64,000 nt of DNA from an uncultured Chthonomonadaceae bacterium (GTDB lineage Bacteria; Armatimonadota; Chthonomonadetes; Chthonomonadales; Chthonomonadaceae): contig CAWFQB010000004.1 in NCBI GenBank assembly GCA_963817895.1, positions 896,001 to 960,000 of the forward strand. The letters run 5' to 3'. Both the position numbers and the translations under genes were made by a program. Of this stretch, positions 1 through 64,000 are shown one piece after another. The notes below the pieces were generated by a model. The model was not told where the DNA came from. It was given only the letters and a program-made list of their open reading frames with translations, and searched no databases. Each line of letters starts with the position of its first letter. The stretch's first letter is position 1.

Positions 1-2
1 TG

Positions 3-464
3 TTCTGGGCGTTCTTCTGGCATTCCAGCCAGATACCCTCCTCGCAGCACCCTTACGCCGCGAAGTTCTGGCCCATCAGCGCGACATTCCAGGCGCTCTG
101 GAATACGGTCAACAAGCAGCAGGGCGGCATTACGTGGGTCAAGGAGGCCATCAACTTCAACCGTGTGGCGGGCGGCGTGGTTGCTGGATTAGGCGTATAC
201 GCCGTGTTCAGTTTCTTCAAGTGGCCGGTATTATTGTTCTACGGCTTCATCGGGGGCACGGGAGCCTTGCCGCATGACGTGATTCCGACCTTCATCGGCG
301 CATGGCTCGGACGCAAGTACTTCTCGAAACGCTTCGGACTGGATAACTGGCGCATGTACACGCCGGTATTGCTGGCTGGTTTCGCCTGCGGCACGGGCCT
401 GATTGCGATGGCGTCCATTGCGCTTGCCCTGATCGCTAAATCCGTCAACTATCTGCCGTTCTAA
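3..464 (+). CDS. OPT-like (oligopeptide transporter superfamily) membrane protein, C-terminal part (5' end outside window)
   Basis: Frame is open from base 3: FWAFFWHSSQIPSSQHPYAAKFWP...YTPVLLAGFACGTGLI...YLPF*. It has several hydrophobic helices. The IPSxxxPYAxxxWP and PVLxAGFxCG segments resemble OPT-like peptide transporters recalled from similar PqqD/FtsX clusters. Confidence 0.6.
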   Translation, partial: FWAFFWHSSQIPSSQHPYAAKFWPISATFQALWNTVNKQQGGITWVKEAINFNRVAGGVVAGLGVYAVFSFFKWPVLLFYGFIGGTGALPHDVIPTFIGAWLGRKYFSKRFGLDNWRMYTPVLLAGFACGTGLIAMASIALALIAKSVNYLPF

Positions 465-489
465 CTGGTGTCCGTGCTTTGTAAGAAAT

Positions 490-1322
490 ATGGCTGCTAC
501 ATACATCAATCTTGCTGCTGGCGTATTAATAGGCATTGCCCTGCTTCTATTCGTCGTTGGGTTTACCATTGGGAGGAGCGCAGCATCAAAGGGTGACGCG
601 GTTGTCACTATACTGGCTGTTTTGATATTGTGTGGATTGGTTTTTGGGTTGTTCAAACTGCCCGTAAGCGGGCCGCTGATTATCCGGCTGATCCTGGCAT
701 TGATTGTAGAAACTGAAGGCGCGCTGATAGCCGGGTTTTTGTCAGGCGCGTACTTGCGCCGCCAGAACCTCCCTTATGCCAAGAAGATGCTGTGTATGCT
801 GGGTATACCAGTTATGCTTGCTGTCGGCTACCAGATCTCTTAATTTGAAAGCCGTAGCAGAAACTCTGGAAACAGCAGGCGTTCTCAAACCGCGTGACGA
901 TTACAAGCCGGAAACCAACAAAACCTGCCCGGAAAACCTGAAAGGCCTGTACTACGCCTTTGCGCAGTATGCGGAACTCAACGACTCGCTGCCGCCCGCC
1001 GACAAGTGGGAAGAAAACACGGATTTCACGTCGCGGGTTCCGCAGGATGCGTGGCTGCATTGCCCGGTTGTCTCTAATGGACACGATGACAAATTCGGCT
1101 ACGCATACAACGCCGCGCTTAGCGGCAAAAAGCTCAACTTGAACGGCAAGCCGTTGAATACATTCCCGAATGCCGCCAAAACGCCGCTGTTATACGAACT
1201 CGACAAATCTGAACAAGAACGCGCAGGATGGGGTCGCCAGTCTGCCTAAACCGGGACGACACGGCGGACGCAATAACATTCTGTATTTGGATGGACACGT
1301 AGAGGCCGTCGCGCCGAAGTGA
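490..1322 (+). CDS. Membrane protein with C-terminal H-X9-DG domain (frameshifted, about 3 fragments)
   Basis: ORF 490-843 (4 TM helices) joins ORF 776-1249 (C..NLKGLYYAFAQY...LHCP...GYAYN) and a third frame ending ...PGRHGGRNNILYLDGHVEAVAPK* at 1322, which has an exact H-X9-DG motif. Confidence 0.65.
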
Positions 1323-1330
1323 TACAATTA

Positions 1331-1515
1331 TTGACCGGCTTATGAAAAGCCGGTTGGAATGGCCTGCGGCCAGTTGTCCTGCGGACAATTCCTATGTACG
1401 AGTTCGACTACGCCGAATAAAATTTTAGATTGAAGCACAACACTATGGGCGCGGACTCGTCCGCAGGACGACCGGCGGAACGCCAAAGGAACCGGCTTTT
1501 TATAAGCCGGTTCAA
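1331..1515. mobile_element. MITE/REPIN-like element with ~62-bp imperfect terminal inverted repeats
   Basis: 1331-1392 versus the reverse complement of 1453-1515 gives about 50/63 identity by manual alignment. Each end carries an ACCGGCTT-N5-AAGCCGGT hairpin and a GTCCTGCGGAC motif. The internal spacer is 60 bp. Confidence 0.6.
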
Positions 1516-1528
1516 GCGCAAAATAAAT

Positions 1529-2642
1529 ATGCCTTCTGAACTGCAAACAAAACCGAACAAAGTTGCCGCGCCGCGCCGTAAAAACAGCGAAACGGAAGAA
1601 TCCACACAGCCAACCTCCATTGGCTGGCAGGGGATTCGCTTTGTGCTGCCGCCCGATTGGAATCTGACCGGATTTTCGATGGATCGCGAAAACGGCTACC
1701 TGCGCGTGGACGCCCCCGGCAACTCGACGCTGACGGTTCAGGTGCGCTGGCTCAATGCTTCCAACCCGGATCAGAACAACACCATAACAGCCTACACGAT
1801 CATCGCGCCGTTTGTCCGGCACTGGCTGAAGCGTTCCGCCCCCATCGGCCCGACCTCAAAACTGAACTTGAGCGGCAATCTGGAGCGCATCCTTAAAGAG
1901 ACGGAAAAGCAGGCCAAAAAAGCCAAAGCCACCTTTGACAGCACAATCAAGCCGGAGAAAACCGAAGGCAAGGACGGCGAACGGTCAGCGATACATTTCT
2001 CATGGACGGGCGAGGGACGGGCGCAGGGCAAAATCTGGCACTGCAAAACGTGTGACCGCGTGGTGGTGGCGCAGGTTATCGGCATGGCGAAAGACCAGAG
2101 CGCGATAGCCAATATCGCGTCGCGTCTGTTCGCCACGTTTCAAGACCATGCCATAGACGGCTATGACCGTTGGGCGTTGTACGACCTGCAAATGGACGTG
2201 CCGGAGCGATTTCCGATTGCAGGAGCAAAAACTGCTGTCCGGGCATCTGCATCTGGAATGGGCGCGGGGTGGGGAACGGATCGTGCTGGATCGCTGGGGA
2301 CTGGCGAACATGCTGCTGAAAAAATTTTCGCTTGGCGACTGGTTCCGCAACAACGCCCTGGTTTCCGTGCAAAGCCCTGACGCGCGACGACGCGCATACC
2401 GTTCATGGTCACGAAAGCCTGCGCTATTTAGGCGGATTGCCGCTGATGAGCAAACTGCAAGCCCTGCGCGACTCGCAAAGTGTCTCTGAAGCGTTTCCCG
2501 ACGCGCTACGAGGGCGGCATCTGGAACTGCGCCGACTTCCAACAAAATCTACGCCGTGCAGATGCTGCATCAAAAGCAGACGGTTGGACTGTGGGAAGAT
2601 ATTGTCAGTCGCTGCGTTTGCCACCGTCCGAACAAACAATAA
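1529..2642 (+). CDS. Hypothetical protein of the OPT/PqqD/ABC cluster (frameshifted, several fragments)
   Basis: Re-joined reading: IGWQGIRFVLPPDWNL...GYLRVD...WHCKTCDR...WALYDLQMDVP/FRLQEQKLLSGHLHLEW...DRWGLA/.../GIWNC...CVCH...* (TAA 2640-2642). The two halves look like an internal duplication (W...LP.DWNL and W...VP..F.L). Confidence 0.6.
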
Positions 2643-2700
2643 TCAGAGCCACAAGATGAGATTGTGTCCAACATTGAACAGGAAAGTTTGACAACGTAAC

Positions 2701-3276
2701 ATGATCGCGCCGCTGAAAACAAAACTCTATTATGGCCTGGGCAAGTACCTGCCGTTTCTGAAACTCCGCCCGCCGGAAGTGGATCGAGCGGCAACCCTGC
2801 GTCTGCGTCCCCTGCGCCATCCAACCCTCACTTCCGAAAAGCGTGAGAGTGGCGAAACGATACTGATCGTGCCGCAAAATGATGAGGTAAGCCGCATTAC
2901 GCGAACGATGGCGCGTTGGCTGCGCGTGCCCACCGAGCGCAAAGTGGAACTGGATGAGGTGGGCGGCTTTGTGTGGGAATTGTGCGACGGCAGCCACACC
3001 ATTGAATCCGTCGTGCAGAAAACAAGCCGGCACTATAAGATGAACCGCCGCGAAGCGGAAGTATCCGTCACCATGTTCCTGCAAATGCTGCACGAGCGCA
3101 AGTTCATCGGCTTTTACAAAAAAGAAAAAGCGGACAAAGAAAATCGCAAAGAGAATAGTTCGTCGGAGATAACCATGAGCGTCGAAACCATATCCCATAC
3201 GCCACCACATCGCCTGTCAGCGTGCCGCAAAAGCAGATCACGCTGCCGTTCAGCCGCGCCTGGCAGATCAGCATGA
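2701..3276 (+). CDS. PqqD-family protein (RiPP recognition element fold); true 3' end probably near 3160
   Basis: ELDEVGGFVWELCDGSHTIESVV...REAEVSVTMFLQMLHERKFI is the PqqD/RRE signature. The C-terminal extension beyond ~3160 is probably an indel artefact running into the next gene's start. Confidence 0.85.
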   Translation: MIAPLKTKLYYGLGKYLPFLKLRPPEVDRAATLRLRPLRHPTLTSEKRESGETILIVPQNDEVSRITRTMARWLRVPTERKVELDEVGGFVWELCDGSHTIESVVQKTSRHYKMNRREAEVSVTMFLQMLHERKFIGFYKKEKADKENRKENSSSEITMSVETISHTPPHRLSACRKSRSRCRSAAPGRSA

Positions 3277-3833
3277 AAAGCATCAAAATACGCTTTGCGC
3301 GTTCGCTGATTACCGCCGGGGGCATTTTGCTCGGTATCGCGTTTTTCAGTTCGGTGCGTACCGGGATGCTGTTCACCATGGCCCCCACAAGCAATGACCC
3401 GGACGCAATTGCCGAAGTGGTTGCTGCGGGACACCGGCAATCGTGGCTGGCGATTATGGCCCTGCTCGTGTGCTTTGTCGGCATTATGAACTCCATGCTG
3501 ATGTCGGTTACGGAGCGCTACAAAGAGATCGGCACGATGAAGTGTCTGGGCGCATTAGACCGCTTCATTGTCACGCTGTTCTTCATCGAAGCGGGCTTGA
3601 TGGGCGTGATCGCTTCCGCCGCAGGCTGGTTCCTGGGCTGGTTTATCATCACGCTGGTACATGTGGTTTCCAGCGGGGTGGGTACTCTGGACGGCGCGTT
3701 CTGGTACGGTACGCTGCTGCAAATGCTGCAATCGCTGGGCATCGGACTGGGCATCACGCTGATTGCCGCCATTCCCCCCGCCGTTCAAGCCGCCAAAATG
3801 CCGCCCGCTGCCGCCTTGCGCAGTACGATATAG
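3175..3833 (+). CDS. FtsX-like ABC transporter permease (small, almost no extracytoplasmic domain)
   Basis: GIMNSMLMSVTERYKEIGTMKCLGALDRFI...EA...PAVQAAKMPPAAALR is the FtsX/MacB permease signature. Probable start is ATG 3175 after GGAG, frameshifted into ORF 3222-3833. Confidence 0.88.
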
Positions 3834-3908
3834 GGAACAGGGAGTAGGTTGTAGGGAGTAGTTGCAAACCAAGTCTTTCCTACTCCCTACAACCTACTCC
3901 CTACTCCC
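3831..3908. repeat. Inverted pair of heptamer tandem arrays (GGGAGTA / TACTCCC family)
   Basis: TAGGGAACAGGGAGTAGGTTGTAGGGAGTAG...CCTACTCCCTACAACCTACTCCCTACTCCC; same family at 10250-10337. Confidence 0.85.
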
Positions 3909-3921
3909 GAAAGGACCTGAC

Positions 3922-4692
3922 ATGGTAACAATGGAACGCGTGACGCGCGTTGAATATGTGGTGCGAACCAAAGGGCTGGTAAAGATATTCAAGATGGGCG
4001 ACGAGGTGCTGCGCGCGCTGAACGGCGTTGATCTCGATATTCGCAAGGGCGAGTACCTGTCCATTATGGGGCCGTCCGGGTCGGGCAAGTCCACGCTGTT
4101 CAATGCGATTGGCGGACTGGATCGGCCTGATGAGGGTTCCGTTTTTATTGACGATGTGGATATGGCGCAACTCAGCGCGAGCGAACTGGCCTATCTGCGC
4201 TGTCACAAGATCGGCTACATCTTCCAGACATTCAACCTGCTGCCCGCAATGACCGCGCTGGAAAACGTCACGCTTCCGACGATTTTCGCCGGCATGTCTA
4301 CGGACGAGGGTATTGAGCGCGGCATCGAAATTCTGAACAAAGTGGGGCTTGGACACCGTCTTCATCATCGTCCGACACAGCTTTCGGGCGGACAGCAGCA
4401 GCGCGTCGCCATTGCCCGCGCCCTCGCCAACCGCCCCGCCATTGTCCTTGCCGACGAACCGACCGGCAACCTCGACTTGAAAACGGGCGAAGAGATCATT
4501 GCCCTGCTGCGCGAACTGAACCGCAACGAGGGCGTAACGATTATTTCGGCCACGCACGATTACAAAATGGTGGAAGTGTCGGATCGCGTTGTCTGGATTC
4601 GCGACGGCAAAATCGCCAAAATCGAAGAGCGCGCCGACATCAAAATCAGCGTCGGCGCGATACAGGATGCTGAAGGGCATGATGAAAAGTAG
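3922..4692 (+). CDS. ABC transporter ATP-binding protein (LolD/MacB/FtsE family)
   Basis: Walker [10 protein letters not shown], signature [15 protein letters not shown], Walker [13 protein letters not shown]-loop ATHD; ATG 3922 after AAGGA. Confidence 0.95.
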
Positions 4693-4709
4693 AATTGGAG
4701 TTTCTTAAT

Positions 4710-6000
4710 ATGGCGAGTTTGCGGGGAACGGGGTTGGGTACGGGAATTGCGCTTGGCACGGCGGCGATTGTGCGTCTGCGCAACGGTTTTCCCGTGCCGC
4801 CCGCCATTCCGCCCCGGATTATGGAGCAGCTTGCCAAACGGCGCGGGGACGAAACGCCGGATATAGTCCTTGTGGCGGACGATTACGCGACGGCAGTTGG
4901 CATTGCCGCCTCGGTGCGGTGGGGGAATGTGGTCGCGATTGTCGCGGCGGGAAGCGCGGGAACGCCCCTGAACGATCTGCCTACGGTTGCCGGAATTGCG
5001 GGCCTGTTGGAAGCAGTTCAGGAGGATACGCTCATTATTGTGGATGCCGGACGGGGCGTAGTGGTGGCGGACCCCGGACGGCACAGCCCTCGCGCAGTAC
5101 CAGAACATGCGGAACAATCTGGCCCCGAAAAAGCGACTGTATCTGGATGAGGGGCATCTGATCGCGCATACGCTGGACGGACGCGCCATACAGGTATTCG
5201 CGCAGGTGACGAGTTCGGAGGCTCTGGAAACGGCGCAGGCGAATGGCGCGGACGCGCTGTACGTGCCGTTTGGTTCGCCCCTGTTGCCTGCGGATGGCGA
5301 TGAAGATACACAGCGAAACGCGCTGATGAATTTGATACAGCAGGCGGGCGGCAAGCCCCTGTTGCTGGCGGATGACTACGCTTTGTCGGCGAATTTGCTG
5401 CTGGAAGCGGCTGTGAAAGCCGACCTGACGATTGCCTGCCCGCTGATGCCGCATCTGGAAGCGCTAGGCGTGGGCGAGTTCGGGCAGGAATTGAACGAAG
5501 CCCGCGCCGACTGCCTTGCCAATGATATGATATGTGACGTGCCGCGACTGGCGGTTCACCTGCCGCTGGAGTTCGATCTTCTCCCCCTCGACGACCCGGA
5601 AGCGGCGACGTTTTTCATGGATCGGCTGGCGTATAACGGCGCGATGCGCGTTCTGGTCAGCCTTGAATACGCCAGTATGGAAATCCCGTTGCTGTCGTTT
5701 CTGGAAGCCATGATACGGGCGGGCAATTCGGCCATGCTGCCTGTTTACGTGGCTTCGTGGCTGGCAAATTTCGGGTTTGCAGAGGGCGAGCTGTTGGATG
5801 ATAGCAACAAAATGGCTTTGGAGCAGCTTATTGGAGCGGGAAGCGCGGCCTTAATCGTGCCGCCCGCCGATGTAGCCACTGTCAAAACCGCGATTCAGGA
5901 ACTGAACTATTGGGAGTGCCGGGATGCGCTGAACAAACAATTGGGGATAAGCGCTGAGACAAACAGAGGCGATTTACTGGATGAAGAGGAATTCGCGTGA
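4710..6000 (+). CDS. Degenerate PTS Enzyme I-like (PEP-utilizer) protein, probably non-catalytic (one frameshift near 5075)
   Basis: LRGTGLGTGIALGTA (EI N-terminal strand), PDIVLVADD...LPTVAG...LIIVDAGRGVVVADP (swivel domain) and AHTLDGRAIQVFA...AQANGAD (start of the PEP-binding barrel). The TSH phospho-His, GTNDL and CGE motifs are absent. Confidence 0.7.
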
Positions 6001-7016
6001 CGAAAACCGTTGTACTTGTGCTGCTTGCGCCCGATGATGCCGACGCGCAAACGTTCCGGCAGGCGATGGACGCGGACGAGAATTTGCGCGACCAGATCGA
6101 ATTGCGGTTCAGCCGGAGTGAGGATGCCGACTCGCAGTTGGCGGATGCGGACATAGCCGTATGCGGCAACCTGTCGCCGGAGCAATTGGAACGCGCCGAA
6201 AATTTGAAATGGATCGCCTTCTGGAGCGCGGGCATGGACGGCAAATACACGCCGCAACTGGCCGCCCGCAACCTGATCCTGACAAACGCGAGCGGCGTAC
6301 ACGGCCCCAACATCGCCGAACACGTCATGATGTTCATGCTGATGTTCACCCGCAACGAGCCGTTCTATTTTCGCAGGCAATTGGAGGGCGAGTGGAAGCG
6401 CGACAACTGGGGGCAGGAAAAGTGGAACCGACAGCCCCGCCGCAGCGCAGCCGAGGAATTGACCGGGCAGACACTGGGCATTGTGGGATTAGGACGTATT
6501 GGCGAATCTCTTGCCGTTCGCGCCAAAGCCTTTGATATGCGCGTCATCGCCACCAAGCGCAATCCGAACGAACGCTATGACGCGCAGGTGCCTGTGGATG
6601 CCGTATATGGAATGGACGACCTGCCGCGCCTGCTGTCCGAATCCGACCATATCTGCGTTACCATCCCGCACACGCCCCAAACCCACCATTTCATCAGCGC
6701 GGAGATGCTGGCGCATTGCAAGCCATCCGCGTATATCTACAACATCGGCAGGGGCAGCACCATAGATGAGGCCGCATTAGCAGCCGCGCTGGAGCAGGGC
6801 AAACTTGCGGGCGCGGGATTGGATGTGTTCGAGACGGAACCGCTTCCTGCCGAAAGCCCACTGTGGAAGATGGACAACGTAATCCTCACGCCCCACGTAT
6901 CCGGCATCACGCCCTTCTACTTCAAACGTTTTGCTGAACTTTTCCTCGCAAACTTGCGCCAATTTCTCTCCAGCGAACCTTTGCAAAATGTTTTCGATCC
7001 CATAAAAGGCTACTAA
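5997..7016 (+). CDS. D-2-hydroxyacid dehydrogenase (NAD-binding)
   Basis: GIVGLGRIG Rossmann motif, NIGRG, GAGLDVFETEPL, TPHVSG catalytic His; GTGA overlap with the upstream gene. Confidence 0.93.
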   Translation: MTKTVVLVLLAPDDADAQTFRQAMDADENLRDQIELRFSRSEDADSQLADADIAVCGNLSPEQLERAENLKWIAFWSAGMDGKYTPQLAARNLILTNASGVHGPNIAEHVMMFMLMFTRNEPFYFRRQLEGEWKRDNWGQEKWNRQPRRSAAEELTGQTLGIVGLGRIGESLAVRAKAFDMRVIATKRNPNERYDAQVPVDAVYGMDDLPRLLSESDHICVTIPHTPQTHHFISAEMLAHCKPSAYIYNIGRGSTIDEAALAAALEQGKLAGAGLDVFETEPLPAESPLWKMDNVILTPHVSGITPFYFKRFAELFLANLRQFLSSEPLQNVFDPIKGY

Positions 7017-7049
7017 ATCCAATCAGCCCATTTTGTCGTTACAGAATTA

Positions 7050-7092
7050 GCCCCTCTCCCATGCTTTTTTGGGAGAGGGGTTGGGGTGAGGG
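7050..7092. repeat. REP-like palindrome (CCCCTCTCCC...GGGAGAGGGG-TTGGGGTGAGGG family)
   Basis: CCCCTCTCCCA-N7-TGGGAGAGGGG stem followed by TTGGGGTGAGGG; related to 29951, 31068 and 37911. Confidence 0.7.
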
Positions 7093-7108
7093 CAAATTGA
7101 CGTGAACA

Positions 7109-7117
7109 TGCTATACT
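7109..7117 (+). promoter_or_regulatory. Extended -10 promoter (TGcTATACT), probably leaderless
   Basis: TATACT at 7112-7117 ends 7 nt before ATG 7125; no Shine-Dalgarno sequence. Confidence 0.55.
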
Positions 7118-7124
7118 GTTTGTC

Positions 7125-8127
7125 ATGGATGAACGAGAATTCACTCGGCGCAAACGGGAAGGGTGGGAGCAGCTTGCCGCCCTTGTGGAAAAGGCCAACA
7201 GCAAGAGCGGCGTCAAAGCCTTGAGTCGGGAGGAACTGCTCGCGCTTGGCCCTTTATATCGGCGCGCGTGTTCCGATCTGGCCTACGCCCGCGTACACGC
7301 CGTCAGCGCAGACCTTGTCGCCCAACTGAACGGGCTTGTCGGGCAGACACACGCTTTACTGTATGAGGCCGAACATACGGGCCGCGCGTTGCGCTCGGTT
7401 GTGGATTTTTACCTGTACGATTTCCCCGCGCTGCTGCAAAAACACATCCGCTATTTTCTCGCTGCGTTTGGCCTGACTGTTATCGGAGCGTTTTACGCCT
7501 ACTGGTTTGTGCAAACCCATCCCGCGCAGGAGGAGGTTTTCATTCCTCCGCAGTTCAAGAAATCGTTTGACATCTGGAAAAAAGGCGGCGGCGCGTCCGC
7601 GTCCAGCACGGAGTTTTCCGGCGCGTTGTTCGCCAACAATCAGCGTGTCGGCCTGATCGCTTACGCGACGGGCGTGGTTGCGGGCGTACCAACTTGTTAC
7701 ATGCTGTTTGAAAACGGGGCCACGTCTGGGCGCGTTATCCGCTGTGGTCACGCAGTCGCATCAACACGCGAATTTATGGCCCGGTATTCTGCCGCACGGC
7801 ATTGCCGAACTGACGGCAATTTTCATCTGTGGCGGGGCGGGTATGTTGCTTGGCGGTTCGCTGCTGTTGCCCGGTCGCTATCGCCGTTCCGAGTCGTTCC
7901 GTAAAGCAGGGTTGGAGTCTATCTATCTGGTGCTTGGCACGATTCCGTTGTTTGTATTCGCGGGCATTGTGGAGGGCATGTTCTCGCATCTTGGCTTGCC
8001 GGGTTGGGTGCGACTCGCCTTTGCCGGCATGAACGGCGTCCTCTGGTACACATATCTGTTTCTGCCGCGCCGCAAGCCGGAAGAAGCCGCCGTTCCCAAT
8101 ATTACGCGGAACTTGACTGCCGCGTAG
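7125..8127 (+). CDS. SpoIIM-like (DUF95) membrane protein (frameshift near 7725)
   Basis: LYRRACSDLAYAR, FANNQRVG..., ILPHGIAELTAIFICGGAG...AGIVEG are typical of SpoIIM-family proteins. Confidence 0.85.
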
Positions 8128-8142
8128 CGCGTAAGTTCAGAA

Positions 8143-8252
8143 GTCAGGTTGTTAGGTTGTTAGTCGTCAGGCACTCGGCTTATCGCATAAACACACGTTG
8201 GTCTTTTGTATTGTCCTAACAACCTAACAACCTGACAACCTAACAACCTAAC
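8143..8252. repeat. Inverted pair of octamer tandem arrays (GTTAGGTT / AACCTAAC)
   Basis: GTCAGGTTGTTAGGTTGTTAG...CCTAACAACCTAACAACCTGACAACCTAACAACCTAAC. Confidence 0.85.
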
Positions 8253-8267
8253 CCCCGGAGCTTTTGC

Positions 8268-10252
8268 ATGTCCCAATCCGAACCGGATGGCTGTCCGCGC
8301 GATACGCTTGCGCAACTGCGCCAACAATATCCTGACGCCCCCTTTCTGGCGTTGGGGCAAACCGTTTTTTGGGACGAGCCGGTCAAGGCCGCGTTGCGGA
8401 AGCTGCTGGATGACAATCATCTCGGCGGGCACATGGTGTTGGGCGTTCACGATACGGATTATTTCGCCAAAGCGCACTTGCCCCATGCCCGGCAGGGACG
8501 TTTCGCGCTCATGCCCCATAACGACGGCAGCACCAAATCGCTGTGGTCGGCGGCAGGCGAAATCTCTACCCTGTTCGGCAGCGAAACGTTTCCCACGCGG
8601 CAGGATTACGTGCGCTGCGGCGTCGCGTTTCGCAAGCTGGCGCGCGCGCATCCCGGACGGGCCGCAGGCGTTTCTGGACGCAATGACCGAAGCGTGGGGC
8701 TGGCGCGGACTGGTGTATACCGGTTCGCGTGACCTGATTGTGCATTATCTGCCTCTGCGGGAGGTCGGCGACGGCCTGCTGGAAATGCTGAAGTGGGGAT
8801 TTGAGAACGCGCTGGCGCAGGTTGTTCCCGGCTGCTGTCAGGACGAGGCGAAAAACGTTACGGAAACCATTGCTCGGCTGGTGTCAGCAGTTCCGCGCAG
8901 GCGCAACCCGGAGAAAACCCTTTCCGACCTGTTCCAGTATTTGCTGCCTCTGTTTTATACCATGCTGCTCGGCGCGGACCCGCAAAATATCAGCGTGGAT
9001 TGCACCACGAACCTGCTGCGCCTGACCCCGCAAACCGCGCATCTGCCCCGCTTCCGCTTTGTAGATTTGTTTCTGAACCCCGCAACCCGCGAACATCGCG
9101 CTTCACGCCTATAATACCGCGCTGGCCGGTTCAGAAATTTATACGCTTGACCGCTTTGGCGCGGGCGCATTGCCATTCGATGTGATTTTGCCGGAACGCG
9201 GGCGGGGAACCCTGCGCGTGACGCCGCGCGTGTTGTTCGTGGAAACACGCCAACCCGTCGCCATCGGCCTGAAAAAGCCGGTCGAATCCGTACAGGAATT
9301 GGCAGAAATCCTGAACCGCAAATTGGGCGATCAGGTAACGCTTGTCGGTAAAGCCGTATCCCTCGTTTCCATGCTGGCGCAGGAATTTATCTTTGTTTTT
9401 AGCGAAGAGGGTTCCCTGTACGTGCGCCGAACCCGGCAGATGAACGACATGCTGGCCGCGCAGGGCATCTCATTGGACATGCGCCCTATACTGCGGATGC
9501 GCTATCATACGTGGGACGCGCTTGCTGTGGGCAAATCCACGCTAACTCCCACGCCGCACCTTGCCGCCACATTTGGACAGCCGACAATTACGACCCCGGA
9601 GTTCGCGTCACAATGGAAGCAGGTAGTTCAGGAGCAGCGGCAATTATGTGAGCAGATCGCGCTGGTACATAAGCCCTCAGAACTGCTGCAATTTCTACAG
9701 GCGCGGAGTGGGGGAGAAGATTGGGAAGAGCAGGCGCGCGTTTATTCGCAGGCCCGACAACTCCTCTGCGAATATCGGGAACAGACGGCCGCCATTCAGC
9801 AGCAGGTTGACGCGCTGTACGCCACGCGAAAACAACTAAAACAACGCAGCCGGGACACGCAGCAGGCGCAGGGCGAACATTTTCGGAGCGTAACCGAATG
9901 GACGCCCGATGAGATTGCCCGCCGCGCCGCCTACGAGGGTGAAACCAGAGACTTGATGCTTCAAAAGCGCGTCGTATGCAGCGAAATCAATAGCCTGAAA
10001 CAGCGCCGCTACTCCATTGAGCGCGGCCCGGACGTTGAACAGACGCGCGAAAGATTGGCGCAGATCGAAACGCGAGCGGAAATGGCCCGCCTGCAACTGG
10101 TACGCAACGCCCTGCTCACCACTGAGGGCCTGACCCATACCAATCATCGTCCGTCCGTCTGGTGGCTGCCCATTCTCGACCCATCCGGCGACTGGTTCCG
10201 CCGCCTCGCCGATACGGCGGAAGTGTATACGGAGCCGTTGCTGTCACAGTAG
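8268..10252 (+). CDS. Large hypothetical protein (~660 aa) with C-terminal coiled coil (frameshifted, at least 3 fragments)
   Basis: ORFs 8268-8732, 8287-9114 and 9170-10252 overlap in register. Motifs [22 protein letters not shown] and HRP are present, and ~9600-10100 is a Gln/Arg-rich coiled coil. Confidence 0.7.
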
Positions 10253-10337
10253 GGAGTAGGTTGTAGGGGTAGGAAAAGCAATGTTCAACTTGTGAATTGC
10301 CCTACTCCCTACGCCCTGCGCCCTACTCCCTACTCCC
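10250..10337. repeat. Inverted heptamer arrays (GGGAGTA / TACTCCC family) filling the whole intergenic space
   Basis: Starts at the TAG stop and ends directly before ATG 10338. Confidence 0.85.
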
Positions 10338-12211
10338 ATGATTTCTCTACCCGACCATATTCCAGATTTACGCCGCTTGTACGGGTTCCGCGCCGTGATT
10401 GTGCTGCTGTTGAGCATGATTGGGCTGCGGCTATGGTACCTGCAGCTGGTGAAGAACGCGGAACTGGCGGAACTGTCGCAGACGCAGAGCGTGAAAGCTG
10501 ATCCGCCGGGTGGCGCCGCGCGGCGTGATTATGGATTCAAAGGGCGAGATTCTGGCGACAAGCCGCGCCAAGTTCGTCGTTTCGCTTTCCCCCGATGACG
10601 CGAAAAAACACCCGGAAACGCTGACGCGACTGGCTCTGCTGCTTGGCGCGAATGAGGATGACCTGCGCGACAAGGTTCTGCCCACGCGCATTGGCCCGAA
10701 CGGAAAAAAGATCGCGTTGCGGGGCAAGCCGTTCGACCCTGTTCCGCTGGATCGGGATGTCAGTATCAAAGTATTGTCGCAAATTGAGGAGCAGCGTCTG
10801 GATTTACCGGGCGTGATTGTCAGCCGCGACCCGGTGCGTTATTATAAAGATAATATGACGTGCGCCCATCTGCTTGGCGATACCGGCCTGATTAATGAAG
10901 AGCAGATGCGCAATCCAAAATACGCCAGTTATCATGGCGGCGATTACGTGGGGCGCGACGGACTGGAAGCGCATTACGAGCAGGAATTGCGCGGGGAGGA
11001 TGGTGGCGAGAATGTGACCGTAGACGCGCGGGGCCGGACGCTGCGCCGCGTATCGGAGAATACAGCCCCGCGCGGGGCATGGGCTGAAACTGGCGCTGGA
11101 TTTGAGTTTGCAGAAAGCGGCCTACAATCTGCTCAAGGAGCAGTTTGATGGCAAAAACCGGCGTAATCCCGGTTCGCATACAGGCGCGATTGTGGCTCTT
11201 GATCCCGCAAACGGCGAAGTGCTGGCGCTGGTCAGTATGCCCTCCTACGATCTGAACACGTTTGGGGAGAAATACGACGCGCTGAATGGCGATAAAACAA
11301 TGCCGCTGTTCAATCGGGCGACAAGCGCCGCGCTGCCATGCGGTTCGCCATTCAAATTGATTACGGCTGCGGCAGGATTGGAAATCGGGCAAAGCGAGTC
11401 AGTACACGACCTATTTTTGTCCCGGCTACAAGCGAATTGGCAACCGCATTTTCCATTGTGACGAGGTGCATCGCAATACGGCCTTTGAAAAAGCCATTGG
11501 CGCGTCGTGCAATGTGTATTTTTATACTGTCGGGCGAAGATGTGGGGCCGGACGCGCTGGCGGAATGGGCAAAGCGATTCGGATTGGGCAAAACGACGGG
11601 CATTGATCTGCCTTCTGGCAGGCCCGGTTTCATACCCACGCCTGCGTGGAAGCGCAAAGTTGCCAGCGACCCGGCCAATAAAATCTGGTATCCCGGCGAA
11701 ACAGCCAACATGTCCATCGGGCAGGGGGATTTGCAGGTAACGCCCATTCAACTGGCGAACTATACGGCAGCCCTTGCCAATGGCGGCACACTCTGGCGTC
11801 CGCATCTGGTACGCGCCATTGTGGATACGTCCGGGCCGAAGCCGACGGTCACGCAAACAATTGCCCCCGAAGCGCGGGGCGAATTGGGCTTGAAGCCCGA
11901 AAACTTGAACCTGATTGTGGCGGGGATGCGCAAAACTATGCAAAAGGGCGGCACGGCGTTCGCGTCCGCTATTCCCGGTTTGGACATCGCGGGCAAAACC
12001 GGCACGGTGGAAATTAAAAAGCAGCGTAATTCCGTGTTCGTGTGCTTTGCCGGCCTGCCCGGAGCAAAAGCCGAGTATCGCGCTTGCGGTTCTCGTCGAG
12101 GGCGGCGGCTACGGTTCCGAAACCGCCGCGCCCATCGCCCGCCGCCTGCTGGCGCAATATTTCCATATTCCCATCAGTCCCGTAGAAACCGTCGGCAACG
12201 CGCGGGATTAA
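10338..12211 (+). CDS. mrdA: Penicillin-binding protein 2 (class B; frameshifted, about 5 fragments)
   Basis: N-terminal TM with RLWYLQL, APRGVI.D..G, G..GLE..YE..LRG, GEVLALVSMPSYD; SxxK (GSPFK), SCNVYFY and AGKTGT active-site motifs. Confidence 0.9.
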
Positions 12212-12230
12212 ACCGCTGAACTGAGAAAAC

Positions 12231-12261
12231 AGCCGCGAATGAACGCGAATGAACGCGAATA
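12231..12261 (+). repeat. Nonamer tandem array (ACGCGAATG family)
   Basis: GCCGCGAATGAACGCGAATGAACGCGAATA; same family at 17516-17544 and, reversed, at 52205-52233. Confidence 0.8.
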
Positions 12262-12274
12262 GGATCATGTTCTG

Positions 12275-13507
12275 ATGTTGCAAAATAAGCCTGTTGTGGA
12301 AGAGAATGAACAGCAAGTTGTGTCACGGCGCGGCTTTGTCGCAGGTGTTGCGGCGGCAGTCACATTGCCCCTGTTGACGCAAACGGAAGCGGGCGCGCAA
12401 ACCCCCGTATTACAGCCGGATCGAACCATACGGCCTGCGCCTGCCCAAACCGCCGCCAAACTGATTACCCGGCAGCGGGAACCGGAAAATCTGGAATTCA
12501 ACTTTGCCACGCTGGATAATTTTCTCACGCCCAACGACCGCTTTTACGTGCGCAGCCACTTTGCCACGCCCAATCTTGACGCCGATAAATGGCAGTTGCG
12601 GATAGAGGGAGCCGTAGAGCGTCCGTTTACCATTTCTTACGCTGAATTGCGGCAGATGCCGTCGCGTAAATTACAAACCACGCTGGAGTGCGCCGGGAAC
12701 GGACGGGTTGCGCTGGTTCCTCCTGCAAACGGCGTTCAATGGGATTTGGGCGGGGTCAGCACGGCGGAATGGACGGGCGTGCCGCTGTCTACGCTGCTGG
12801 CGCGGGCCGGTATTCGCCCCGAAGCCGTAGACGTGGTTCTAGAGGGAGCGGATACAGGAGAAATCAAAACTACGCCCCGACCGGCGGGAGCGATCCACTA
12901 TGCCCGCAGCCTGCCATTGGAACGGGCGCGGCAACAGGACGTGATTTTAGCGACAAAAATGAACGGCAGCGATCTGCCGATTTCGCACGGTTTTCCTGTT
13001 CGCGCTATTGTGCCGGGTTGGTACGGCATGGCGTCCGTGAAGTGGCTGACGCGCATTTTGGTGCTGCCGCAAGCGTTTCAGGGCTATTTCCAGACCATTG
13101 ATTACGCGATATGGGAGCGGCAAGAAGGGGTTGCGCGGCGTGTTCCCATAACCAGTATGCAGGTGAAAGCGAGTATTGCGCGTCCCTCTTTCCGGGAAAT
13201 GGTTCGCGCCGGGAGCGCGTATCGTATTTACGGCGCGGCATGGGCGGGTGACAGCGCGGTGACAAAGGTGGAGATCAGCGTGAACGGCGGCCAATCGTGG
13301 CAGCCCGCCCGCCTGAACAATCTGCCGGTTCCTTACACATGGCGCTTCTGGGAGTACGAATGGCGTGTCCCCATGCAGGCAGGACGCTACGCGATTATGG
13401 CGCGGGCAACGGACGCGAAGGGCAACACACAGCCCATGCAGCGCGACGCCGACCGCGAAAACTACATGATCAACCATGTTGTACCGGTGGAAGTGGAAGT
13501 CAGTTGA
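12275..13507 (+). CDS. Tat-exported sulfite oxidase-family molybdoenzyme
   Basis: SRRGFV Tat motif; FYVRSH, LECAGNGR (Mo-ligand Cys), HGFPVRAIVPGWYGMASVKWL; C-terminal dimerisation domain. Confidence 0.92.
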   Translation: MLQNKPVVEENEQQVVSRRGFVAGVAAAVTLPLLTQTEAGAQTPVLQPDRTIRPAPAQTAAKLITRQREPENLEFNFATLDNFLTPNDRFYVRSHFATPNLDADKWQLRIEGAVERPFTISYAELRQMPSRKLQTTLECAGNGRVALVPPANGVQWDLGGVSTAEWTGVPLSTLLARAGIRPEAVDVVLEGADTGEIKTTPRPAGAIHYARSLPLERARQQDVILATKMNGSDLPISHGFPVRAIVPGWYGMASVKWLTRILVLPQAFQGYFQTIDYAIWERQEGVARRVPITSMQVKASIARPSFREMVRAGSAYRIYGAAWAGDSAVTKVEISVNGGQSWQPARLNNLPVPYTWRFWEYEWRVPMQAGRYAIMARATDAKGNTQPMQRDADRENYMINHVVPVEVEVS

Positions 13508-13582
13508 GATAGGAGATACAAGATACGAGATACGAGTAGCCCAGACTTGTATCTCGTATCTTGTATCTCCTATCTCCTATCT
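13506..13582. repeat. Inverted heptamer arrays (GAGATAC / GTATCTC family)
   Basis: GAGATAGGAGATACAAGATACGAGATACGAG...GTATCTCGTATCTTGTATCTCCTATCTCCTATCT; same family at 39526-39635. Confidence 0.85.
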
Positions 13583-13586
13583 AATC

Positions 13587-14879
13587 ATGACCCTGAACAT
13601 ACAGCAAAACGGAATAGTGTTTCGGCAGGAGGACGGGAATGTGACCATTCATCGTCCCGGCAAGAGCGGCAACGGCGGCGTGGAAATCGAGGTTGGCGAG
13701 GAGCTTGCTGAAGCATGGCGGCTGGCGACGGGCGATGTTGTGGAGGGCGTGACGGAAGCCTTTGACAATGTGCAGGCCGTTTCGGAGGCCAGCCCGGAGT
13801 GGTACGAACAGTACGATTTTCAGGATGAGGAGCAGCGCGACGAACCCAACTATGCGCGGGGCGGTTCGGTTCCCGCATGGCTCATAGAACACGTCCTGCC
13901 AAGCGAGCGGCTTGTATCCATTATCCGCGTCAACGGCCTTGAACAGGAGGACGCCGACGAACGCCCGTTTCCGCGCAAGCGTAACAACGCCGAGCGGAGT
14001 TCGCCGGAGCGTCGTCTTTCCCTCGCGGTTCGTTCCTCCGATACGACGGGCAGGATGCTGGATTTTGCCGCCACACTGGGCGCGGGCTGTGTCGGCATCA
14101 TACATGGCCCTCATGCCAGTGGCCTGACTCGCACTCTGGAATCTGTTGTTGCGGGCGTAAGCGTGAACGCCCCGGATGTAGTTGTCCTCGTGCTGCTGTT
14201 GCGGGCGCGAGGCGAAGAGATGACGGAGTGGCGGCGCAAGTTTCCCAACGCCGATGTCGTGGTGTGTTCCTCGTCCTCATCTCCATCCGTAAGCGCGGCA
14301 GAGCGGACGGTGCGGCTGGCCGATATGACGCTGGCCTGTGCGCAGCGGCAAACGGAATTGGGGCGGCACGTCCTGTTGGCGGTTGACTCGCTCACGGGCT
14401 TGTGGGGCGCGATGCTGGAAGCGGAACACGCGGATACGCAGCGCGAAGCGGACCTGTCGAATGCCCGCTACCGAATGCGCGAATGGGTACAGAAGGCGGG
14501 CAATTTCGGCGGGCCGGGGCTGCTCGGCTCGGCTTTGGGCGGCTCGCTGACGCTGGCAGGAACGATGTGGCAGCAGCCCGTAGACGCGGAAGCGGAAGAG
14601 GAACGCGACATTCACCCGCATTTGCGCCTGATGGAGCATCTCCTGCACGAAACCAACTGGCGCGTTCCGCTGTCCCCGGTATTGATGCGCGAACGGCTGT
14701 TTCCCGCCATTGACACGGCGCGTTGCCTGTCACAACCGGAAGAAAAACTGCTGCCGCCCGACGAATACGAGAAACTGCTGGCGGCGCGGGCAAAACTTGT
14801 TCGACTGGACTTGCTTGCTCGCCATAATGCGCTTCTGGATACGCTCGAACTCGACCCAGGACAACAGCCAACTGGTTGA
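13587..14879 (+). CDS. Transcription termination factor Rho-like protein with degenerate ATPase site
   Basis: Collinear with Rho: LATGDVVEG, GRMLDFAATLGAG..GII.GP..SG.T, VLVLLL.AR.EE.TE, RQ.ELGRHVLLAVDSLT, GSLT, R.FPAID...EEKLL. The Walker A Lys, catalytic Glu and Arg finger are substituted. Confidence 0.85.
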   Translation: MTLNIQQNGIVFRQEDGNVTIHRPGKSGNGGVEIEVGEELAEAWRLATGDVVEGVTEAFDNVQAVSEASPEWYEQYDFQDEEQRDEPNYARGGSVPAWLIEHVLPSERLVSIIRVNGLEQEDADERPFPRKRNNAERSSPERRLSLAVRSSDTTGRMLDFAATLGAGCVGIIHGPHASGLTRTLESVVAGVSVNAPDVVVLVLLLRARGEEMTEWRRKFPNADVVVCSSSSSPSVSAAERTVRLADMTLACAQRQTELGRHVLLAVDSLTGLWGAMLEAEHADTQREADLSNARYRMREWVQKAGNFGGPGLLGSALGGSLTLAGTMWQQPVDAEAEEERDIHPHLRLMEHLLHETNWRVPLSPVLMRERLFPAIDTARCLSQPEEKLLPPDEYEKLLAARAKLVRLDLLARHNALLDTLELDPGQQPTG

Positions 14880-14902
14880 TGTCTTATAGAGGGAGAGGAC
14901 AC

Positions 14903-15292
14903 ATGCGTAACCTGTCTGTCTGGTGGTCAACACGAAAACCCCGGCATTTATCAACGCCTGCGGCTCTCTTAATTCTATTCGTCTGTGTGCCTGTAGTGTT
15001 CTATCCGATTGTAGCGCTTCAAAGTTACTTGTATGCGCGCGAACACACGCACAAATGGCACGAGGCAAGTTTGTTAAGCGCGGAAAAGCAATACTATACA
15101 GCGCATGGCGTTTTTGTATTTGGTACGGATGCGGAACTGCTTCCGCTCATGACAAGCAGCATGACGGAAAACCCCGGCATTTGTCCACGCGGCGGCCATC
15201 ATTCTGTGATAAAATATAGCACGGGTGAAATACGAGTTCGGTGCAGTTTGAAGGAGGGGCGAGGTTCCGTCCTGAAGCCGCCGGGCAAGTGA
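14903..15292 (+). CDS. Pilin/pseudopilin-like small membrane-anchored protein
   Basis: Single N-terminal TM, A..QYY...G helix, C-terminal CP.GG...Y...G.IRVRCS disulfide loop; SD GGAGAGG. Confidence 0.5.
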   Translation: MRNLSVWWSTRKPRHLSTPAALLILFVCVPVVFYPIVALQSYLYAREHTHKWHEASLLSAEKQYYTAHGVFVFGTDAELLPLMTSSMTENPGICPRGGHHSVIKYSTGEIRVRCSLKEGRGSVLKPPGK

Positions 15293-15333
15293 TTTTCCGA
15301 AAGCAAACGGATTGGAGTAGTAATACAGGATTC

Positions 15334-15735
15334 ATGGCAGCAAGAAAGAAGTATGGACGTATTCGCAATGCGCGGCAGAACGCCGCGCCGTTTCGCGCGC
15401 TGCTGTTGGTCGTGGCGCTGGGCGCGATTATGAGAATATCGCTTGCCGGCAGCGTCCATGACATGCAGCGAATGTCCTGCGATGGAATGCGCTACTATCT
15501 GGCGGGCGCGGAACAGACCTATCAGCGCAGGAACGGCCACTTTATTGTGGGGGGCGAGGACGCTTTGCAGGAACTGGTAAACGCCCACGCGATGCGGGCT
15601 TTGCCGCAGTGTAAAGCGGGCGGGCATTATGAGGCGGTTGCCAACGCCGACGGTTCCATCACCATCCATTGCAGCCTGCCCGAACACGACAAAGATCATG
15701 GCGTCACCCGTTCCGTCTGGCGTCACAGGCATTAG
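15334..15735 (+). CDS. Pilin/pseudopilin-like small protein, paralog of the upstream gene
   Basis: N-terminal TM, C...M...A.AEQTY..RNG.F, PQCKAGGHY...DGSITIHCS..EH. Confidence 0.5.
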   Translation: MAARKKYGRIRNARQNAAPFRALLLVVALGAIMRISLAGSVHDMQRMSCDGMRYYLAGAEQTYQRRNGHFIVGGEDALQELVNAHAMRALPQCKAGGHYEAVANADGSITIHCSLPEHDKDHGVTRSVWRHRH

Positions 15736-15825
15736 AGGCATTGGGCATCAGGTATTAGTAAAGAAGACACAAGCCCGATACCGAACACCGAACACCGAAC
15801 ACCGAATACCAAACACCTGAAACCT
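15736..15825. repeat. Heptamer array (CCGAACA family) with degenerate inverted partner
   Basis: CCGATACCGAACACCGAACACCGAACACCGAATACCAAACACCTGAAACC directly before the recN ATG; family recurs at 27515, 37134, 49286 and 50749. Confidence 0.85.
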
Positions 15826-15826
15826 T

Positions 15827-17526
15827 ATGTTACGTACGCTTTCCGTCCGAAATTTTGCCATCATTGACCGGCTTGATCTGGAATTCAGCGCGGGCTTTAA
15901 CGTGCTGACCGGCGAAACCGGGGCGGGCAAATCCATTCTCATGGACGCGCTGAACCTGATTTTAGGGGCGCGGCGCCGGGGCTGAAATGGTGCGCGGCGG
16001 CGCGGACCGGGCTACGATTGACGCCGTGTTCGATGTGCCTCCCGATTCGCATTTGCTGGGTATCATCGAGCGCATGGGCTATGAACTGGAAGACGACCAG
16101 TTGTTTCTGGCGCGTGAAGTATCCGCAGCCGGAAAGTCTACGTGCCGTATTGCGGGACGCCCCGCAACGGTATCGCAGTTGAAAGAGTTGGGCGACTGGC
16201 TGGTAGACCTGCACGGACAGCACGAGCATCAATCCCTGCTGGCGGTAGCGCGGCATCTGGATATGCTGGACGATTGGGGCGGCAAGCCCATTGCCGGACT
16301 GCGCGGACAGGTGGCGGAAGCGTATCAGGCCGTACAGAAATTGCGGCGGGAAAAGGAAGAGTTGGAACGCGACGCGAGGGAACGCGCCCATCTGCTCGAC
16401 CTGTACCAGTTTCAGGTGAAAGAGATAACGGAGGCCAAACTCGCGCCGGGTGAAGATGAAGAACTGGCAACCGAATACAAGCGCGTCGCCAATGCGCAAA
16501 AACTGGCCGAGTTCGGCGGGGGCGGCGGCGGAAGCCCTGACGGGCGGCGACAAGGGCGGCGGAGTGCTGGAAGCGCTTTCCCTTGCCCTGCGAACGCTGG
16601 AAGAGGCCGCGAGTTTGGATGACGCGCTAACTCCTGCATTAGAAGTCGTCCGGTCCGCAACATACGAACTGACCGAAACCGAGCGCGATTTAATCCGCTA
16701 TCAGGATACCGTTGAGTTCAACCCGGAGCGGCTGGAACAGATCGAGGAACGTCTGGAACTGCTGCGCAACCTGAAGCGCAAATACGGCGACAGCATTGAA
16801 GAGATTGTACAGTACGGGAAAGATACCGCCGCGAAACTGGATACGCTGACCAATTCCGAGGAGCGCGGGGCGCAACTGGACGCGGAAATCAAGAAGGGCA
16901 GCAAGAGACTGCGCGAATTGTGCGCCCAACTCAGCGACCTGCGCTGCAAAGCCGCGTTGGAGTTCCAAACCATCACGCTGACGGAATTGCGCGATCTGGC
17001 AATGGAAAAAACACGCTTTGAAGTGCACATCGCGCAGGGCGAACCGACCGCGAAAGGCGCGGACAAGGTAGAGTTTCTGATCGCCACCAATCCCGGCGAA
17101 CCTCTGCGTTCCCTTGCTAAAGTGGCGTCGGGCGGCGAAATTTCCCGCGTGATGCTTGCCATCAAGTCGGCGCTTGCGCGACAGGAACCCCTTCCGACAA
17201 TGGTTTTTGATGAGATAGATGTGGGCGTGGGCGGGCGCACGGCAAGCAAAATCGCGGAAAAACTGGCAACTCTGGCCCAAAACGCGCAGGTATTGTGCAT
17301 CACCCACCTTGCGCAGCTTGCCAGTAAGGGACAGCGGCATCTGTACATTGAAAAGAACGTGACAGGCGACCGCACCAATGTCACCGTCGTTCCCCTAACT
17401 CCCGAACAGCGCGTCACGGAAGTAGCTCGCATGATCGGCGGCGAAGGCATCACGGACGCCGTACTCCAACACGCCCGCGAAATGCTCACCACGTCAGTAG
17501 AAAAAGCAAAGACTAGCCGCAAATAA
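15827..17526 (+). CDS. recN: DNA repair protein RecN (2 frameshifts)
   Basis: [13 protein letters not shown]...[53 protein letters not shown]. Confidence 0.95.
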
Positions 17527-17544
17527 ACGCGAATACACGCAAAT
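17516..17544 (+). repeat. Nonamer tandem array overlapping the recN stop
   Basis: GCCGCAAATAAACGCGAATACACGCAAAT. Confidence 0.7.
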
Positions 17545-17567
17545 AGGTCAAAAGGAAATCCGATTCC

Positions 17568-17852
17568 ATGCGCGGCGAATATAAAACTCCCGGCGGAAAA
17601 CTAGTGATTGTAGATTTTTCAGTCGCTCATGGCACGCTTAATAATGTGCAGGTGAGCGGCGATTTCTTTTTATATCCTGAAGATGCGCTGCCGCAAATTA
17701 CGGCCTCGTTGGAAGGCTTGCCAATGGATGCGGACAGGGACGCGATTGCCGAACGGATTACGAACGCGCTTGCGCCGGATGTGGTTATGTTGGGATTTTC
17801 GCCACACGCGATTGCATGTGCCGTAAGAAACGCATTGGAGGAGCAGCCATGA
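17568..17852 (+). CDS. Lipoate-protein ligase accessory (C-terminal/LplB-like) domain as a separate protein
   Basis: GEYKTPGGKLV.V......V.VSGDFFLYP..A...I...LEG; ATGA overlap with the ligase gene. Confidence 0.85.
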   Translation: MRGEYKTPGGKLVIVDFSVAHGTLNNVQVSGDFFLYPEDALPQITASLEGLPMDADRDAIAERITNALAPDVVMLGFSPHAIACAVRNALEEQP

Positions 17853-18724
17853 GTAACGATGCGCTGAACGGTAACGCGCAAGGGGAAGGAATTCTGGCAG
17901 AGCCGGTATACGCGCCCGTACCCGCGCCCGGCGTGGTGGATGTTAGCCCCATGCTGGAACGCTGGAAAGGGGCCGGGTGGCAATTGCTGTCGGAAACGCC
18001 GCTTAGTCCCGCGATGAATGTGGCATTGGATGAGGTTTTGTTGGGACAGGTACAGCACGGCGAACGTTTGCCGACCCTGCGGTTTTGGGGTTGGGGCGGG
18101 CAGGCGGTCATTTTAGGCTCGTTTCAATCCGTCCGCAATGAGGTAGACGAACAGGCCGCGCGGGAAATGGACATTCAAATTGTGCGGCGGATGAGCGGCG
18201 GCGGGGCCATGTTGGTACAGCCCGGTTTAACCATCACCTACTCGCTTTACATTCCCGAAAGTCTGCTGCAAGGCGTTTCCATTGCCGATTCGTATGCGGT
18301 TTGCGATCAGTGGGCCGTACAGGCGTTTCTGAACGCGGGCATAAACGCATGGTACGCGCCCCTCAACGACATTACGAGCGCGGAGGGCAAAATCGGCGGC
18401 GCGGCGCAGGCGCGGCGTCCCGGCGCAATTTTGCACCACACGACGATTGCTTACGAAATGAATCCCGATGAGATGCTGCGGGTTCTGCGTATCGGACGCG
18501 CCAAACTCAGCGACAAGGGCATTGCAAGCGCGGCCAAGCGTGTCAGCCCTCTTCGCCGCCAAACCGGTCTGCCCCGCGAACAGCTTGTAGAGCGTCTTAT
18601 CAATGGTTTCCGCAACTCCTTTGGCCTGACCCAATCCGCCTTGACCGCTGAAGATATTCTCGCAGGGGAACAACTGGTGCAATCCAAATACGGCACGGAC
18701 GATTGGACGCATAGCCTGCCATAA
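17849..18724 (+). CDS. lplA: Lipoate-protein ligase A catalytic domain
   Basis: NVALDE, PTLRFW, VRRMSGGGAM, NDI...GKIGGAAQ, LHHTT. Confidence 0.88.
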   Translation: MSNDALNGNAQGEGILAEPVYAPVPAPGVVDVSPMLERWKGAGWQLLSETPLSPAMNVALDEVLLGQVQHGERLPTLRFWGWGGQAVILGSFQSVRNEVDEQAAREMDIQIVRRMSGGGAMLVQPGLTITYSLYIPESLLQGVSIADSYAVCDQWAVQAFLNAGINAWYAPLNDITSAEGKIGGAAQARRPGAILHHTTIAYEMNPDEMLRVLRIGRAKLSDKGIASAAKRVSPLRRQTGLPREQLVERLINGFRNSFGLTQSALTAEDILAGEQLVQSKYGTDDWTHSLP

Positions 18725-18734
18725 AGCTGAACAT

Positions 18735-20216
18735 TTATCTCATCAAAGCAAGCAGACGTTGATAAGCGGTTTCCCACTGTTCCGCGTTTGCCGTTGGGGT
18801 GTAGGTGTCCAACGTGAAGGAGTTGCGGACGATTTGCCGCGCTTGTTCCAGATCGCTCAACAGGCCGACGCCAATGGCCTGCATCAGCACATTGCCGACG
18901 GCGGTTGCCTCAACCGGGCCGGCGATCACGGTTCGGCGCGTGGCGTCGGCTGTGAGTTGACAGAGGAGTTTGTTCTGCGTCCCGCCGCCAACGATGTGAA
19001 TGGTGTCAATGGCGCGTCCGCGTACCTGTTCCAGTCCCTCAATCACATACCGATACTTCAGCGCAAGGCTTTCCAGACAGCAGCGGATGATCGCGCCCTC
19101 GTCCTGCGGCGCGGTTTGCCCGGTTCGTTGGCAGAACTCTTGTATCTCCCTGACCATATCTTCGGGCGCGAGAAACGCGGGATCATCGGGGTCAATCAAC
19201 ACGCCGAAGCCCGGAGCCTGTTCCGCAAGCGTTGTCAGCCCCGCGTAACTGTGTTCGTGTCCGCCACGCGCTAACGACCGGCGGCACTCCTGCGCCAGCC
19301 ACAGCCCCATGACGTTTTTCAACACGCGAACCGTGTTACACGCGCCCCCCTCATTGGTGAAATTGAATTTTGCGGTTGTGTCGGAAATCAGCGGAACGGG
19401 CGATTCGATTCCAACCAGTGACCACGTTCCGCTGCTGATATAGGCGTAATCCGATGTGGACGCGGGAACGGCGACAACCGCGCTGCCAGTATCGTGTGTT
19501 GCCGGCGCGATCACTTGCAGGCCGATTGCGCCCACCTCTTCCCCAATGTCGCGCCGTAATCCGCCGAGAAGCGTTCCCGCAGGCGCGATGTCGGTGAAAA
19601 TAGCGCGGGGCAACCCGAACGTTTCTATCAGGTCATCCGCCCAGGCGTGATTGTTTGGATCGGCTAATTGCGTGGACGTGGCGTTACTCCATTCCGTGAC
19701 CTTTACGCCCGTCAGCCAGAAATTCAGCAGGTCGGGCATCATCAGCAGGGTATGAGCGTTTGCCAGCAGGGGCGAATTGGCCTGTTGCATGGACAGCAGT
19801 TGGTACAGCGTATTGAACTGTAAGAACTGAATGCCCGTGCGCTCGTAGATCGCGTTTCGCGGCACGGTTTGAAACGCCCGCTCCATCACGCCGTCATTGG
19901 CATGGTCTCGATAATGGCGCGGATTGCCTAAGAGAATGTCGTCCTTGCCAAGCAGCCCGAAATCTACTGCCCACGTATCAATGCCCATGCCCTTGAAATC
20001 GTTGCCGCAGGTTTGAACGGCCATGCCCATTCCCTGCTTGATTTCAGCAAACAATCGCAGCGCGTCCCAATACAGGGTGTCTAAAACTCGCGTTCCCCCG
20101 GTGGCAAAGCGATGCGCGTCCTGTAAACGCAGCTTCTCGCCATCGAAAAATCCCGTTACGGCCCGCCCGCTCTCCGCGCCCAGATCAAACGCCAGAAATT
20201 TCGCCTCCGCCGCCAT
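18735..20216 (-). CDS. rhaB: Rhamnulokinase (FGGY family)
   Basis: AFDLGAESGR, GIDTWAVDFGLL, RTGIQ..FNTLYQL, ATHDTGSAV, YISSGTWSL, TNEGG, KNVMGLW, GPVEATA.GN. Confidence 0.9.
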   Translation of the reverse strand: MAAEAKFLAFDLGAESGRAVTGFFDGEKLRLQDAHRFATGGTRVLDTLYWDALRLFAEIKQGMGMAVQTCGNDFKGMGIDTWAVDFGLLGKDDILLGNPRHYRDHANDGVMERAFQTVPRNAIYERTGIQFLQFNTLYQLLSMQQANSPLLANAHTLLMMPDLLNFWLTGVKVTEWSNATSTQLADPNNHAWADDLIETFGLPRAIFTDIAPAGTLLGGLRRDIGEEVGAIGLQVIAPATHDTGSAVVAVPASTSDYAYISSGTWSLVGIESPVPLISDTTAKFNFTNEGGACNTVRVLKNVMGLWLAQECRRSLARGGHEHSYAGLTTLAEQAPGFGVLIDPDDPAFLAPEDMVREIQEFCQRTGQTAPQDEGAIIRCCLESLALKYRYVIEGLEQVRGRAIDTIHIVGGGTQNKLLCQLTADATRRTVIAGPVEATAVGNVLMQAIGVGLLSDLEQARQIVRNSFTLDTYTPTANAEQWETAYQRLLALMR

Positions 20217-20231
20217 TGTCGCCTCCAGAAA

Positions 20232-20274
20232 AAGGATGAAGGATGAAGGATAAATCATCCTCCTTTGTATCCTT
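20232..20274. repeat. Short heptamer array (AGGATGA) with degenerate inverted partner
   Basis: AAGGATGAAGGATGAAGGATAAA-TCATCCTCCTTTGTATCCTT. Confidence 0.6.
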
Positions 20275-20423
20275 ACAGTTCGCGGTAAACGAAAGAAATC
20301 CTGCTTTTCTGCGGAAAGAATACGATGCAAGCAAGCGAACAGGAAATTTAGGGATGCAATTTTGTGTTGCTGTACGCTGTCAACAGAAGTGGGAAATTGC
20401 CTTGACAGGAGAAGGAGGAGAGA

Positions 20424-21554
20424 ATGACAGCAGAACCTTTAGACATACAAACAGAGAGACAAATGGAGATACAAGCCTATCTGCGCGGAAGCGGTATGCT
20501 GGAAGAACTGGCGCGCGATTTGGCAATTCGCCATACCCGGCATCCTGAGTACCTCAATCTGATACTGTTCAAGTACGACCAGATCAACAGCCCGATGGAC
20601 AACGCGCTCGTGCAGGAGTGTCGGGGTTTGATTCTGAATGAAACAGCAAACTGGCGCGTTGTCGCCCGCGCTTACAGCAAATTTTTCAACTATGGCGAAC
20701 CGAACGCGCCCGCGATAGAGTGGGCAACCGCCCGCGTTCAGGAGAAGGTAGACGGTACGCTATGCATCTTCTACCATTATAATAATCTGTGGCACGTCGC
20801 CACAACGGGAACGCCGGATGCTGGCGGCAGAGTGCATAACGGCGAACGCATTTTCCGCGACCTGATCTGGGAAACGGCGCGAAATTATCAACTGGAACTC
20901 CTTTCGTCCGCGCACTGCTATCTATTTGAACTGACAAGCCCCTACAACCGCGTTGTTGTGCCGCATGAGCAGTCGAGTCTCACATTGTTGGGGATACGGC
21001 AAACGGACAATGGTGACTGGATTGCATTGGAACAGGCGTCTCAATACGTGAGCGGTTCTGTTCCGGTTGTGCGGGAGTTCGCCTTTGATTCTCTGGCGGC
21101 TCTGTTTGCGTCTCTGGAAAACATCAATCCTCTGGAACAGGAGGGCTATGTGGTTGTGGATGGCGCAGACAATCGTATCAAAGTGAAACATCCACGCTAC
21201 GTTGCCCTGCATCTGCTCAAAGAATCGTTCAATGTCCGGGCTTACATTGAGGTATTGCGGGCAGGCGAAACGCCCGAATTGCTCACTTACTTTCCCGAAA
21301 TCGGCGCGGAATACGCCCCCATTCGCGCGGCTTACGAATCGCTGGCGGAAGAGATTGACAGCGATTATGCTCGCCTACAGCCTCTTTCCACTCAGAAAGA
21401 GTTCGCGCAATCCGCGCTTAAAACACGCTGTTCCGCCGCCCTGTTTGCAATCCGCGCGGGCGATTGCCGCGATGCGCGCGACTATCTGAGCCGCCGCGCT
21501 TCCGTTGTATCTGTCATGCGCCTGCTTGGATTGAAGGAGGAACCGCAGACTTAG
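20424..21554 (+). CDS. T4 Rnl1-like ATP-dependent RNA ligase (stand-alone)
   Basis: ECRGLIL...KFFNYGE, motif I EKVDGT, YLFEL.SPYNR, motif IV EGYVV, motif V RIKVK...Y..LH. Confidence 0.85.
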   Translation: MTAEPLDIQTERQMEIQAYLRGSGMLEELARDLAIRHTRHPEYLNLILFKYDQINSPMDNALVQECRGLILNETANWRVVARAYSKFFNYGEPNAPAIEWATARVQEKVDGTLCIFYHYNNLWHVATTGTPDAGGRVHNGERIFRDLIWETARNYQLELLSSAHCYLFELTSPYNRVVVPHEQSSLTLLGIRQTDNGDWIALEQASQYVSGSVPVVREFAFDSLAALFASLENINPLEQEGYVVVDGADNRIKVKHPRYVALHLLKESFNVRAYIEVLRAGETPELLTYFPEIGAEYAPIRAAYESLAEEIDSDYARLQPLSTQKEFAQSALKTRCSAALFAIRAGDCRDARDYLSRRASVVSVMRLLGLKEEPQT

Positions 21555-21611
21555 AAATGTGAGCAAGCGGATTCAAGAGAGCAAGCATACTCTCGGCATG
21601 GTATTTGCCCC

Positions 21612-21640
21612 TTGACGGAACGCCCCGAAAATTGTATACT
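21612..21640 (+). promoter_or_regulatory. Sigma70-type promoter for mutS, probably leaderless
   Basis: TTGACG-17 bp-TATACT, ending 7 nt before ATG 21648. Confidence 0.7.
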
Positions 21641-21647
21641 CGTTTGC

Positions 21648-24494
21648 ATGTCAGACACCATTTCAAACACCGATACGAACAACAATTCAATCGCAAACAG
21701 TGAAACCGTTGTGCCTGTGGAAAGCAACGGTTCCGAGTCTTCCGATACGGCTGCGCCCGTCGTCGCTGCCCCTGCTGTTAATGCCGCGCCGGGAGTGACG
21801 CCGCCCAAACGTCCGCCGCCCGTATCCGTTCCCAAAGATTATGAGGGCAGCACGCCGCTGATGAAGCAGTATTTCGCAACGTGTCAGGAGCATCCGGGCA
21901 TTATTCTGCTGATGCGCGTGGGGGACTTCTATGAGGCGTATGGCGACGCGGCGGAGATCATTGCGCGTGACCTGAACATTACCTTGACCGGGCGCGAGGA
22001 TGGGGGCGTTCGCGTTCCGATGGCGGGCGTTCCGCACCATGCGACAGAACGCTATGTTGCCCGCCTGATTCACAAGGGGCGGCGAATCGCCATCATGGAT
22101 CAGGTGGAAGACCCCAAATACGCCAAAGGATTGGTGAAGCGCAAAGTGACCCGCGTCGTCACGCCCGGAACCATCCTCGAAGACAACATGCTCGACGCCA
22201 AAAGCAACAACTACCTTGTCGCTGCGGTTGTCGGCGACCCGGTTGCGGGTATCGGCATTGTGGACGTTTCGACGGGCGAGTTCCTGACAACCGAAATGAC
22301 GGGTGACAGGCGCGTGGAATCCCTGCTGGATGAGATCATGCGGCTGGAACCGGCGGAAATTCTCGTTTCGCCGGATGCAGACCCAAATCTTGTGGAGGAA
22401 ATCCGCGCCTCGTGTTCGGGAACGGTGACGGTAGTTGAAAAGGAGGAGGGCAGGGCAAGGCGAGACAGAGAAGACAGCCGGGGTATGCTGCTGCGGCATT
22501 TTCAAACCCAATCTCTGCGCGGGTTCGGCTGCGAAGAGTACACATCGGGGCTGGACGCCTGCGCCCTCGTCCTCCGCTATTTGCAGGATACGCAGGTGAA
22601 CGCCCTGCCGCATATTCGCAGTCTCAGCACCTACTCCGCCCGCGAGTTTATGATGCTGGACAGCCCGGCGCGGCGGCATCTGGAACTGACACAGGCGATG
22701 GGCGAGGGCGGCAGGCAGCGTACCCTCCTTGCCAGTCTGGATGAAACCTTAACGCCCATGGGCGGGCGATTGCTGCGCCGGTGGCTGGAAGAGCCGTTGC
22801 TGGACGTAGCCCATATCAATCGTCGTTTGGATGCCGTTGAGGAATTATCGCGGGACGTGATTCGCCGGGGCGATGTGCGAGATTTGTTGCGCGGCATGGG
22901 CGACATCGAACGGCTTGTCAGCCGTTGCGCGGCGGGCATGGCGAACGGGCGCGATTTGATCGCCCTGAAAAACGCCCTGCTGCGCCTGCCCGATCTGGCC
23001 GACTTGCTGGAAGGTATCCAATCGGAAAAACTAAATGAACTGGCGCATCGTCTTTCCTGCCCGCCGGATGTAGCGCAGCACATTGCTGATGCTATCACCG
23101 ATGATCCGCCTGCCGGACTGCGCGATGGCGGCCTGATACGACAGGGCTATAATGCGGTACTGGACAAAATACAAGAGGGAAGCGCAAACGCCAAAACGTT
23201 TATCGCAAATCTGGAAACCTCCGAGCGACAGCGAACGGGCATCAATAGCCTCAAAGTCGGTTACAATGCCGTATTCGGCTATTACATCGAAGTTACAAAA
23301 ACCCATCTGAGCAAAGTGCCGCCCAACTATACGCGCAAGCAGACTATTTCTACCGGCGAACGCTATATTACGGAAGAATTGATAAATCAGGCGAAAATCG
23401 TATCCGACGCAGCAGAACAGGCTGTTAGAACTGGAATACGAACTGTTTTTGGGCGTTCGGGAGCGGGTTGCCGAATCCGCTGTGGAAGTGCTTGCCGTTG
23501 CCCGCGCCGTTGCCGAGTTGGATGTGTTCGCCGGGTTTGCCGAAACCGCCGTTCGCCACCACTACGCGCGCCCGGTTGTGGACGATGAAGACCGGATCGA
23601 AATTTGCGGCGGGCGGCATCCCGTGATTGAGCGTATCGGCAGCATTTTGGGCATCGGCGGCGAGTACATTCCCAACGACTGCAAGCTGGACGCGGACTGC
23701 CGCATGGCGATCATCACCGGGCCGAACATGAGCGGCAAATCCTCGTATCTGCGCCAAACCGCCCTGATCGTGCTGCTGGCGCAAATCGGCTGTTTCGTGC
23801 CTGCCGATACCGCCACTATCGGCGTGGTAGACCGCATTTTTACCCGCGTGGGGGCGCACGACGAACTGGCGAGCGGGCAGTCTACGTTCATGGTGGAAAT
23901 GAACGAAACGGCCAGTATTCTCAACAACGCCACGCCACGCAGCCTGGTCGTATCTGGATGAAATCGGGCGGGGAACCAGCACATATGACGGCCTTTCCAT
24001 CGCGTGGGCGGTTGCGGAACACCTGACGCGCATCGGCTGCAAAACCCTGTTCGCCACGCACTACCACCATCTCAACGAACTGGCAAAGCATTTCCCGACC
24101 GTGCAAAACTACCGTGTTGCCGTTAAGGAGCAGGGCGACAGTATCATCTGGCTGCGCAAACTGGTTCCGGGCGGCACGGATCGGAGTTACGGCATACAGG
24201 TGGCGCGTATGGCGGGCGTCCCGCAGGAAGTGGTAGAACGCGCCAAAGAGGTGCTGAAAGGATTGGAGCGGGGCAGCGCGGGCGCAACCCGCGACATCAT
24301 CGGGCAAACGGATGAAAACGGAACCGGCGTCGCGCCCCGCAAGCAGAAAATACAAATGACGCTTATTCGAGGCCGAAAAACACCCCGTTCTGGAAGAACT
24401 GGAAACACTCGACGTAACTTCCCTGACGCCCGTAGAAGCCCTGATGAAACTCGACGAACTCAAACGCCGCCTCGTCCGCCAATCCAAAACATAG
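21648..24494 (+). CDS. mutS: DNA mismatch repair protein MutS (about 3 frameshifts)
   Basis: [89 protein letters not shown]. Confidence 0.96.
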
Positions 24495-24539
24495 TAGGGG
24501 AAACTTTAGTAACAAAACCACAGCGGAGGAAAAAGCGTT

Positions 24540-24929
24540 TTGTCTACATGGCAGGAGTTGAGTTCGGATTGTCTTCGATCTGCAAAAGTGCTGCACGACA
24601 ACGGCTTGCTGCGACGAAGCATCAGCAGCGCGTACTATGCGGCCTACTGCGCCGTTACCAGTCATCTTGTCGCGCATGGCGTTGATTTTGCGCATGGCTG
24701 GAACAATCCAGCGCATGAACAGTTGCCGAATTTGGTGCTGAACAACACAACTTTGCCGCGTAACACGCGGTATCAGATTAACAAAGCCATTCGTCGCCTG
24801 CGTATGGCGCGAGAAGATGCAGATTATAGACCCGCAGTAGTTATTGATCCTAAACGAGCGCTTGATTGCCTGCACGACGCGGGAGATGTGCTGCAACTTA
24901 TGGAGGTAAACGTAGATGGAACTGAATAA
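24540..24929 (+). CDS. HEPN domain protein (putative RNase toxin)
   Basis: [11 protein letters not shown]-terminal motif, H in NPAHEQ, C-terminal R..REDADY; GGAGG upstream of TTG. Confidence 0.8.
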
Positions 24930-25182
24930 ACAGAGTGTCGCGCAAAAAGTGCGCGAGTACCTGCAAAACAATCATCCCGGCGGCGTAACGCTGGAAGTGG
25001 TTGAAAACGACATTCATCAGGTGGATTACTGGTGGCGCGTTCCCGTGCGTCCGAGCGCATGGCCTCTAAAGCGGTATGAATACTACGAAGCGCTGGCCGA
25101 CATTGAAAGCGATATTCAGGAAAAGGAACACCTAAATATCCTGATTGCGACCGGGGAACCTTTGGAGACGGAAGCGGCTTGA
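24916..25182 (+). CDS. Small acidic hypothetical protein, putative HEPN partner
   Basis: Overlaps the HEPN stop by 14 nt; SD GGAGG; WWRVPVRP...YEALADIE..IQ....LNILI. Confidence 0.7.
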   Translation: MELNKQSVAQKVREYLQNNHPGGVTLEVVENDIHQVDYWWRVPVRPSAWPLKRYEYYEALADIESDIQEKEHLNILIATGEPLETEAA

Positions 25183-25184
25183 CG

Positions 25185-25517
25185 ATGAATACGTTATCGC
25201 GCCTTGAACTAAATGCGCAAATTGCCGTGCAGAAGGCGCGTAATTTGCTGCCGACTGAGGCCGTTGGCGGCGTAATGCTGACCATTTTGGAAGAGGACGT
25301 TTACTCGCAACATGATTTCTGGCACATTCCCGTTCGACCTGGCGCCGACCCTTGCAGTTTGTCCGAATTGCTTGAAACACTTGCCCAAATCGAAACCACG
25401 TTGCAACTGGATTACGGTTTAAACGTCATGATTAATCTTGGCGACCCGGAACCGGAGGAAAGCGGCGCAGAGGTTGAGGAGAAGCAAAGCGGATTAGCGT
25501 CAACTATTGCCGCCTGA
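25185..25517 (+). CDS. Small acidic hypothetical protein, paralog of 24916-25182
   Basis: GGV.L.I.E.D....DFWHIPVRP...LETLAQIE..LQ....LNVMI aligns with the upstream protein. Confidence 0.7.
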   Translation: MNTLSRLELNAQIAVQKARNLLPTEAVGGVMLTILEEDVYSQHDFWHIPVRPGADPCSLSELLETLAQIETTLQLDYGLNVMINLGDPEPEESGAEVEEKQSGLASTIAA

Positions 25518-25549
25518 TAGTTACAGTGCCAGTTCAGGAGGCTTTCGCG

Positions 25550-26392
25550 ATGTCCTACAAACCGCTTCATGACATACTCTCCGCTCTGGATGCGCAGCAG
25601 CGCGAAGAACTATCTGCGCTCGACGGGCAGGTGGATGCCGCTGAGTTGGTGCGGGCGCGAGAGGCCAAAAAGCGTCTCTATACCGCGTCGGTGTTCTTTA
25701 TCGAGCGCAGTTGGGAGGTTCTCGCCCCACAACTGGAAGAGTTTTCGCTGGAAGCGAAATCAGGTAAAACGCCTGAAGAACTTCGCGCGTATCTGGAAGC
25801 GTTACGGAGGCGACAGCCTGCCTATGCGTGGGGCTGGATACGCGCCCGTATGGATGCCTGGCTGATGAGGCGTCTTGAAATCTGTGTGCCTGCTTTGCTG
25901 CGGCAATACCCGAAGCAGGCGGTTGCCTACGGGGACTGTTTTAGTAAAGTGGACCACTACTGGTTTCGGCAAACGCCGTTGCTTCATCTCAAAGCCGGTT
26001 ATCATACCGGCTTGAGCGCAGCCTGTAAGTGGTACGGCTCTGCTTTTGAACTGATGCCGCATACGTCCACTACCGGTACGCTTGCTACGCGCGAATTCCC
26101 ACGGTATCTGCGCCGATTTACCTCATTCTCCCTGACAATGCTGACACGAACCGATGGGTATCTATGGGACTCGGCCAACGCGGAACCGCTGGAAGCCGTT
26201 CTTGAGGGCGAAACACTAAAAATAGCCCCTAAAGCGGTAAAGGTATGGCGTCTCGAAAGCGCCCCCGATTATGGGCTGCGGCTTGGCTGTCCAGCATTGG
26301 GCGCGCGTAGCGAAGCGGGACAGCCTGCGTTTCAGGGCCTCATCGCGTGGGTTGAGCAGGTCTTTGCTCGTTATCTTCTTGAGCGGCAATGA
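25550..26392 (+). CDS. Hypothetical protein (C-terminal GCPA motif)
   Basis: Uninterrupted 280-aa ORF with SD AGGAGG; no family recognised. Confidence 0.65.
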   Translation: MSYKPLHDILSALDAQQREELSALDGQVDAAELVRAREAKKRLYTASVFFIERSWEVLAPQLEEFSLEAKSGKTPEELRAYLEALRRRQPAYAWGWIRARMDAWLMRRLEICVPALLRQYPKQAVAYGDCFSKVDHYWFRQTPLLHLKAGYHTGLSAACKWYGSAFELMPHTSTTGTLATREFPRYLRRFTSFSLTMLTRTDGYLWDSANAEPLEAVLEGETLKIAPKAVKVWRLESAPDYGLRLGCPALGARSEAGQPAFQGLIAWVEQVFARYLLERQ

Positions 26393-26418
26393 ATCCCACA
26401 TCCTGAGCGAAATAAACT

Positions 26419-26874
26419 CTATTGTTCCTGTAGCGAAGAGACTTTTCCGCCTTTGCCCTCCACCTCGTTCTGGATAGACTGCAAGGCAGTTTGCAGTTCC
26501 TCGTTGATAACAGCGTCCCGATCGCCGCTTTTTTCCAGATTGGCGCTGATGTCGGGCGGGGGCGCGAAGGAGAGATGCACGGTCACTTTCGATTGTCCAT
26601 CCTCCGCATCCACAACCTGCATCCAGCCGGAATAGGCGTGTTCGCCATCCGAACCCCATTCCAGACGCAGCGCGGCGTGATCGGCGTGTAAATGTCCATC
26701 CGAATCGTAGTGGTGGCCTTTGGCATCGCCCTCCATGTGAACGCGTTCGCCCTCCTGCGGTTCGGCGCGTTGCACGGTAGGCAGGTATTTGGGCATATTT
26801 CGCGCGTCGGCAATAAAGTCGAACACAACATCCGGCGCGGCTTGTACGGTCAGACTCTGCTCGTATTCAGGCAC
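26419..26874 (-). CDS. SRPBCC/START-like (polyketide cyclase) family protein
   Basis: YEQSLTVQAAPDVVFDFIADARNMPKYLP...LEWGSDG...YSGW.QV; GTG after AGGAG. Confidence 0.85.
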   Translation of the reverse strand: MPEYEQSLTVQAAPDVVFDFIADARNMPKYLPTVQRAEPQEGERVHMEGDAKGHHYDSDGHLHADHAALRLEWGSDGEHAYSGWMQVVDAEDGQSKVTVHLSFAPPPDISANLEKSGDRDAVINEELQTALQSIQNEVEGKGGKVSSLQEQ

Positions 26875-26965
26875 AATGGTTCTCCTATCATCTGAGGATT
26901 TAATCTCCTGATACGCGAAATCTCCGTTTTGTTCCGCATTGGGAAGCGCACAGCGCGGAAACATG

Positions 26966-27002
26966 AAAAAGCCTGTGTCTGTCATTTCAACAGACACAGG
27001 CT
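26966..27002 (-). terminator. Intrinsic terminator
   Basis: 13-bp stem AGCCTGTGTCTGT/ACAGACACAGGCT, 7-nt loop, U-tract on the minus strand, downstream of 27034-27379. Confidence 0.8.
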
Positions 27003-27033
27003 ATTTCTTGCGGATAGGGTATTCGCCCGAAAA

Positions 27034-27379
27034 CTACTGCGCGCCACCGGGACGCTTGCGGGCTTCGATGGAATCCAGCAGGGCCACCATGTCGCTCAGG
27101 GTTTTGTTGGCATGGTCAATGTTGGCCTGAACCGCAGCGGTGTTGTTTCCCGGCGCGGGGGCCATGTTGTTGTTCATCATTGGATTCGCGCGCTTCCATC
27201 TTCGCTTCTTTTTTCTCCATCTTGCGCTCGGCCTTGCGCTCCTTGCGCTCAGGCTTGGACATCGCCTTTTTCTCCTGCTTGGAGGGCTTGGGCGTGTTGT
27301 TCTGCGCGCAAACGGGCGCGACAACCGAGACGGCCAGCAGACCCATCAGGGCGAAAGCGAAGGGACGTTGAATGGTCAT
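27034..27379 (-). CDS. Small secreted Lys/Glu-rich protein (one frameshift)
   Basis: Signal peptide MTIQRPFAFALMGLLAVSVVAPVCA/Q, KE-rich helix, continues into ORF 27034-27324; SD AGGAG. Confidence 0.6.
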
Positions 27380-27436
27380 GTTCGTACTCCTATTGGTAAA
27401 ATATGTGTATCGGGAAAAGACAAACGTACAGGTTGT

Positions 27437-27466
27437 ATTATAGTGTATCCCACGCTCGGAAGTCAA
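27437..27466 (-). promoter_or_regulatory. Sigma70-type promoter
   Basis: TTGACT-18 bp-TATAAT on the minus strand, ~60 nt upstream of ATG 27379. Confidence 0.5.
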
Positions 27467-27468
27467 TA

Positions 27469-27544
27469 GGGGGTGAAGGTATAAGGGGTAAGTGGTAAAG
27501 GATAAGACAAAGCCCAACACCAAACACCGAACACCGAACACCGA
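27469..27544. repeat. Two adjacent heptamer arrays (GGGTAAG-like and CCGAACA)
   Basis: GGGTGAAGGTATAAGGGGTAAGTGGTAAAGGATAAG then CACCAAACACCGAACACCGAACACCGA. Confidence 0.7.
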
Positions 27545-27546
27545 TG

Positions 27547-29496
27547 CTACTCCACTATCAGCCCTTCTTGATACGCGTAAATCAGTCGTTCCAACTGCGT
27601 GATTGCGCTGCGCAGGCGTTGCCCCTCTTCGGTATCGCTGACGCGGCGAACTTCAGGGTACTCGCGCAACGTGGTTATTTTGGGGATCATGTCCGCGCCA
27701 CCCGTAATAGCCGCTTCTACGGAATCGAAGTGGGAATGTTCCGCCAGCAAAATACGATCCGCGTCTAAAATCAGCGTGTAGCCGCGATCTCCAAATGCTT
27801 CCGAGAACGCGCCATCAATGGTCACGGCGTTGCCGCCCCGCTTTACTGGCTGTTCCCCTTCGGCGATTTTAACCGGCACATGTCCGTTGACAATCAGACC
27901 GTTTGGTTCACGCCGAACTCGCGCAGGATTTTGCGGCAGAAATCGGCGTCATGAATCAACTCGAAGTAGGGATTCTTGACCTCTTGATGCGTGGCCTTGT
28001 CTGCGACAAAGTAGGTTTCAAAGGTCGCCATTTTGTCCTTGCCAAACAGGGGCGACAGCGGCCCGGCCCATAGATACCAGAGCCAGTCGGCGTCCGCATC
28101 CCGGTTGTCGGCTCCCTTGCGAAAGGCGCGGCGTATGAGGGAGGCCAGCGCGTCGAACAGGGCTTTGCCGCTGCGTTCCACGCCATCCACGTTGAGCGAC
28201 AGATAATCGCTGTTTTCATCGCAGGGGACGCAGGCGTGAAAAATCAGAACATCGTCGCGCTTCTGCCACATTGCGCCGTGATTGACGACCCATCGCATCT
28301 GTTCCCACAGCGTTTGACTGGCGACAAACGACTGCTGCAATCGCTTCATGCAGGCGTCCTCTTCGGGCGAACAGGGCATACGGGTCAGCGGGATCAACGG
28401 TGGGGAAATAGGTATCCAGAAGCGGGTAGGTTTGCCCGTCAATCTCGACCGTTCCCGCCGCGCTATCTATGCGGTGCAGCAGGTTGCGGTGTTCCCAGTT
28501 CCATCCGGGATGCTTGCGGCTGCTGCTGCCCTCCAGTTTGAAGTTGAGAATGGCGGCGGCTTTTTGCATCCGCGCCATCGTCAGGTCGTCGCGCAGGCCG
28601 GAACTTTTGGCGTGAAAGCGTTCGGCGGGATCGTTGCCGTACACAGTTCGCGCCAGATGTTCCAGCGGCTCGATGAGGATGCCGTATCCCTCTTCCAACT
28701 GCTCCAATCGCTGATAGCGCAGGGACAGGCGCAGCACGGTGGCAATCGCCGTCGGTTCTCCCAAGCACGCGCCCATCCAGGAAGTATCGTGATTGCCCCA
28801 CGTAATGGCCACATTGGGTTGGCGCATCAGGTAGTCAATCACTTTGTCAATGCGTTCGCCTCGATCTCCCATGTCGCCGGCAACAAAGATTTCGCCGATG
28901 CTGAGATTACGCGCAAGCCGACTCGCCGCCCGCACAACGTCAAAAATCGCGCCCCCCTCCACGAAAACGCGGATGATGGTCTGAATATACTCCGCGCCGC
29001 GTTCCCATACAGGCATGTCGAACAGTTCCTCAAACAACTCTTTATACGCGATGGGAAAGAGCGCGTGAACGCGATGGCGGCGATACGCGGTTGCGAGACG
29101 GCGAATGAGCTGAAATTGCATTCGCAATACTTCCCACGCCCATTGCGCCTGCGCGTCGGGCGTAGACAGTCGGGCGCGAAGAACCTGCGTAGCCTCATGC
29201 GGATAATAGAGGATGGCGAGGAACGCGGTCATATTGTCCGTTGACAATTGACTGCCGAAAAGTTCCTCCACGAGCGGGCGCAGTTTGCCGGAAGCGTTGT
29301 TGATGACGTGCCGCAACTTCTTGTAGTCGCCGTGAATGTCGCTGATGACATGTACTGCGGGTTTTGGCAGCGTCAGGCCGGCTTTGCAGGCGGCAATCTC
29401 ACTCTGCGCGGAGGCCACATTCGGGTATCGAATCGCCAATGCCTGTAAAGCCGCCAATTCCTGCGCCGAGATTTCCTGCTCCAGATCGTGGGTCAT
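27547..29496 (-). CDS. fbp: Class III (Firmicutes-type) fructose-1,6-bisphosphatase (frameshifted, at least 3 fragments)
   Basis: LPK...VISDIHG.Y, AGDMGDRG, WGNHD, WYLWAGPLSPLFGKDKMATFETYF, NGHVPVK..GE.PVK.GG....IDGAFSEA...GYTL. Confidence 0.9.
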
Positions 29497-29614
29497 ATTC
29501 GCGCTCCTTCTGAAAGTGATGTACAAGATTGGACGCGCTAAATCCTGCCGACTGATAAACATTTACGCCAATACAGGCCCCTGTTCAGAAGGAACGTACC
29601 CGGTTTCGACAACT

Positions 29615-29877
29615 TTATCCGGGACCGTAAAAGGCGGCATTGATTTCGATGAACTTCTGCCAGACGCGCGGCACGTCGCTTTCCTGATAGATCGCATCCA
29701 CCGGACATTCCGACTCGCACAATCCGCAGTCTATGCAGTGTTCGGGATTGATAAACAGCATGTCATAACGCTGTCCCTCCTTTTCCACAATCCCCTCGTG
29801 AATGCAGTCCATCGGACAAATCGTAACGCAGGATTGTCTTTCACGCCCATGCACGGTTCGGTAATCACATAAGTCAT
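29615..29877 (-). CDS. Ferredoxin (7Fe/8Fe FdxA-like; one frameshift)
   Basis: MTYVITEPCMGVKD.SCVTICPMDCIHE...INPEHCIDCGLCESECPVDAI. Confidence 0.9.
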
Positions 29878-29950
29878 TGTGTTCTTTCTCCCTGTAGCCC
29901 TCACCTCCACTTGGTTTGAATACACCTCACCGGGCGTCCACTTGTGGACA

Positions 29951-29991
29951 CGGCCCCTCTCCTTGCCGCGCAACGCGCTAGGAGAGGGGAG
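29951..29991. repeat. REP-like palindrome, 41 bp identical to 37920-37960
   Basis: CGGCCCCTCTCCTTGCCGCGCAACGCGCTAGGAGAGGGGAG (CCCCTCTCCT/AGGAGAGGGG stem). Confidence 0.85.
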
Positions 29992-30070
29992 GCGCGTTCA
30001 TTCGGGACGGTGGAAGTTCATAGTTCCATTTCCGAGTTTTGGAAAAGGGGTAGCTGTTTCTATCGGACAC

Positions 30071-30114
30071 AGTGTACGGCAGAAAGAAAGCTGGAAACAA
30101 TGACTTATATCACG
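30071..30114 (-). promoter_or_regulatory. Putative CRP/FNR-family site plus -10 box (class II promoter) for ferredoxin-fbp
   Basis: AATGA-CTTATA-TCACG at 30099-30114 resembles TGTGA-N6-TCACA. It is centred ~42 bp upstream of the start implied by TACACT (minus strand, 30076-30071). Confidence 0.5.
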
Positions 30115-30149
30115 GCGAAAATAAGGTTGAACGCGGTATTCTGATAGGC

Positions 30150-30881
30150 ATGGAACCTTCTATTTTGTCTACAATTTCTCAAAATGCCGGATTTGGTCGC
30201 CGTCGCGCCGCGCTACGGCGGGTCCAGTTTTTGAAAACGCTGCCGGACGATGCGCTTGACGAACTCGCCTGCGCAGGGGTAGAACGCCGTTTAAGTCGGG
30301 GTGAACTGCTGTTTGCCGAACATGACCGCTGTTTGGGGCTGATTGTGGTACTCGCGGGCGCAATCAAGGTTTATAAATTAGATACGCGGGGGCGCGAACT
30401 GACGCTGGACAGCGAACTGCCGGGTGAAAGCGTCTTTGAATTGCCGCTTTTCGATGGCGGCAACTATCCCGCCAGCGCGGAAGCCTCACAGGATGGAACT
30501 GTTGTTTATATTGTTCGCCGGGAACGGTTCGGGCAGTTTGTCGCTACTAATCCGCAGATCGCCGCCCTTGCCCTGCGCGCGCTTGCCGTACGGACGCGCA
30601 AATTAATTCAGATGGTGGAAGCCCATTCGCTTCATTCCGTGCGGGCGCGACTGGCTGCGTACCTGCTGCAAACGGCAGGGGAACGCGCCCGATTTACTCT
30701 CCCCGAAACCAATGAGGCCATTGGCAGCCGTATCGGAACTGTGCGGGAAGTAATCTCTCGAACGTTGCACAGTTTCAAGGATGCGGGCCTGCTTCGCCTC
30801 TGCGGGCGAGAAGTCATCCTTTGCGAACCCAACGCGCTCAAACGTATAGCAGGAATTGAAGCCATTGAAGCGGAATACTAA
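30150..30881 (+). CDS. Crp/Fnr family transcriptional regulator
   Basis: cNMP-binding fold (LF.E.D...L.VV..G.IKVYK....GRE..L...PGE..FE.PLFDG..YPASAEA) and HTH IG..IGTVREVISRTL; no FNR Cys cluster; TATTCT 7 nt before ATG. Confidence 0.92.
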   Translation: MEPSILSTISQNAGFGRRRAALRRVQFLKTLPDDALDELACAGVERRLSRGELLFAEHDRCLGLIVVLAGAIKVYKLDTRGRELTLDSELPGESVFELPLFDGGNYPASAEASQDGTVVYIVRRERFGQFVATNPQIAALALRALAVRTRKLIQMVEAHSLHSVRARLAAYLLQTAGERARFTLPETNEAIGSRIGTVREVISRTLHSFKDAGLLRLCGREVILCEPNALKRIAGIEAIEAEY

Positions 30882-31067
30882 ACAACCTGCGAACGTAGGC
30901 AGAAGCATCTTTGATTTACAACGAAATGAATTTCTTTGCTATGGGGCGTACCGCCCAATGTCCGCCTGCGTGGACACATTTGCTCTGTATGGCGACTCCG
31001 CTGTCGAAGATGCTTGAACGTTTAAGCAGAGATTAGCCTGTGTTCAAAGCGCAACGCCACCAATTTA

Positions 31068-31113
31068 GCCTTCTACCAGAATGGGAGAAGGTGGCCGGAG
31101 GCCGGATGAGGGC
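31068..31113. repeat. REP-like element
   Basis: CCTTCTACC-AGAAT-GGGAGAAGG-TGGCCGGAGGCCGGATGAGGG, same architecture as 7050. Confidence 0.55.
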
Positions 31114-31545
31114 GCAGAGTTGACAACCCAAACCAGATTGCCGGTAACAAGAGGAATTGGGCTGCTGTCGACGGTCGCGCTGGTAATTAGCGCGTTTCTA
31201 TCCGGCAAGCATAGCGCGGGGCCGGGATGCGTGTTCCGCCGCGCCTTCCACATTCCCTGTCCCGGCTGCGGCCTGACGCGCAGCTTCGCCGCCCTCTGGC
31301 ACGGCAACTTATCCGCCTCGTTTCACTTTCACCCACTGGGTTTGCCGTTGTTCGCGCTGATGGCAATGGGCGCAGGCGTGTGGCTGTTCCGTAATGCTAC
31401 GCCCGGTATGCGGCGAGTCGCAGAACAATGGGAAAATGAAATGGTTCAGCCGCGTGTTTGGATGACGCTGCTGGCGATCTGGTTGGGGGTATGGGTAGCG
31501 CGATTGGTATGGGCAAAAGCGGGCAATGGCGGGTACTGGTGGTGA
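31081..31545 (+). CDS. DUF2752 family membrane protein (true start probably ~31120)
   Basis: C.FR..F.IPCPGCGLTRS..AL.HG....S..FHPLG. Confidence 0.88.
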   Translation: MGEGGRRPDEGAELTTQTRLPVTRGIGLLSTVALVISAFLSGKHSAGPGCVFRRAFHIPCPGCGLTRSFAALWHGNLSASFHFHPLGLPLFALMAMGAGVWLFRNATPGMRRVAEQWENEMVQPRVWMTLLAIWLGVWVARLVWAKAGNGGYWW

Positions 31546-31559
31546 CATTGGCGGCGAAT

Positions 31560-33302
31560 GTGAAGACACGATACAGCAGGGCAGCGCGAACGCGCAGAAG
31601 GATAGGGCTTGTCGGCGCGGCCTGCCTGTCGGCATTGTCGGGCTGTCACCGTTCGGCAACCAGTGTCGCGCCCCTTTCCGCAAAAACTGCCGCGCCCGTA
31701 TTCGCGCCTGCCCAGCCGACTATCACACAGGAACCGCTTCCGTTGGAACATCGAACGCGCGAACAGCGCGAGTCGGGCCTTTTCGCTTCCATGCGCAAGC
31801 GCGTGTGGGGAAGGCGGGCGTCCCTGCCCGACATACGCCGGATAGCAACTGACGTGTACCCGTTGATTGGCGAGGCCGCGCGGCAGCCACAGGTCACGCC
31901 CTATCTGCAATCTCTTGCGAATGACAACGGCCTGACGCTGGAACAGGCGCGCGAAAAGTGGATTTCCATTGAGGAGGCCGACCTGCTGCTGGAAGCGGGC
32001 GGCAATCCCGAAGACGTGTCTTCAGCGGGCGCGACGGGCGTGGCGCAGTGGATGCCCAACATTGCGCGGGAACAGGGCTTGCATATAGACCTTGCCCGTT
32101 CCCGGCAGCTAACCCGCCAAATTGACGCCCTGAACTGGCGTATCGCATGGCTGACCTACCTTGCCCTCCCGGATGCCGACCCGAACGCGCCCGGAAAGCC
32201 TGTGTTTTCGCCCGCTGATTCTGCGAGTTTGCCTGCCTTGCGGCAGGAACGCGAAATGTTGCGCGCGCAACGCCTACAGTTCGATGACCGGTACGACCCG
32301 GGCAAAGCCATTTTCGCCCACGCCCGCTACCTGCTTCGATTGTACGCGAAGTTTCCACAGCCCGACTGGATATTTCAGGCATATCATGGCGGGGAGTGGG
32401 GCGCGAAAAAGGAAATTTGGTATTACCTCGGCCAAAAGCCGACTTCCTACGCCGACGCAATTCGTACGGGAAAGGAGGGGCAGACGCTGACGTATGAGGA
32501 TGTGTATTTCGGCATCACGCCCGTTGCGCATGTACCCGCGTTCCGCTATATTTATGGCCGGGGCGACGATCACCGGCACTACTGGTGGAAACTGCGTTCG
32601 TCGCAGCAAGCCCTTGCCATGTACCACCAAGACCCTGCCGCGTTTGAACAGGAGTGGACGCGCCTGTTGCCGGGACGCCGCACCGAAGCCGTCTGGTATC
32701 CTGACGCGCCTGCCCACGCCATTGCCGATCTGGACGCCCTGAAAGCCGCGCAGGGGAAAGGCTTGCTGCCCGTCGCGTCGGCGGTAAACTTGATTGCGCG
32801 TCCCGCTCCGCTGGATACCGCGAACGCCCCTTTGTACGCCGCGCTTCAGCCCGCCGCAAAAGGCGCGTTGCTGCTGGCAGTCGAAGCCTACAAACGGGCG
32901 GGCGGTAAAACGCCCCTGACGGTTGGCGACATGACCCTGACGCCGGAATACAGCGCGCGGCAGAAAGCCCTGCACCCGCCCAAACCCTCTTTATTACCTG
33001 TTTATCCGCCCGATCCCGACTTGAAAACTCTGCCGGGTGGCGGCCCGCCCCCCGATTTCGATTACCACACGACGGGATTAGCCGCCGACATTCTCGCGCC
33101 CAAAACCAAATGGGAACGCGAAATACTGGAATACGCGCTGGCGTATCTGGAGGAGCGGCAAATCGTCGCCGTCACGGAAGCGAAGGACTACAGCGCACCC
33201 CGCTACCATCTCGTACCCAACCCCCGCTACGCCGACGCTCTCAATAAAATCGGGCAAACCGGAACACCTGCGACACAAACGCTACAGTTCAACGACCTGT
33301 AA
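31560..33302 (+). CDS. Putative lipoprotein with lytic transglycosylase (SLT-like) domain and C-terminal peptidase-like (DUF5715-like) domain
   Basis: LSALSGC lipobox; LLEAGGNP..VSSAGATGVAQWMP and AYH.GE (SLT motifs); HTTGLAADI...YHLV (H-x6-D...H). Confidence 0.65.
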   Translation: MKTRYSRAARTRRRIGLVGAACLSALSGCHRSATSVAPLSAKTAAPVFAPAQPTITQEPLPLEHRTREQRESGLFASMRKRVWGRRASLPDIRRIATDVYPLIGEAARQPQVTPYLQSLANDNGLTLEQAREKWISIEEADLLLEAGGNPEDVSSAGATGVAQWMPNIAREQGLHIDLARSRQLTRQIDALNWRIAWLTYLALPDADPNAPGKPVFSPADSASLPALRQEREMLRAQRLQFDDRYDPGKAIFAHARYLLRLYAKFPQPDWIFQAYHGGEWGAKKEIWYYLGQKPTSYADAIRTGKEGQTLTYEDVYFGITPVAHVPAFRYIYGRGDDHRHYWWKLRSSQQALAMYHQDPAAFEQEWTRLLPGRRTEAVWYPDAPAHAIADLDALKAAQGKGLLPVASAVNLIARPAPLDTANAPLYAALQPAAKGALLLAVEAYKRAGGKTPLTVGDMTLTPEYSARQKALHPPKPSLLPVYPPDPDLKTLPGGGPPPDFDYHTTGLAADILAPKTKWEREILEYALAYLEERQIVAVTEAKDYSAPRYHLVPNPRYADALNKIGQTGTPATQTLQFNDL

Positions 33303-33339
33303 CTCCGCGCTTCAACTCATTGAAAGGTTTTGGCAGTCT

Positions 33340-34968
33340 ATGAAATGCGCTTTACCTCTGCTGTTAGCCGCTTGTCTGATGACGCTTTGCGCAGCATTGG
33401 CGCAGGCGGATGATCTGCTGAACGGGCTGGCGCGTCCACAGGAGGGGCGCAGTATGCGGGCCACGTCCACGTTCCGCGAGGGGCAGGACGGCAAGTACGA
33501 CCCGCGCGCCGACCCGAAAAGCGACAGGGAAGAAAAAAGCAACTGGGACAACTTTCGGGTTGCGCCGGGGGATACGCATGTCCTGATGGACGTGAAAGGG
33601 CCGGGACTGATTACCCATATCTGGCTGACGTTTCTCGGCCCGGAAGTTCAGCAATGGGCGAAAAACGGCTCGGCCAATCATCAGGAGATGCTGCTGCGCA
33701 TCTATTGGGACGGCAATTCGCGCCCGGGCGTGGAAGCGCCGGTCGGGGATTTCTTCGCGGGGTGTTTTGGCAGGCGCAGCGAGGTAATCAGCCTTCCCGT
33801 GCAGGTTCCCAATGGCGACGCTTACAACTGTTTCTGGCAAATGCCGTTCCGCAAATCTGCCCGCGTCGAGATTGTCAACCAGAGCGACAAGGCTATCAAC
33901 CTGCTGTACTACAACATTGATTGGATACAAAAGAAGAGCCTGCCCCGCGATATACCGTACTTTTATGCGCAGTACCGGCAGGAATACCCGGCGCAATCAG
34001 GCAGGGATTACGTGCTGCTGGATACGAAGGGGAAAGGGCATTACGTCGGCACGGTTTTGGCGGTACGGACGCGCAGCCCCGCGTGGTTCGGGGAGGGGGA
34101 CGAGAAAATCTATCTGGACGGCGAACCCAAACCCTCCATACAGGGAACCGGAACCGAGGATTACTTTCTGTCCGCGTGGGGCTTGAAGAAGACCAGTACG
34201 CCGTTTTTCGGCGTCCCGTATTTCGATCAATGGGGGATTGTGGGCGGGCATACGAGCGCGTACCGCTGGCATCTCAACGACCCGATTGTGTTCAGCAAGG
34301 GCATTAAAGTGACGCTGGAACACTGGGGCTGGATGTCGCCCGACGAGAACCCGGATTACAAAAGCACCAGTTGGAACGAGCGCGAAGACGATTATGCCAG
34401 TGTCGCTTTCTGGTATCAAACCGGGCAGCCGACATTCGACGCCCGCGCCCCTCATGCCCACGAACGCAAACTCCCCTCACTGGAACGTGTTATCGCGTAT
34501 GCCCGCGATTACGCCGATATAGCGCATCACGGGCCAGGTGAAACCGTGAAGCAGCCCCTCGCCTTTTATGATGGTTCCCAACTGCTGCTGAAACCGGAAA
34601 CCGAAAAAGACGGCTGGCTGGAAATTCCGTTCGAGGTGACAAAACAAGAGCCGCTGCGACTGTTGCTCAACATGACACGTTCCTACGACTTCGGCAAATA
34701 TCAGGCGTCCCTCAACGGCGTCAAACTCGGAAGTGTGATAGACCTGTACAACGCAAGTATCAGCAACGAAGAGGTTCATCTGCTGGATTTCTGGCCCACG
34801 CCCGGACACTACACCCTGCGGCTTGAATGTGTCGGCAAAAACCCACTGTCAGGCGGCAACTATCTCGGCCTCGAATCCGTCCGCCTGCGCGAACGCCGCC
34901 CCCGCGTCACAGAATACGCGCACGATAAAACCAAAGACTGGAAGCAAAAACAGGAATTGTACAACTGA
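33340..34968 (+). CDS. Secreted DUF2961 (GH172-like) glycoside hydrolase
   Basis: Signal peptide; GPG.ITHIW.T, LRIYWDG...P.VEAPVGDFF, MPF.KSA, WFGEGDE, GTGTEDYF, AYRWH..DPI.F. Confidence 0.88.
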   Translation: MKCALPLLLAACLMTLCAALAQADDLLNGLARPQEGRSMRATSTFREGQDGKYDPRADPKSDREEKSNWDNFRVAPGDTHVLMDVKGPGLITHIWLTFLGPEVQQWAKNGSANHQEMLLRIYWDGNSRPGVEAPVGDFFAGCFGRRSEVISLPVQVPNGDAYNCFWQMPFRKSARVEIVNQSDKAINLLYYNIDWIQKKSLPRDIPYFYAQYRQEYPAQSGRDYVLLDTKGKGHYVGTVLAVRTRSPAWFGEGDEKIYLDGEPKPSIQGTGTEDYFLSAWGLKKTSTPFFGVPYFDQWGIVGGHTSAYRWHLNDPIVFSKGIKVTLEHWGWMSPDENPDYKSTSWNEREDDYASVAFWYQTGQPTFDARAPHAHERKLPSLERVIAYARDYADIAHHGPGETVKQPLAFYDGSQLLLKPETEKDGWLEIPFEVTKQEPLRLLLNMTRSYDFGKYQASLNGVKLGSVIDLYNASISNEEVHLLDFWPTPGHYTLRLECVGKNPLSGGNYLGLESVRLRERRPRVTEYAHDKTKDWKQKQELYN

Positions 34969-34983
34969 GGAAATGAAGGTCAG

Positions 34984-35676
34984 ATGATGACGAACGCGGA
35001 ACTGTTTGCCTTTCTATTTGCGGATTTTGATACGACAGCGGCAGAACGGCTTACGCTCTGGATTCTGCAATCCCGACGCTTTCAGTCCTTTGTTGTGGCG
35101 AACCGCGATAAAATACGCAAGAAACTTCGCATCGCCACGACCTCTGAAAGCCTGCATAGTCTCCTGTTGGAACTTGACATTGCCCGCCATTTTAGCGCCG
35201 ACAGTAATTGTACGGTGGAATACGAGAAATTTGTACAAAGCAAGCAACGCAATCCTGATCTAACGGTGGCGTATCGCATTCATACGCGATTTAACCTGGA
35301 AGCGACGTGTGTGCGAATCGCCGAAGGTCAAACTGACAAATTAGGCCGCATCGTCGGTGAGAAAATAGGGCAGTTGATTCCTGAAATGCTCAACCTGCTG
35401 GTACTGTCATCTGGGAACGATTCGCTTAATCAAGAGCATGTGAACGCCGCGATGATGAGGCTGAAGCAACAGGCAGAACAACGCGATCCAGAACTCCTAA
35501 CTCGAACAGGTTTCAAAGACCCGAGGGGTTTCTTCAAGCAGTTTCAATGGCTGAACGGCATTATTCTATGGCATTCTCATGAGCAGGCGCAGAGTTCACC
35601 AATCCTCGCATGGATCAATCCGCAGGCTCGATACTGTTTGCCAGCCGAGGTTCACCTGCTGCTGAGATCGAGATAG
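34984..35676 (+). CDS. Hypothetical protein, possible PD-(D/E)XK-like fold
   Basis: Intact 230-aa ORF; EL..A...YE......PDL........EAT pattern. Confidence 0.55.
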   Translation: MMTNAELFAFLFADFDTTAAERLTLWILQSRRFQSFVVANRDKIRKKLRIATTSESLHSLLLELDIARHFSADSNCTVEYEKFVQSKQRNPDLTVAYRIHTRFNLEATCVRIAEGQTDKLGRIVGEKIGQLIPEMLNLLVLSSGNDSLNQEHVNAAMMRLKQQAEQRDPELLTRTGFKDPRGFFKQFQWLNGIILWHSHEQAQSSPILAWINPQARYCLPAEVHLLLRSR

Positions 35677-35760
35677 CCTGTTCGGTAGACAACCATCAAG
35701 TCATGAGTTTGTGGGCCAAACTGGCCTCTGCTCTGGCGTTAAAATAAATACTGGTCTGCT

Positions 35761-36015
35761 TCATCTGTACGTGTACTTCTTCTGAATCTCAAGGGGGCCA
35801 ATCCAGGAATACAGCGTGAGGTCAATAGTCGCCATAGAACCGATTGGATTTGATCGGCGTTGCGGAACTGAGCAATATCGAAATGAAACATGCGAGAGAC
35901 GATACCCGTGCTGCGACCTGTCATGAACTTCCCATAGCGGGAAAATCAGACACAGGCCAATGACGTTCAGCCAGAAAAATTTGCGCCGATTTGAGACATT
36001 AGAACCGTTTTGCAT
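35761..36015 (-). CDS. Small hypothetical membrane protein
   Basis: One TM segment (FFWLNVIGLCLIFPLW); no family recognised. Confidence 0.35.
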   Translation of the reverse strand: MQNGSNVSNRRKFFWLNVIGLCLIFPLWEVHDRSQHGYRLSHVSFRYCSVPQRRSNPIGSMATIDLTLYSWIGPLEIQKKYTYR

Positions 36016-36094
36016 AGTTTTTACTCTTGCTGTAGTCTTTCCGTAAGGCGTCAAACGTGTATCGTCTCATCGTGTTTGCCCTTCTTCCTCGCGC

Positions 36095-36937
36095 TTACTT
36101 ATCAACCTGTTCGGAGTACGCGAGATTTTGGCGGGCGAAGGTGAAGGGAGTCGGGCTGATGTCCAATCCCTGATCGGCATCCGTAAAGCTGGAATTATCA
36201 ATCGTCCACATATTGACCGGATTGCTGACGGTGGATTTGTTGCCGGGGTCTATGATGTTCATCGTGGCGGAAGGCTTCATAGCCTTGACATGCCCGTCCA
36301 TGAACCAGAAGTGACTCAGGCCGTTATGTCCCGCGAAAATATGGCCGTTCCATCCGGTCGCGTTGGTGTCGTGCATGGCCCCGGATGTATTATCTACGAT
36401 ACGCGCATTGACGAATACATCGCTGTAGTAGGCCGTTGCCTCACCCATGCCAATGGTCTGCGCGGGGGATTGGATACGCGCCAGCATCACATCGCCTAAA
36501 TGCCGATTGCAGATGCCGCCGACGCCATTGGCGTCGTTATTGTTGAGCGCATACGAGATATGCACGTCCGACGGGTCATTGCCGGTTTCGGGATTGGCTT
36601 TGCTCAATAGCCTGTTATTGGAATTGGAAGGGCAGGTGGAAACAGCGCCATTTTTAATGTAAGGCTGAACGTCTTTGCGCCATGACGTAAGTTCGGCATC
36701 GTTCTGGCGGCGCGGCTGCGTCTCGTCGTAATCCTGCATGTAACTCAGGAGCGCGGCCCCAACCTGGCGCATGTTGGACGCGCAGGACGCGCCCCGCGCT
36801 GCCTCTCTCGCCTTTCCAAAGACGGGAAACAGCAGCGCGGCCAGCAGCGTCACAATGGCGATTACGACAAGCAGTTCAACCAGAGTAAACGCAGGTCGGC
36901 GGGAATAGCAGAAGGGGCGCAAAGATTTTATCCTCAT
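36095..36937 (-). CDS. Prepilin-type N-terminal cleavage / DUF1559 / H-X9-DG protein
   Basis: [38 protein letters not shown]...Y.QDYDE; C-terminal [15 protein letters not shown]. Confidence 0.93.
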
Positions 36938-37133
36938 CAATTTGTATAACCTTGCAGGGTAACCTCTGCTATTCTGGACGAAATTTAACGCGTCCGGTTT
37001 CATGACCTCGCTTGCTTTTTGAATAACGTTGGGATAAACTCTTGAGCCATGTCCTGTGAAAACAGGAGGCAGCCACATGGACGCGCGCAGACAGCAACTC
37101 AGGCAACTCTACGGGTTCGATTTTCCCGATTTT

Positions 37134-37158
37134 CGGTATTTGGTATTTGGTGTTCGGT
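37134..37158 (-). repeat. Heptamer array (CCGAACA family, reverse strand)
   Basis: CGGTATTTGGTATTTGGTGTTCGGT. Confidence 0.65.
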
Positions 37159-37358
37159 TGATAGCTTTGTCGCGCTCAAACAAATTTGTAGTCGGCGCGA
37201 CGTAAATTGTCGGCGCGATTCTACACGTTCCACGCCGCGTACAATGCGCGCGGCGCATAACGAAATTCCCGTTTATCCTGTTCCGCATTTTAGGGGCTGT
37301 ATAGAGTGAAAGCATAAGGGTAGCAAATTGCTCCTGATTCTTAATACAGGAAACGCGC

Positions 37359-37950
37359 ATGAACCTGATTGTTGTGTTTGGGCCGCCCGCTGTGGGTAAA
37401 ATGACGGTTGGGCAGGAGATTGCCCGTTTGACCGGCTACAAGCTGTTTCACAACCATATCACGCTGGATATGGTGACGCCCCTGTTTCCCTTCGGGACGC
37501 CGGAGTGTCGGCAACTGGTGCGCGAACTGCGAACGCGCATCATCGCCCACGCCGCGCAAAGCAGCCTGCCCGGTCTTAATCTTCACCTACAATTGGGCGC
37601 TGGACTTTGATCCCGACCGCGAGTTCATGGATGAACTGCGCGAACTGGTAGCGGCAAACGGCGGCAATACCTGGTACGTGGAACTGGAAGCCGATTTCGA
37701 CGAACGCCTGCGCCGCAACCGAACCCCCCAACGTCAACAATGCAAAAATTACGGCGACATGGACGCGCTGGAAACCACCCTCCGCCAGTGGCAGACAGAA
37801 TACAAACTGAACTCCCAAAACGATTTTTTCTATCCCCACCAGCATGTTAAAATCAACAACACGCGCCTGTCGCCGGACTGTGTCGCCGCGCGGGTGGCGG
37901 GGGCGTTTGACCTCACCCCCGGCCCCTCTCCTTGCCGCGCAACGCGCTAG
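37359..37950 (+). CDS. P-loop kinase (AAA/shikimate kinase-like; frameshift near 37580)
   Basis: FGPPAVGKMTVG, LFHNH, VELEADFDERL.RN.T..R. Confidence 0.85.
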
Positions 37951-37960
37951 GAGAGGGGAG
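37911..37960. repeat. REP-like palindrome overlapping the kinase 3' end
   Basis: CCTCACCCCCGGCCCCTCTCCT...AGGAGAGGGGAG; 41 bp identical to 29951-29991. Confidence 0.85.
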
Positions 37961-38098
37961 AACGTTATTGTAAACCTTCCCTACTCTTGAAGCGCGTTTT
38001 TCTTGTTGCCTTGCTACGGCAACGTAGCGACGTTTGCAATCGTATGGATTTATACGTAACGTACAGTCCTATGCTGATTATGAGGAGTATCTGCCGCG

Positions 38099-38773
38099 AT
38101 GACCGCAACTGCCGCTCTGGAAGATGCTGTTGAGTTTGCTGAAAACCCCGAACCCCGTTGCCCCTGCGTTCTGCTGCTGGATACGTCCGGTTCCATGAAC
38201 GGCGCGCCGCTGCAAGCCCTCAATGAGGGCCTGCAATCCTTCAAAACGGAAATCGTCAAGGACGGGCTGGCGTCGCGCCGGGTGGAAATCGCGGTTGTCA
38301 CCTTCAACAACGAGATCGCCGTGGAACAGGATTTTGTAACCGCCGACCAGTTTGCGCCCCCGACCCTGACGGCGCGGGGCATGACGCACATGGGCGCGGC
38401 GATCAACAAGGCGCTGGACATGGTACAGGCGCGAAAATCGCAGTACCGGGCCAATGGAGTCGCGTATTACCGCCCCTGGGTGTTTCTGATTACGGATGGC
38501 GCCCCACAGGGCGAACCGGAAGATTTGGTCACGCAGGCCGCGCAGCGCATCAAGGCGGATGAAGCGGCAAAGCGGGTGGCGTTCTTCGCGGTGGGCGTGG
38601 AAAACGCGGATATGGATCGCCTCGCCCAACTCGCCGTTCGCGCGCCCGTGAAACTCAAAGGCTTGAATTTTGTCGAGATGTTCGTGTGGCTGTCCGCCAG
38701 TATGCAGAGAATCTCGCAGTCGCAGGTAGATGAGCAGGTCGCCCTGCCGCCGCCGGGATGGGGGACGGTGTAG
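38099..38773 (+). CDS. TerY/YegL-family vWA domain protein
   Basis: NPEPRCPCVLLLDTSGSM (MIDAS), T.MG.AI, YYRPWVFLITDG.P, F.WLS.S. Confidence 0.93.
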   Translation: MTATAALEDAVEFAENPEPRCPCVLLLDTSGSMNGAPLQALNEGLQSFKTEIVKDGLASRRVEIAVVTFNNEIAVEQDFVTADQFAPPTLTARGMTHMGAAINKALDMVQARKSQYRANGVAYYRPWVFLITDGAPQGEPEDLVTQAAQRIKADEAAKRVAFFAVGVENADMDRLAQLAVRAPVKLKGLNFVEMFVWLSASMQRISQSQVDEQVALPPPGWGTV

Positions 38774-38775
38774 GC

Positions 38776-39539
38776 ATGATGGATTGGAAGGTTGTGGCGG
38801 CTTCCGTTGCGGGCGTGAGCCATGCGAAAACGGGCTTGCCGTGTCAGGACGCGCACGGCGTGAAGCAACTGACCGGGGGCGGGCTGATTGTGGCGGTTGC
38901 GGATGGGGCCGGGTCAGCGGCTTTGGCGGAAGTGGGCGCGCGAATTGCGGTTGAGGTGAGCGTACAAACATTGGAACTGCGGATGCTGGTAGCTCATGGA
39001 GCAAACGCGCAGATCAGCGGTGACGACTTGAAGGACGTGTTGGCGGCGGTACAGTTGGCATTGGAAGCGGAAGCACAGGCGCGACAGGAACCCCTCCGCG
39101 AACTGGCGACAACCCTGCTTCTCGCGGCTGTGTCTGCCGAACAATTGCCGTGCTGCAGGTGGGCGACGGGGCGGTTGTCGCTATCAACGCGCGACAGGAA
39201 CTTTTCGCTCTTACCGTTCCCCCGGACGCCGAGTACGCCAACGCCACCACCTTTGTCACCTCGCCCGATGCCTTAGAATCGGCGCAAATCATCCTGCAAA
39301 CCCTTCCCATCTCCGCGCTTGCCCTGTTTTCGGACGGCTTGCAGCGCCTCGCTCTGAAACTGCCCGAAGGCACTCCTCACGCGCCGTTTTTTACGCCCCT
39401 GTTTGCGTTTGCAGCCGGAATGGAGGACCAAACGCAGGGCGCATCCCAACTCACGGCTTTCCTCCGTTCCCCACGCATTGCCGAACGCGCCGACGATGAT
39501 TTGACATTGGTTTTGGCCGTGAGAGGAGATACGAGATAA
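38776..39539 (+). CDS. PP2C-family phosphatase (YegK/TerY-P type; frameshift near 39148)
   Basis: ASVAGVSH......CQD, AVADGAGSA, ATTLL, QVGDG, EYAN.T.F, FSDGL, DDDLTL. Confidence 0.92.
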
Positions 39540-39635
39540 GAGATACGAGATGCGAGTAAATGCTCTCACTGCCAGTATCGCGCAGAGTACGCAGTTTGCT
39601 TGTACCTCGTATCTCGTATCTCGTATCTCGTATCT
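39526..39635. repeat. Inverted heptamer arrays (GAGATAC / GTATCTC) between PP2C and kinase
   Basis: GAGATACGAGATAAGAGATACGAGATGCGAG...CTCGTATCTCGTATCTCGTATCTCGTATCT; the PP2C stop TAA lies inside the array. Confidence 0.85.
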
Positions 39636-39642
39636 AAACCCT

Positions 39643-42098
39643 ATGCGCTACATACGCCAATCGAATAATCAGCGCGTGATTGTGCCGGAAGCCACCCCCA
39701 TTGGTGTTGGCGGCGAGGCGCGGGTTTTTGCCGCGTCCGCCGATGGGCGTTTGGCGGCGAAAATTTATCATCAGGCGACGGACACGCAGGCGCGGAAACT
39801 CGCCGCCATGCTTGCCAATCCGCCCGATGATCCCATGTCGGTCGCAGGAACATATCTCCATCGCGTGGCCGCTGGATACGCTGCATAAAATGTACGGCGA
39901 TCAGGGTTTTGCGGGCTTTCTGATGCCCCGCGTGTCGGGTATGCGCCCCCTGTTCAATGTGTACAACCCCTCCACGCGCCGACAGGAACTGCCGCTTTTC
40001 AACTATCTGTACCTGCATCGCGCCGCCCGCAATGTGAGCAGCGCGGTTCGCGCCCTGCACAACCGGGGCTATGTCATCGGCGACATCAACGAGTTCGAAC
40101 CTGCTTGTCACGGAAACCGCGCTCGTTACGCTGGTGGATACCGACTCGTTTCAGGTGCGCGACGAGAAAACCGGAACCGTGTACCGCTGTCCGGTCGGCA
40201 AACCCGAATTCACGCCGCCGGAACATCAGGGCAAAAACTTTCGGCAGATCACCCGCGCGGAAACAAGCGACCGTTTCGGGTTGGCCGTGCTGATTTTTCA
40301 ACTGCTGATGGAGGGGGCGCATCCGTTTTCCGGCGTGTATCAGGGCGAAGAAGACCCGCCGCCCTATGAAACCCGTATCCAGAACGGGCATTATACCTAC
40401 GGAACGCGCCCGACGCCATTCAAACCCATGCCGCTTGCCCCGCCAATCACAATTTTGTGCTCCCAATCTCCGCGCCCTGTTTCTGCGTTGTTTCGAGGAG
40501 GGACACGCTGCGCCCGACTTGCGCCCCGACGCGGCGACATGGGCAAACGCGCTGATGCAGGCCGAAGACGCGCTTGTAACCTGTGCCCGCAACGCGCAGC
40601 ACCGTTACGGCAATCATCTATTGGCCTGCCCCTGGTGTGAGCGAACGGAACAACTGGGCGGGCGCGATCCCTTTCCCCTGCAAACATCCGCAGCCCTACG
40701 TCCGTCCGGGCCGCGACACGCGCCGCGTAGAACCCAGACCCGACACTACGCCCCCGGCCATGTAAGAGCAATTGCCTCCCACGCCCGGACACACGCCAAC
40801 AGTAATACGCCTGTACCTCTCCAGTCACCAGCCACCAGTCACCAGTCACCAACCTCCCCAACTGGCCGCTCGCGCCAAGCGTTCCAGCCCTCCACTACCG
40901 GCAATCCGGGGAACGTGAATTGGCCGGCGATGCCCAACTACCCGGCGGCGACCTGGACCGCGCTGAGTTTCATGATTTTGGCGCTGATGGTTCCCGGCTT
41001 TCACCTGTTCTTCGCCGTATTCGCGATGGCTGCCGCGCTTGTGGGCTGGTATATGCGGTAAAGCCGGAAGGTGGATGGCGGTCCTGTCGGGCATTACCGG
41101 CATGATTGTCGCGCTTGTCATACTGGCGGGCGCGGCGAACCGTTCGCTTGTGGTTTCCGATCTCCGCGCTATTGAAGAGAAAGGCCCCGTCCGTTCCGTC
41201 GCGTTTTCGCCGGACAGCCGAACCGTTGCCGTCGGCACGGAACGCAACGAGGATCAGCGACTGATTAACGGCGAGGCCGCGCTGTTCGATGTGCAGACGG
41301 GGGATATGACGCGCCGGTTCGTGCAGAATATCCGGCCCTTCCAATATCGCGTCCGTCGCGTTTTCGCCCAATGGCGGCCTGTTCGCGGCAGGCACGAGCG
41401 CGGTTCTGGAACCGGGAAGCGTGAAACTGTGGGACACGCGGACGTGGCGATTGCGGCAGATTTTGACCGGTTTCAAAAGCGATGTGGAAAGCGTCGCTTT
41501 TTCTCCTGATAATATGCGGCTGGTGACAGGAAGCCGGGACAGAACTGTGGAAATATGGGATGTGGCAACCGGGGCCGCATTGCGGCTGCTGGATGCGCCT
41601 GGCGAGGTGTTTGCGGTTGCCGTTTCGCCGGATGGAACTCTGATTGCGGGGGGAAGCGGCTCGGCGGGTTCGGGCGAACCGGGGCGCGTCAGCGTATGGG
41701 ACGCGCATACGGGAACCCTGCTGTGGTCGAAGAAAGGGCATAGCGAACGCTGTACCTCGGTTGTCTTCTCGCCGGACGGCCAATCGCTAGGCAGCGCGGG
41801 CAACGACAATACAATTCGCCTGTGGAACCCGCGTACCGGTAATCTGACCAAAATGCTGGAAGTCACCGGCGTCCTGACCGTCAACAGCATGGCCTTTTCC
41901 CCGGACAGCCAAAAAGTGGCCTGCGGCGGCAGCGATGGCAAAGCGCGTTTGTGGGACATTGCGAAGGGAAGCATTTTGCGCGCCTTCCCCGGCAACGACG
42001 CGACCATAGAAACCATCGCCTTCGCGCCAGACGGCAAAATGCTGGCCTGCGGCGACCGCAACGGCGTCGTTAACTTGTGGCGCATACATGAGAATTAG
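39643..42098 (+). CDS. YegI-like Ser/Thr kinase + Zn ribbon + TM helices + WD40 beta-propeller (about 5 frameshifts; the WD40 part could be a separate gene from ~41075)
   Basis: GVGGEA.V, AAKIYH, IAWP, VIGDIN.SN.LV, LVDTDSF, PEFTPPE, DRFGLAVLIFQLLMEG.HPF, C....H.Y..HL..CPWC; then Pro-rich linker, TM helices and about 7 repeats of V.SVAFSPDG...A.GS.D....LWD. Confidence 0.85.
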
Positions 42099-42175
42099 GG
42101 GTAAGGGATAAGAACAATGCGCGAGTTGAACAACGCTCTTCCTAATCACTTACCCCTTATCCCTTATCCCTTACC
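42096..42175. repeat. Inverted heptamer arrays (GGGATAA / TTATCCC)
   Basis: TAGGGGTAAGGGATAAG...CTTACCCCTTATCCCTTATCCCTTACC, starting at the stop codon. Confidence 0.75.
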
Positions 42176-42193
42176 TGAGAGGAGTGTGAAATC

Positions 42194-43020
42194 GTGAAGA
42201 TTGGAATCAATCGCTGGACATTGCCGCCGCATTTGCCGCTGGCGGAATGTTTTACTTTGGTGGCGCAGGCGGGGTTTGACAGCATCGAAATTAACATTGC
42301 CGAAGATGGCGAGTTGACGCCTGCGACGGATGAGCAGGGCGTGAAAGCGTTGGTAGCGCTGCGAAACAGGCGGGCGTGGGACTGTCGAGCGTGTCAACCG
42401 GGCTAGGCTGGAAATACCCGATTACGTCACCGGACGAGGGCGTGAGGAAGCAGGGCGCGGAGAACATTCGGGCCTCTTTGCAGGCCGCAAAGTGGATGGG
42501 CGTGGATACCATTCTGGTCGTGCCGGGGATTGTCAGCGATACGATTGCCTACGATGTGGCGTATGAGCGGGCGAAAGCCGTGCTGAAGGAAGTGGCTCCC
42601 GTCGCGCAGGATTTGGGCGTATCTGTGGGCGTGGAAAACGTGTGGAACAAGTTTTTGCTGTCGCCACTGGAATTTGCCCGCTTCATAGATGAGGTAAACG
42701 GGGAAGCGGGAACGGACAGCATTGGCGCGTATTTCGATGTGGGCAATGTGCTGCTGTATGGCTACCCGGATCAGTGGATACGCATTTTGGGCAAGCGTAT
42801 TAAGAAGGTTCACGTCAAGGACTTCAAAACGGGCATCGGCAACGGACGCGCGTTCTGCAATCCGCTGCAAGGGGATGTTCCGTGGGCGCGGGTTCGGACG
42901 GCTCTGGAAGAGATCGGCTATGACGAATACATCACGGCGGAAGTGGAGGGCTACAAGACCGAGTTTGAGGTGGGCTTGAAGCACATTCAGGAGTTGCTGC
43001 GGGCGGTGTTCGGTGGCTGA
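42194..43020 (+). CDS. Sugar phosphate isomerase/epimerase (AP-endonuclease-2 TIM barrel; one frameshift)
   Basis: AGFDSIE, LVVPG, VENVWNKFLLSPLEF, YFDVGN, VHVKDF, GDVPW, ITAE. Confidence 0.9.
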
Positions 43021-44271
43021 AGCGGAAGTAGAACCGGAAAAACTCCGCGCCGGGATAACGCGCCTGAGCCGTACCGTAATCGCGCTCGGCTTTGTCAGCC
43101 TGCTCACGGATATGTCCAGCGAAATGGCGTATACGCAGGTACCCATTTACCTGACGGGCGTGTTGGGCGTCGGAGCGGTTTCCGTCGGCCTGATCGAGGG
43201 CGTGGCGGAAAGCACGGCCAGCCTGATGCGCCTCGTGTCCGGCTACTGGTCGGATAAAACCGGTAAACGCAAGCCCCTCACGGTTCTTGGCTATAGTTTC
43301 GGAGCCATCAGCAAACCGCTCATGGCTCTGGCGTATGCGTGGCCGCTCGTCCTCCTCCTGCGCTTCGTAGATCGTTTCGGCAAGGGATTGCGAACCGCCC
43401 CCCGCGACGCTCTGATTGCGGAAACCACGCCCAAAGAACTGCGTGGGCGGGCGTTCGGTCTGCACCGGACAATGGACACAACCGGCGCGGTACTCGGCCC
43501 ACTCCTCGGACTGGCCTTTCTAGGCTGCCTGCACCGCTACGCCCACAGTTACGATTTAGGCCACAACCTGCGCCTGCTCTTCCTGTTCGCGGGCCTGCCC
43601 GGTCTGTTCGCCGTCCTGACGCTGCTGTTCGCCGTAAAAGAAGAAAAGGAGAAAAGGAGAAAAGGAGAAGAGGAGAAGGCGCAATCGTCAATTAGCAAGC
43701 CTGAATCAAAATTACGTCTGCCGATATGGAAAGACCTACAGCCTGCCTACAAACGTTTTCTGCTGGTGATTTTGCTGTTCAATCTGGGAAATTCCAGCGA
43801 TGCGTTTCTGGTATTGCGGGCAACGCGAGTTTGGGCTTTACGCCGTCACAGATTTTGTGGCTGTACGCGGCGTTCAATGTGGTGGAAGCGGTTCTGGGCT
43901 ATGGCGCGGGCATCTTGTCTGACAGGGTGGGGCGGCGTCCGCTCATCATTGCCGGCTACAGCGTGTTCGCGCTCGTGTATCTCGGTTTCGGATTGGCGAG
44001 TAGTAAAACCGCAATCGTGGTTCTCTTTTTGCTGTATGGCCTCTACTACACCTTAACGCAGGGCGTACAGCGGGCATTTGCCGCCGACATGGCCGAACCC
44101 GCGCAGCGCGCCACGCAAATCGGCGCGTACCATACCATTGTCGGCCTCGCCCTGCTGCCCGCCAGCCTGATAGCGGGTATCTTATTCGACCTCAACCCCG
44201 CCCTGCCCTTCTATCTCGGCGCAACCACCGCCTGTCTCAGCGTCCTCCTGCTCGTAACACAAAAAAGGTAA
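43013..44271 (+). CDS. MFS transporter (frameshift near 43825)
   Basis: LGFVSLLTDMSSEM, GYWSDKTGKRK, DRFGKGLRTAPRDALIA, GRAFGLHR.MD..GA, LSDRVGRR. Confidence 0.92.
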
Positions 44272-44568
44272 ACCACGGAGAACACGGAGGATGAGGAGAG
44301 GATTGGGAACCGCCGAAACACACGAAATAAACGAAAAGGAAAAACAAAAAAGAGAAAAATGCAAAGGCGCAAACACGGATGACACGGATGTAGAAGATAG
44401 AGTTCGGAATTTCCTGAGTAATCCTGTTTATCCTGAAAAATCCCGTTAATCCTGTCTATTTCCCTGTAGCCTGTTTTGTTCTTTTATTTTTCCTTTTTTC
44501 GTTTGTTTCGTGTGTTTCGCGGTTCCCACTCTCCTCTTCTCCTCTTCTCCTTTTCTCCTTTTCTTCCT
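44271..44568. repeat. Nested cluster of nonamer/octamer arrays with a ~55-bp inverted repeat, between convergent MFS genes
   Basis: ACCACGGAGAACACGGAG; GGGAACCGCCGAAACACACGAAATAAACGAAAAGG.. (44304) pairs with ..CCTTTTTTCGTTTGTTTCGTGTGTTTCGCGGTTCCC (to 44527); ACACGGATGACACGGATG; (ATCCTGNNN)n; (CTCCTCTT/CTCCTTTT)n. Confidence 0.8.
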
Positions 44569-45971
44569 CTATCCCATTGACTCGCTTTCCAGTTGCGTAG
44601 GGCGGGGCGCATGAAGGGTGAACAGGGCGAGGAGGAAGGAGCCGATGAGGGCCAGTCCGCACATCAGGAAGGGCAGGCTATGCGCGGGCAGAGTGAGAGG
44701 GCCGAGCGCGATTGCGCCGAGCGGGTACAGCCATGCGCTGAAAGAACTGCCGGTAATCGCGCCCACCCCCTGCGCCGTTGCGACTGCGCCCACAACCGCG
44801 CCGCGCTGACTGGAACCCGCCTGTTCCGTCACAAGCGCCATCCACGCGGGAAACGCGAGGGAAAAGCCGGTTCCAATCAGGGTTCCCAATCCGATGAGAG
44901 TAAGATGGGACGGGAACAGCAGCAGCAGCCAGTAGGCAACCATGCACAACCCGATGCCCGCTTTTACAGCCAGCGCCTTGCCGATTTTATCGCCCAGTTT
45001 CCCCATCGGCACGGAAAGGACGCCGATGAACAGGGCGGGCAACACAAGCGTATTGCCATACCCCCGCTCCGTCATATGGAACGGCCCGCCGGGTTCCATA
45101 GCATACGTCTTAATGTACAGCATGATGAAGCCGATGCCCAAAAACGTCACAAACGTCATCAGCAGCGTCATGGGAATACGCTTCAGCATCGCCTTCAATT
45201 CGTCAAGGTGAATGGATTCGCCCGTGTGTCCATCCTTGCCGGTAACAGGCGTGAGTTTCGGCACAAAGATAATTGTGGCGATGGTGGTGAGCGCGAATAA
45301 TACTGCCGCTAAATAAAAGGACGCTTCTTTGGAGTGCGCCAACGACATGTGCAGATCGGCTCGCGCCCAATGATTGATATTGCCGCCAAGAGACGGGCCG
45401 ACAGCGATACCGAAAATATACGCGACGTTGAACAGGCTCATGGCGGTCGCGCGCCGTTCTTCGGGAACGTGGTCGCCAATCAGACTGAACACAGCAGGCC
45501 ACAAAGCCGCCGCGCCCACACCGTCTAGAACGCGCAGGCAGACGAGGGCGTAGGGATTATGCACGAGCGGGGTGAGCAGGGCGGTAAATGTGGACAAGAT
45601 GGGGCCGGCAAGAATCAGCGGTTTGCGCCCGATACGATCCCCAATGCGCCCATCGGCCCCTTCAATGCGCCTTCCGTCAGTAGAAACGACGTGCCGATAA
45701 TGCCGACCCAGCGTACATCAAGGTGGGCCGTGTCTTTGATAAACACTGGCATGGCAGACAGGTTCACCAGCGCATACGCCAGTTCCGCCGAAGCGGACAC
45801 GAACATAATAGCGATCAGCAGCGCCATCACGCTTTGTCGCCAGTGCGTTTCTACCGGGATGGAGGCGGGCAAGGCAGGTATGTCAGCGGGCTTCCCGTTA
45901 TGAGGCGCAGAAGAGGGCGGCGCTGCCTCCGTGGCGGCTTTCACCGGCTGCGAAGATGATGAGTTATTCAC
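44569..45971 (-). CDS. MFS transporter (frameshift near 45640)
   Basis: 12-TM pattern; G.LGD.IG.K motif in both halves; LRVLDGVGAA. Confidence 0.88.
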
Positions 45972-46162
45972 GTATATCCCTCAAAAGAACATTATTTTGT
46001 ACTGATTGTGATTCGGCGTAAAACGCGCCACTGCGATATGCCTGCGGACTAATTTCACGGCGTACTACTGCATACGGGAATGACACGGCAAATCGCAGCA
46101 ACGCCACTCGTCACCGCAATCTCAAAGCCATCAGATAGATACCCGTAATTTCTATTCACGCC

Positions 46163-46197
46163 AAAAACTGCGCCGTCCGATGAGACAGACGGCGCAG
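46163..46197 (-). terminator. Intrinsic terminator
   Basis: 10-bp stem CTGCGCCGTC/GACGGCGCAG with U5 tract on the minus strand, 35 nt after stop 46232. Confidence 0.75.
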
Positions 46198-46231
46198 CAA
46201 GGGTCTGAGTTTCAGAGTAAGAAATGTGTCG

Positions 46232-47330
46232 CTAATCTATCGTCACTTCGCGCTTCAGTTCCGCCGACTTGTAAATGGCGTCCATGATTTTGGCGACCAT
46301 CAGGCCGTGTTCGCCGGTGACGAGCGGGGGCTTGTTGTCGCGGACGCACTCGACGAACGCTTTCATTTCCGCATGGTGCGTATTGATGTTGTTGCCGCCG
46401 GGAATTTTGGGCGAGTAGCTGAACACGCTGCGATGCCGCTCCTGCGTGATGCTGAACGGGTACGCTTCCGCGCCGCCTTCGGAACCGAGCAGGGTAACGT
46501 TATGTACTTCGTCCTTGATATTGGCGACGAAACTGGATTCCAGCACAATCGTCGCGCCGTTGTCAAAGCGGATTAAGGCGGCGGCCATATCCTCGACCGT
46601 GAAGTTCTTGTAATCCCACTGCCCCATGAAGCCCACAACGTCGTCGCGCTTGCCGAACTGCTGGTACGTGACGCCACTGGCCGCAACCGGTTTTGGATGC
46701 CCCATGAACCAGAGGGTCAGGTCGAGGACATGGACGCCGATGTCAATCAGTGGCCCGCCGCCCTGCTTGCTCTTGTCAATAAACACACCCCAGCCGGGAA
46801 TACCGCGCACACGCAGAGCATTGCGCGCGGGCGTAGTAGATGTCGCCCAGTTCGCCCGCGTCAATAAAGCGTTTCAGCGCCTGATTGGACGGCTGAAAGC
46901 GGCTGTTGTAGCCGATTTGAAGAAATTTGCCGTTCTTTCTCGCGGTTTCGACCATTTCCGCGCCCTGCTGCGCGTTCATGGCAATCGGCTTTTCGCAGAG
47001 GACGTGCTTGCCTGCGTTGAGCGCGTCAATTGTCGGCTGATAATGAACGTAGTTGGGAGTGCAAACCGATACCGCGTCAATTTCCGGCATTTCCAGTAGC
47101 TTTTTGTAATCCTCAAACTTGTGCGGAACATCCGGGTATTTCGCGCTCGTTTTTTCCAGCGCAACCGGGTCAATGTCGCAGATGGCGAAAATCTCGCAGT
47201 CATCGGGTATCTGCGAATAGCCGGGCAGGTGCGCGCCATTGGCAATCCCGCCCGTGCCGATCACGCCGATACGAACTTTCTTCTTGGGCGCGGCAACGGA
47301 TGTTTCGGAAAAGGGGCTTGTGTTCGTCAT
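46232..47330 (-). CDS. Gfo/Idh/MocA family oxidoreductase (frameshift near 46820)
   Basis: IGVIGTGGIA, VSVCTPN..H, GKHVLCEKP, GGGPLIDIGVH.LDL, VED.A. Confidence 0.93.
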
Positions 47331-47607
47331 AATGCCTGACTCCTTTGTGAGGTGAATGAAGGCAGCCAAGCCGAACGTCAGGAAGCAGGAAGCGGGCAAG
47401 GCTGTCGCGCCGCATAGTTCACCATGAGCGTAAAGAGTTCCTTCAAAATGACGGCAGATTTTCAACCCCTTTACGCCAGAACAAACAGGCTGATGTAGGG
47501 CAATTCAAATTCAATCAAACTCGTCCTCTGAAATCGAGCTGCTTATCACGTCTTTTGTTGGCGTTGTTGGCGGGTGGACGCCGAGCAAGATGAGAGCGCG
47601 GTGAAGA

Positions 47608-47904
47608 TTAACCACGCCTGTGGCGGCAATGCTCTTCCGGCGTTAAGTTTTCCGCACGGCGTTTTACGACCAACGCATCATATTCTTGCCAGAGTTCTTC
47701 GGGCAAGCCTTTGTTGATTTCCAGCAACAACTCGGACTCTTCACGCGACAGGCGCGGCGGCAATTCTCTTGACGAGACAGAAGCGCGGCATACTCGTTCC
47801 TGAAGCGTGTTCAGAATAAAGTCGCTTTCATCCATGCCGACTTTAGCCGCTTCTTCCTGCAATTGCGCCTGTAGTTCCGAGGGTAGGTCAAGAGTAACTG
47901 TCAT
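47608..47904 (-). pseudogene. Truncated antitoxin-like protein (type often found upstream of HNH endonucleases)
   Basis: MTVTLDLPSEL..QL.EEA...G...ESELLLEINKGLPEE....Y..L..KR..E.LTPEEH then an abrupt end; family assignment is from recall. Confidence 0.5.
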
Positions 47905-47928
47905 ATCATGCCTCCATAAGCGAGAATA

Positions 47929-48675
47929 TCATTCATACTCATACGCCTTGATCCATTCCAGACGGCTGAAGTCGTTCGTTTTGTGGTAATGTTCGCGTAA
48001 TGCTTCTAACACCTTTGGATAATAATACTCTTTCCGGCTATCCTGCGTGGCGTTTTCAAGAGTGATTTCCAATATATCTGCCCAACATTGCGCCGCGTCG
48101 GTTTCCAAAGCCTCAATAGCTTCCCAATAGGGGAGGCACAGGGGCAACATATTCTCATTTGATATTTCTTCGGCATCCAGGCTGTACGTCACCGGCGTAC
48201 ATGGATTAAAACGAAGCAGATTGATAATGGCGTAATGGTGTAACAGCAATTGCGCCGCGTGACAGGCCAAAGGCATGTTTGCGCGACGCATGGCATATTC
48301 TACGAGCAGTTTAATGGCATCATGAAAAACAGCCGTTCCGAACGGGCAATGCTGAATATATGTCCAGAGCGTCCGTTCGGAATTTTCCGGAGCGTCGAAA
48401 ATGCCGAAGTGGTAACGCAACCACAAAGGAAAAACATCACAGCCATGATGGGGATGTGCCGGGTTAAAACTATCATCAGCCGCGCGCTGGAAGCCGAGTA
48501 GTTCCTCTTTGAAACGGGAGAGTTCCAACGCCGTCAAGCCATCAGGAGCCATTACAATGTTTTGCAGTTTTTCAACTGCGCCATCTACGCCATCTGCATA
48601 GAGCGCATGGGTAACATTGCTGTGCAGAGTGAGGAAAAGTTCAGAAAACATTTCTGGCGTTATGTTATCGTCCAT
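47929..48675 (-). CDS. Hypothetical protein
   Basis: Intact 248-aa ORF, visibly more AT-rich than its flanks, 9 nt downstream of the Uma2 gene. Confidence 0.6.
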   Translation of the reverse strand: MDDNITPEMFSELFLTLHSNVTHALYADGVDGAVEKLQNIVMAPDGLTALELSRFKEELLGFQRAADDSFNPAHPHHGCDVFPLWLRYHFGIFDAPENSERTLWTYIQHCPFGTAVFHDAIKLLVEYAMRRANMPLACHAAQLLLHHYAIINLLRFNPCTPVTYSLDAEEISNENMLPLCLPYWEAIEALETDAAQCWADILEITLENATQDSRKEYYYPKVLEALREHYHKTNDFSRLEWIKAYEYE

Positions 48676-48684
48676 GTTGAAATG

Positions 48685-49236
48685 TTATGGCGATGGAAAT
48701 AGATTATCAACGGACATGCGCCAGTTAGGAACGGCAGGTTCCGCATCGGCAATTTGGCCGCGCTGGAAGATTACAGGCGTATTCGGACTGGTCGCGCTGT
48801 ACTTCTTTACCACATCAGGAATGAGCAAATCTACATCCCAAACAACCATCGTTCCGGCGGCGAAGTAATCGGCGCGTTTTGCAGCCATTTCCTGCTCGGC
48901 TGCCAGCCCGTAATCGTTTTCGCTGCGCACTTCGGCAGCGAAAACGGGCGCGCCCTCATAGAAGCGCATGCCCGGATCAGGCCCGGCAAAAAACGCCGCA
49001 TCGGGGCTGAAAGAGCCGCGACCGGGCAAATCTACGCGGAAACCTTTGTTGTCGCTGACAGCCCTGCCGTATTGGGATTGGCGCGCGTGAGCATGGAGAG
49101 ACACGAAGATTTCATCCCCGGCATAACCCGGCATTGCCCCTGTCGGACACAGATGTACAATCTCCCCATTGAGCAACTCCGCTTTGCCGGGTATTTCAAA
49201 GAGATCATCAATGGTAGCCCGCATTTGGGTTGTCAT
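48685..49236 (-). CDS. Uma2 (DUF820) family PD-(D/E)XK endonuclease
   Basis: ELLNGEIV, FSPDAAF, P.FAAEVRS, KRADYF.AG..VVW.VD, P.W...V..LF. Confidence 0.9.
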   Translation of the reverse strand: MTTQMRATIDDLFEIPGKAELLNGEIVHLCPTGAMPGYAGDEIFVSLHAHARQSQYGRAVSDNKGFRVDLPGRGSFSPDAAFFAGPDPGMRFYEGAPVFAAEVRSENDYGLAAEQEMAAKRADYFAAGTMVVWDVDLLIPDVVKKYSATSPNTPVIFQRGQIADAEPAVPNWRMSVDNLFPSP

Positions 49237-49285
49237 TTGCGTTTTTCTTCATTCAAGCCGTTGCCGCTCCCACATACTGCAACTC

Positions 49286-49306
49286 CCGAACACCGAATAC
49301 CGAACA
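49286..49306 (+). repeat. Heptamer array (CCGAACA)
   Basis: CCGAACACCGAATACCGAACA between yajQ and Uma2. Confidence 0.7.
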
Positions 49307-49311
49307 CTGCC

Positions 49312-49805
49312 TTATCGGTAGTTGGAAAACTCCACGTCGAAGGGCAGGTCTTCCTGTGAGCGGATGAGTTTCTGCACGGCTTGCAGCGCGTCTTTGTCCT
49401 TGCCGGTGACGCGCAGTTGTTCGCCCTGTATCTGCGCGTTCACTTTGATGCCCGCGTCCTTGATGAGTTTGACCAGTTTCTTGGCCTCGTCCGTCGGGAT
49501 GCCCTGCCGCAGCGTGATCGTCTGCCGCGCCGTGCCCCGCGAACCCGCTTCGATCTTGCCGTATTCCAGCGCTTTGAGCGAGATGTTGCGCTTCGCCATT
49601 TTGCCGCGCAGAATGTCGATGAGCGTGGTCAGATGAAACTCATCGTCGGAAAGCAGTTTGAGGTGTTGTCTTCCAGTTCCAGCGTACTTTTTGTTTCGCG
49701 AAAGTCGTAGCGGGACGCGATCTCCTTTTCGGTCTGGTCAATCGCGTTCTTCACTTCCGTCAAATCCACTTTGGAAATCACATCAAACGAAAATTCGGCT
49801 GCCAT
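49312..49805 (-). CDS. yajQ: YajQ family nucleotide/c-di-GMP-binding protein (frameshifted)
   Basis: [27 protein letters not shown]....AKKLVK.IKD...[19 protein letters not shown]...F.NYR. Confidence 0.93.
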
Positions 49806-49813
49806 GATAATTT

Positions 49814-50734
49814 TTACTCTCCTAACTGTTCTTTGCAGGTGCGCAGCAGGCCGTCTACCGCCAGTTTCAGCGACGTGAGCGCGTCCTGGATCTGGCGCAG
49901 TTCGGGGTGGGGCAGGCGCGACAGTTCCAGGCCGGACAGGGACGGCAAAAAGTCCATGATGCGCTGCGCGTGCGGGGAAATGCGAACCGGGCCGCTGCTC
50001 AGTTCCATATCTCCGACCGCGTCGGCAAGCGGGTCGCCCGCGTCCTGAAAAAACTTGACGAGATGATCGGAAGGGCTGTCCAGAATCTCTTTCGATTTTT
50101 CCGGGTGCTTTTTCAGCGCCTTGACCAGATTGCCCGTATCGTCGCTGTTGAGTTTCTGGTCGCGGATTCGCTCCACGACAGCCGTTTGCAGTTCCGGCTC
50201 CTCGTTCAGTTGTTTCAGAAAGCGGGCGTGTTTTTCCGTCAGCTGGCCGTCGGAGGGGCGGTTGGGACTGGAAACAATCGCTTCGCCGATGTCGTCGGGC
50301 AGGGCCAGCAGGTCGAGCAGATAGCCGACGGTACGCTCCGAAAGCGCGAGCCGTTTGGCGATTTCGCGGTTGGTCAGGTTCAGCGTGCCCTTGACGTGCT
50401 GAATGGCGCGTCCTTTTTCCAGCGGCTGCAAATCTTCGCGCTGCAAATTCTCGATCAGCTGTTCCGTCAGCCGCTCATCGGGATTGATGGCCTTGTCTTT
50501 GACGACGCACGGCATGGCTTTCAGGTGCGCCATCGTCGCCGCCCGCCAGCGCCGCTCGCCCGTCACGATCTTAAACTTGCCCGCGTCCTGCAAGGGCGTT
50601 ACGGTAATCGGGTTGAGCATCCCGTGCTGCCGGATGCTGTCGGCCAATCCCTGCAAACTCTCTTCGCTGTGATGCTTGCGCGGCTGATCGGTGTCTTCCA
50701 CAATCTGCGCGGTTTCTATCTGCTTGATTTCCAC
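49814..50734 (-). CDS. ParB/Spo0J family CTPase-domain protein
   Basis: QPRK....[55 protein letters not shown] before GTG. Confidence 0.9.
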
Positions 50735-50748
50735 AAAATCTCCTCCGT

Positions 50749-50864
50749 TGGTGTTCGGTATTCGGTGTTTGGTGTTCGGGTCAATGCCAGAAGTTTGGAA
50801 GTTTACCTTAGTCGCGGCAAGAGCATGATCAGCCGAACACCAAACACCGAATACCTGAACACCT
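50749..50864. repeat. Inverted heptamer arrays (TGTTCGG / CCGAACA) in the parB 5' leader
   Basis: TGGTGTTCGGTATTCGGTGTTTGGTGTTCGG...CCGAACACCAAACACCGAATACCTGAACACC. Confidence 0.85.
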
Positions 50865-50880
50865 GTCTATACTGTGCGCC

Positions 50881-50909
50881 ATTATAGCACTCACAGGGAG
50901 ACGTGTCAA
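50881..50909 (-). promoter_or_regulatory. Consensus sigma70 promoter for parB-yajQ
   Basis: TTGACA-17 bp-TATAAT with TG extension on the minus strand. Confidence 0.85.
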
Positions 50910-50965
50910 CGCGGGCGCGTGGAAAAGTGGCGCGGCGGATGTGGCGGCATATAAAGAACGGGGAG

Positions 50966-52179
50966 TTACGGCAGGACGGTTGTTTTGCTCTGGCCGGTGG
51001 CGGCATCGGCAACAACGAGGGCGCGTTTGCCGTTCTCATTGCGGATTGCCGCCAGATATTTGCCGTCGGGCGAGAAGGCGGGCGTATACGCGGGAAATGT
51101 GAAGCCTGTCTGCTGCGTGGCGGAAACGGGTACGGGAGTTGTTTGCGCGCTGTTTGCGCCCGTCCCCTTGCCGAGGAAGCGGACATTCTGACCCGTAATG
51201 TCGCTGATCCAGAGGGCGGAACCGTTTGTTCCTGCCTGCGGGCCGCCCGTCGTCACAAAGGCGAACTGGCTCATATCGGGCGTAAACACAACGGAAGTCA
51301 CCGCATCGGGATAGTTGCGGGGAGTGGGATTGACGGCCTTGACCACATCGGGAAACGGCAGTTTGCGAATGGTGCGCGTGTCTATCGTCATCTCGTATGG
51401 CGACAGCAAAATGTATCGCGTATTCGGACTGCGGCGTATCCAGCGTACCGTTGCGCCATCGGTGGATACCGCAAAGCCCAGCACATCGCCCGTGCTCGTC
51501 AGGCGAACAAGTTCTCCCTGATCCAGAGGTACAAATCGTATTTGCCGTTATCGCCGCCCGCAACGATTACATTGGTCGTGTTGGCGATCCAGCCGAGCGG
51601 GTTGTAGGTGGCGGGAACGGAGTGAAACGGCAGGTCAATGGCGGGCAGGAAACTGCCGCCGTTGCGATAGCGAATCAGCGCCTGCAAACCGCCCGTTTCC
51701 GTTTTGTGAACACTGGCGAACAGAGACGAATCGCGTGACCAGGCAACGGGCGCAAGCGTGTTGTCGTTCAGCGATTTACGCTGCTGCTTAACGGTGTCAT
51801 AGAATGTGAGGGTTTGCCCGTCGGCAAGGTAGGAGATGGTTCTGCTGTCTGGCGACCAGACGGGCGCGAAAGCCGCGCTCGTATTGGGCAAGCGCGGCAA
51901 CAGGGACAGCGGCGGAAGTCAGCGTCGCGGTTGGCGACTGGGCTTTTATTTTTGTTGCAGGTGTGGCAGAGCGCAGACGCTCCGGCAGCAGTCGCGTCCG
52001 CCAGCAGCAGAGACGCGCCCGGAATTGCGATTTGCCTGCCATCCGGCGACCAAACCTGCGCCTGTACCCGCATCGCCGGAAACAGGCAAACTATTGCCGC
52101 GAAACTCAGACGCAATCCGTATGCGCGGCATATGCGACGTGGCCGTACAAGACACTATCTGAAATACCTGTCTCGACAT
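50966..52179 (-). CDS. Secreted TolB-like/PD40 beta-propeller protein (frameshifted; start approximate)
   Basis: Signal-like segment, then repeated WSPDG/WSPDS/WSRDS/FTPD/FSPDGK motifs across ORFs 51768-52115, 51499-51900 and 50966-51484. Confidence 0.7.
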
Positions 52180-52204
52180 AGTTTCTCCAACCTTCTCCCA
52201 TGAC

Positions 52205-52233
52205 ATTCGCGTTTATTCGCGTTCATTCGCGGC
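52205..52233 (-). repeat. Nonamer array (ACGCGAATG family, reverse strand)
   Basis: ATTCGCGTTTATTCGCGTTCATTCGCGGC. Confidence 0.8.
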
Positions 52234-52982
52234 TAATCGTATCCTGAAAGCCGAAAGATAGAAAAAGCCTCCACACCTTTGACAGACGTGGAGGCTTTGC
52301 AATCGTTCCCGCGTGTTAGTCGGCGGCAGGCGCGGTTGAACTCGTTGGGCAGGGCGGGACTGGCCTGCGGGCCATCTGTCGAGGCGCTCGGGCCGTCAAC
52401 GCTGGTGGGAGCGGGAGCCTCATCCTCCACATGGTGAACCGTCAGCGAGGCGATTACGGTATCCGGCGATGTGATGATTGTGTATTTGTCGCTGTGCGGC
52501 AGGTCGGACACGCGCAGAGTATCGGTTCCTATCATGTTGGATATGTCAACCGTGATATGGTCGGGCAGGTCGCCGGGCTGGCAGTGGATTTCCAACTGCT
52601 CGATAGAGTGCTGTAGCAGGGCGGTTTGCAGCCGGACGGGTTCCGGGGTGCCGTGAAAGACGAGCGGAATATGGACTTTGACGGTATCGCCCGTTTGAAT
52701 GCTTTGAAATGTTACCTGAATCAGGCGTTTGGTAAGAGGGTCGCGCTGAATATCGTGTATCATCGCCTGATGGCTGGGGCCGCCCTCGACGAGCAGTTCG
52801 AGCATGGCGGCTTCGCCATGCGCGCGAATAAAATCGTCGAGCGGCTTGGTCGGCGTTTCCAGATGTAGCGTTCCCTGTCCCCGATGCTGAATAGAGACGG
52901 GAATACGCCCTTCGCGGCGCATCTGCTTGACCTCGCCTTTGGTCATCGCCTGTACGGGCTGAACGGTAAATTGCTGCGGCAT
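52233..52982 (-). CDS. rplY: 50S ribosomal protein L25/Ctc (TL5-type); real stop probably upstream of the terminator (~52316)
   Basis: K..VKQMRREGRIP....G, IQRDPL...LI.V.F, V.IPL.F.G, C.P..LP..I.VDIS.M......VSDL. Confidence 0.85.
   Translation of the reverse strand: MPQQFTVQPVQAMTKGEVKQMRREGRIPVSIQHRGQGTLHLETPTKPLDDFIRAHGEAAMLELLVEGGPSHQAMIHDIQRDPLTKRLIQVTFQSIQTGDTVKVHIPLVFHGTPEPVRLQTALLQHSIEQLEIHCQPGDLPDHITVDISNMIGTDTLRVSDLPHSDKYTIITSPDTVIASLTVHHVEDEAPAPTSVDGPSASTDGPQASPALPNEFNRACRRLTRGNDCKASTSVKGVEAFSIFRLSGYD
52262..52298 (-). terminator. Intrinsic terminator after L25
   Basis: AAAGCCTCCAC/GTGGAGGCTTT stem with U-tract on the minus strand. Confidence 0.7.
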
Positions 52983-53085
52983 GAATTTGCCTCCTTGTGA
53001 GTTGTAATGTTGCTGTGTACGCTGTATCTACGAACGGGAAGCGGATTCGTCAGCAAGCGCTCAGGCGTTACAGGGCAGAATGAAG

Positions 53086-53379
53086 TTACACGCCATTTAA
53101 TCCCACCTGCCCCTCGACGTTAAATTCCACACCTGAGAACAAACCCACGCGCTTCCCTGTTTTGCGCCATACTTCCAGCAGAATCGGCATGATAATGATC
53201 TCGGAACGGGCTTTCTCCGTAGATATTATCAGCGCGAGAGGAACCACTTCCTCAAGCTCGGAACGCAGCGCGTCACTGACAGGCGCGGCGGGCAGATGCG
53301 AATACAGGTCGCGCGTCTGATCTACCGTCAGGCTGAATTGACTTGCCGCGCCGCTCAATGTAAATTCGTTATAAGCCAT
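53086..53379 (-). pseudogene. Truncated PD-(D/E)XK-like hypothetical protein
   Basis: MAY..FTL...TEKARSE.II.PILLE.......LFSG.EFNV....GLNG* stops where recalled homologues continue CDF...EAK; a remnant NFIL follows out of frame. Confidence 0.55.
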
Positions 53380-53443
53380 AATATTTTCCTGATTTTGTGG
53401 GTGCGTTAACGGCTTGGTTTCTCACTCCTGCCAATCATGGGTA

Positions 53444-53782
53444 TCATAAGCCCGCTAATTTGCGCAATTCCTCCTGCACGGCTAGAAGGTCGGCAACATC
53501 AAGCGTTCCAGGTTGCCGAATGAAACGTGTTCGATCCAGCGCCCGCGTTTAGAATACGAGCGCAATGGAAGGAACAGTCAAGCCGTTTTGCGCGGAAGGA
53601 GCAATTTGAACGGTTGCCGGATAGCGCAGGGCGGACAATTGCGAAGTCAGCAGGACAATCAGAACCAGCGGAGAGTTCTGCCCGTAGGTGTCATCCTGCA
53701 AAACAATGGCAGGGCGTGTGCCGGCTTGTTCCCGCCCGGAGGAAGGCGGTACAGATACCATCCAAACCTCACCGCGCAGCAT
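53444..53782 (-). pseudogene. mazF: PemK/MazF toxin with in-frame nonsense codon
   Basis: MLRGEVW.V.......EQAG.RPAIVLQ...LTS...NGL..PS.ALVF*TRALD..RF...G.L: TAA at 53549-53551 replaces the conserved Gln and the frame continues to TGA 53444. Confidence 0.8.
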
Positions 53783-53996
53783 TGTCACCACCTTCTAACA
53801 ACAGTTCGACCATCAGAAAATCTTCATCGGAGACTAGTTCAAAAGCGTCGAATTCTGCTTGCAGTTCGGCGGAAATCGGCGGAAAGTACACACGCAGGGC
53901 GTTCAGCAACAGGCTATCTTTGGACTGGCCGGAACGCTGCGCCATTTCTTCGGCGGCTTCGGCAATGTCATTCGGCACGGTTAATGTGTAACTCAT
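53769..53996 (-). CDS. Putative antitoxin (ribbon-helix-helix-like N-terminus, acidic tail)
   Basis: 75 aa, overlaps the toxin start; YTLTVP.DIA...EEMA..SG.S..LQAEFDAFE..SDED. Confidence 0.7.
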   Translation of the reverse strand: MSYTLTVPNDIAEAAEEMAQRSGQSKDSLLLNALRVYFPPISAELQAEFDAFELVSDEDFLMVELLLEGGDNAAR

Positions 53997-54035
53997 GGTA
54001 AAGATGTTCCTTTCACTGTTCGTTTTGATTATATT

Positions 54036-57000
54036 CTACCCGCACACAGTTCCGCTTCCCAGACACTTTTGGAGGTACTGGCCCGTGTGGCTGCCCTTCA
54101 CTTGCGCCACCTGCTCCGGCGTTCCCTCCGCCACCAGTCTGCCGCCGCCGTCGCCGCCTTCCGGCCCCATGTCCAATCAGCCAGTCCGCGGTTTTGATCA
54201 CGTCCAGGTTGTGTTCGATGACGAGCACGCTGTTGCCCGCCGTCACCAGACGGTTGAGGACGCCGATCAGTTTCTCCACGTCCGCGAAGTGCAGGCCCGT
54301 CGTCGGCTCGTCCAGAATGTAGATCGTGCGCCCCGTCGGACGCTTCGCCAGTTCCGCGGCCAGCTTCACCCGCTGCGCTTCGCCGCCCGAAAGCGTGGTG
54401 GCGGGCTGTCCCAGCCGGATGTAGTCCAGTCCGACATCATGGAGGGTGCGGAACTTGCGGGCGATGTTGGGCAGCGCCTCGAAGAACTCGACGGCTTCGC
54501 TGACCGTCATGTCCAGCACGTCGGCGATGTTCTTGCCCTTGAACTTCACTTCCAGCGTTTCGCGGTTGTAGCGTTTGCCCTTGCACACTTCGCACGGCAC
54601 GTACACATCCGGCAGAAACTGCATCTCGATCTTCAAGATGCCGTCGCCCTTGCACGACTTCGCACCGCCCGCCCTTCACGTTGAAGGAGAACCGGCCCGG
54701 CTCATAGCCCCGTACCCGCGCGTCCTGCGTTTTGCTGAACAGGACGCGGATCAGATCGAACATGCCGGTATACGTGGCCGGGATTGGAGCGCGGCGTCCG
54801 GCCAATCGGCGACTGGTCAATGTCAATGATCTTGTCCAGATGCTCCAGCCCGCGTATCTCCTCGTGCGCGCCCCAGACCGCGTGCGTTTTGTTGATGCGG
54901 TTTTGCAGGAGGGGGAACAGCGTCTCCTGAATCAGCGTGGATTTGCCCGAACCCGATACGCCCGTCACGGCGACGAACAGGCCGAGCGGAATCTTCACGT
55001 CCACGTTTTTCAGGTTGTGCTGCTTCGCGCCGATCAGTTCCAGAAACTTGTCGCCCGGTGCGCGGCGCACTGCGGCACTTCGATTTTGCGCCTGCCGCTC
55101 AGAAACTGCCCGGTGATGCTGTTCGGGTTCGCCTTCACCTGCGGCAACGGTTCCCTGCGCCACCACATGCCCGCCATGCTCGCCCGCGCCCGGCCCGATG
55201 TCGATCAGCCAGTCCGCCGCTTCCATCGTCTCCTCGTCATGCTCGACGACCAGAACCGTGTTGCCCAGTTCGCGCAGATGTTCCAGCGTCCGGATCAGTT
55301 TCGTGTTGTCGCGCTGATGCAGGCCGATGCTCGGCTCATCCAGAATATACAGCACGCCCATCAGCCCCGAACCGATCTGCGTCGCCAGCCGGATACGCTG
55401 CGCTTCGCCGCCCGCCAGGGTTCGCGCCGAACGATCCAGCGTCAGATAGTTCAGGCCGACGTTGAGCAGAAAGCCCACGCGCGTCCGTATTTCCTTCACG
55501 ATCTGCCGCGCGATCATCATTTCGCGCTCGGTCAGTGTCAGGTCGTTGAAGAACGCGCCGATTTTTTCCAGCGACAGGGCGCACAGATCGGAAATGTTGG
55601 TTTTGCCGACAAGGACGGCGAGCGCTTCCGGTTTCAGTCGCTTGCCTTTGCAGACGGGGCAGGGGCGTTCGCTCTGATACTGCGCCAAATCCTCCTTGAC
55701 ATAATCGCTGGTGGACTCCTTGAACGAGCGTTCCATGATCTCGAGCACGCCCGCGTACTCCGTATCGAAATGGCGCGTCCGGCCCCACTTGTTGCGGAAC
55801 TCGACGGTGACGTTGCCCTTGATGCCGTTCATCAGCGCTTCGAACTGCGCTTTGCGTCAAATCTTTGATGGGCGTGTCAATGGTGAAGCCCAGCTTCTTG
55901 GCCACCGCCCGAAACATGGCCGTCCGGTGATCCGCCATGATCTCCTTGCCGGATTTGTACACGAAATAGCGAACTGCGCCCTGCGCGATGCTCAAACTCT
56001 TGTCGGGAATAATCGAGCGCAGGGTCGAACTCGGTTTTGGTTCCCAGTCCGTGACAATCGGGACACGCGCCATACGGCGAGTTGAACGAAAACAGGCGCG
56101 GCTCGATCTCATCGTAGTTGAAGTCGCTGTCCTCCGACGCGTAGTTTTCCGTGAAGTGCAGTTCCTGCGCGGGATGGTCGCCCAGCGCGTGCACGTCCAC
56201 GGTCGCCACGCCTTTCGCCCGCTTCAGCGCCTGTTCCAGCGCGTCCGTGATGCGCGTGCGGCTGATGTCCTCCTTCATCACCAGGCGGTCAATGACGATC
56301 TCGATGGTGTGCTGCTTGTAGCGTTCCAGGTCGGGAATCTCTTCGCTCAGATCCACCATTTCGCCATCCACGCGGGCGCGCACATAGCCCTCCTTGAGAA
56401 TGTCCTCCATCTCCTTGCGGTACTCGCCCTTGCGTCCGCGAATCACGGGCGAGAGAATCAGGAAGCGCGTTCCGACCGGCAGCTCCAGAATGCGATCTAC
56501 CATGCTTTCGATGTTCTGCTTGGTCAGCGGCAGGCCGGTTTTAGGGTCGTGCGGAACGCCCACGCGGGCATACAGCAGGCGCAGGTAGTCGTAGATTTCG
56601 GTGACGGTTCCCACCGTCGAGCGCGGGTTTTTGCTGGTGCTTTTCTGGTCAATGGTGACGGCGGGGGAAAGGCCGTCAATCTGATCCACATCGGGCTTGT
56701 CGTGCAGGCCGAGAAACTGGCGGGCATACGAGGAGAGGCTTTCCACATAGCGGCGCTGCCCTTCGGCGTACAGCGTATCGAAGGCCAGCGACGATTTGCC
56801 CGACCCGCTCAGGCCGGTAATGACCACCAGCTTGTCGCGGGGAATATCAAGGCTGATGTTCTTGAGGTTGTTCTGCCGCGCCCCACGAATCCGGATCACG
56901 CCATGACACGGCGCATCGTCGGGATCGTTCAGGCGTTCTGTTGCGGCCTGTAATACGCGCTCCTCCTGAACTTCCGCTTCCGACATGGCGTTGGTGGCTG

Positions 57001-57115
57001 GTGGCTGGTGGTTGATGTTTGGTTGCGCGTGTCCGTTTGTTCCGCCGTTTTCCGCGCCCGCTTTGGTTTTGCGCCCACTTTTCGGCAATGGTGTCGCTGT
57101 TTTTGCTGGTGTCAT
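54036..57115 (-). CDS. uvrA: Excinuclease ABC subunit A (frameshifted, at least 5 fragments)
   Basis: [94 protein letters not shown]. Confidence 0.97.
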
Positions 57116-57237
57116 GGTTCCCGTCCCTCGTCTGCTAAATCGTACCCTCATTGTACCATGACGCGGCAAAAAGGTTTATATCCGTCTGTTAGAATGAATA
57201 AAAAACGGCGTTGTAGTAGGCATTTATAAGTGGAGAT

Positions 57238-58167
57238 TTAATAGAGGCTGTCGCTTTGCTGTTGCTTCTCCAGTTGCTTGAGATGGCGCAACAGTTCGGA
57301 GTGCTGCGTTTCCACTTTGATGTGCAGGGCGCGAATCTCTTTTTCGGCGATGATATTGGCCTCGTACTCGGTTTTGCTCAGGGCGCGTTCCTGCACGGCG
57401 GTTCGGTGCTGGCTGTTGAGGACAAAGTTGCCGATGACGATCTGCAAAATCGCCAACAGCAGGCCAAGCCATTCGAGGCTGCCCTGAATTTTCTGCCAGC
57501 GCGTAAAGGCCGTCCATGCGAACAGAAACAGGCCGAACACGATCAGGAAGCCGCCGCTGCCAAGAAACTCCGTCAGTTGCGCCATTCGCTTGTTTTGCGT
57601 GGTCAATTCTTCATCGGCAACCTCGTTAGCGTTGCGGATGGTGGCGTAGCGCAGTTGCTCCCCGGAACGGCTCAGACGTTGCGCCATGCCCTCCATCAGC
57701 ATGCGCGCGACATGGGGATGGCGCTGCACAACAGCGTCCAATTCTTCGCTATGCAGTTCCAGCAGGACTGTCGATTCAGTCGCCTGCGCGGAAGCGGTGC
57801 GCTTGCCGCTGTGCAGCATAGCCACTTCCCCGAAGAAACAGCCCTCGCCTGCCTCTTCCAGCGTGAGTTCTTCCCCGATGGGCGTGACATGAAAGAAGCG
57901 GACGTTGCCGGAAACAATGAAATATAGCGTATCGCCGGGGTCGCCGAAATTGAAAATAGATTGGCCTGCCTCGTAGCGGATACTGGGCAGTACGCTATGC
58001 AGGGCGCGAAGGTCGTCCGCATGGAGGCGTGGCGTGGCGCGGTGAGGTTGATCCTGAACGGTTCGCAACTCCTGCGCTTTTTCCGTTTGTGGGTGAAGTG
58101 AGTTTAGGTTGAAGGGGGACATCTTCTGGCGAGACATCCTTTCTGTGGCTGCCCACGCAGGGGACAT
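57238..58167 (-). CDS. Cyclic-nucleotide-binding domain + DUF1003-like membrane domain protein (start uncertain)
   Basis: IFNFGDPGDTLYFIVSG, FFGEVAML....RTASA; then F.GS..F..VF...F..W, LNSQ.R, EY..N..AE.EI..LH.K. Confidence 0.8.
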   Translation of the reverse strand: MSPAWAATERMSRQKMSPFNLNSLHPQTEKAQELRTVQDQPHRATPRLHADDLRALHSVLPSIRYEAGQSIFNFGDPGDTLYFIVSGNVRFFHVTPIGEELTLEEAGEGCFFGEVAMLHSGKRTASAQATESTVLLELHSEELDAVVQRHPHVARMLMEGMAQRLSRSGEQLRYATIRNANEVADEELTTQNKRMAQLTEFLGSGGFLIVFGLFLFAWTAFTRWQKIQGSLEWLGLLLAILQIVIGNFVLNSQHRTAVQERALSKTEYEANIIAEKEIRALHIKVETQHSELLRHLKQLEKQQQSDSLY

Positions 58168-58199
58168 CCAAACGGTTGAGTTGCGGCAGGTCTGCGCGT

Positions 58200-59540
58200 T
58201 CAGGGAGTTGAGGGCAGGACTGCGACATTCGCCCTTACGCGCAGGTAGGTCTTTGCCACGCGCGCAATATCCTCCCGCGTAACCTGCGCAAGTTTACGGG
58301 GAAACTCGGTATCATACGCAATTCCCCGTCCCAACGTTTCGTACCATCCAAGCAGAAAGGCGCGGTCACGAGCGCGTTCATGGCGCAGCGCGTCCTGTCC
58401 TATAGCGACATTGCGGGCGCGTTTCAATTCCGCTTCCTCGGGCGGACTGGCAAGAAGCGCGTCCAGTTCTCCGTTCAGCAGTTTACCCGCCGTGCCGGGA
58501 GGAGTGTTGTCGGAAGCGGGTTGCGAAATGCGCCGGGGGTTCCATTGCAGGTAGGTAATCAGCGCAGACGAGCGCTCTGCACGGGATAAATCGCGCCCAC
58601 TTCATACCCAAGCCCCAGCGTTTCCCGCGCCTGCCGGAACAAACGAGAAGCGTGTCCGCCGCCCAAAATCGCTTGTAACACGGTAAAGGCCGGATAGTCC
58701 GGGCTGCCTGCGGAGGGCGCGGGAGTGGCGACAAACGCATACGCCACGCCGCCGGCAGCAGGCAGGGACTGGCTTGCCGTTTGCGCGGGAAGGGAGCAGG
58801 GGCGTATCCGCCACACGCGGGGCAAAGGCCGTCGGACGGTTATAATCAGCCAGAAAAGCGTTCAGCAGGCCGTATACGCGGACAGCATCGAAACGCCCCG
58901 CGATGGAAATCACGGTTTGCGCAGGAACGTACTGACGCAAAAAGTACGTCCGCGCCTGCGCCTGCGTGACCCGGCTTAACTGGTCTTCTCCCGGTTCCGT
59001 TTCGCCCAAGAGTTCGTTGACAGCGGTATAGCCTCGCCCAAAGGCGGTTTCGTGGCTGGTTTGACGCTCTTCGTGGATGGTTTGCAGGGCGCGATGCAGG
59101 CTTTCCGGCGCAAAGGCCGCATATTTCAGGCAGTCGCACACCAGATGAAGCGCTTCGGGTAATTGCGCTGGAACGGTAACATAGTTGATGGCAACCAGTT
59201 CTCGTGTTCGCAGCACGTCCAGACTTCCGCCCACTTCGCCGACAAGCGCCTGTATGCTGTTTTGCGTTCGCGTGGCGTTGCCATAAAACAGGGTTCGCGC
59301 CACCATTTCACCCACTGCGGCGTCATTCGGACTTGCATCCGGCCGAACGCCCACAAATAGCGAAACCGCCGTTCGATCCAGTTGCGGTTCGGGTTTCAGA
59401 ATCAGCCGGACGCCGTTTGGCAACACAACTAATTGCGGTTGAGTAGTGGGAAGCGTATCCGCCTGAGCCTGACTTGCAATGCCGATAGCAAGCAGCCACA
59501 GCGTCAGCAACAGCGACAGAACTTTACGAATAGCGGTCAT
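58200..59540 (-). CDS. M16 family peptidase-like protein, non-catalytic subunit (frameshifted)
   Basis: Signal peptide; LPNGVRL, no HxxEH; LGGG.ASRLF...RE..GL.Y, VT.EDI.RVA..YL. Confidence 0.8.
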
Positions 59541-60989
59541 TTGTGGCGTTCCAGTATTTGCTGTGGAGTGGCAGGTAACAGATGTATGGCAAGACCGGGC
59601 TGCGCAAGCAGATACTGGCGCAGGAACTCCTGAACTTCGCGGCCCGTCGTCGCCTGCAATCGCGTTAGCAATGCTTCCGGTGGTTCGCCGCCAACCATTG
59701 CAGCGTAACCGACCGCGTATGCGAGTCCGGCGTTGGTTTCCGTATCCGCCTGCATCCGTCCCAAAATGCGCCCCCGCGCAGTTTGCAGTTCGGCAGGCGT
59801 AGGCGGGTGGACGCTAAAATTCGTAATCAGCGCGCGCAGTCGGGCTATGCGGGGCGTGTTGGGGCGCGGTTCCATTTCCTGCGCCGTGAGCAGCCACAAA
59901 CTGCCGTCAAGCCGGGGCGTATAGTGGGCGGCGGTGTGGACGTTCGGGATGTTGTCCGTATACAGCCGTCCATATTCCCGCGAGTCGCCCATGATTTCAG
60001 CCACAATCTCCGCCGCCGCCGCCATGCTGTAATCATGGGCGGGCGGGCCGGGAAAAGCCAGCCCGGTCGTGTCCCTTGAAAATGCGCCGGCTTCCTCTGC
60101 CTCAATATCAGGGATATTGAGAACGGCAGCAGGGGCGGTCTTTCCGGCAGCCATTCTCCCCGCCTGCCCGGAAGATAACGACGAAAGAGGAGAAGGCGCG
60201 GTAAGGAGGGAAATCCTTCTGTGTATTGGCAGGAGCGCGCCAGTCGCCAAATGCCTGCCGCGCCAGTTGGCTGGCCTGTTCGCTCGTAATGTCGCCGACA
60301 AGGACGAGGACGCAGTGGTCGGGGCGGTACGCGCGGGCGTAAAACCGCGCAAGGGCGTCGCGGGTTCGCCGCCGTATGGCCTCGGACGAGCCGCCGGGGG
60401 AGCGTCCATAAGGCAGCGCGTGAAACGCATATTGATAAAGCAAGTCAATCAGGTGAGCGGTCGGGTTGCTGTCGTGGGCGGCAAGTTCGTCCAGTATCAC
60501 GCCGCGTTCGCGCTCGATTTCCACATCCGGCAGGGCAGCGTTACGGGCCACATCCGCAAGCACAGCCAATGCTTCCTGAACATGCGCGGCGGCTACGGTG
60601 GTATAAAAATGCGCGTAATCGGGGCCGGTGGCAGCGGTCAGGGTTGCGCCGAGATTCTCAATATCTATGTCCGCCTGACCGGAGGGGCGGGTTGTTGTGC
60701 CTTTGAACAGGACGTGTTCCAGAAAGTGGGCGCAGCCGTCTTCGGCGTCCGTCTCTTCGCGCGCCCCTGCCCGTACCCACAGGTCAATGGCGACTAAGGG
60801 GCTGACATGGCGTTCCCGCGTCAGAACGCGCATTCCGTTAGCAAGGATAAAAGCGGGCGGCGCGCTCCCCGTTCGGGCAGTTTGCGCGGAGGCTGACACG
60901 CGGCAACTACCCAAACAGCCGAGTAACGCCATGAGAACTATGGCGCGATAGAAGGACTGCGTTCTTGTTGCAGGCGCAACGATATTCAT
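59537..60989 (-). CDS. M16 (pitrilysin-like) zinc peptidase (frameshifted)
   Basis: Signal peptide; LANGMRV, W.RAG...E....G.AHFLEH.LFKGT, ER.VIL.E, Y.P....LV.VGD; ATGA overlap with the partner gene. Confidence 0.88.
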
Positions 60990-61264
60990 TTCGTTGCCCG
61001 GCACGAACACTTTGTTAAAGATACAATTAGAAGTTTTCACACCGGTAGAGTTCACGCTGCTATGCTGTGAATCCTGCCGCGTCTCAGAATCACGTAGCTA
61101 TCGCAACTATTCTCTGCGGAACGAAAAGAAAACAGGGCGGTATACTGCTTATACTGCTAAAGTATAGAGAAACAGGAAGCGCGTACAGGCGTCTAACAAC
61201 GAGGAACCTGAGAACGCATCCAGAACGGAAACGATTCCGCCCTTCTATCGGAGAGAACCCAATT

Positions 61265-64000
61265 ATGCAACGCGCTCCAAAATTACACCGTCGGCCTGCC
61301 CGTTTCGGCAGCCGCTTGAATACCGCTCCCCTGTTGAATACTATACCCCTGACGCGATTGGCTGCGGGGGGAGTGTTGGGCTTGCTGGCGACATGGCCGC
61401 TATCTGCGTCCGCCCAAACTCCGCCGCCCACAGGGAAAATGCCCAATATGCCCGTAGCAACGTCCGGCGCGGCGCGAAGCGGGCAGCCGGGACTGGCCCT
61501 GAACATTTCCGCCGAAAGCGCGCCGTATCATCTGGATTGGAATGGAACTCGGGTACGCTCACACGCCGCGCGCTGGGCGGGCAGTCGGAAATCAAACTGC
61601 CCCTGACGTATCTTCATTCGGAACCCGGCCCTAAAGGGTACTCGCAAATATCTGGCGTGGTTTCTGGCGCGGGACAAAGACCATTTCAGCATCGTCTGGT
61701 GTTACCTCAATGACGGCGGGCGCGAGTTCTATTGCTGGCTGTACCAGTTCCCCACCAATCAACTGACCACGCTGCGCTTTACCGGCGATTACCGGTTTGC
61801 GCCCCTGCCGGAACCGGTTGCGCCCTCCCTCCTGCCGGATTTCGCGGCGCAGGCGATGCCGACATACACCGGGCCGGATTTCAAATACCGCGATTGGACG
61901 CGCCGCAGCGGACAATTGGCAACTTTGCGACTTAAAGCCCGCCCGCGAGTCCTTCGCCGCGTCACTGGCAGGGGGAACAGGGAACAGACCCTCCAGCAAC
62001 CAGTCACCCGTCACCAGCCGCCACGAAAACGTTGTCCGGCTTGCGGGTGTATCCGTTGCACGAGATTCAGGTGGCGAAGGGGAACGGCTGGCGCGCGGGC
62101 GGCTGGCGCGAATTGCACGCGCTGGCTATGGACAGCGCGAACGAACCCTACTACCTGATTATGTATAGCAACGTGACGCAGGGGTACGCGGTTGACATCA
62201 AACGCGCGCAAACCTACGTGGTGGATTTCGGCTCCAAAGTTGAATTTTCCAACGACAACACGGTCTTCGGCGCGAAAGAGGAGACCATTGTCGGCCCGCC
62301 GGACGCGCGTATCCGCCGCTATTCGCGGGTGGAAATACCGCTCGTTACCACGAATAAATACGACAATCCCTACAGCAACGTGCAGTTGTACATGGAATTT
62401 CGGACGCCGGATGGCAAAACCGTGTCCGTACCCGGATTCTGGGACGGGGACAGACGTGGCGCGTCCGGTTCACGCCCACGCAGGTCGGCAAGTGGTCGTG
62501 GCGCAGCTACTCCAACGATACCAATCTGGAAAAGCAGGTCGGCTCTTTTACCTGCGTATCGGATGATAGCGGCGGCAAGGGGTTCGTTACAGTCAATGCG
62601 CAACGGTTTTATCCGCACTCGTTTGCCAGCGCGAATGGACTGGCGTTTTTCCCGGTTTACCTGCGTGACCCGGTACACTACTTCCCGGCTCCCGACGTGT
62701 CCGCATCGCCTACGCCTGCTCCGAAAACGCCCGCAAAAGCGGCTGCGCCCGCGAACATAAGCCTGATTGTGCCGATGCAGAATACGCAGACGCCCGCGTC
62801 CATGCCACAGGTGGATGGAATAGACGATCCCGCGCTGATGGACCTGACCAACAAAAACACGCCGCGCGCGTTTATCAACTTTGCGCGGCGCGTGGACGAT
62901 GCCGCCGCGCTCGGATTTAATCGCTTTTGGGGCGGGTGGCTGCTCGACCCGACCCTGTTCCCGAAACACGCGCAGGCGAATGAGGGCGGCGCGCCGTTTA
63001 TCAATTACGATCTCGACAACATCAACCCTGCCTATTTTCAGTGGATGGATCGGCGTATCGCGTACTGCAACGAGCGCGGCATCATTCCCGACATCGGCAT
63101 CACCGACATCGGTTCCAATCTGTTGTCGGAAGTGAAACCGGAACAGATAAGCCGCCTGTGGCAGTACACGCTTGCCCGCTATTCCAGTTTCAATGTCAGC
63201 TGGAACCTGTTCGGAAAATCGCCGGATAGTCCATATCCGCCGGACGTGGATGCGTGGGTAGAGCCTTTGGGGAAAATGACGGACTTGTATGATCCTGCCG
63301 GGCATCCACTGACAACGGTTGTTCCCAACTTTGCGCCCCAAATGCCCGTGACTGCGCCTTCCAATGCGCCCGTCATTATTCGGCCCGACAACCCGGTGAT
63401 TATTCGCCCGGATGTGCCGAACGCCAACGGGTTCGTGCCGGATTTAGGAAATTCAAATCCGTTCATCCCCAATCAACCCGGTTCTAATCCGCCCGGTTCC
63501 AATCCGGCTGGCGCGACGCCCCCGCAGCCTTTCACGGGCGGGCGGGGAACGGGCGCGCCGGGAACGCAGAATCCGGCAGATACGGGCGGCGGAACAGACC
63601 CGGCCACCCCCGGCAACAACGGGCGGCGCAGCCGCAATCAACAGGGTAATACCGGCAGAGGGGCCACTTCGGGCGGCAGTACCGGCGGCAATCCTACCGG
63701 AAGCAACACTGGCCGGGGAAATACCGGCAGGGGGAACAATACTGGCGCGGGGCAAACTCCCACTCGCGGCGCGGGAAACACGCCGGGGCGAGGAACCGGG
63801 GCCGGTTCGCAGGCCAATGGCGCGGGCGGGCAAATGCCGAATTTCCCCGGCTTTCCCGGCGCGGGTTCCGGTTTCCCCGGTCGTTCCGCAACGGGCGGCG
63901 CGGGAACCAGTCTGGACATGACGGGCGCTGACCCGCGCTTTCAGGGACGAACCGGACGCACAGGACGAACCGGAAGAGGCCGGGGCGGAAGCGGCTTTGG
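61265..64000 (+). CDS. Large secreted protein with DUF5060/DUF4038 (apiosidase-like) domains and Gly/Pro/Asn-rich tail (frameshifted; runs off the window)
   Basis: Signal-like N-terminus; NPY..V.L..EF.TPDG....VPGFWDG..W.VRF.P...G.W.W (DUF5060-like); N..YF.W.DRRI..CNERGI, Y..ARYS.FNV.W.L.G (DUF4038-like); low-complexity from ~63320. Confidence 0.7.

Follow-up and report, generated by a model that had tools for sequence, protein, structure and literature searches.

A candidate pseudo-ATPase family derived from transcription termination factor Rho, with acidic segments in place of the pore loops, in the Chthonomonadales

What remains of a Rho protein once its motor residues are gone, and what could it still do in a cell that keeps a normal Rho? 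This question is raised by a Rho-like gene in a window of 64,000 nucleotides from the genome of an uncultured Chthonomonadaceae bacterium (contig CAWFQB010000004.1). A sequence-only reading had described it as an intact, full-length Rho paralog lacking the main ATPase residues, and had proposed a selected pseudo-ATPase that poisons or tunes the true Rho ring, or an RNA- or nucleotide-binding scaffold. The frame is indeed intact and Rho-derived, a single open frame encoding a pseudo-Rho protein of 430 aa (Table 1). Its start at 13587 is favoured by the median of 8 residues that precede Gly9 in family members (119 members), which makes an upstream ATG at 13476 an unlikely start. The protein is not full-length, because the N-terminal helix bundle of about 50 residues is absent: the canonical Rho of the same genome has 59 residues before the matching Gly, as against that median of 8 in the pseudo-Rho family.

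Table 1 Features of the pseudo-Rho locus (window coordinates; aa, residues of the pseudo-Rho protein).
Feature	Position	Strand	Evidence
Perfect 32-bp hairpin of short repeats, directly upstream	13506..13576	.	z -11.6; blast
Pseudo-Rho gene, 430 aa, without N-terminal helix bundle	13587..14879	+	HMM, profile, structure
OB-fold strands (aa 5-58), primary RNA site lost	13599..13760	+	profile alignment, family counts
Optional acidic insert (aa 59-106), last OB-fold loop	13761..13904	+	model, charge, family alignment
Re-coded connector (aa 126-140)	13962..14006	+	comparison with Rho, family counts
Degenerate Walker A GPHASGLT (aa 174-181)	14106..14129	+	alignment to E. coli Rho, family counts
Catalytic loop LLLRARGEE (aa 203-211)	14193..14219	+	alignment to E. 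coli Rho, family counts
Walker B AVDSLTG (AVDS = aa 265-268)	14379..14399	+	family counts
Q-loop region, now an acidic conserved segment (aa 273-291)	14403..14459	+	profile alignment, family counts, pN/pS
R-loop region, now a longer acidic segment ending His-Pro-His (aa 328-350)	14568..14636	+	model, profile alignment, family counts
Arg-finger region CLSQPEE (aa 380-386)	14724..14744	+	alignment to E. coli Rho, family counts

The Rho ancestry was supported by every type of comparison. The protein matched Pfam PF00006, and Rho models were its best matches among HMMs, yet far under their cut-offs (TIGR00767, E 2.6e-25, 89.2 bits against 509.45; NF006886, 90.6 against 315). A profile-profile comparison with Rho gave a probability of 100 (E 9.1e-50), and a sequence search returned Rho at E 2.5e-45 against 5.9e-11 for the best non-Rho protein. 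The structure was predicted with a pLDDT of 92.2 and a pTM of 0.91, and Rho was found in all the Foldseek matches listed for this model. A better match to another RecA-type ATPase was looked for in a wide structure search, which gave M. tuberculosis Rho (Z 39.1, rmsd 2.6 over 350 residues) well ahead of the next fold (Z 26.3), and a search of the ESM Atlas returned nothing beyond Rho-family clusters. The model, structure search and profile agree that the OB fold and the RecA-type domain of Rho are both present. Over the whole protein, the median net charge is -21.5 in pseudo-Rho (n=30) versus -7 in Rho (n=57).

Residue numbering was fixed from residue 153 onward by an alignment with E. coli Rho, in which the pseudo-Rho motifs correspond to residues 178-185, 207-215, 263-266 and 363-369; residue counts refer to 143 aligned pseudo-Rho members, with denominators that vary by position. 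Rho positions are given in one-letter code and those of the present protein in three-letter code. The variants GPHASGLT, LLLRARGEE, AVDS and CLSQPEE, all named in the sequence-only reading, were present and aligned with their E. coli counterparts, and the loss of the Walker A Lys and the catalytic Glu proved to be family-wide. Lys occurs at K184 in 0/135 members (Leu in 127, Met in 5, Val in 2 and Arg in 1) and at K181 in 0/135, and the P180 position is His in 134/135. The P-loop retains G183 and T/S185 in 135/135, giving a family consensus of GPHGSGLT. At the catalytic loop, no member (0/138) has Glu at E211 and 126/138 carry Arg at D210, while R212 (the Arg valve), E214 and E215 are invariant (138/138). 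Walker B is kept as described, with D265 in 137/138 members, an aromatic residue persists at F355 in 135/137, and R269 is found in 0/138. The reported loss of the Arg finger applies to this protein, which has Gln at R366, but not to the family as a whole (Gln 50, Arg 48, other 40; n=138). The canonical Rho of the same order retains the ATPase motifs lost in pseudo-Rho. Judged from these residues, the motor appears dead across the whole family, and the residues and the model together make it very probable that pseudo-Rho is no RNA-dependent ATPase. Nucleotide binding is doubtful as well, because both P-loop lysines are lost, with T185, D265 and F355 kept.

At the primary RNA site, where the E. 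coli numbers below 153 are in part our own assignment from motif position, the equivalents of F62, F64, R66, Y80, R87 and R102 are all replaced. Three of them are mostly acidic (R87, Asp/Glu in 114/130; Y80, Glu in 86/130; R102, Glu in 94/128), the common states at F64 are non-aromatic, and K115 is also replaced. The primary-site positions are invariant or nearly so in the 58 canonical Rho proteins of the order. The remaining numbers below 153 follow the available text of Said et al. 2024 (PMC11018626), according to which R88E abolishes and K115E reduces RNA binding by Rho. The acidic insert noted earlier is real (aa 59-106, net charge -9), but it lies inside the OB fold rather than after it and is short or absent in 25/126 members; it has the lowest model confidence and the weakest constraint (pN/pS 0.62) in the protein.

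Collinearity with Rho, which had been claimed throughout, breaks down in the HMM alignment between Walker B and residue 350. The Q- and R-loop regions cannot be aligned to Rho by HMM and are replaced by acidic segments of fixed length that are partly helical in the model. The Q-loop replacement has a median net charge of -5, with Ala at K283 in 136/140 members of the profile alignment; the R-loop replacement has a median of -6, with Trp at L320 in 139/140 and no Lys at K336 among 137 members. Their pN/pS values of 0.17 and 0.14, against 0.27 overall, place them among the most constrained parts of the protein, and 22 of the 68 positions conserved at ≥95% fall in aa 273-305 and 328-350. With a primary site that is lost or reversed in charge, and with acidic segments at both pore loops, RNA binding is an improbable role on these sequence grounds, and the earlier suggestion of an RNA-binding scaffold is not supported.

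The subunit interface and the drug pocket have also been rebuilt. Arg132 and Arg137 in the connector are invariant (132/132) where Rho has F133 and P138, Glu/Asp136 stands at Rho T137, the M219 position is Trp in 135/139 members, and R173 is lost; the canonical Rho of the order is unchanged at F133, P138, R173, F232 and D233 (58/58 or 59/59). Eleven bicyclomycin-pocket positions of Rho are listed in the available text of Moreira et al. 2024 (PMC11347177). At least 6 of these 11 are replaced family-wide in pseudo-Rho, namely P180 by His, K184 by Leu, D210 by Arg, E211 by Ala/Pro, R269 by Gly/Ala and L320 by Trp.

Searches for homologs yielded 143 pseudo-Rho proteins, of which the 120 listed are 45-92% identical. 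Among 1.84 billion representatives, a profile search recovered 16 pseudo-Rho members before the scores dropped, the next matches being 134 other Rho-like rows at ≤158 bits. The GTDB genome scan found 31 pseudo-Rho loci, 30 of them titled Chthonomonadales, Chthonomonadaceae or Chthonomonas and 1 only Armatimonadota. Within the order (Chthonomonadales in the named records), the gene is carried by 35/68 genomes and by 21/46 of those at ≥90% completeness. A sample of the phylum gave 26/401 carriers, all within two families, and 0/348 among the sampled genomes outside these families. Carriers have larger genomes, with completeness-corrected medians of 6.1 versus 4.5 Mb.

The source genome has a canonical rho on another contig (positions 224670-225950 of that contig, 615 bits, motifs intact), which answers the earlier call for this check. 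Across the family, canonical rho was present, whole or partial, in 33/35 carriers: it was complete with intact motifs in 32/35, partial at a contig end in 1, and not found in 2/35, whose genomes are 79% and 67% complete. Searching with TIGR00767 found no rho in 5/68 genomes of the order, the best matches there resembling rotary ATPase subunits; one of these genomes is 99% complete but in 120 contigs. Residue 97 of canonical Rho is Lys in 32/32 carriers versus Lys in 13 and Arg in 13 non-carriers, a contrast that may reflect chance or shared descent.

A phylogenetic tree of pseudo-Rho recovered most genera, with a weak split between the two families (support 52), and pseudo-Rho distances tracked Rho distances (Mantel r 0.63, p 0.001). 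On the Rho tree, the presence of the gene requires 12 changes; this fits an early gain followed by repeated loss, a count that by itself does not separate gain from loss. The stem branch of the family is long (1.59 changes per column). A free tree grouped pseudo-Rho with other long-branched degenerate Rho proteins, and descent from the order's own Rho was not rejected (AU p 0.25). Such a long stem together with newly invariant residues is what would be expected if the function changed and new constraint then set in. A phage origin was considered and rejected, the 4 phage records standing at 27% identity, the level of ordinary Rho. No fused form was found among 8000 longer candidates at E 1e-30, which is weak evidence.

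The genetic context analysis gave little indication of function. The co-oriented run that had been noted from pseudo-Rho to recN exists, but it recurs in only 4/32 loci, the source locus included, and is local synteny without functional weight. No recurring neighbour was detected in a Pfam scan of 80 of the 95 flanking ORFs (27 loci), no conserved upstream motif was seen by eye across 33 loci, and a promoter scan upstream of the gene stayed at chance level. The upstream hairpin has 292 blast matches genome-wide and is thus REP-like, not specific to the pseudo-Rho gene. Directly upstream, 12275-13507 encodes a sulfite-oxidase-family molybdoprotein with a twin-arginine-like leader, which is present in 1 of 3 other syntenic loci. 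Two small downstream ORFs, 14903-15292 and 15241-15735, are weakly alike, each combining a Cys pair with a hydrophobic stretch at the N terminus; they have no Pfam or NCBIfam match, and counterparts occur at one other pseudo-Rho locus. Further along, a chromosomal gene at 20424-21554 encodes a T4 RNA ligase 1-type domain (PF09511, E 5.5e-17) and immediately precedes mutS. The neighbours at 8268-12178 and 15821-17505, comprising an unknown gene, an mrdA-like gene and recN, align to intact orthologues as three to six fragments in changing frames, probably through assembly indels; the pseudo-Rho frame is unbroken.

Taken as a protein that kept the Rho fold, pseudo-Rho has probably acquired a new binding job. 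Our preferred reading, held tentatively and at somewhat less than an even chance on sequence and model, is that a Rho duplicate became a self-assembling acidic scaffold or decoy, a non-motor binding protein. Oligomerisation may have been retained, because R212, E214, E215 and the connector are strongly constrained, and it would be with itself through a re-coded interface: self-assembly is favoured because both interface faces have changed, with Rho unchanged at F133, P138, R173, F232 and D233. The connector would have gained Arg132, Glu136 and Arg137; on the receiving surface, Trp215 would be new and Glu210 and Glu211 retained. The pairing of residues across the interface is our assumption, based on Rho structures. 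Two reports place, in their available parts, the Rho connector (127-140) and H140 at the subunit interface (PMC11829017, PMC11018626). The product might be a ring or an open spiral whose pore, formed by the new Q- and R-loop motifs, and N-terminal crown are both acidic. It could bind a basic partner, the most plausible being a protein that itself binds nucleic acids, to which pseudo-Rho would serve as an RNA-like decoy or scaffold. Against self-pairing, R212, E214, E215 and T217 are exactly as in Rho, which also fits docking onto canonical Rho; acidity alone does not establish the partner, and pseudo-Rho could be monomeric.

The docking option leads to a dominant-negative or tuning subunit that would join or cap open Rho rings through its conserved P-loop face, a possible explanation that nevertheless seems on balance unlikely from the residues. 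The acidic pore loops would repel or mimic RNA, and the refilled pocket would hold the interface open, which would dampen termination in certain conditions. With its invariant R212, E214 and E215, the P-loop face partly resembles that of Rho, and the family-wide replacements fill the bicyclomycin pocket with His176, Leu180, Arg206 and Trp328; bicyclomycin itself prevents closure of the Rho ring, according to the available text of bioRxiv 10.1101/069773. Our own alignment offers a precedent by analogy, the non-catalytic A/V-ATPase B subunit having Leu at the Walker A Lys position. The presence of canonical rho in nearly all carriers agrees with this explanation, but says little because rho was found in most of the order's genomes, with or without the paralog. 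Furthermore, the connector face is re-coded with Rho unchanged, and the Arg finger that a ring neighbour needs is kept in only 48/138 members. The evolutionary rate of canonical Rho is lower in carriers (tip branch 0.119 versus 0.194, p 0.014), but most of this difference belongs to the lineages as a whole, since three control genes show it as well (root-to-tip p 0.007). Relative to the control genes, the Rho ratio gave p 0.19 at the tips and 0.035 for root-to-tip distances, which are non-independent, in 17 carriers versus 12 non-carriers. A Rho-specific constraint in carriers seemed to emerge with two control genes and faded with three and a control-only topology. Region-wise Rho divergence revealed no single patch, and a mutual-information scan gave phylogenetic noise. 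The full version of this idea, an endogenous anti-Rho in which a dead paralog caps or enters rings with a bicyclomycin-like plug and RNA-mimicking acidic loops and turns termination off, is likewise conceivable but rather unlikely.

Alternatively, the rebuilt cleft may hold a new ligand- or metal-binding site and pseudo-Rho may be an enzyme or sensor, which we consider improbable. His176, Arg206, Arg208, Asp267, Trp273, Trp328, Glu337, His343 and His345 are 90-100% conserved, several of them map to one pocket by bicyclomycin-site homology, and a metal could be bound by the His-Pro-His motif together with acidic residues. Packing that fills the cleft explains these conserved residues equally well, and the flanking ORFs scanned include no conserved enzyme neighbour. 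Still less probable is nucleotide binding or slow hydrolysis through substitute residues, for example in an ADP or (p)ppGpp sensor. The retention of G183, T/S185, D265, R212 and an aromatic at F355 would suit such a sensor, and stress nucleotides bind Rho at this site, as stated in the available text of PMC11829017. However, of the phosphate contacts named there (K181, K184 and R366), the two lysines are lost in all members and R366 in 90/138.

The gene is under purifying selection and is not decaying. In seven close, non-overlapping pairs, hand-picked from the tree, dN/dS was 0.11-0.23, each with Fisher p <1e-17; the source protein's own pair gave 0.145 for pseudo-Rho versus 0.022 for rho. 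The 74 of 496 pairs with pS <0.6 had a median dN/dS of 0.43 and values up to 0.69, the higher values stemming from distantly related pairs that approach saturation at synonymous sites. Several synonymous codons are used to maintain the replaced residues, four for Leu180 and four for Arg206. A decaying duplicate or an assembly artefact, to which the frame breaks in neighbouring genes, the absence from 33/68 genomes of the order and the higher dN/dS values might point, is therefore extremely improbable in view of the close pairs, the codon usage at replaced sites and a gene tree that follows that of Rho, and the selection signal rules out decay. The proposal of a selected pseudo-ATPase thus agrees with the orthologues, their conserved losses, the dN/dS values and the structural match to Rho.

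Among known systems, canonical Rho (TIGR00767, NF006886; PDB 3ice, 1pv4, 7oqh, 8hsj) is closest by sequence, profile and structure and has the same order of OB fold and RecA-type domain. Pseudo-Rho shares with it the Walker B Asp, the Arg valve, the P-loop backbone and the C-terminal helices. Unlike canonical Rho, it lacks the helix bundle as well as K181, K184, E211, R269 and K336 in all members, has lost the primary RNA site, and has acidic Q- and R-loops, a re-coded connector and an optional acidic insert. Like the Group B or Type 4 short Rho (NF041509, paralog_Rho2), it is a second rho-like gene without the N-terminal domain beside a complete Rho; it scored 75.5 against the NF041509 cut-off of 628. 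As far as the available text of Moreira et al. 2024 (PMC11347177) goes, Group B proteins keep the catalytic and RNP residues, of which pseudo-Rho keeps neither, and hetero-hexamers have been proposed for them. The same text describes the ATPase domain as highly conserved among functional Rho proteins and second copies as catalytically intact, and its sole Armatimonadota genome is Fimbriimonas, with one Rho, outside the pseudo-Rho carriers. By its defining residues, pseudo-Rho thus falls outside canonical Rho and Group B and reads as a Rho-derived pseudo-ATPase. A name such as 'transcription termination factor Rho' is attached to 16 of the 120 pseudo-Rho rows listed, and 7-10% of the proteins carry that label in a given source; it appears functionally wrong and calls for caution in annotation.

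Motor-dead Rho-like proteins are already briefly in print for other lineages. Those of Rubrobacteria and Thermoleophilia have likewise lost the catalytic Glu and the Q- and R-loops and were judged incapable of RNA translocation, in the portions of Moreira et al. 2024 and its supplement that were available (PMC11347177). According to the same portions, their N-terminal domain is still basic and their RNA-binding domain conserved, unlike in pseudo-Rho, and the two species are listed without a functional Rho, whereas pseudo-Rho sits beside an intact rho. Among our 134 other Rho-like matches, 114 show the full set of canonical residues, and in 8 the catalytic Glu is replaced (by Ala in 7 and Gln in 1), the latter with worn Q- and R-loops and spread over at least 3 clades; because these proteins are scattered over several clades, motor-dead Rho probably arose more than once. 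Literature searches, mostly of freely available papers, returned no description of the pseudo-Rho family. New here are the joint loss of ATP and RNA functions, the acidic and newly invariant pore loops, and the retention of a normal Rho in the same genomes, with the new invariant residues falling exactly at the pore, the interface and the drug pocket.

Acting alone, pseudo-Rho would show a helicase scaffold put to new use as an acidic binding ring. If its target is Rho, it would define a new class of termination regulators and offer a natural tool for studying ring closure. The Rho inhibitors Rof, Psu, YihE and Hfq would then share its outcome, a Rho held open and inactive; none of them is a Rho paralog in the available text of PMC12360218, and a contact between pseudo-Rho and Rho is hypothetical. 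A dead paralog from the same superfamily is found in A/V-type ATPases, whose subunit B has Gly-Leu in place of the Walker A Gly-Lys. The B subunits supply an Arg finger to their partner, a position that is variable in pseudo-Rho. SGSGLPHN replaces Walker A in subunit B, as given in the available text of bioRxiv 10.1101/2023.04.11.536006. The resemblance is one of analogy, since the pseudo-Rho structure matches Rho (Z 39.1) far better than it does NeqB (Z 26.1). Should the anti-Rho reading be true, pseudo-Rho would be to a transcription motor what non-catalytic subunits are to rotary ATPases, and would exemplify a wider pattern, given the degenerate Rho proteins in several separate clades.
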